Positions 1 through 32,000 of a stretch of 32,000 bases of DNA are shown here, piece by piece. Under the pieces are notes generated by a model that worked only from the letters and a program-made list of their open reading frames with translations, made no database searches and was not told the DNA's origin. The DNA comes from Opitutales bacterium (GTDB lineage: Bacteria; Verrucomicrobiota; Verrucomicrobiia; Opitutales; UBA9783), in NCBI GenBank assembly GCA_046881885.1, contig JBKSMP010000024.1, positions 60,001 to 92,000 on the forward strand, read 5' to 3'. The translations under genes were made by a program, and so were the position numbers. Every line of letters begins with the position of its first letter. Position 1 is the stretch's first letter.

Positions 1-2
1 AC

Positions 3-2729
3 TTGATGGCTTTAACCCGTGATTATGCCCATCAATTAACACAAAATCCGATGATGCCGAATTTGTTTTTGAGTGTGTTTGCGTATCGGGATAAAGATAA
101 ATCAAGCGGTCAAGATGGAACTATTATCGATTTTAACGGCTCGCTTAGTAAAAAGCAGATCGTACCGGATGATTTTCCATTACAAATTAGCAGTTGGGAT
201 ATTAAAGGTGGCCCTATTTTTTGGCAAGATACAAAGAAAGATCCGGATGACGAACGTTATTTAGCGGAAGTTTTTATGTTAGGAGAATTGGCGATCGACT
301 CCAAGCTCGTACCTAACTGGAAGGCCCGTATCGTGCAAACCATGGAAATTGAACGCAACCCGCTTTGTGACTTCCAGCTTTATGCGGAGGGGGATACGTC
401 TATTAGTAGTAATATTTACACCTACGAAGGTCATTCTGCCAATTATATTAATTTTTATGGACCTGTTCAAATAAATGGAAATACTCGTTTCCCATTTTAT
501 ACTACGCAAGCATCAAGTTATTCCAGATGTTATTTCTATAACAAAGTCAATCTAGCAGGGCATGCGTTGCGGATTAAGGAAACTGATAGTAGTGCTACAT
601 CCATAAAAATTCCAGAAAAATACTGTTTTTATGACAATAGTAAATTCTATGATGAGTTTATAAATCCTTATACAGAAGGATCAGCAAGTTTTTATGTTAA
701 TACTTATTCTAGTAGTTCTACAACACAACTTTCTAATTTTAGCAACAAAAATACAATTGGCAATAGCTATAGTAATTACGAACAATACGCTTTTAATACC
801 TTTAACGGAAACTTTATGACGCGAGGGCGTGTCTATCGGCCATGCGGATTTGATCCGATTTCAGACTGGGGGTATTGGTATCCTGTGGAAGGTGGAGGCC
901 TAGGAGAAAATCATAGAGTACTTGATATGTGCTTTGGGCTACACAATTTATGTAAATCATCGGCAAGTGGTGGTTGGTTCAGCTTGTATCAGTATCCAAA
1001 CAGCGACTCTGCTGCTTCTAAAGCTGCAGAAGCCTTAGGCAGATTAAATGGGAATAATAATACGCATCAAATTACAGAAAAAGCACGTTTAGTCGAGACA
1101 CAAAAAGCCATAAATGCCCCTGGATTAGAAATGCGTTTATTGTTGAAACCTTCAGCAGACGCTAATCAAGACTCCTTACGTGTCCCTATACGGTTTCCTT
1201 ATGTTACTTATGATTCTACCCATTTTCCAGCTAAAAATGACAATCTTTATCTTAATTATTATTTAAAATTAAAATTTCAAGAAAATTCTATTTTAGATGA
1301 TTGGTCTTTTTTTATAAAAGATACATTTGCTTCAAACTCAACAAGTCATTGTTTTAGTTTAGGAAATGATTCAGATCCCACAGCTGGTAATGAGCCTTTA
1401 GTAGCAACAGGCAATGGGGTCTATGTCTATTGGCAAGCAATACAAGATAATAAATTAATTGCAAAACAAGTAAACGATGGAGAGCCTATAGAAGATGGAA
1501 ATAAAAAAAAGGCTTTAAATTCAATCTTTATAACCAAAAAAGGTTTTGATTTGGTAGGGTATAATGATCCCTCCTCACCACCCCATAAGCTTGTTGAAAA
1601 GGTAGATGCTAACAATAATCCTTATTGGACTCTAGATTCAACACAATTGCGATTGCATACCAGTGAGCCTGGTTACCAATTTATCTACGATCGCAATCGG
1701 GCTAAATGGATCCAATTAATGGATATTGATATTAAAGCATTGAAAGATGAGGTGGCTAAAGGATCTAGTAGTGTTCTAAGTGATTGGGCTACGAAATTAA
1801 ATCGTACCATAAAAATTAATGTCTATTGGCAAGGATATAAGGTCAATGCCAATTGTAATTACAATAGTTATGATAGTAATTTAGACAACCCAGAAGATAT
1901 TCGTTTAAATTATGTTACAAAAAGAGAAAATTTTTTAGGATCTTATGGTACAGGTTCTTATCTTTATCCTTCTAATTTTGCTCCCGTCATAGATATTGGT
2001 ATACGCCTTATCAATGCAGAAGAACTCCCAGAAGGAGGTATGACACTTATATGTCCCTATCCGCTTTATATAAAGGGTGACTTTAACACGATTAATACAA
2101 AACCAAAAACCTGTCTCATCACTGATTCACTAACGATTTTGAGTGACAAATGGCAAGATTGGTGCAGTAGTATGGATGTAGGTAATTCTTATTTATATCC
2201 TTTAGATGATAAAACAAATACACCTAATGTCACTTCTCCACCAACAATTTATGCACATATCATAACCGGAAGGACACATCCCAATTATTGGTTAAATGAT
2301 GATGGTATGCACCCTGATTTTGGTATTCATGATGCTTTTAGAACACTTGAAGATATTTCTACGCCCATTAAATTTTATGGATCCTTGTTGTTGCCTTACT
2401 ATTGTCAGCGACAATGGGAACCCCCTATCGATTTTTGTCAAAGTGCTAGAATTCCTAATTGGTTTGCTTATGCTCCAATCTATCTGGGGGCTGAAGGTAA
2501 AGAATGGGCGAAGATGCGAACTGCTCCAGGTATGCCGACCTATCTAAAGGTAGGTCGCGGCCGTAAGACACAGGCTATCGGCTCAAAGGTTTATGATACT
2601 TTAGTCAATGATGTCCGGGGGCATGCGACAGATGCTGCTAATTATACTTTTTCTACCTATCATACCAGCCTACCTAATTTCTTAAAATATCCTCAAGATC
2701 CTACTACTACTAATTCTACCCAACAATAA
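3..2729 (+). CDS. Large Asn/Ser/Tyr-rich hypothetical protein, probably 5'-truncated by the window edge (surface/secreted; possibly pseudopilin-associated)
   Basis: 908-codon uninterrupted ORF open from the first in-frame codon of the window. The visible N-terminus has no signal peptide, so the gene probably starts upstream. No catalytic motif recognised. The C-terminal block GIHDAFRTLEDIS..FYGSLLLPYY recalls, from memory and unverified, the large cassette-protein-A type proteins that accompany pseudopilins in Verrucomicrobia. Confidence 0.75.
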   Translation: MMALTRDYAHQLTQNPMMPNLFLSVFAYRDKDKSSGQDGTIIDFNGSLSKKQIVPDDFPLQISSWDIKGGPIFWQDTKKDPDDERYLAEVFMLGELAIDSKLVPNWKARIVQTMEIERNPLCDFQLYAEGDTSISSNIYTYEGHSANYINFYGPVQINGNTRFPFYTTQASSYSRCYFYNKVNLAGHALRIKETDSSATSIKIPEKYCFYDNSKFYDEFINPYTEGSASFYVNTYSSSSTTQLSNFSNKNTIGNSYSNYEQYAFNTFNGNFMTRGRVYRPCGFDPISDWGYWYPVEGGGLGENHRVLDMCFGLHNLCKSSASGGWFSLYQYPNSDSAASKAAEALGRLNGNNNTHQITEKARLVETQKAINAPGLEMRLLLKPSADANQDSLRVPIRFPYVTYDSTHFPAKNDNLYLNYYLKLKFQENSILDDWSFFIKDTFASNSTSHCFSLGNDSDPTAGNEPLVATGNGVYVYWQAIQDNKLIAKQVNDGEPIEDGNKKKALNSIFITKKGFDLVGYNDPSSPPHKLVEKVDANNNPYWTLDSTQLRLHTSEPGYQFIYDRNRAKWIQLMDIDIKALKDEVAKGSSSVLSDWATKLNRTIKINVYWQGYKVNANCNYNSYDSNLDNPEDIRLNYVTKRENFLGSYGTGSYLYPSNFAPVIDIGIRLINAEELPEGGMTLICPYPLYIKGDFNTINTKPKTCLITDSLTILSDKWQDWCSSMDVGNSYLYPLDDKTNTPNVTSPPTIYAHIITGRTHPNYWLNDDGMHPDFGIHDAFRTLEDISTPIKFYGSLLLPYYCQRQWEPPIDFCQSARIPNWFAYAPIYLGAEGKEWAKMRTAPGMPTYLKVGRGRKTQAIGSKVYDTLVNDVRGHATDAANYTFSTYHTSLPNFLKYPQDPTTTNSTQQ

Positions 2730-2730
2730 A

Positions 2731-2748
2731 GCCATCCCGTAGGATGGC
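2731..2748. terminator. Hairpin between convergent genes (gccatcc-cgta-ggatggc)
   Basis: Perfect 7-bp stem with a 4-nt loop immediately after the stop of the 908-aa ORF and before the stop of the minus-strand lipoprotein gene. Flanking U-runs are weak (tttattg on the minus strand only). Confidence 0.35.
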
Positions 2749-2774
2749 GCAATGAATGCTCTTATTAATTAATA

Positions 2775-3878
2775 TTAGTTGGTAACAACTAAAATAGGTT
2801 CAGATTTGTTATACTTAGCAGATTGTAAGGTAAACAATTGCGATAGCATCATGAAAGTTGATTTGGATTCTAGATCATTGTCTGCAATGTAGAACCATTT
2901 TCCGCGATAACGATAAGCAACATAAGCATTTTCTGGACGCATACGCGTTGTACCTTCGGAAAATTGTACTTTAAGAAGCTTATTGAAAATAGGCGACCAA
3001 TCAAATTCTGTACCATCTGCATTCTTGGTTACAGTAACCAAACCTGCGTCTTTATCGGCTTGAGGGACTTCAACACCTTGTGACAAGAAGAAGAATATGC
3101 CCAACAAAGTCTTTCCTCTCATGACCAATTTGGAAGAAGACATACCGGCAAAATCACTCTTTAATTTGAATTTGTTTGCATCTGGATTTAAGTCAGCCAA
3201 GCGCTTGAACTCTGCAATCTCCTTTTCAAATGCAGGCTTAGCTTTGATGTGCATAAACAAATCCGAGAAATTAACATCATTTTCTTCTCCTAATTCAATA
3301 AGATGGTTACGCTCTAACCGATCAAGCAATTCCGAAAAACGGAAGAACCCTGCATATTCTGGTGCAAAAACAGGTGTAGGTCCACTTGCTGTAGGAGCAT
3401 TGTACAAGTTATTAATACGCTCTACGCAGAGGTTAAACACACGCTCTGGCCTCCAGCCTGACTCAAACATCGACAGAATAATCGGCAACTGAATCGGTGT
3501 CATCATCTTGGCAACAAAGTCCTTACCATTGAGTTGAGAATAGGTATTCGTTGCGCTATTTTTATCAGAAAGCCCCAGTTTGCCAGATACTTTTCCTGAA
3601 AATGATGAACCCCAAACGCCTTTTTCCCAGTTATTGTCCAAAGTTGAATCAAAACCGACATTTTGAACCATTTGTGTAACATCTACAAAAATGGGGTTAT
3701 CGCGATAACGCAAACGAACAATATTCGCCAACAACTGCTCGTCCGAATTTTGAACAATTGCTTGATTATATTTGTGTTGCGAACTTCTCAATGCACGAGG
3801 ACCAACGGGTGTTGATTGACAACCACCTAACAACAATATTGCGGCCAAACCAAAGCCACCTATAGATGTATTCTTCAT
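2775..3878 (-). CDS. Putative lipoprotein, function unknown
   Basis: N-terminus MKNTSIGGFGLAAILLLGGCQS has a signal peptide plus lipobox (LGG|C). 367-aa ORF with no competing frame. Confidence 0.7.
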   Translation of the reverse strand: MKNTSIGGFGLAAILLLGGCQSTPVGPRALRSSQHKYNQAIVQNSDEQLLANIVRLRYRDNPIFVDVTQMVQNVGFDSTLDNNWEKGVWGSSFSGKVSGKLGLSDKNSATNTYSQLNGKDFVAKMMTPIQLPIILSMFESGWRPERVFNLCVERINNLYNAPTASGPTPVFAPEYAGFFRFSELLDRLERNHLIELGEENDVNFSDLFMHIKAKPAFEKEIAEFKRLADLNPDANKFKLKSDFAGMSSSKLVMRGKTLLGIFFFLSQGVEVPQADKDAGLVTVTKNADGTEFDWSPIFNKLLKVQFSEGTTRMRPENAYVAYRYRGKWFYIADNDLESKSTFMMLSQLFTLQSAKYNKSEPILVVTN

Positions 3879-3944
3879 ATGCTTTCAGTGAAATAATAAT
3901 CTAAGATTCTGTCAAGCGTTATTAACAGAATAATACTCACACGC

Positions 3945-4796
3945 TTACTTTCTATGTTTGCTCATAAAAACATCGATAAAATAGGCTAGACGTTCCTTCA
4001 TTTCTAGGCGCGAAACGATCTGATCCAGAAACCCGTGCTCTAGCAAAAACTCGGACGTTTGGAAACCTTCCGGAAGGTCTTGCTGCGTCGTATCTTTAAT
4101 AACACGAGGCCCAGCAAACCCGATAAGCGCCTTTGGTTCAGCCAAAATAATATCACCTAAAGACGCAAAACTGGCCATAACACCTGCCATCGTCGGATTC
4201 GTCAACACCGAAATGAAAGGAAGCCCCTTTTGGCTCAAATACGCCAACGCAGCACTTGTTTTTGCCATCTGCATCAAACTTAAAATACCTTCATACATAC
4301 GAGCACCTCCGGAAGCCGAAACAATAATTACCGGACAATTTTGCTCCATTCCTCGCTCAATACAGCGCGTAATTTTTTCGCCAACAACCGAGCCCATGCT
4401 TGCTCCCAAAAAGCGAAAATCCATAACCGCAATCGAAACCTTATGGCCACTCAATTGCCCCATTCCGCTTACAACCGCATCCGTTAATTGCGTTTTTTCC
4501 TGATATTTTTTTAATTTCGTTGGATATGACTCAATTCCTTCAAACTTTAACGGATCCAAAGAATTCAAGTTTGTGTCTTTTTCTTCAAACGTCCCTTCGT
4601 CGATGAGTAAACGAATGCGTTCTGGTGCCGACAATGGAAAATGATAACCACTTTGCGGAACCACCATCCAATTCTCTTGCAAAGCCTTATTGTAAACAAT
4701 TTCACCCGAAATAGGACATTTCGTCCAAACATCTTTTGGGATATCGTTCTTGCGAACGGTTACGGTTGAATATTTAGGTTTACTGAACCAAGACAT
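3945..4796 (-). CDS. accD: Acetyl-CoA carboxylase carboxyltransferase beta subunit
   Basis: N-terminus MSWFSKPK...DVWTKCP, the [19 protein letters not shown] and GGARMYEG blocks, and a length of 283 aa are all typical of AccD. Confidence 0.9.
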
Positions 4797-4815
4797 AATT
4801 TTTCCTTTTCAAACT

Positions 4816-5517
4816 TTAGCCATGCGCCAACGTAAAGACCCGTATATTTTGAGCACCCTCCTCATGCAAAACCTTTGCACAAGCATTTAAAGTAGCACCC
4901 GTTGTAAACACATCATCCACCAAAACGTACGTTTTTTTAGGATCGATTGTCTTTTTTGCCAACGTAAAGGCATTTTCTACATTCTTCTTTCTTTCGCTCC
5001 GAGTCAAGCTTGTTTGTGAGGGTGTGTTCACTTTTCGCTTTAATAACGATAAAATTTCCCCTCCACAACATTTTTGTAAGGCCTTTGCAATCCATTCGCT
5101 CTGATTATAACCACGCTTCCATTGGCGCAAAAAATGCAAGGGAACAGGTACAAAAATAGCGCTTTTTAAGGCTTTCAGACGTTCTAATTCGTGTTCTAAC
5201 AACAAATATAAGTCCTTTTTCAAATAACTCCCGTAATGATATTTAAGGGCATGTATAAAAGAACGTTCGACCGAATTATAGGCAAACAACGAAATTCCTT
5301 CCTTAAAGTAGGGCTTTAATTCAGCACAATTCATGCAAATACTATCGCGCTCGGTCCCCATGGCTCGCCCACAATGATAGCAACAATACCCACGATTAAA
5401 AACGATTTTTTGAAAACAACTTTCGCATAAATACATCGGACTTTTCTTAAAAATCGGTTGCTGACAAGCGATGCAAAATCTTGGAAAGAAACAATCTAAC
5501 AATGCTTGTCTGATCAT
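4816..5517 (-). CDS. comF: ComF family protein (phosphoribosyltransferase domain with N-terminal Cys-rich zinc finger)
   Basis: N-terminal CxxC...CxxC pairs (CIACQQ, CESC, CYHCG, CMNC) and the C-terminal PRTase motif VLVDDVFTTGATL. Overlaps the upstream gene by 4 nt. Confidence 0.85.
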   Translation of the reverse strand: MIRQALLDCFFPRFCIACQQPIFKKSPMYLCESCFQKIVFNRGYCCYHCGRAMGTERDSICMNCAELKPYFKEGISLFAYNSVERSFIHALKYHYGSYLKKDLYLLLEHELERLKALKSAIFVPVPLHFLRQWKRGYNQSEWIAKALQKCCGGEILSLLKRKVNTPSQTSLTRSERKKNVENAFTLAKKTIDPKKTYVLVDDVFTTGATLNACAKVLHEEGAQNIRVFTLAHG

Positions 5518-6116
5518 TGAAATAAGGCTTGAAAACTTTCTAAACCAAAAGAACAGATCCAGAAAGCTGCAAATCCGTAAAGACTAACAGCTACGATGGA
5601 AATGATTTGCGAACATAAGAGTAATAATCCATCATTTTCTAGCAAACCTAATCCAAACAGCAAAATAATGCCCGCAGGGAGCGTATTGGTTAAAGGGATC
5701 GGCATCGCCATAATAAGCGACAACACCATAATATTTAACCCAATAATACGGTAATTAAAAATCCAAAGCAGCTTTTGGCAACGTTCTACACGTGTAAAAA
5801 ACTCCAAAACTTGTAGCATTTTAACACCACAATGGATGATTTTAGGCGATAACGAAAATTCTTTTTGTTCCCATTTTTCAGGAAGTTGAATTTGTTTTTC
5901 GCCCCTAAAAAGTAAGTATCCAATCCAACCCAACAAGAGTCCTAAGGGGGTGCTATATCCTGGAGCAGGTACTGGCAACGCACTTGGCAAAGCAATTAAA
6001 ATAATCCAAAAACCAATCCCTTGCGTCGTTAATCGCTCCTGTAATTTTCCTAAAGACGTCTTTAAACCACCTTTGGCATCACACAACGTTAAAATTTGTT
6101 CCGAAAGCTTTGACAT
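5514..6116 (-). CDS. ExoD-like (exopolysaccharide synthesis family) integral membrane protein
   Basis: 200 aa and multi-pass hydrophobic. The block GIGFWIILIALPSALPVPAPGYSTPLGLLL..LPEKW matches my recollection of the ExoD family N-terminal signature. Confidence 0.6.
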   Translation of the reverse strand: MSKLSEQILTLCDAKGGLKTSLGKLQERLTTQGIGFWIILIALPSALPVPAPGYSTPLGLLLGWIGYLLFRGEKQIQLPEKWEQKEFSLSPKIIHCGVKMLQVLEFFTRVERCQKLLWIFNYRIIGLNIMVLSLIMAMPIPLTNTLPAGIILLFGLGLLENDGLLLLCSQIISIVAVSLYGFAAFWICSFGLESFQALFQ

Positions 6117-6123
6117 GTTTATT

Positions 6124-6152
6124 TTGACAGACTGAAGTTTTTTTTCTAAAAT
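6124..6152 (+). promoter_or_regulatory. Sigma-70-like promoter (TTGACA-17 nt-TAAAAT) for the 6166 ORF
   Basis: TTGACA at 6124-6129, a 17-nt spacer, and TAAAAT at 6147-6152, which ends 13 nt before the ATG. This implies a very short leader with no Shine-Dalgarno sequence. Confidence 0.45.
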
Positions 6153-6165
6153 ACAATCCTATTTT

Positions 6166-6534
6166 ATGAAATTTCGCTTCGTCATCAATGCTTACCCAGA
6201 AATCCAAGCCTGTTGCGATTTTCTCATAACTCGTTGGCAACTCCCAGAAGCAATTCATTTTTATCTGCAATTATATATTGAGGAATACTTTACAAATCTA
6301 CTAAAATACACCCAACACAAAAAAAATTCTTTTGGCCTACAAGCACATTATCAAAACCAACAACTATCGCTACTATTCTGGGACAAAACCCTTTCATTTC
6401 ATCCTGCAAAAGGCGCTCTAAACGGCCTCGGAACGCGCTTGCTAACCGAATTATTTCCTTATAAATATCGTAGTTTAAAAGGCGTTAATTTCTTTTGGGT
6501 AAAATTCAAAGAAGTAGAAAAACAAAGTAAATAA
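6166..6534 (+). CDS. Small RsbW/SpoIIAB-like HATPase-fold protein (anti-sigma regulatory factor-like, degenerate)
   Basis: The pattern LQLYIEEYFTNLLKY (N-box-like E..xN) ... LSLLFWDKTLSF ... GLGTRLLTELF..Y....G.N is collinear with anti-sigma-factor kinases. The G1 box (DxGxG) is not intact. Confidence 0.4.
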   Translation: MKFRFVINAYPEIQACCDFLITRWQLPEAIHFYLQLYIEEYFTNLLKYTQHKKNSFGLQAHYQNQQLSLLFWDKTLSFHPAKGALNGLGTRLLTELFPYKYRSLKGVNFFWVKFKEVEKQSK

Positions 6535-6708
6535 GACGATATAAAATACTTATTTCTCTACTACATCTTAAAACAGGTCATACAAATTCCTAAAAGTCCA
6601 ACGTATCCTCGTCTTCTACCCTCAAAAACAATTGACTTTTTTTTAAAATATGATGCACTTAAAAGCAGAAGTAAGTCGTTAAAATTGATAAAAAGGAGAA
6701 GTACGCAT

Positions 6709-7647
6709 ATGCATTCGGAAAAAGTAGTGATTATAGGTAGTGGATGTGCAGGACTTTCTGCAGCTATTTACACAGCTAGAGCTCAATTAAATCCATTGGT
6801 TATCTCTGGAGATTTACCAGGTGGCTTGCTAACACAAACGACAGAGATTGAGAATTTTCCTGGATTTCCTGAAAAAATTCAAGGTATGGAACTGATGGAT
6901 CGTATGCGTCAACAAGCAGAAAAATTTGGTGCGCGATTTAAAGATGGGACTGTTCAACAGGTAGAGCTCATAGGCCAACAAAAGCAATTATCTTTATCAA
7001 ATGGAGAAAAATTACTAGCAGATGCTGTCATTTTCGCAGTAGGTTCACATCCGAGTTCGCTTAACTTGCCATTAGAACGCGAACTTTTAGGCGGTAAAGG
7101 TCTTAGTGTATGTGCGACATGTGATGGGTTTTTCTATCGCAATGAAGTTGTGTGTATTGTCGGCGGTGGAGACTCTGCTTGCGAGGAAGCCCTTTATTTA
7201 AGTAAGCTATGTAAAAAAGTTTACTTAATTCATCGTAGAGATACCTTACGTGCTTCCAAAATTATGGCCAATCGCGTCTGTTCTAACGAAAACATCGAAG
7301 TCGTTTGGAATCATGCTCCCGAAAAGTTTGAAGTCGATGAAAATGGCTTTTTAAAAGCTTTTGTTGTCAAACATACGCAAGAAAACACAAGCAGAACTAT
7401 CGACTGCAAAGGCGTATTTTTAGCGATTGGCTGGAAGCCTAATACCCAAGTATTTAAAGACGTATTAGATTTGGATGAACAAGGGTATATAAAAATTGCT
7501 AAGCGAGCAGTTTGTACGGCTATTCCAGGTGTTTTTGCTGCAGGTGACTGCGTCGATCATTTTTATCGTCAAGCAGCTGTAGCAGCAGGCATGGGTATTC
7601 AAGCAGCTTTGGAAGCGGAATCTTGGTTAATAAAAGGCAATGAATAA
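6709..7647 (+). CDS. trxB: Thioredoxin-disulfide reductase
   Basis: FAD motif IIGSGCAG, redox-active CATCDG, NADPH motif GGGDSACEEA, and C-terminal GVFAAGD. AAGGAG at 6693-6698 sits 10 nt before the ATG at 6709, so that ATG is preferred over the TTG at 6685. Confidence 0.93.
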   Translation: MHSEKVVIIGSGCAGLSAAIYTARAQLNPLVISGDLPGGLLTQTTEIENFPGFPEKIQGMELMDRMRQQAEKFGARFKDGTVQQVELIGQQKQLSLSNGEKLLADAVIFAVGSHPSSLNLPLERELLGGKGLSVCATCDGFFYRNEVVCIVGGGDSACEEALYLSKLCKKVYLIHRRDTLRASKIMANRVCSNENIEVVWNHAPEKFEVDENGFLKAFVVKHTQENTSRTIDCKGVFLAIGWKPNTQVFKDVLDLDEQGYIKIAKRAVCTAIPGVFAAGDCVDHFYRQAAVAAGMGIQAALEAESWLIKGNE

Positions 7648-8134
7648 AAAGTGTTGCGAGTGTGATTTAGAGGCTTCTGTGCAATTTGTAAGCATTGGGC
7701 AAGAGGGTTGTATGTCTCAATTCGATCTGTGTGAAACACATGCCAAAGAACGCGGTATTTACGAAGAAAATGCATATTTCATTGCAGATGGGCTGAAGCT
7801 TAAATCAACTAAAAAACTCTTATCTAACAATTGTTGTCCGTTCTGCGGATCAGCACAAGAATGGGTTGAACAACAGAAACGTTTTGGGTGCTCACATTGT
7901 AAAGAATTCTTTCAAACTATTTGTAAGGATTGGATCCAAGGTTTTAAAACAATAACATTACATTTTGGTAAAATTCCAAGCCGTCATCATTCCAAAGAAG
8001 CACTTGAACCACGCCTTGAATATTGGCAGCAACAAATGCAAACGTATACGGATTCTGAAGATTTTGAACGTGCACGTATATGTAAGCGCCACATTCAAAC
8101 ACTAAAACGCAATCAGAAATTATGGGACAAATAA
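7640..8134 (+). CDS. McsA-like zinc-finger / UVR-motif protein
   Basis: CCEC...LCETHAKERG, then CPFCG...RFGCSHCKEFF...HFGKIPSR, then the UVR-like EDFERARICKRHIQTLK. This is collinear with Bacillus McsA as I recall it. The start overlaps the trxB stop by 8 nt. Confidence 0.7.
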   Translation: MNKKCCECDLEASVQFVSIGQEGCMSQFDLCETHAKERGIYEENAYFIADGLKLKSTKKLLSNNCCPFCGSAQEWVEQQKRFGCSHCKEFFQTICKDWIQGFKTITLHFGKIPSRHHSKEALEPRLEYWQQQMQTYTDSEDFERARICKRHIQTLKRNQKLWDK

Positions 8135-8466
8135 CCTTAACGTTTAGTTCACAAAGTAATGCTATTTTACAGCATTTATCACAAGAACAGCAATTGAAGC
8201 TGATTGCATTCTTAACAGATTTTAACTTTGAAAATGTGGAGGATTTGGGGAAAATTGTTCGCGAGCAAAAGACCTATTATCGAATTCGTTGGAATGATTT
8301 TCGGATTTACTTCGAATGTACTTCTGAGCAGACGCGTCTAGTGCACTACTTATTGCCCAAACACACCTGGAATGATTTCCTCTTTCGATCAAAATTGCCT
8401 TTTAACGAAGAAATGATTGAAAAAGATAATCGTTTCTGGCAATATTTGGAAAAGTTGAAGAAATAA
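8122..8466 (+). CDS. RelE/ParE-fold protein (toxin-like) with a C-terminal extension
   Basis: The core TYYRIRWNDFRIYFECTSEQTRLVHYLLPKH matches the lyRiRvGdyRiiYei...i.vl.ighR signature of the ParE/RelE superfamily, and the preceding helical segment fits. Overlaps the upstream ORF by 13 nt. Confidence 0.45.
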   Translation: MGQITLTFSSQSNAILQHLSQEQQLKLIAFLTDFNFENVEDLGKIVREQKTYYRIRWNDFRIYFECTSEQTRLVHYLLPKHTWNDFLFRSKLPFNEEMIEKDNRFWQYLEKLKK

Positions 8467-8472
8467 GTCATT

Positions 8473-9279
8473 ATGAAGACAAACCGCAATTCTGAAATTT
8501 CCTTGGCAAAAATTTACTTATTGCCAAATGCTTTTACTGCCGGCAATCTCTTTTTTGGTTTTTTGTGTATTATTCGTTGCATTCAAGCCAAATATTGCGA
8601 AGAAAGTTTGGCATCCGTTGAATTCTATAATCAAGCCGTTTGGTGCATTTTCGGCTCATTTATTTGTGACGGTTTAGATGGAAGACTCGCACGTTTGGGA
8701 GGCCGCGAATCCTTATTTGGTAAAGAATTCGACTCAATTGCTGACGTGGTTTCTTTCGGACTAGCTCCAGCGATGATGGTATTTTTCCTTATTTTATCGC
8801 CAACAGATGATTTCCCTTTTTTTAGAAAAATCGGCTGGATCATTGGCTTCATCTATTTATTGTGCGGAGCAGTACGATTAGCTCGTTTTAATGTCATCAC
8901 ACATCCTCTCTTAAGTAGTGAGCAGAAAAAAGCTGTTAATAATGCGTGTTGTTTTGTAGGATTACCCATTCCAGCTGCTGCAAGTGTAATCGCTTCTTTA
9001 GTCTTAGTCATTAATCGCTTCGATTTGAAAGCTTGGGCTCTTTTATTACCGATATTGATGCTGCTTATTGCTTGGTTAATGGTCAGCAATGTCCCCTACC
9101 CTAGTTTCAAGCACATTGATTGGAATACCGAAACAAAAATTCGAGCCTTTATTTTGATGGTAAGCGTAGTAGCGGTTTTACTGACATTTGAGGAATTATC
9201 ATTGGCTATCTTGTCCCTAACGTATGTGTTTTGGGGCTTGTTTAAATATCTTAAAATTAGCTTAAAAAAGACGAATTGA
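8473..9279 (+). CDS. pssA: CDP-diacylglycerol--serine O-phosphatidyltransferase
   Basis: Exact CDP-alcohol phosphatidyltransferase motif DGLDGRLAR-x8-GKEFDSIAD. Multi-pass membrane protein of 268 aa. Confidence 0.9.
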   Translation: MKTNRNSEISLAKIYLLPNAFTAGNLFFGFLCIIRCIQAKYCEESLASVEFYNQAVWCIFGSFICDGLDGRLARLGGRESLFGKEFDSIADVVSFGLAPAMMVFFLILSPTDDFPFFRKIGWIIGFIYLLCGAVRLARFNVITHPLLSSEQKKAVNNACCFVGLPIPAAASVIASLVLVINRFDLKAWALLLPILMLLIAWLMVSNVPYPSFKHIDWNTETKIRAFILMVSVVAVLLTFEELSLAILSLTYVFWGLFKYLKISLKKTN

Positions 9280-9689
9280 AGCTTTTAAAAAGACTTTATT
9301 ATTACTGCAAATTCCTCCAAAAGTATGTTCGTAACGCCAATGTTCGTAAGGGGTTTCGCGGAGAACAAGCAGCAGCGCGGTATTTACGAAAATCGAAGTA
9401 TCGTATCCTTGAACGCAACTGGACTTTTGGTATCTACGAAGTCGACATGATTGCCGAGAAAAATAATTGCCTCGTCTTTGTTGAAGTTCGTGGACGTAGT
9501 GAAACAAGCTTGCAAAGCGGTTTTGACTCGGTCAATAGAAGAAAAAAACAAGCCCTTCGAATGGTAATAAAACACTATTTACGTACCCATCGCACCTATC
9601 TAACCTATCGATTCGACATCATTTCAATTACCTGGTCATCTACCGGTAAAATTCGCTCACTTAATCATTACGAAAATGTGAGTTTGTGA
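9276..9689 (+). CDS. yraN: YraN family (UPF0102) endonuclease-like protein
   Basis: GEQAAARYL...ILERNW....EVDMIAE....LVFVEVRGR is the YraN signature. No in-frame ATG lies upstream of the motif, so the TTG start overlapping the pssA stop is assumed. Confidence 0.8.
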   Translation: MKLLKRLYYYCKFLQKYVRNANVRKGFRGEQAAARYLRKSKYRILERNWTFGIYEVDMIAEKNNCLVFVEVRGRSETSLQSGFDSVNRRKKQALRMVIKHYLRTHRTYLTYRFDIISITWSSTGKIRSLNHYENVSL

Positions 9690-9717
9690 AATTTCAAAGA
9701 TATAACTCCAAATAAAA

Positions 9718-9742
9718 AAGACTGCATTTTTACTGCAGTCTT
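9718..9742 (-). terminator. Rho-independent terminator (aagactgca-tttttac-tgcagtctt)
   Basis: 9-bp perfect stem. On the minus strand it is followed by ttttttattt, directly downstream of the Cys-rich gene. It may also stop yraN transcription from the other side. Confidence 0.6.
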
Positions 9743-9765
9743 AAAATTTTACAATCTAACAAAAA

Positions 9766-10101
9766 TTACTTTACTTGACCACAACGAGGACATGGAGTAC
9801 CTTCCTCTGCTATGCTGTGCATTCTGCAATTTGGACACCAAGAAAACATATTTTCATCTCCGGCACCTGCTTGTTCGCCTTTTACTTGACCACAACGAGG
9901 ACATGGAGTACCTTCCTCTGCTATGCTGTGCATTTTGCAATTTGGACACCAAGAAAAAGCATTTTCATGCATACAAAGAGGACAATAACTTTCTTCTGCC
10001 TGCAATCCATGTTGTGGGCAATTATAAGGCTCTGCTTGACAAAATAAACTTACCAATCCAAACATTGGCAACACCAACAATTTACTATTTTTCATATTCA
10101 T
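9766..10101 (-). CDS. Small secreted Cys-rich protein with repeated zinc-ribbon-like units
   Basis: Signal peptide MKNSKLLVLPMFGLVSLFCQA. It is followed by CPQH..CPLC and two copies of FSWCPNC(K/R)MHSIAEEGTPCPRCGQVK. A terminator lies downstream on the same strand. The start is uncertain (ATG at 10101 or 10095, GTG at 10119). Confidence 0.6.
   Translation of the reverse strand: MNMKNSKLLVLPMFGLVSLFCQAEPYNCPQHGLQAEESYCPLCMHENAFSWCPNCKMHSIAEEGTPCPRCGQVKGEQAGAGDENMFSWCPNCRMHSIAEEGTPCPRCGQVK
9771..9968. repeat. Tandem direct duplication, period 111 bp, inside the Cys-rich gene
   Basis: 9771-9857 and 9882-9968 align over about 87 nt with 4 mismatches by eye, and the first 53 nt are identical. 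The period of 111 bp equals 37 codons, so the reading frame is preserved. Confidence 0.9.
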
Positions 10102-10180
10102 ATACAATAACAATTTCACAAAAAACTACACACACAAAGAATATTGTCAACAAAATAAATCATATTTTTCATTTAAATAT

Positions 10181-10675
10181 TCATTCAATAAACTCTTGAT
10201 CTAAATCCTCAAAAGGTCGATAAAAATGCTTCTTTTTATCCGATAGCGCTTCATGTTTTTGCGAAGAATAGGAACAATAGGTATCGAATTCTCGACTGAA
10301 TGCTTCTGGAGAAATGACTACACATTTGTGGGCAAAAAGGGCATCACGAAGCATTAAATCGCGCGTAACAATGGTTAAATAAGGGCGTAAATTAGGTAAG
10401 GTTTGACGAACAAGGGTCAAAATAGTTCCGTCAGCATTAAAGCCTTGCGGGCTATACAAAACACGAACGCGTGGATGTATTTCTCTAGGGCCTTCTCGGT
10501 GTACATTATCATCGAAAACAATCGTCACATGTTTATCACCCAAGGCTTGGAATTGCCCTACCCAACTAATAAAGCGTTCGCGAGCTAATTCAAATGACAA
10601 AGATGACTGCAACCAATGCAAGGCATGCATTACATTGTAGCCATCTAAAATCCAATGATGCAGTGCTTGGGTCAT
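10181..10675 (-). CDS. NYN-domain (YacP/Rae1-like) putative ribonuclease
   Basis: WILDGYNVMHA...ARERFISWVGQF...VTIVFD...ADGTIL...IVTRD is collinear with YacP-like NYN proteins. ATGA overlap with the upstream gene. Confidence 0.7.
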   Translation of the reverse strand: MTQALHHWILDGYNVMHALHWLQSSLSFELARERFISWVGQFQALGDKHVTIVFDDNVHREGPREIHPRVRVLYSPQGFNADGTILTLVRQTLPNLRPYLTIVTRDLMLRDALFAHKCVVISPEAFSREFDTYCSYSSQKHEALSDKKKHFYRPFEDLDQEFIE

Positions 10676-12297
10676 TTATGCTGACCGCTATTCATGGCAT
10701 CTTCTAGAATCTCATGCAAAACGGCATTCGATTGAACTTGCTTTTGATGCATGAGATAATTTTGCTTAAATTTCTTAAAATCTTCGCTTTCTTCAGTGAT
10801 CTCACCTAACTTCTGCTGCGTACACTTAAACAACACAACGGTATCATCAACACCTGGATAAGCTTTCGACCACTGATTGAGTGGCAAGCGCCCCATACCC
10901 TGCATAAATTCAAAGATAGCATATGGTTGCAGCAATTCATACAAAACCTTAAATCCATTTTCTAAAGAAAAATCTTCAAGGGTCTTGGTTTCTAATTTAA
11001 AAGCTGTTTTAGCTTTTTCCAAGTTAGAATCTTGCAATAAGCTTACTAATTGCTCTACCTTTGCACCAAAAGCTTTTTCGCGCTTAAACAGCTTAACATC
11101 GGCAGTAAGGCGTTCACGCACCTCATCCATTTCAGGAATATAGGAGGGAATAAACTTCTTTAAGGCCACTAAAACAACACCTTTTTTAACACGCATCGGC
11201 TCACTTAAGAAATGGTCTTCGGAAAGTTCAAATGCTTTTAGAAGAACGTCCTCTGGCAATCCTTTATTTTTAGGCAAAGTATCCCGCGTATAAGGTGCAA
11301 GCGAATGGATGCAACGCACATCGTTTTTATCCAATAATTGCTTCCAAAGTTCACTTTCGTACGCAATTGATTGGTTATAAACCGTCAATGCCAAGTCCAT
11401 CGCACTCTGCTCAGCCAATACAAAAAGCTGCTCTTCTGTCCAAGCGGCTTTGACCTGTTCTTTTACCTCAGAAAAAACAACTTCCTTATCCTTCTCACCT
11501 TTAAAATTGTTTTTGTGTTCATTGAAGTAGTTTTCCAAAATTTCATCTGTCACAACAGGTAAAGAAGCCGCATAATTCTTAGTATCAAAGAACAAAAGCA
11601 CCACATCCGCTTTTTGACCTACACGATAATCTTCTTGGTGATCCTCAAAATACTCGCGTAAGTCCGCCTCTGCTACTTGTTCAGGCACAACTTCTTCATT
11701 TTTTACCACAAAGTACTCGAAGTTGTAATGGGCCTTCGCATGCTTAAATAAAGCCTCACATTCTTGCGGCAACACAAATCCTGTTCTTTGTAAAACGTCA
11801 CGCACTTGCGCACATAAACAATCTTCTTCCAACAATTGGCGCAAGGAAAAGGTTTTTCCAAACATTTGCTTCACATTGCTTAAGTAGGTATTGTAAACAT
11901 CTGGACTAAATTGCTGCTTTTCATCCCAAAACAAAGGCAATTTTTGTAAAAAAGCCTGCAAAGCTTCCTCATTGGGAGTTGGCAAACGCAACTGTTGGGC
12001 CATGCCCAATAAAAACAAGCGATAAAAAGCATAACCTTGCGCAGCCTCCATCCAGGCATTTTCTTCATTACCCGTCTGCAAAGCAATACTCAAAGCACCG
12101 TTACGAACAACAGTTTCAAGCTGTTTGCGGTCATTCAAATTATACCCAAACAACTTCATTGCACGCATCTTTTTACCGGCAACCAATCCGGGCGTACTTC
12201 CAATCGTAAACACGAAAGGCACAACAATAACCACCAAGAGAAATCCAAACAACCATTTGCGATTTTTCTCTAAAAATATCTGTATCCCACTTAACAT
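10672..12297 (-). CDS. PpiD/SurA-N-like periplasmic chaperone, membrane anchored
   Basis: The N-terminus MLSGIQIFLEKNRKWLFGFLLVVIVVPFVFTIGS is the typical PpiD anchor, followed by a long helical body. I could not recognise a parvulin catalytic motif. Confidence 0.55.
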   Translation of the reverse strand: MLSGIQIFLEKNRKWLFGFLLVVIVVPFVFTIGSTPGLVAGKKMRAMKLFGYNLNDRKQLETVVRNGALSIALQTGNEENAWMEAAQGYAFYRLFLLGMAQQLRLPTPNEEALQAFLQKLPLFWDEKQQFSPDVYNTYLSNVKQMFGKTFSLRQLLEEDCLCAQVRDVLQRTGFVLPQECEALFKHAKAHYNFEYFVVKNEEVVPEQVAEADLREYFEDHQEDYRVGQKADVVLLFFDTKNYAASLPVVTDEILENYFNEHKNNFKGEKDKEVVFSEVKEQVKAAWTEEQLFVLAEQSAMDLALTVYNQSIAYESELWKQLLDKNDVRCIHSLAPYTRDTLPKNKGLPEDVLLKAFELSEDHFLSEPMRVKKGVVLVALKKFIPSYIPEMDEVRERLTADVKLFKREKAFGAKVEQLVSLLQDSNLEKAKTAFKLETKTLEDFSLENGFKVLYELLQPYAIFEFMQGMGRLPLNQWSKAYPGVDDTVVLFKCTQQKLGEITEESEDFKKFKQNYLMHQKQVQSNAVLHEILEDAMNSGQHK

Positions 12298-12307
12298 CTT
12301 TTATTCC

Positions 12308-13402
12308 TTACCATTCAAATTTATCATCAGCTTTCAAAGAACGCACAAATTCAGCTAACAACTGGATTGTCCATTCAATATCATCCAAACAAGCCACTTC
12401 ATGTGGTGTGTGCATATAACGCAAGGGAATGCTGACCAAACCTGCCGCAACACCTTCTCGCGACAATTGAATAACGCGCGCATCTGTACCTGTAGGTCCC
12501 GATTCAGCCTCAACTTGATACGGAATCTTTAAGCGTTCTGCACAGGCTTTTAATTTCGAGAAAACAACCGGACAAATATTCGGTCCACGGGTTATAATGG
12601 GCCCTGCACCTAGCTTATAATCCCCCAACTTATTACTGTCACCATCCGGAAAATCCGTTGCATGCCCAACATCAACAGCAATTCCTACATCTGGATGAAC
12701 CCCATAAGTTGCTGTTACGGCTCCACGCGTTCCAATTTCCTCTTGTGTCGTCGCTACCGCCGTTAAGGATGCCGTCATTGTTTCCTTAGACAAACGACGT
12801 AGAACTTCGTGTACCACATAAGCTCCTCCGCGATCGTCAATACCGCGTGCACATAAAAATCCATTATCAATATAAAACGGCTCATTATCGTAAACCGCTA
12901 CATCACCAATAGAAACCTTCTTCAAAGCTTCTTCTTTTGACGTTGCCCCAATATCGATCCACAACGAATGTAATTTAGGCATTTGTTTACGCTCTTCCGC
13001 AGTCAACAAATGAATCGCACGACGACCGGTTATCCCGTAAACATAGCCTTTTTCGGTCAAAATCCGAACCTTACGACCGGAAATTAAACCCACATCATGC
13101 CCACCAATCGTATCAAAGAACAAAAAACCATCCTTGCTAATATGACGAATAATAAAACCAATTTCATCCATATGTCCCGCCATTAAAACCCGCGGAGACC
13201 CTTTCGAATGAATGGTTGCAATACGATTACCTAAAACATCTTTTTTTAAAGATTCTGCATGTGGAGCCACATGTTTTTCAATAACAGCTTGTGCTTCAAA
13301 TTCGCAACCTGATGGTGACGATGAACCTAATAAATCAAGTAAAAATGCATCCGCAACTGTTTTTAACGGCTTTCTAGACTTTGTATCAGACTTATTTTTC
13401 AT
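12308..13402 (-). CDS. M42 family metallopeptidase (glutamyl aminopeptidase / FrvX-like)
   Basis: LMAGHMDEIGF, FDTIGG, RGIDDRGG, TTQEEIGTRGA and the C-terminal PLRYMHTP blocks are typical of the M42 family. Confidence 0.85.
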   Translation of the reverse strand: MKNKSDTKSRKPLKTVADAFLLDLLGSSSPSGCEFEAQAVIEKHVAPHAESLKKDVLGNRIATIHSKGSPRVLMAGHMDEIGFIIRHISKDGFLFFDTIGGHDVGLISGRKVRILTEKGYVYGITGRRAIHLLTAEERKQMPKLHSLWIDIGATSKEEALKKVSIGDVAVYDNEPFYIDNGFLCARGIDDRGGAYVVHEVLRRLSKETMTASLTAVATTQEEIGTRGAVTATYGVHPDVGIAVDVGHATDFPDGDSNKLGDYKLGAGPIITRGPNICPVVFSKLKACAERLKIPYQVEAESGPTGTDARVIQLSREGVAAGLVSIPLRYMHTPHEVACLDDIEWTIQLLAEFVRSLKADDKFEW

Positions 13403-13940
13403 AATGAATCGACTCTTTTAATTTTAGGACAACGTCATCGGATGTCAATCTTTGTATGATCTCAAATGCAAATGGAAAAGCAGCCCCAGGACCTCTTGCC
13501 GTAATTACGTTTTCATGAACTACCACACTTTTTTGAGCATCGCAACCTTCCAATACCGATTCCACACAAGCATGCGCCGTAAAGTTTTCTGGCAAACACC
13601 CTGCAGCTTTCAGTACAATCGGAGCCGCACAAATAGCCGCAACCAATTTCTTCTGCCCATAAAAATATTGAATTAATTTCAAAACCTCTGCATGGTCTTG
13701 CAAATCAAAAACTCCAGGGCCTCCTGGCAAAATAAATCCATCAAAACGCTCCACATCCAACGAACTGAGCAAAGCATCTGCCCGACAACTCATCTCATGC
13801 GCCCCTTTCACTTCAAACTCTTGCCCCAAACTCGCTACAACAACCTCTACGCCTACACGCCGCAAAAGATCAATCGGAACAAACGCCTCAACCTCTTCAA
13901 ACCCCGGAAACAAAAGTACTAAAATTTGCTTTTTTGCCAT
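13392..13940 (-). CDS. DJ-1/PfpI family protein
   Basis: ILVLLFPGFEEVEA, ILPGGPG and the nucleophile elbow AAICAAP. The ATG at 13940 (MAKKQILVLL) fits family N-termini better than the ATG at 13955. Confidence 0.85.
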   Translation of the reverse strand: MAKKQILVLLFPGFEEVEAFVPIDLLRRVGVEVVVASLGQEFEVKGAHEMSCRADALLSSLDVERFDGFILPGGPGVFDLQDHAEVLKLIQYFYGQKKLVAAICAAPIVLKAAGCLPENFTAHACVESVLEGCDAQKSVVVHENVITARGPGAAFPFAFEIIQRLTSDDVVLKLKESIHYEK

Positions 13941-14035
13941 GCACAAAAAGTACATCTTTTACAAGATTTTGTAAAGCTTATTTTTGTTTTATTTTTTATT
14001 GACAACAATAGACAAAAAAGGAAGCATACACTTCC

Positions 14036-15358
14036 ATGTTTAAATTAAACTTACACTTATTTGCAATAACAACAACTCTCACATTAACTACATTTGGAAT
14101 CACAACCCAACAAGAAATTGAGGATTGGATATGTAAAACAGCTGGATATATAACCGCAATACAACAGAATACTTACGGATGCCCAGACTATATCGAATGC
14201 TATTCAGATGTTTCCCCATCTTTAACCCTTGAAACACCTCCTCCAATATCTCAAAAATCTGAAAACAATTTTCTAAAATACTCTAGAGAAGCAAACGAAG
14301 CAGAGTGTCAAATTGCAGGCATAGATAATTTGCGCATCATCGACTTTGACTCCATTGTTAATGGCTTTGATCCTGAATTAAAAGCTTACGCAATTAAACT
14401 TTCTCAAAACGATACATTTTTACAAGAAGAATTAGACAAATGGATCCAAAATCGAAAAATTCTTACCTCCATAAATATCTACAATTGGAAAACTTACCAA
14501 AGCCAAGAAGGATTTTACAAAGTAAGTAAAACTGTAGAAAATCGCTATAAAAAAACTTTAAAGCAAAAGATGCAAACTTTATGCCAACATGATGTTTCAA
14601 GGCAAGTTGTTTGTTTAACACTTTGTATGGATATTTTTGCTTCAAGACCACTTAGTTTTGAACTAGGTCGCGAGTCTGATGCTGAATATAATATACGTTA
14701 CGAAAGATTACGTAATGCCATAACAGATGATATGCCATTTACGATTCCCTTTTCGCTTTGTTTATGCCATGAATTAAAACATATGATTCACGAGAATCTA
14801 GGGATTGTAAGTAGTTATAATTTGTACGATAATTTCACGGGAAACTTTGAAAGAAACTTATTTCAATTGGAAAATTATTTCGAAAATTTTCCTGAAACCA
14901 TACAACTTTCAAAACGCACATACAATGGCATTTTCGAAGGACTCATTAGATGGATTGAAAAAGATGAAATACTATCAACAAACACACAAAAATTATTTGA
15001 TTATGCCCAAATTTCAAAAGATTGGTCTGATTTGGATGAAGTATTTAACATTATTGGATTCGCTAAAGTAGGTAATGATATTTATGTAAATCGACTTTCT
15101 GATTTTGATATGTATAAAACACCTCGTTGGGGCCATGGAAAATTCAACCCAACAGAAAATTTAGAATCCGAACCCAGCGAAACACCAGGCATTTTTGAAA
15201 CTTTACAAGAAATTTACAAACAGGATATTACAGTACCAAACGAAACATATTGGGATATCTGGTGTAAATTACACAATAGAGTCAATATAGATTATTTTTG
15301 CTACCGAACAATAAGTGATATTGAAGCGTGTTTGCAAAAAATGATATTTAAAGATTAA
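14036..15358 (+). CDS. Secreted putative zinc metalloprotease (HExxH), effector-like
   Basis: Hydrophobic N-terminal leader MFKLNLHLFAITTTLTLTTFG. Zincin motif CLCHELKHMIHENLG, with HExxH at 14768-14782. The downstream W.DLDEVFNIIG...VNRLSDF...WGH block is shared with the N-terminal half of the 561-aa OTU protein. Confidence 0.55.
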   Translation: MFKLNLHLFAITTTLTLTTFGITTQQEIEDWICKTAGYITAIQQNTYGCPDYIECYSDVSPSLTLETPPPISQKSENNFLKYSREANEAECQIAGIDNLRIIDFDSIVNGFDPELKAYAIKLSQNDTFLQEELDKWIQNRKILTSINIYNWKTYQSQEGFYKVSKTVENRYKKTLKQKMQTLCQHDVSRQVVCLTLCMDIFASRPLSFELGRESDAEYNIRYERLRNAITDDMPFTIPFSLCLCHELKHMIHENLGIVSSYNLYDNFTGNFERNLFQLENYFENFPETIQLSKRTYNGIFEGLIRWIEKDEILSTNTQKLFDYAQISKDWSDLDEVFNIIGFAKVGNDIYVNRLSDFDMYKTPRWGHGKFNPTENLESEPSETPGIFETLQEIYKQDITVPNETYWDIWCKLHNRVNIDYFCYRTISDIEACLQKMIFKD

Positions 15359-15375
15359 GTCCATATCGCACATAA

Positions 15376-15410
15376 AAAACCTAAAAGTATTGCTTTTAGG
15401 TTTTAAATTG
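15376..15410 (+). terminator. Rho-independent terminator
   Basis: aaaacctaaaag-tattg-cttttaggtttt gives a 12-bp stem running into a T-rich tail (ttttaaattgttt), 18 nt after the stop codon. Confidence 0.65.
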
Positions 15411-15424
15411 TTTATGATGTTTTA

Positions 15425-16414
15425 ATGAAGGTAAAATTTTGGGGTACTCGAGGTTCGCTGCCGTCTACCTTTACGACAGCACACTTACAACAATTCTTAA
15501 AAAAGGGCTTAGCCTATGCTCTCGATAAAAAAACGGGGATAAAACCCAATCAATCGCTTGAGGATTACATCGCCGCCATGCCTTCTCATTTAGCCCATAC
15601 ATATGGCGTCAATACCTCTTGTATCACGATTGAAAGCGGTGTAGAAAACGAATATATCATTTGTGATGCAGGTACAGGATTAAGAGACTTCGGCTTAGCT
15701 TATGCCAAAAGTGGATTGCTCCGTAAACCAGCGACCTTTCACTTATTTTTAACCCACTTGCATTGGGATCATATCCAAGGATTTCCGTTCTTTGTTCCGA
15801 TTTACGTACCAGGTAATAAAATTATTATTCATGGCTATCATCATAATATCGAAGAATACATTACCAAACAGATGAATCCTCCCTGTTATCCAGTACCTTT
15901 AGGAGCATTGGGAGCTGAAATCATCTTTGATATAAAATTACCTTGGGAAACCTTTGATGTCTGTGGTTTTTCCATTCGTACCATCCAACAAAATCACCCT
16001 GGAATTTCTTTTGGTTATCGCTTTGAAAAAGAAGGCAAGGTAGTCGTCTATTCAACCGATTGTGAACATACCGAAAACGCTCACGAAGATGGTTATCCCT
16101 TTATCGACTTCTTCAGGAACGCAGACATATTACTATTCGACGCCATGTATACATTAGCAACCGCTAGTGTTCTAAAAGCTAATTGGGGCCATTCAAACAA
16201 CTTCATGGGAGTTAAACTTGCATCAAAAGCTAAAGTCAAACACCTGTTTCTATTCCATCATGAACCCACAAGTGATGACGATTTATTGAATCAATTTTTG
16301 ACAAACACCATAGCTTATGCCGACTTTTACCATAAAGAACGAAAAGCAAAAGCATCCGATCGTTATCCATTAAAAATTTCACTTGCTTATGATGGGCAAG
16401 AAATTGAGATATGA
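15425..16414 (+). CDS. MBL-fold metallo-hydrolase
   Basis: HxHxDH motif LTHLHWDHIQG, a later D/H ligand pattern (STDCEH, GHSN, FHHEP), and length 329 aa. Confidence 0.8.
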   Translation: MKVKFWGTRGSLPSTFTTAHLQQFLKKGLAYALDKKTGIKPNQSLEDYIAAMPSHLAHTYGVNTSCITIESGVENEYIICDAGTGLRDFGLAYAKSGLLRKPATFHLFLTHLHWDHIQGFPFFVPIYVPGNKIIIHGYHHNIEEYITKQMNPPCYPVPLGALGAEIIFDIKLPWETFDVCGFSIRTIQQNHPGISFGYRFEKEGKVVVYSTDCEHTENAHEDGYPFIDFFRNADILLFDAMYTLATASVLKANWGHSNNFMGVKLASKAKVKHLFLFHHEPTSDDDLLNQFLTNTIAYADFYHKERKAKASDRYPLKISLAYDGQEIEI

Positions 16415-16986
16415 AACGCGGCTTTACGTTAGTTGAAATGGTTCTTGTGTTGGTCATTGTGTCCATATTGGCACAATTGACCAACGTAGCCATGAAAGCA
16501 AGACGCGAAGATGCCATTGTCGACGTCTTAACTGAATACATACAAATTTTCGTAGGTGCCATGCGTATGTATTATTATAACCACAACGGGGACTTTCCTT
16601 CAGATTTTTCAAATGGCGCCGAGCTTAAAACCGTAACCTCCTTAAAACCTTATTTACCAAGAAGTTTTTCCAGCTTTAAAATGGTTGAAAACTGTACGGT
16701 AACAGCCTACGTAAAGGAAAAAACTGATGAAAACTCAGGTACAACGACAGAAAGTGAAAGTGAAAACACAGGCGTGCAAGAACTAGTTGGTTATGGCATT
16801 GTCGCAACCGGCATTAATAATAAAAAAACTTTAGAAAAACTTAAGGATCAGTTACTTTTAGAAGTTAACATGAAAGATTCGAATACAAAAGGAAACAGGG
16901 AAGTACTCTTGGACCTTATACAAATTATTCCCCAAGAAGGCAAATTTATCTTTTACCTAAAAACAGACAACAAAAGCTACTTATAA
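16411..16986 (+). CDS. Prepilin-type N-terminal cleavage/methylation domain protein (pseudopilin/pilin-like)
   Basis: MKRGFTLVEMVLVLVIVSILA carries the G|FTLVE class III signal. ATGA overlap with the MBL hydrolase stop. Confidence 0.8.
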   Translation: MKRGFTLVEMVLVLVIVSILAQLTNVAMKARREDAIVDVLTEYIQIFVGAMRMYYYNHNGDFPSDFSNGAELKTVTSLKPYLPRSFSSFKMVENCTVTAYVKEKTDENSGTTTESESENTGVQELVGYGIVATGINNKKTLEKLKDQLLLEVNMKDSNTKGNREVLLDLIQIIPQEGKFIFYLKTDNKSYL

Positions 16987-17472
16987 GTGTTCTCTAGATA
17001 AAACTTCTAAAGTATGCGTCGTACTTTTCCCTGGCAAAAAAGGCGTAAAAACGATTTTTGCATTACAAGCTTCCAATACAGAACGCTCTTTTGGATTTAA
17101 CTTTTCCAAGGAATAATCGCCAGACTTCACATAAACGTCAGGTTTTATTAGCTGCATTTCTTGCGCTAAATCGCTGCCATCAAAGATAAAAACACCCTGA
17201 ACACATTCTAGAGCATTCAGCAGATACAAACGTTCTTCTTGAGAATAAATAGGACGCTTAGGACCCTTTAAACGCTTAACACTTGCATCCGAATTGATTC
17301 CGACCCAAAGGACATCCCCATAACGAGCTGCTTGTTCTAGCGCATAAATATGGCCTGCATGCAGCAAATCAAAACAGCCATTTGTAAGCACTAAGGTTTT
17401 GCCTGACTCCTTCAAAGCAACCCGACTATCGGCCAATTTATCAATAGGAATCGATTTTTTTGCTGCAAACAT
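16981..17472 (-). CDS. rfaE2: D-glycero-beta-D-manno-heptose 1-phosphate adenylyltransferase (RfaE domain II-type cytidylyltransferase)
   Basis: LVLTNGCFDLLHAGHIYALEQA...VGINSDASVKRLKGPKRPI..ER is the standalone HldE C-terminal domain signature. Confidence 0.85.
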   Translation of the reverse strand: MFAAKKSIPIDKLADSRVALKESGKTLVLTNGCFDLLHAGHIYALEQAARYGDVLWVGINSDASVKRLKGPKRPIYSQEERLYLLNALECVQGVFIFDGSDLAQEMQLIKPDVYVKSGDYSLEKLNPKERSVLEACNAKIVFTPFLPGKSTTHTLEVLSREHL

Positions 17473-17475
17473 AAC

Positions 17476-25863: not shown

Positions 25864-26048
25864 ATTTTTTCCTTCCTTGGTTTTAAATTTATAAGAGGGA
25901 AAAAGGATCAATTATTTTTTAACCTGTCAATCTATTTTTTATCAAAATTTGCAAGTTCAACTGTGAAGTGCAACACGAAGAGTAAAAAGGTTGAGAAAAG
26001 CAAGAAGAGATGTGAAGATAACATAAAAAAGAAACATATACCCCAAAT

Positions 26049-26846
26049 TTATTTATTATCCACAACGCTATTTTTAAAACATCCAAAAAACTTTTGGACA
26101 TTCATTTTAAGTTGTTCACAACATTGCTCATAGGAAACATTTTTTATTTCAGCTAATTTTTCCACAACATAACGAACATATTCTGGAGAATTTGTTTTGC
26201 CACGGTATGGAACAGGCGCTAAATAAGGTGTATCTGTTTCTACAAAAATCCTATCCAAGGATGCCAATTGAGCTGTTTTGAGCGTAAATCCTGGCTTTTT
26301 AAACGTAAGAATTCCGGAATAAGATAAGTAACCACCTTGGGACAAAATCCATTCTGCTGCAGTTTCATCCTCAACAAAACAATGAAACATAACCCGCGAA
26401 AGATCTATCTTGGAATAAATAAGAATTTCTTTTAATATTGTAAATGCATCACGACAATGAATAACAACGGGCAAATTTTTCCGTTTTGCCAGTGCAAGTT
26501 GCCGTTCAAACACCTTCATTTGTAATTTCAAGGTTTGCGCATGTTTTATGTCAAAAATTCGATTAAAATCAAGACCTATTTCCCCCAGCGCAACTGCCCG
26601 ATCCAAATAATTTTCTAAACAAGCTAAATCGTCTTCCCACTGTTCCGTAATTTCTAAAGGATGAATTCCATAACAAACTTTTAATTGTGGAAATTGCGAC
26701 GCTAACTGAGCATAAAATGGCCAATCCTCCCTACACGGGCCCGAAGCTATCACACCACGTAAACCTTTTTCAGTCAGTGATGACAAAAATCTTACCACTC
26801 CCTCTTCACCTAAATGCTCCAAATGACAATGCGCGTCTATTAACAT
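26049..26846 (-). CDS. TatD family metal-dependent hydrolase (DNase)
   Basis: MLIDAHCHL, GEIGLD, PVVIHCRDA and FVETDTPYL blocks are typical of TatD/YcfH. Confidence 0.9.
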   Translation of the reverse strand: MLIDAHCHLEHLGEEGVVRFLSSLTEKGLRGVIASGPCREDWPFYAQLASQFPQLKVCYGIHPLEITEQWEDDLACLENYLDRAVALGEIGLDFNRIFDIKHAQTLKLQMKVFERQLALAKRKNLPVVIHCRDAFTILKEILIYSKIDLSRVMFHCFVEDETAAEWILSQGGYLSYSGILTFKKPGFTLKTAQLASLDRIFVETDTPYLAPVPYRGKTNSPEYVRYVVEKLAEIKNVSYEQCCEQLKMNVQKFFGCFKNSVVDNK

Positions 26847-26928
26847 CTTATCGAAGCTAAATTTAAACCAAATTTATCCAAGAAGAGTCAAGCAAAAACC
26901 TTTGTTGCCAAACATAGATAGAATGCCC

Positions 26929-27060
26929 CAAAAACAATAAAAAGGAGAATGCATTCTCCGTCTACGCCACCCTCCAGGCGAATTTAGCTTACTTGCCAAC
27001 GTTTCAACTTTTTTCGTACTTTTATGAAGCGAAACAATTTTTACCAATCACTTATCATCG
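26929..27060. repeat. Copy A of the conserved non-coding cassette-flank repeat (right-hand part)
   Basis: About 130 nt nearly identical to 28966-29097, with roughly one mismatch per 8-10 nt by eye. It includes the GGAGAATGCATTCTCC palindrome and ends in caatcacttatcatc, which supplies the last codons and stop of the adjacent ORF in both copies. Confidence 0.8.
26931..26959 (-). terminator. Rho-independent terminator within repeat copy A
   Basis: Palindrome ggagaatgcattctcc (26944-26959), followed on the minus strand by tttttattgttttt. Confidence 0.6.
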
Positions 27061-27244
27061 CTCGTGGCTTTGATGTCAAAACGGCTGCTTTTGTCATTCT
27101 TCAAAATCTTATCGATTTCAGGATTATTCAAAGTTAACGATTGAATGTGTGGCTGCCTTTTGAGCAAAACTTCAATAAGGAAATCAACTGCGGTTTCCCC
27201 TCTTCCGTTCCAAAGATTTTCTTAAAAACGAAATCTAATTTCAA
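27048..27244 (-). pseudogene. Rpn-family (PD-(D/E)XK nuclease / putative transposase, TIGR01784-like) N-terminal fragment, frameshifted and truncated
   Basis: Hand translation gives (TTG)KLDFVFKKIFGTEEGK.. in one frame and ..AVDFLIEVLLKRQPHIQSLTLNNPEIDKILKNDKSSRFDIKATSDDK* in another. Together they reproduce the family N-terminus (DfvFKkiFg...l.sfLn.iL.....i..v.l.n.e......dK.s.lDi.a). The remaining roughly 200 aa are missing. Confidence 0.6.
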
Positions 27245-27332
27245 GTTTCCATAGTCTATTCTTTATATCTTAGTCTACCTACTTTGCCTTTTCAACGTTT
27301 CTTGTAGAAATTCTCATGGCAAATGAAAATTT

Positions 27333-28328
27333 TCAAATCTTATTCAAAACGGAAACGATAATGCGTTTCATGGTTTCTTTTTCGTCCATTTTGCTTTCAG
27401 CGACAAGGAGCGTTAAGGCAAATAAGGTACCATCGTTTAAAACCGGAAGATTGTTTTTATAAAGGATACCATTTTTTTGTAAAAAGTATAAAAAACAAGC
27501 GGCTGCGATACGTTTATTACCATCGACAAAAGAATGATTTTTGACAATCAAATAAAGCAACATTGCGGCTTTTTCTTCAATCGATGGATAACATTCTTCA
27601 CCAAAAGCAGTTTGATAAATCTGCCGTACGGAACTATTAAAGCTTTCGTCCTTTGGGGCTCCAAATAAGTCGCTAGAAAAACGCGAACGCATGCTTTTAA
27701 CAACCGACAAGAATTCTTCTGGCTCAATAACAACGGCGTTTTTTATAGTAATTCCTTTATCGTTGAGCTGCTTATGGTCGTAATCATCCAACAAATCTAG
27801 GTCGTTTGCAAAATCCTTTAAAAAATCATAGAGCTTTTGTTTATCTTCTAATGAAAGATTCGTTTGACGCTCAATTAACTGAATTGCTGTTTTTAAAGCC
27901 AAAAAATTCTTTTTTTGCTGCTTAAGTGCTTGCTGGTTGAGTACATAACCTTGCTTTAAATACTGCTTTAAAACATCCGTTGCCCACTGACGAAATTGGG
28001 TCGCTTTCTTCGAATTAACCCGGTAACCAACCGCAATAATCGCATCTAGATTATAAAATTTTGTATGATAATTTTTACCATCAGAAGCAGGTGTCAAGAA
28101 ATCCTTTACAACTAAATTTTCTGTCAATTCTTTTTCCACAAAAATATTACGTAAATGTTGACTAATGTTCTGTTTGGTTGTCGCAAATAACTCCGCAATT
28201 TGGTTTTGTTTCAACCAGATTGTTTCCTGTTGAAACCGAGCGTTGATGCTAATTTTCCCATCTTCTTCTTTATAAATAACAATGTCGCTTTTTGTTTCCA
28301 TGCACTCTATATTAGTAAATTTATACAA
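27333..28328 (-). CDS. RhuM-family N-terminal domain fused to a Fic/Doc domain protein
   Basis: The N-terminal half KSDIVIYKEEDGKISINARFQQETIWLKQNQIAELF..TKQNISQHLRNIF...YNLDAIIAVGYRVNSKKATQFRQWAT is the RhuM signature. The C-terminal EEKAAMLLYLIVKNHSFVDGNKRIAAACFLYFL is the Doc-type Fic motif H-x-F-x-D-G-N-K-R. Confidence 0.8.
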   Translation of the reverse strand: MYKFTNIECMETKSDIVIYKEEDGKISINARFQQETIWLKQNQIAELFATTKQNISQHLRNIFVEKELTENLVVKDFLTPASDGKNYHTKFYNLDAIIAVGYRVNSKKATQFRQWATDVLKQYLKQGYVLNQQALKQQKKNFLALKTAIQLIERQTNLSLEDKQKLYDFLKDFANDLDLLDDYDHKQLNDKGITIKNAVVIEPEEFLSVVKSMRSRFSSDLFGAPKDESFNSSVRQIYQTAFGEECYPSIEEKAAMLLYLIVKNHSFVDGNKRIAAACFLYFLQKNGILYKNNLPVLNDGTLFALTLLVAESKMDEKETMKRIIVSVLNKI

Positions 28329-28363
28329 AATCAGTTTAAAAGTCTTTTTATAAGCAATAGTTG

Positions 28364-28612
28364 TTATTCATAATGTCCCCAACACTTAAGAAGCCTGATT
28401 GTATCACCTTTAATTTCATAAACCAATCTATGTTGTACATTGATTCTTCTAGAATATCTTGATGGGTGGCCGGCAAGCTTTTCATAAGGCGGAGGTATTT
28501 GATAAGGATCTTTTTTTATAATATGTAAAAGATTTTCTAGTTTGTTTGTAAAGCCAGCTTGTTTTGCTTTGATGAAATCTTTTTTGAATACACTTCCAAA
28601 GTTTATGATCAT
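28364..28612 (-). CDS. YoeB/Txe family type II toxin
   Basis: PYEKLAGHPSRYSRRINVQHRLVYEIKGDTIRLLKCWGHYE matches the YoeB C-terminal signature (ySrRI...HRLvY.....i.i..c.gHY). 4-nt overlap with the upstream antitoxin. Confidence 0.8.
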   Translation of the reverse strand: MIINFGSVFKKDFIKAKQAGFTNKLENLLHIIKKDPYQIPPPYEKLAGHPSRYSRRINVQHRLVYEIKGDTIRLLKCWGHYE

Positions 28613-28857
28613 AAATTTAAATCATTAATCATTTCATCAACATTATCGTAAGATTTAGCCTTACCGCTAGCGATTTCCCTGTCTAACTGTTCACTTACGG
28701 CATTAAGTTCTTCTATTGGATAAACATGATTTTCCTCATCGTTATATATTTTGCTTTCAATATAACGACTAACACTTAATTGCCTTTTTTTTGCTTCACG
28801 TTTTACAAATTCTTTAACACAAGGTCTTACTGTAATACATAATTGTACGGTTGCCAT
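28609..28857 (-). CDS. Ribbon-helix-helix type antitoxin
   Basis: The N-terminal beta strand plus two helices (VQLCITVRPCVKEFVKREAKKRQLSVSRYIESKI) and an acidic C-terminal tail, with position and overlap relative to the toxin. Paralogous to 29326-29583. Confidence 0.65.
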   Translation of the reverse strand: MATVQLCITVRPCVKEFVKREAKKRQLSVSRYIESKIYNDEENHVYPIEELNAVSEQLDREIASGKAKSYDNVDEMINDLNL

Positions 28858-28912
28858 AATATAATAAGAATATAATTATATTATAAAGTCAATATGGAAA
28901 TTCATTAAAAAA

Positions 28913-29097
28913 CCTTCCAGCGCTTATATAACCTAGAAAAATAAAGGGTAAAAAACCACCCCATAAAAAACAACAAAAAGGAGAATGCATTCTCCGTCTA
29001 CACCACCCTCCAGGCAAATTTAGCTTGCTTGCCAACGTTTCAACTTTTTTCGGAGTTTTATTGTGCACAACAACTTTTCCCAATCACTTATCATCAT
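28913..29097. repeat. Copy B (full length) of the conserved non-coding cassette-flank repeat
   Basis: The left part (28913-28979) matches 29679-29752. The right part (28966-29097) matches 26929-27060. It contains the GGAGAATGCATTCTCC palindrome at 28980-28995. Confidence 0.8.
28964..28995 (-). terminator. Rho-independent terminator within repeat copy B
   Basis: Palindrome ggagaatgcattctcc, followed on the minus strand by tttttgttgtttttt. It lies about 90 nt downstream of the toxin stop at 29084. Confidence 0.6.
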
Positions 29098-29326
29098 AGT
29101 GGCCGCGACAGGAGATTAATACAATTAAATCATCAAACCGATCATAAATAAGTCGATTTTTGCGATCAATTCTTGCGGAATATCGCTTAGGGGCATATTT
29201 TAATTTTTCGCCTTTATTAAAAATAAAAGTACGATCCGTAACAATATTTTCTATAATACGCTTTACTTTTTTATAAAGCGCTGGCGAATTTTTTAACAAC
29301 CAGGAATAATTGTTCAACAAATTCAT
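29084..29326 (-). CDS. YoeB/Txe-like type II toxin (second, divergent copy)
   Basis: YSWLL....YKKVKRIIENI...GEKLKYAPKRYSARIDRKNRLIYDRFDDLIVLISCRGHY follows the YoeB pattern. 1-nt stop/start overlap with the antitoxin. Confidence 0.7.
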   Translation of the reverse strand: MNLLNNYSWLLKNSPALYKKVKRIIENIVTDRTFIFNKGEKLKYAPKRYSARIDRKNRLIYDRFDDLIVLISCRGHYDDK

Positions 29327-29583
29327 CAGATCTTTTTAATTTCATGATCTAAATCTGAAAAAAATTCATCTAAATTATCGTAAGTTTTATTATTAGGATC
29401 CTCTAGCGTTTTTTGAGAAATACGGTCGGCTTCCGCCTTGGTAATTACGAAATTTTCTTCCATATCTTTTTCTATCAGTCGAGCCACATAACCTGAGTAC
29501 GATAATTGTTTTTGTTTTGCTTTCATTTTTATCCACTCAAATAAATTGGGCTTCAGATTTACGGACATTTGCAAGGCTTTCAT
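29326..29583 (-). CDS. Ribbon-helix-helix type antitoxin (second copy)
   Basis: LQMSVNLKPNLFEWIKMKAKQKQLSYSGYVARLIEKD plus the ..KTYDNLDEFFSDL tail, alignable with the 28609-28857 product at motif level. Confidence 0.6.
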   Translation of the reverse strand: MKALQMSVNLKPNLFEWIKMKAKQKQLSYSGYVARLIEKDMEENFVITKAEADRISQKTLEDPNNKTYDNLDEFFSDLDHEIKKI

Positions 29584-29589
29584 ACATTA

Positions 29590-29619
29590 CTTATACTGTA
29601 TTTATACATTACTTGTCAA
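29590..29619 (-). promoter_or_regulatory. Sigma-70-like promoter giving an essentially leaderless antitoxin mRNA
   Basis: On the minus strand: TTGACA (29619-29614), an 18-nt spacer, and TATAAG (29595-29590), then 6 nt to the ATG at 29583. No Shine-Dalgarno sequence. Confidence 0.45.
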
Positions 29620-29678
29620 GTGAAAACGGCATTTACACTTTTTTAATTTAATAATCTCCACCTAATCCAAGCAAACAT

Positions 29679-29768
29679 CCTTCCACACTCCAGCGCTTAT
29701 ATAACCTAGAAGAATAAAGGGTAAAAAAAGCCCCCACTAAAAACAATAAAAAGGAGAATGCCTTCTCC
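29679..29768. repeat. Copy C of the cassette-flank repeat (left-hand part plus hairpin)
   Basis: ccttcc..agcgcttatataacctagaagaataaagggtaaaaaaa...aaaaacaataaaaaggagaatgccttctcc aligns with 28913-28995. Confidence 0.75.
29739..29768 (-). terminator. Rho-independent terminator of the pseudopilin gene (within repeat copy C)
   Basis: ggagaa-tgcc-ttctcc, followed on the minus strand by tttttattgttttt, 29 nt after the stop at 29797. Confidence 0.6.
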
Positions 29769-29796
29769 TTTTCTCTCTATAAAAATTCTCTCTAGA

Positions 29797-30309
29797 TTAC
29801 AAACGGAGTTTTACCCAACGAGTACCAACTTTTATAAACAAACCTTGTGTATCTTCTGTTAATATTGAGTCTCCTTGAGCGTTTTTTAGTTCTTGGTCGT
29901 CACCACCCTCCATTTCATTAGTTGTAAATGTGCTGATTGTAATCGCACCTTCTTGCTTAGAATCATCTGAAACGTATATACCTATCTCATCATAGTTTTC
30001 TTCAGCAATCTGTTGAATAACACTTGTATAACCTTCGTTAGTTCCTTTTACTACCCCTGTTTTAGGCTTCCAAGCAACAATATCCGTTGCTTTAACTGAA
30101 GTTACCCCATTTTCAAGCATATACTGCTGAGCAGCACCCCAGACCTGGCGCAAATTATTTCTAATAGAAGTTTCCAGAGCCTTCCAACGTGCTCTTTGGA
30201 ACGCTGGCACGGCGAGAGACGCCAAAATACCGATGATCGTTACCACGATCATAATTTCAACAAGTGTAAAACCGAGAATCTTTTTTTGTAATCCTTTTTT
30301 CATATGCAT
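29797..30309 (-). CDS. Prepilin-type N-terminal cleavage/methylation domain protein (GspG/pseudopilin-like)
   Basis: KKILGFTLVEIMIVVTIIGILASLAVPAFQRAR is a canonical class III signal plus the pilin N-terminal helix. Confidence 0.85.
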   Translation of the reverse strand: MHMKKGLQKKILGFTLVEIMIVVTIIGILASLAVPAFQRARWKALETSIRNNLRQVWGAAQQYMLENGVTSVKATDIVAWKPKTGVVKGTNEGYTSVIQQIAEENYDEIGIYVSDDSKQEGAITISTFTTNEMEGGDDQELKNAQGDSILTEDTQGLFIKVGTRWVKLRL

Positions 30310-30434
30310 AGGTTAATTGTATAACATCCAATTTCTTTTTGCAACTACTTTTTTTATTTTGCAGTAGATTTTTTACTTAGGAGAGAACTTTTTGTAAAAA
30401 GTCCCATCCCAACCTCCTTCAAAAATTTTTACCT

Positions 30435-30457
30435 ATTGCGCAACATTGTTGCGCAAT
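30435..30457. promoter_or_regulatory. Perfect 10-bp-arm inverted repeat (attgcgcaac-att-gttgcgcaat): operator or attenuator/terminator hairpin
   Basis: Read directly from the sequence. It lies between the MBL hydrolase stop (30506) and the pseudopilin start (30309). No clean U-tract follows on either strand. Confidence 0.3.
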
Positions 30458-30505
30458 GAACAAAACATTTTAAGGGAGCTTGAGGGATTTTTTATAAAAA
30501 ATCTC

Positions 30506-31126
30506 TCAATTCAAAAAACGAAAATTCGAACGTTCTTGGGCTAAGGTTGTTTGTGGGCCATGTCCTGGATAAACAAGGGTAGCTGGTGGTAAAACTTGAA
30601 ATAACTTTTGAAGTGATTCTCGAAGTACTTTTGAGCTTCCACCATACAAATCCGTTCGACCAAAACCGTTTCTAAACAAGGTATCCCCTACAAAAATGCG
30701 ACCATTGGCCTCATCATAAATACCGATTTGACCCTCCGTATGTCCAGGAATCGGAAGCACTTTCATTTTCAAATTACCTAATTGAATCTCTGTTTCTTCC
30801 TTTAAATAAACATCCGGCTTAAAAGAGACAAAAGTATAAGACGGTGGCGTAATAAGCCGCTGATGATCCGGATTTAACCAATACGAATCCGCTTCAGGAA
30901 AATAAATTTTTGCCGACAACTTCTCTTTAAACAAATGCGCATCACCAATATGATCCCAATGTCCATGCGTTAAAAACAAATGGATCGTATAACCTTTTAC
31001 TTTCGATTCTAATTGGGAAAAACTATCGGGCGCCGCATCAATAAGAATAGCCACCTTCTCTTTTTCCTGCAAGATTAAGTAAACTTGCGTACCATAAGGA
31101 CCACAGGTAAAAACGTCTAACATCAT
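30506..31126 (-). CDS. MBL-fold metallo-hydrolase (GloB/hydroxyacylglutathione hydrolase-like)
   Basis: LTHGHWDHIGD (HxHxDH), PGHTEG, GDTLF and PGHG ligand blocks. 206 aa. Confidence 0.8.
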   Translation of the reverse strand: MMLDVFTCGPYGTQVYLILQEKEKVAILIDAAPDSFSQLESKVKGYTIHLFLTHGHWDHIGDAHLFKEKLSAKIYFPEADSYWLNPDHQRLITPPSYTFVSFKPDVYLKEETEIQLGNLKMKVLPIPGHTEGQIGIYDEANGRIFVGDTLFRNGFGRTDLYGGSSKVLRESLQKLFQVLPPATLVYPGHGPQTTLAQERSNFRFLN

Positions 31127-32000
31127 TCACACCTCATACAAACCATCGTTCCGGCGAACAATCCACCGATTCAATTCCAAAGCAAATAAAACTTGCTGCA
31201 CGACTTCCGCTGACAAATTACAGCTTTCACAAATCGCAGAGCTACTCAACGGATTTTTAGCGCGAATACACTCATAAACTTGCAACTCAAGCCCGTAAAG
31301 CTCCGGTGTATGTTCTCGCTGCAATGCTTGCATCTTGGGTTCAAAATCAAGCCTCAAATCAAGCGGTAAAGCCGTCTTTAAATCCTCAACAATATCTTCC
31401 ACACACGTCACTAAAGTCGCCCCATTACGAATCAATTGATGGCATCCACGGCTCATTTCTGAATCAATTCTGCCCGGAACCGCAAACACCTGTCGATTTT
31501 GCTCCGTCGCGAAATTAGCTGTCAACAAACTACCACCCTTTAAATCCGACTCCACAACCAAAGTTGCTTGACTCATTCCCGACAAAATACGATTGCGTCG
31601 CGGAAAGGTCATGCGATCTGCACGAGAGCCCAAAGGAAATTCCGAAATTAAACAGCCTTCTTCCTTCAATTGATTATAAAGAGCAGCGTTTTCAGGCGGA
31701 TAAACTCGATCAATCGAACAACCTAAAACCCCTGCCGTCTCTCCATGAACCCGCAAAACACCTCGATGTGCAGCCGTATCAATCCCACGGGCAAAACCGC
31801 TTACAACACACCAGCCACGTTCCGCCAACTCACTTCCAAAACGCTCTGCCAGCTGCAAGCCATAAACACTTGCGTAACGACATCCAACAATCGCTATCGT
31901 GTTTGTAACCGGCCGCAATTTTCCTAAATAATACAACCCTATCGGAGGATCGTAAATCGTTTTCAATAAAGGAGGATAATCAGGGTGCTCAAAAGAAATA
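31127..32000 (-). CDS. dprA: DNA processing protein DprA, 5' end beyond the window
   Basis: GFARGIDTAAHRG, VLGCSIDRVYP and the C-terminal winged-helix region. The frame stays open upstream of the TTG at 31966 (..ISFEHPDYPPLLKTIYDPP, a conserved DprA block), so the gene continues past position 32000. Confidence 0.9.
   Translation of the reverse strand, partial: ISFEHPDYPPLLKTIYDPPIGLYYLGKLRPVTNTIAIVGCRYASVYGLQLAERFGSELAERGWCVVSGFARGIDTAAHRGVLRVHGETAGVLGCSIDRVYPPENAALYNQLKEEGCLISEFPLGSRADRMTFPRRNRILSGMSQATLVVESDLKGGSLLTANFATEQNRQVFAVPGRIDSEMSRGCHQLIRNGATLVTCVEDIVEDLKTALPLDLRLDFEPKMQALQREHTPELYGLELQVYECIRAKNPLSSSAICESCNLSAEVVQQVLFALELNRWIVRRNDGLYEV

Follow-up and report, generated by a model that had tools for sequence, protein, structure and literature searches.

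A repeated spacer with a predicted terminator around two RHH-YoeB toxin-antitoxin modules in an Opitutales genome

Where a non-coding repeat is better conserved than the genes it separates, it may be asked whether the repeat is a site at which a recombinase assembles cassettes or a sequence copied by other means. In chromosomal integrons, such as the Vibrio superintegron, VCR/attC repeats are found in cassette arrays rich in toxin-antitoxin (TA) pairs, and the pdif (XerC/D) modules of Acinetobacter plasmids also often carry TA pairs. The locus described here is part of a 32,000-nt stretch of DNA (the window) of a metagenome-assembled genome (MAG; 28 contigs, 0.98 Mb or 984 kb, 96% complete), from a gut-dwelling, probably protist-associated member of the Opitutales with a ~1-Mb genome. 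From flanks that appeared more conserved than their cargo, the initial annotation had proposed an integron-like array of cassettes delimited by recombination sites.

Anatomy of the repeat and of the modules

Repeat finding and blastn over the whole 984-kb genome confirmed three copies of one non-coding element on the same (minus) strand. Copy B (28916-29095) is the full unit and is composed, in the direction of the genes, of the last three codons and the stop of a toxin gene, T2 (29084-29095), a 3' untranslated flank of ~90 nt named U (28996-29083), a hairpin (28980-28995) followed by a T-run, and a spacer part named D (28916-28979 in copy B, ~65-115 nt overall), inside which a second small hairpin is found (28945-28962). 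Copy C (29689-29768) corresponds to the downstream part, namely the hairpin (29753-29768) and D without U, and is 90% identical to 28916-28995 over 80 nt (E 3e-25). Copy A (26930-27059) corresponds to the upstream part: the tail of a T2-type toxin (DDK*) is followed by U, by the hairpin at 26944-26959 and by the T-run, D is missing, and the identity to 28966-29095 is 90% over 130 nt (E 1e-45). Thus, both the identity of ~90% initially judged by eye and the matching of the left part of copy B to C and of its right part to A hold when computed. Copies C and A have only the hairpin and T-run in common (29739-29768 versus 26930-26959), and the whole array is bracketed by this 30-nt direct repeat (29/30). 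The resulting architecture is one of co-oriented modules with one repeated spacer in between and complementary half-copies at both ends.

Read on the plus strand, the palindrome is GGAGAATGCATTCTCC in copies A and B (26944-26959 and 28980-28995) and GGAGAATGCCTTCTCC in copy C (29753-29768), with a 6-bp stem and a 4-nt loop (6-4-6) preceding the T-run; in copy C it extends to 10-4-10, the stem being of 11 bp when the A/T flanks are counted. In agreement with the earlier reading of palindrome and U-run as a terminator, each of the three hairpins is called as terminator-like on the strand of the genes (minus), and the sequence features of Rho-independent terminators are present (a stem-loop with G+C, a T-run on the gene strand, a position 3' of a gene). 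The stem is also preserved, through changes on both of its sides, in the related metagenome contig L043. The hairpin most likely serves for transcription termination rather than as a recombinase site, and that of copy C would serve the pseudopilin-like gene upstream of the array (29797-30309, minus strand; 170 aa; Pfam N_methyl, E 6e-7).

The first module is formed by AT2 (29326-29583, minus strand; 85 aa), an RHH/CopG-like antitoxin with a weak CopG_antitoxin match, and by the YoeB-family toxin T2 (29084-29345, minus strand; Pfam YoeB_toxin, 41 bits with a curated cut-off of 27 bits). The DNA of AT2 is 95% identical to that of the related contig L043 and 98% to that of the sister species G001; that of T2 was compared with L043 and L041. 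The native start of T2, MKLKRSDEFVEQL..., is at ~29345, but a 1-nt insertion near codon 14 puts it out of frame, and an 80-aa open reading frame restarts at 29326; T2 homologues are of 86-87 aa, every one ending in GHY(D/E)DK*. The second module consists of the RHH-type antitoxin AT1 (28609-28857, minus strand; 82 aa), with a palindromic operator and promoter predicted at ~28851-28900, beyond the repeat boundary, and of the YoeB-family toxin T1 (28364-28612, minus strand; 82 aa; YoeB_toxin, 40.2 bits), which is intact here and frameshifted in G001. A 62% relative of T1 is located in T7-like phage contigs. As the initial annotation had noted, the two pairs are alike at motif level only: AT1 and AT2 are identical at 28 of 88 positions and T1 and T2 at 26 of 86 (30-32%), and their DNA is unalignable except for 43 nt.

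With a model score above the cut-off and an antitoxin gene directly upstream, overlapping the toxin gene by 1 nt (AT2/T2) or 4 nt (AT1/T1), both pairs are assigned from sequence to the YoeB/Txe family of type II TA systems. They resemble YefM-YoeB and Axe-Txe in the YoeB_toxin match, the C-terminal GHY motif and the overlapping upstream antitoxin gene. However, the antitoxins are RHH/CopG-like rather than YefM/Phd-like, and T2 carries a frameshift close to its start. Of the four genes in G001, the two for toxins are frameshifted and the two for antitoxins intact.

Distribution and divergence of the repeat

In its own genome the repeat is present as the three copies at this locus, besides one partial U-like match of 34-37 nt on contig C9, between tsf and ligA; the hairpin pattern occurs genome-wide at three sites only, all of them here. 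Among 21 genomes of the family the repeat was found only at the same locus of G001, which also gave the single match to a 22-nt D pattern among 185,579 species genomes. Two exact core patterns, one for the hairpin and one for U, had no match in any JGI metagenome contig. Confinement to these three places, and lack of association with cassette boundaries in relatives, had been named at the outset as the observations that would tell against cassettes, and both are what blastn and the pattern search returned, the repeat being tied in related genomes only to the same locus. Having no terminal inverted repeats and being limited to one locus, the unit also does not qualify as a MITE or dispersed repeat.

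Comparison of orthologues, besides that of copies within the genome, is informative. Between this genome and L043 the modules are 95.3% (AT2) and 94.7% (T2) identical, and U, the hairpin and D are only 76.7%, 75% and 64% identical. Since the spacer diverges faster than its cargo between lineages, it does not behave as a conserved recombination site; and since it is weakly constrained, the 88-90% identity among copies of one genome suggests that they are young duplicates or have undergone gene conversion. From the alignments, the evolution of the repeat copies is not independent, in that copy C of G001 is closer to the B copies (92-94% identity) than to its orthologue by position in the present genome (only 80%).

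The absence from the window of an integrase and of canonical attC cores, already remarked upon, is borne out and can be extended, for IntI, to the whole genome. Only two PF00589 tyrosine recombinases are encoded genome-wide (contigs C18 and C7), taken to be the housekeeping Xer pair, and neither is in the 32-kb window; no Y1 transposase was found. RYYYAAC/GTTRRRY cores are missing from all copies on either strand, and a 201-nt unit folds no better than its shuffles (z 0.51 as RNA, 0.11 as DNA), with no attC-like fold. Nor is the same type of site found around many unrelated cassettes, the occurrences being limited to the three copies at one locus, the G001 locus and the contig pair L043/L044. 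A 28-bp dif/pdif site, with 11-nt XerC and XerD arms around a 6-nt spacer, does not correspond to the 6-4-6 palindrome with its T-run. Of the initial interpretation, therefore, the architecture stands and recurrent events at a single spot, with duplication of the flanks, are compatible with the data, but recombination-site-delimited, integron-like cassettes are not supported, in view of the single locus, the lack of IntI and attC and a spacer that outpaces its cargo in divergence.

Proposed origin in a decaying island

On balance, the array probably originated by local duplication in a decaying island, together with reshuffling driven by homology or microhomology. The repeat most likely represents the copied untranslated tail and terminator of one T2-type RHH-YoeB module. 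U is the 3' flank native to T2: all 86-87-aa homologues end in GHY(D/E)DK*, and L043/L044 carry AT2'-T2'-U'-hairpin' contiguously (91%). Three copies would have resulted from repeated breakage and rejoining of the island by the ordinary recombination machinery of the cell, involving unequal crossing-over (or else loop-out and re-entry) between short repeats, gene conversion between copies and illegitimate joins mediated by microhomology. Copy B would be the tail at its native site after T2, copy A the tail of a T2-type module, joined to an Rpn gene in mid-sequence through 6 nt of microhomology, and copy C the terminator and spacer half ahead of AT2; the order of these events is one that we infer. 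The flanks would look more conserved than the cargo because they are young or recently converted duplicates and the cargo comes from two anciently separated YoeB families.

The island holds phage- or plasmid-type genes: the two TA pairs, a RhuM/Bro-N and Fic-domain gene (27333-28328, minus strand; 331 aa; Pfam Virulence_RhuM, Fic and Bro-N), the Rpn nuclease gene and a serine recombinase remnant. The last (20100-20582, plus strand) retains the C-terminal end only (Pfam Resolvase positions 110-144), delimits the island at its far side and in G001 lies 118 nt from a full-length Rpn gene. An Rpn (PD-(D/E)XK, PDDEXK_2) fragment before copy A had been correctly recognized, with an extent now corrected to 27054-27312 (minus strand). 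It comprises the first ~78 codons with one frameshift (Pfam PDDEXK_2 positions 16-65), is cut at GATGAT and is 81% identical to full-length G001 genes, which read ..DIKATSDDGTLF.. there. Copy A overlaps the Rpn homology by these 6 nt (27054-27059), where the full-length G001 protein has DIKATSDD-GTLF, and from the sequence the junction is a microhomology join via GATGAT.

The segment that follows copy A (26074-26906, minus strand), with the tatD open reading frame at 26049-26846, had been placed in an ancestral order pseudopilin-terminator-tatD, which is refuted. In the congeners G001 and G002 the same 833 nt adjoin amiA/infC (in G002, opp is at the opposite flank), and the counterparts of these neighbours are on contig C3 of the present genome; by this comparison, the move of tatD into the island is peculiar to the present genome. 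At the other end of the array, the pseudopilin gene is only 73% identical in DNA to that of G001, with neighbours at 92-98%.

Rearrangements of the same region are found in relatives. In L041/L042, the T2' DDK* end is joined straight to a 3' relic of T1, the lost stretch lying between conserved toxin 3' ends, and L041 is without the window segment 20239-28182. In L056 an AT3-T3 module is joined to the same T1 relic and is followed by Fic (84% orthologue of the RhuM-Fic gene), i.e. the cargo is replaced, and in L097 AT1 is lost. In G013 and G010, both of this family, TA modules are truly duplicated in tandem, with 73-94% identity across their coding parts. The proposed origin is close to tandem segmental duplication with concerted evolution, and to microhomology deletion, in shrinking symbiont genomes, with which it shares direct repeats bracketing the units, paralogues closer than positional orthologues, the 6-nt junction, the deletions between toxin ends and the tandem TA duplicates of sister genera. 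It differs in that the cargo of the two units is no duplicate pair, so that replacement or separate acquisition must also have occurred at least once. Other observations count against the favoured origin. The half-copies complement each other exactly and abut at the hairpin, and this arrangement, with the whole array inside a 30-nt direct repeat, would likewise result from an insertion by crossover there. Beyond one and the same spacer, moreover, T2 is followed by different cargo: AT1 here and, in L043, the module AT3-T3, which is of a third kind. No readable junction accounts for the placement of copy C after the pilin gene.

Alternative readings and known systems

One alternative is a stacking of whole D-antitoxin-toxin-U units, arriving from a related strain or a looped-out circle by single or unequal crossover within hairpin/D homology; the array would then be a pile of independently acquired alleles rather than the outcome of duplication in situ followed by cargo replacement. 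A circle U-hairpin-D-AT2-T2 crossing once into x-hairpin-D-AT1 reproduces copies C and B exactly, the genes dprA and pilin, of natural transformation, adjoin the array, the L043 spacer has other cargo behind it, and tandem TA units able to loop out are common in the family. Stacking and the favoured origin fit the same data equally, but stacking requires a prior resident hairpin-D copy and still needs a separate microhomology join for copy A, and exact patterns detect no donor with these arms outside the clade (185,579 species genomes and JGI metagenome contigs), so that we regard it as unlikely. Still less probable is a site-specific cassette system, in which the hairpin would be the crossover site of a trans-acting recombinase (a small serine recombinase or XerC/D) and U-hairpin-D an attC/attP-like element. 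In its favour are the half-copies and direct repeat just mentioned, the serine recombinase remnant and an intact serine recombinase on contig C6, a stem preserved in L043 through a two-sided change (GGAGAA/TTCTCC to GAAGAA/TTCTTC) and a dyad that can be read as 12-2-12 around a central GC, with 9-10 of 12 positions symmetric, to be compared with the ~26-bp dyad, central 2-bp crossover and active recombinase expected of serine recombinases. However, the intact C6 enzyme has no hairpin-like site nearby, the pattern occurs three times in the genome and at one locus, IntI, attC cores and an attC fold are lacking, hairpin and arms outpace the cargo in divergence, the readable junctions are homology or microhomology joins off the hairpin, and stem and T-run are fully explained by a terminator. 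The specific version in which a small serine or Xer-type enzyme acts in trans at the 12-2-12 dyad, with U-hairpin-D as attachment site of integrase-less, trans-mobilized TA cassettes, is slightly more doubtful again, and equally so the idea of an integron-like system that lacks IntI and attC and would stack such cassettes behind gene terminators in symbionts with reduced genomes.

Selection on U as a 3'-UTR-derived sRNA or cis-regulatory element ending at the hairpin could also keep the copies similar, and U does lie directly upstream of the terminator and has its partial counterpart between tsf and ligA. This is very improbable, given that Rfam yields no match (E up to 1), the fold is no better than that of shuffled sequence, U is only 77-82% identical between lineages with adjacent coding DNA at 95%, and copy A stands behind a dead gene fragment. 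The MAG being in 28 contigs and the locus polymorphic among samples, two strain alleles might have been chained artificially via the shared hairpin. This possibility is largely refuted, its probability being minimal: the T2-U-hairpin-D-AT1 junction of copy B was independently assembled at 99.5% in two other samples (L095 and L096) and is present in the G001 MAG, and the copies differ by 10% and so are not collapsed repeats.

With respect to known systems, the array shares with integrons a series of small modules in one orientation, type II TA pairs among them, and a repeated spacer more alike than its cargo within the genome; unlike them, it has no IntI, attI, attC cores or attC fold, only two to three units at one locus, a spacer that diverges faster than its cargo between lineages and junctions that are homology or microhomology joins. 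The pdif modules are similar in being small and TA-bearing, with short palindromic bounds and no dedicated recombinase gene inside, but an 11-6-11, dif-like site is not what is seen here, the palindrome being 6-4-6 (in copy C, 10-4-10) with a T-run, and the sites all lie in direct order within a single chromosomal locus. If local duplication and reshuffling hold, the locus would be a worked example of flanks more alike than cargo arising with no dedicated recombinase, young local duplicates of a module tail having come to surround cargo of two old families, and the comparison of orthologues, not just of paralogues, would be what distinguishes a cassette site from such duplicates. A ~1-Mb Opitutales genome would then retain a small, fast-changing island in which TA modules decay toxin first and the housekeeping gene tatD was relocated. 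Were the site-specific reading true instead, a new kind of cassette system would be added. Elsewhere in the genome there is a real element of ~175 nt with terminal inverted repeats, present in at least nine copies.

Layout of the locus and distribution of the repeat

Every gene in the 26-32 kb part of the window lies on the minus strand. In gene direction, dprA and a gene for an MBL-fold hydrolase come first, followed by the pseudopilin gene (30309-29797), copy C of the non-coding repeat (29689-29768), a pair formed by an RHH-type antitoxin and a YoeB-family toxin (AT2, 29583-29326, and T2, 29326-29084), copy B (28916-29095), a second such pair (AT1, 28857-28609, and T1, 28612-28364), a RhuM/Bro-N-Fic gene (28328-27333), an Rpn fragment (27312-27054), copy A (26930-27059) and tatD (26846-26049). 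With U the part upstream of the hairpin (HP) in gene direction, and D the downstream part, the composition is U-HP-D for copy B, U-HP for copy A and HP-D for copy C. The hairpin sequence is GGAGAATGCATTCTCC, and GGAGAAGGCATTCTCC in copy C. Copies A (26930-27059) and B (28966-29095) are 90% identical over 130 nt (E 1e-45 against the whole 984-kb genome), B (28916-28995) and C (29689-29768) are 90% identical over 80 nt (E 3e-25 against the same genome), while C and A have only 30 nt in common, hairpin and T-run, with 29/30 positions identical. These matches bear out the three look-alike copies of the initial annotation, and the terminator it placed on the gene strand in each of them agrees with the computed prediction, which calls all three hairpins terminator-like. 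The repeat is no assembly artefact, a source of the arrangement that can practically be dismissed, given that the T2-U-HP-D-AT1 junction was assembled in two other samples (L095 and L096, 99.5% identity) and is also present in the assembly of the sister species, G001, deposited as an uncultured Opitutales bacterium MAG.

A whole-genome search of the window's own genome (G000; 984 kb, 28 contigs, 96% complete; the window is C24:60001-92000) confined the repeat to these three places at one locus, which speaks against a widespread cassette site, plus a short U-like stretch of 34-37 nt between tsf and ligA (G000:C9:2727-2763; L004:1501-1537), 89-91% identical to the middle of U (TTAGCTTGCTTGCCAAC...TTTTTTCGTAC; E 3e-6 against the genome). 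The hairpin pattern likewise occurs at three places only. Among 21 family genomes the repeat was found only in G001, at the same locus and in the same gene order, and it is absent from the congeneric G002. In a scan of 185,579 species genomes, a 22-nt pattern from D had its only exact match in G001; those for the hairpin core and the U core, also exact, had none in JGI metagenome contigs, and a literature search returned nothing specific to the arrangement of repeat and toxin-antitoxin (TA) modules.

The repeat as the probable tail of a T2-type module

The reading that we consider reasonably probable is that the repeat is the tail of a T2-type module, consisting of the toxin end, 3' UTR, terminator and downstream spacer, and that this tail would have been copied locally, by homologous and microhomology-mediated recombination, during the reshuffling of a small island of mobile-DNA origin. 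The T2 family is small (17 clusters among 5.8 billion proteins), and its full-length members (86-87 aa) all end GHY(D/E)DK*, so that the opening DDK* of the repeat would be the toxin's own end and U, therefore, T2's own 3' flank. That U is native to T2 is confirmed, at the sequence level, by two independent assemblies (L043 and L044), in which AT2'-T2'-U'-HP'-D' is contiguous and 91% identical to the window over 29620-28951. Their hairpin, GAAGAAAGTATTCTTC, has changed on both sides in a way that preserves the stem, and a third kind of module, AT3-T3, lies after hairpin and spacer.

T1 and T2 fall into different YoeB subfamilies, with closer relatives of each elsewhere, so the cargo of the two slots is no diverged duplicate pair; protein identity is 32% for the antitoxins (AT1 versus AT2) and 30% for the toxins. 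A 62% relative of T1, the closest outside the clade, is found on contigs that carry T7-like genes for capsid and head-tail connector, and a 66% relative of T2 adjoins a Mu-like prophage protease (phage-associated relatives of T1 and T2: L061-L066 and L051-L053), which suggests a phage origin for both types of module.

Within G000 the flanks are indeed more alike than the cargo (88-90% versus about 30%), as initially noted, but this contrast does not stand as the hallmark of a conserved site, as it is reversed in the comparison deemed informative, that of orthologues between G000 and L043 (AT2, 95.3%; T2, 94.7%; U, 76.7%; hairpin, 75%; D, 64%). By these values the spacer is under weak constraint and evolves more rapidly than the genes, contrary to what a conserved recombination site would show, so that the within-genome likeness must be young, whether by duplication or gene conversion. 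Copy C of G001 shares 92-94% identity with the B copies and only 80% with its positional orthologue in G000, suggesting gene conversion between copies.

The pilin locus looks hypervariable. The pseudopilin genes (29797-30309) of G000 and G001 are 73% identical as DNA and 66% as protein, with flanking genes at 91-98%; the G002 and G005 assemblies break directly after the MBL gene beside the pilin, G008 lacks a pilin at the corresponding place, and an empty site (pilin, hairpin, next gene) was not found in the relatives.

Copy A, tatD and the flux of the island

The Rpn fragment ahead of copy A corresponds to codons 1 to ~78 of a PD-(D/E)XK Rpn gene and contains a single frameshift; full-length copies in G001 read ...RLDIKATSDDGTLF.... 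Rpn homology reaches 27054 and the A/B repeat begins at 27059, with six common bases, GATGAT, and the junction of copy A is a textbook microhomology join that links mid-Rpn to the final codons of a toxin of the T2 type. A convergent serine recombinase remnant (90% identity with window 20307-20577) lies 118 nt past the end of the full Rpn gene in G001. In G000, where only the C-terminal part of this recombinase is left (20100-20582), 6.5 kb with U and HP of copy A, tatD and OTU genes separate it from the Rpn fragment.

An 833-nt tatD segment (26074-26906) adjoins amiA/infC in both G001 and G002 and, in the latter, has opp as its other neighbour; the counterparts of these neighbours are on contig C3 in G000. 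Thus, tatD moved in the G000 lineage, where its last ~8 codons are replaced, and the ancestral order of pilin, terminator and tatD proposed initially is refuted; tatD is a housekeeping gene relocated inside a TA/effector accessory island.

In a very close relative (L041/L042; potA protein 96.7% identical), AT2 is cut and T2' is intact, its DDK* being joined straight to the final ~20 T1 codons, followed by a 43-codon Fic relic and potA, with window 20239-28182 missing. In L056, AT3-T3 is joined to the same T1 relic, followed by Fic at 84%; to judge from this join, AT1 and most of T1 were replaced by AT3-T3 in that lineage. A 24-nt stretch, TCCTGTCGCGGCCACTATGATGAT, is identical between the 3' ends of T2' and T3, which explains the recurrent joins at toxin 3' ends. 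In L097 (ERZ28593865), AT1 is deleted save its last ~25 nt and T1 is intact (95% identical) and followed by Fic; unless it is neutralised by AT2 or by some other protein, this T1 would be an orphan toxin with no cognate antitoxin. The island is also decaying: in G001 each toxin carries a frameshift beside an intact antitoxin, and T2 of G000 has a 1-nt insertion near codon 14.

Related arrays, in which AT2-T2 precedes another RHH-YoeB pair, occur at other chromosomal places in relatives (L045-L050, L057). That of L045 (AT2''-T2''/AT4-T4) adjoins deoA in a related organism (deoA 88% and PriA 71% identical by translated comparison, tblastx); a 36-nt direct repeat (94%; 5605-5640 and 7164-7199), itself the beginning of a gene on the minus strand, flanks the array on both sides, and both toxins of the array are frameshifted, each being followed by a similar hairpin (AAGGGAACTTTTTGAAAAAGnTTCCCTT).

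Alternative mechanisms and a second, dispersed repeat

Tandem RHH-YoeB duplicates are present in sister genera (G013:C9:6561-7454, G013:C2:64163-65138 and G010:C2:74293-75045), many with internal stops, at a unit spacing of 550-790 nt; their coding parts are 73-94% identical, indicating that unequal crossing-over of modules is common in the family. A closely related variant of local tail copying, whereby entire modules sharing the same arms piled up through crossovers within those arms, is accordingly worth considering, if rather unlikely here. A true site-specific mechanism at the hairpin would account for half-copies C and A being exact complements that meet at the hairpin, for the 30-nt direct repeat that brackets the array and for the symmetry of the site (9-10/12 around a central GC, when read as 12-2-12), yet it is improbable, as spacer and hairpin diverge faster than the cargo between G000 and L043, and the join of copy A to Rpn lies away from the hairpin. 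An integron-like cassette system is contradicted by the lack of RYYYAAC/GTTRRRY cores in any copy, in keeping with the initial annotation on this point, by a fold of the repeat unit no better than shuffled (z 0.51 as RNA, 0.11 as DNA), and by the position of the two tyrosine recombinases of G000, presumably a Xer pair, on C18 and C7, neither near the locus. The G000 genome has no Y1 (IS200/IS605-type) hairpin transposase and one intact small serine recombinase, on C6 (57062-57481); the repeat unit is devoid of terminal inverted repeats, and the window contains no tRNA or tmRNA that could provide an attachment site.

That the repeat is a functional RNA is more doubtful still. Rfam gave no match at gathering thresholds in the whole window and, at E up to 1, only a chance Histone3 match (E 0.87) in 26850-29850. 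No convincing sigma-54 or sigma-70 promoter was found in U or D, and the TA promoters/operators sit in unique DNA after D. A 33-aa hydrophobic ORF beginning in the hairpin was rejected as a gene, along with small minus-strand ORFs of 57 and 64 aa, because copy C lacks the start and, in copy A, sequence conservation ends at the hairpin.

The truly dispersed repeat of G000 differs from this TA tail, being a MITE-like element of ~175 nt bounded by terminal inverted repeats (TCCTGCAAAAGTCG ... CGACTTTTGCAGGA) and present in at least nine complete or partial copies, many of which lie at contig ends. It occurs at C24:128604-128743, C15:28799-28938, C5:27895-28032, C26:6282-6448, C7:56251-56425 and C6:81940-82057 and, elsewhere, at L041:280-470, in L042 and at L075:680-790; no transposase was identified for it. 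In the close relative AT2 has lost its 5' part to this element, and a YoeB-type toxin in G001:C75 is cut down by it to the last 49 nt.
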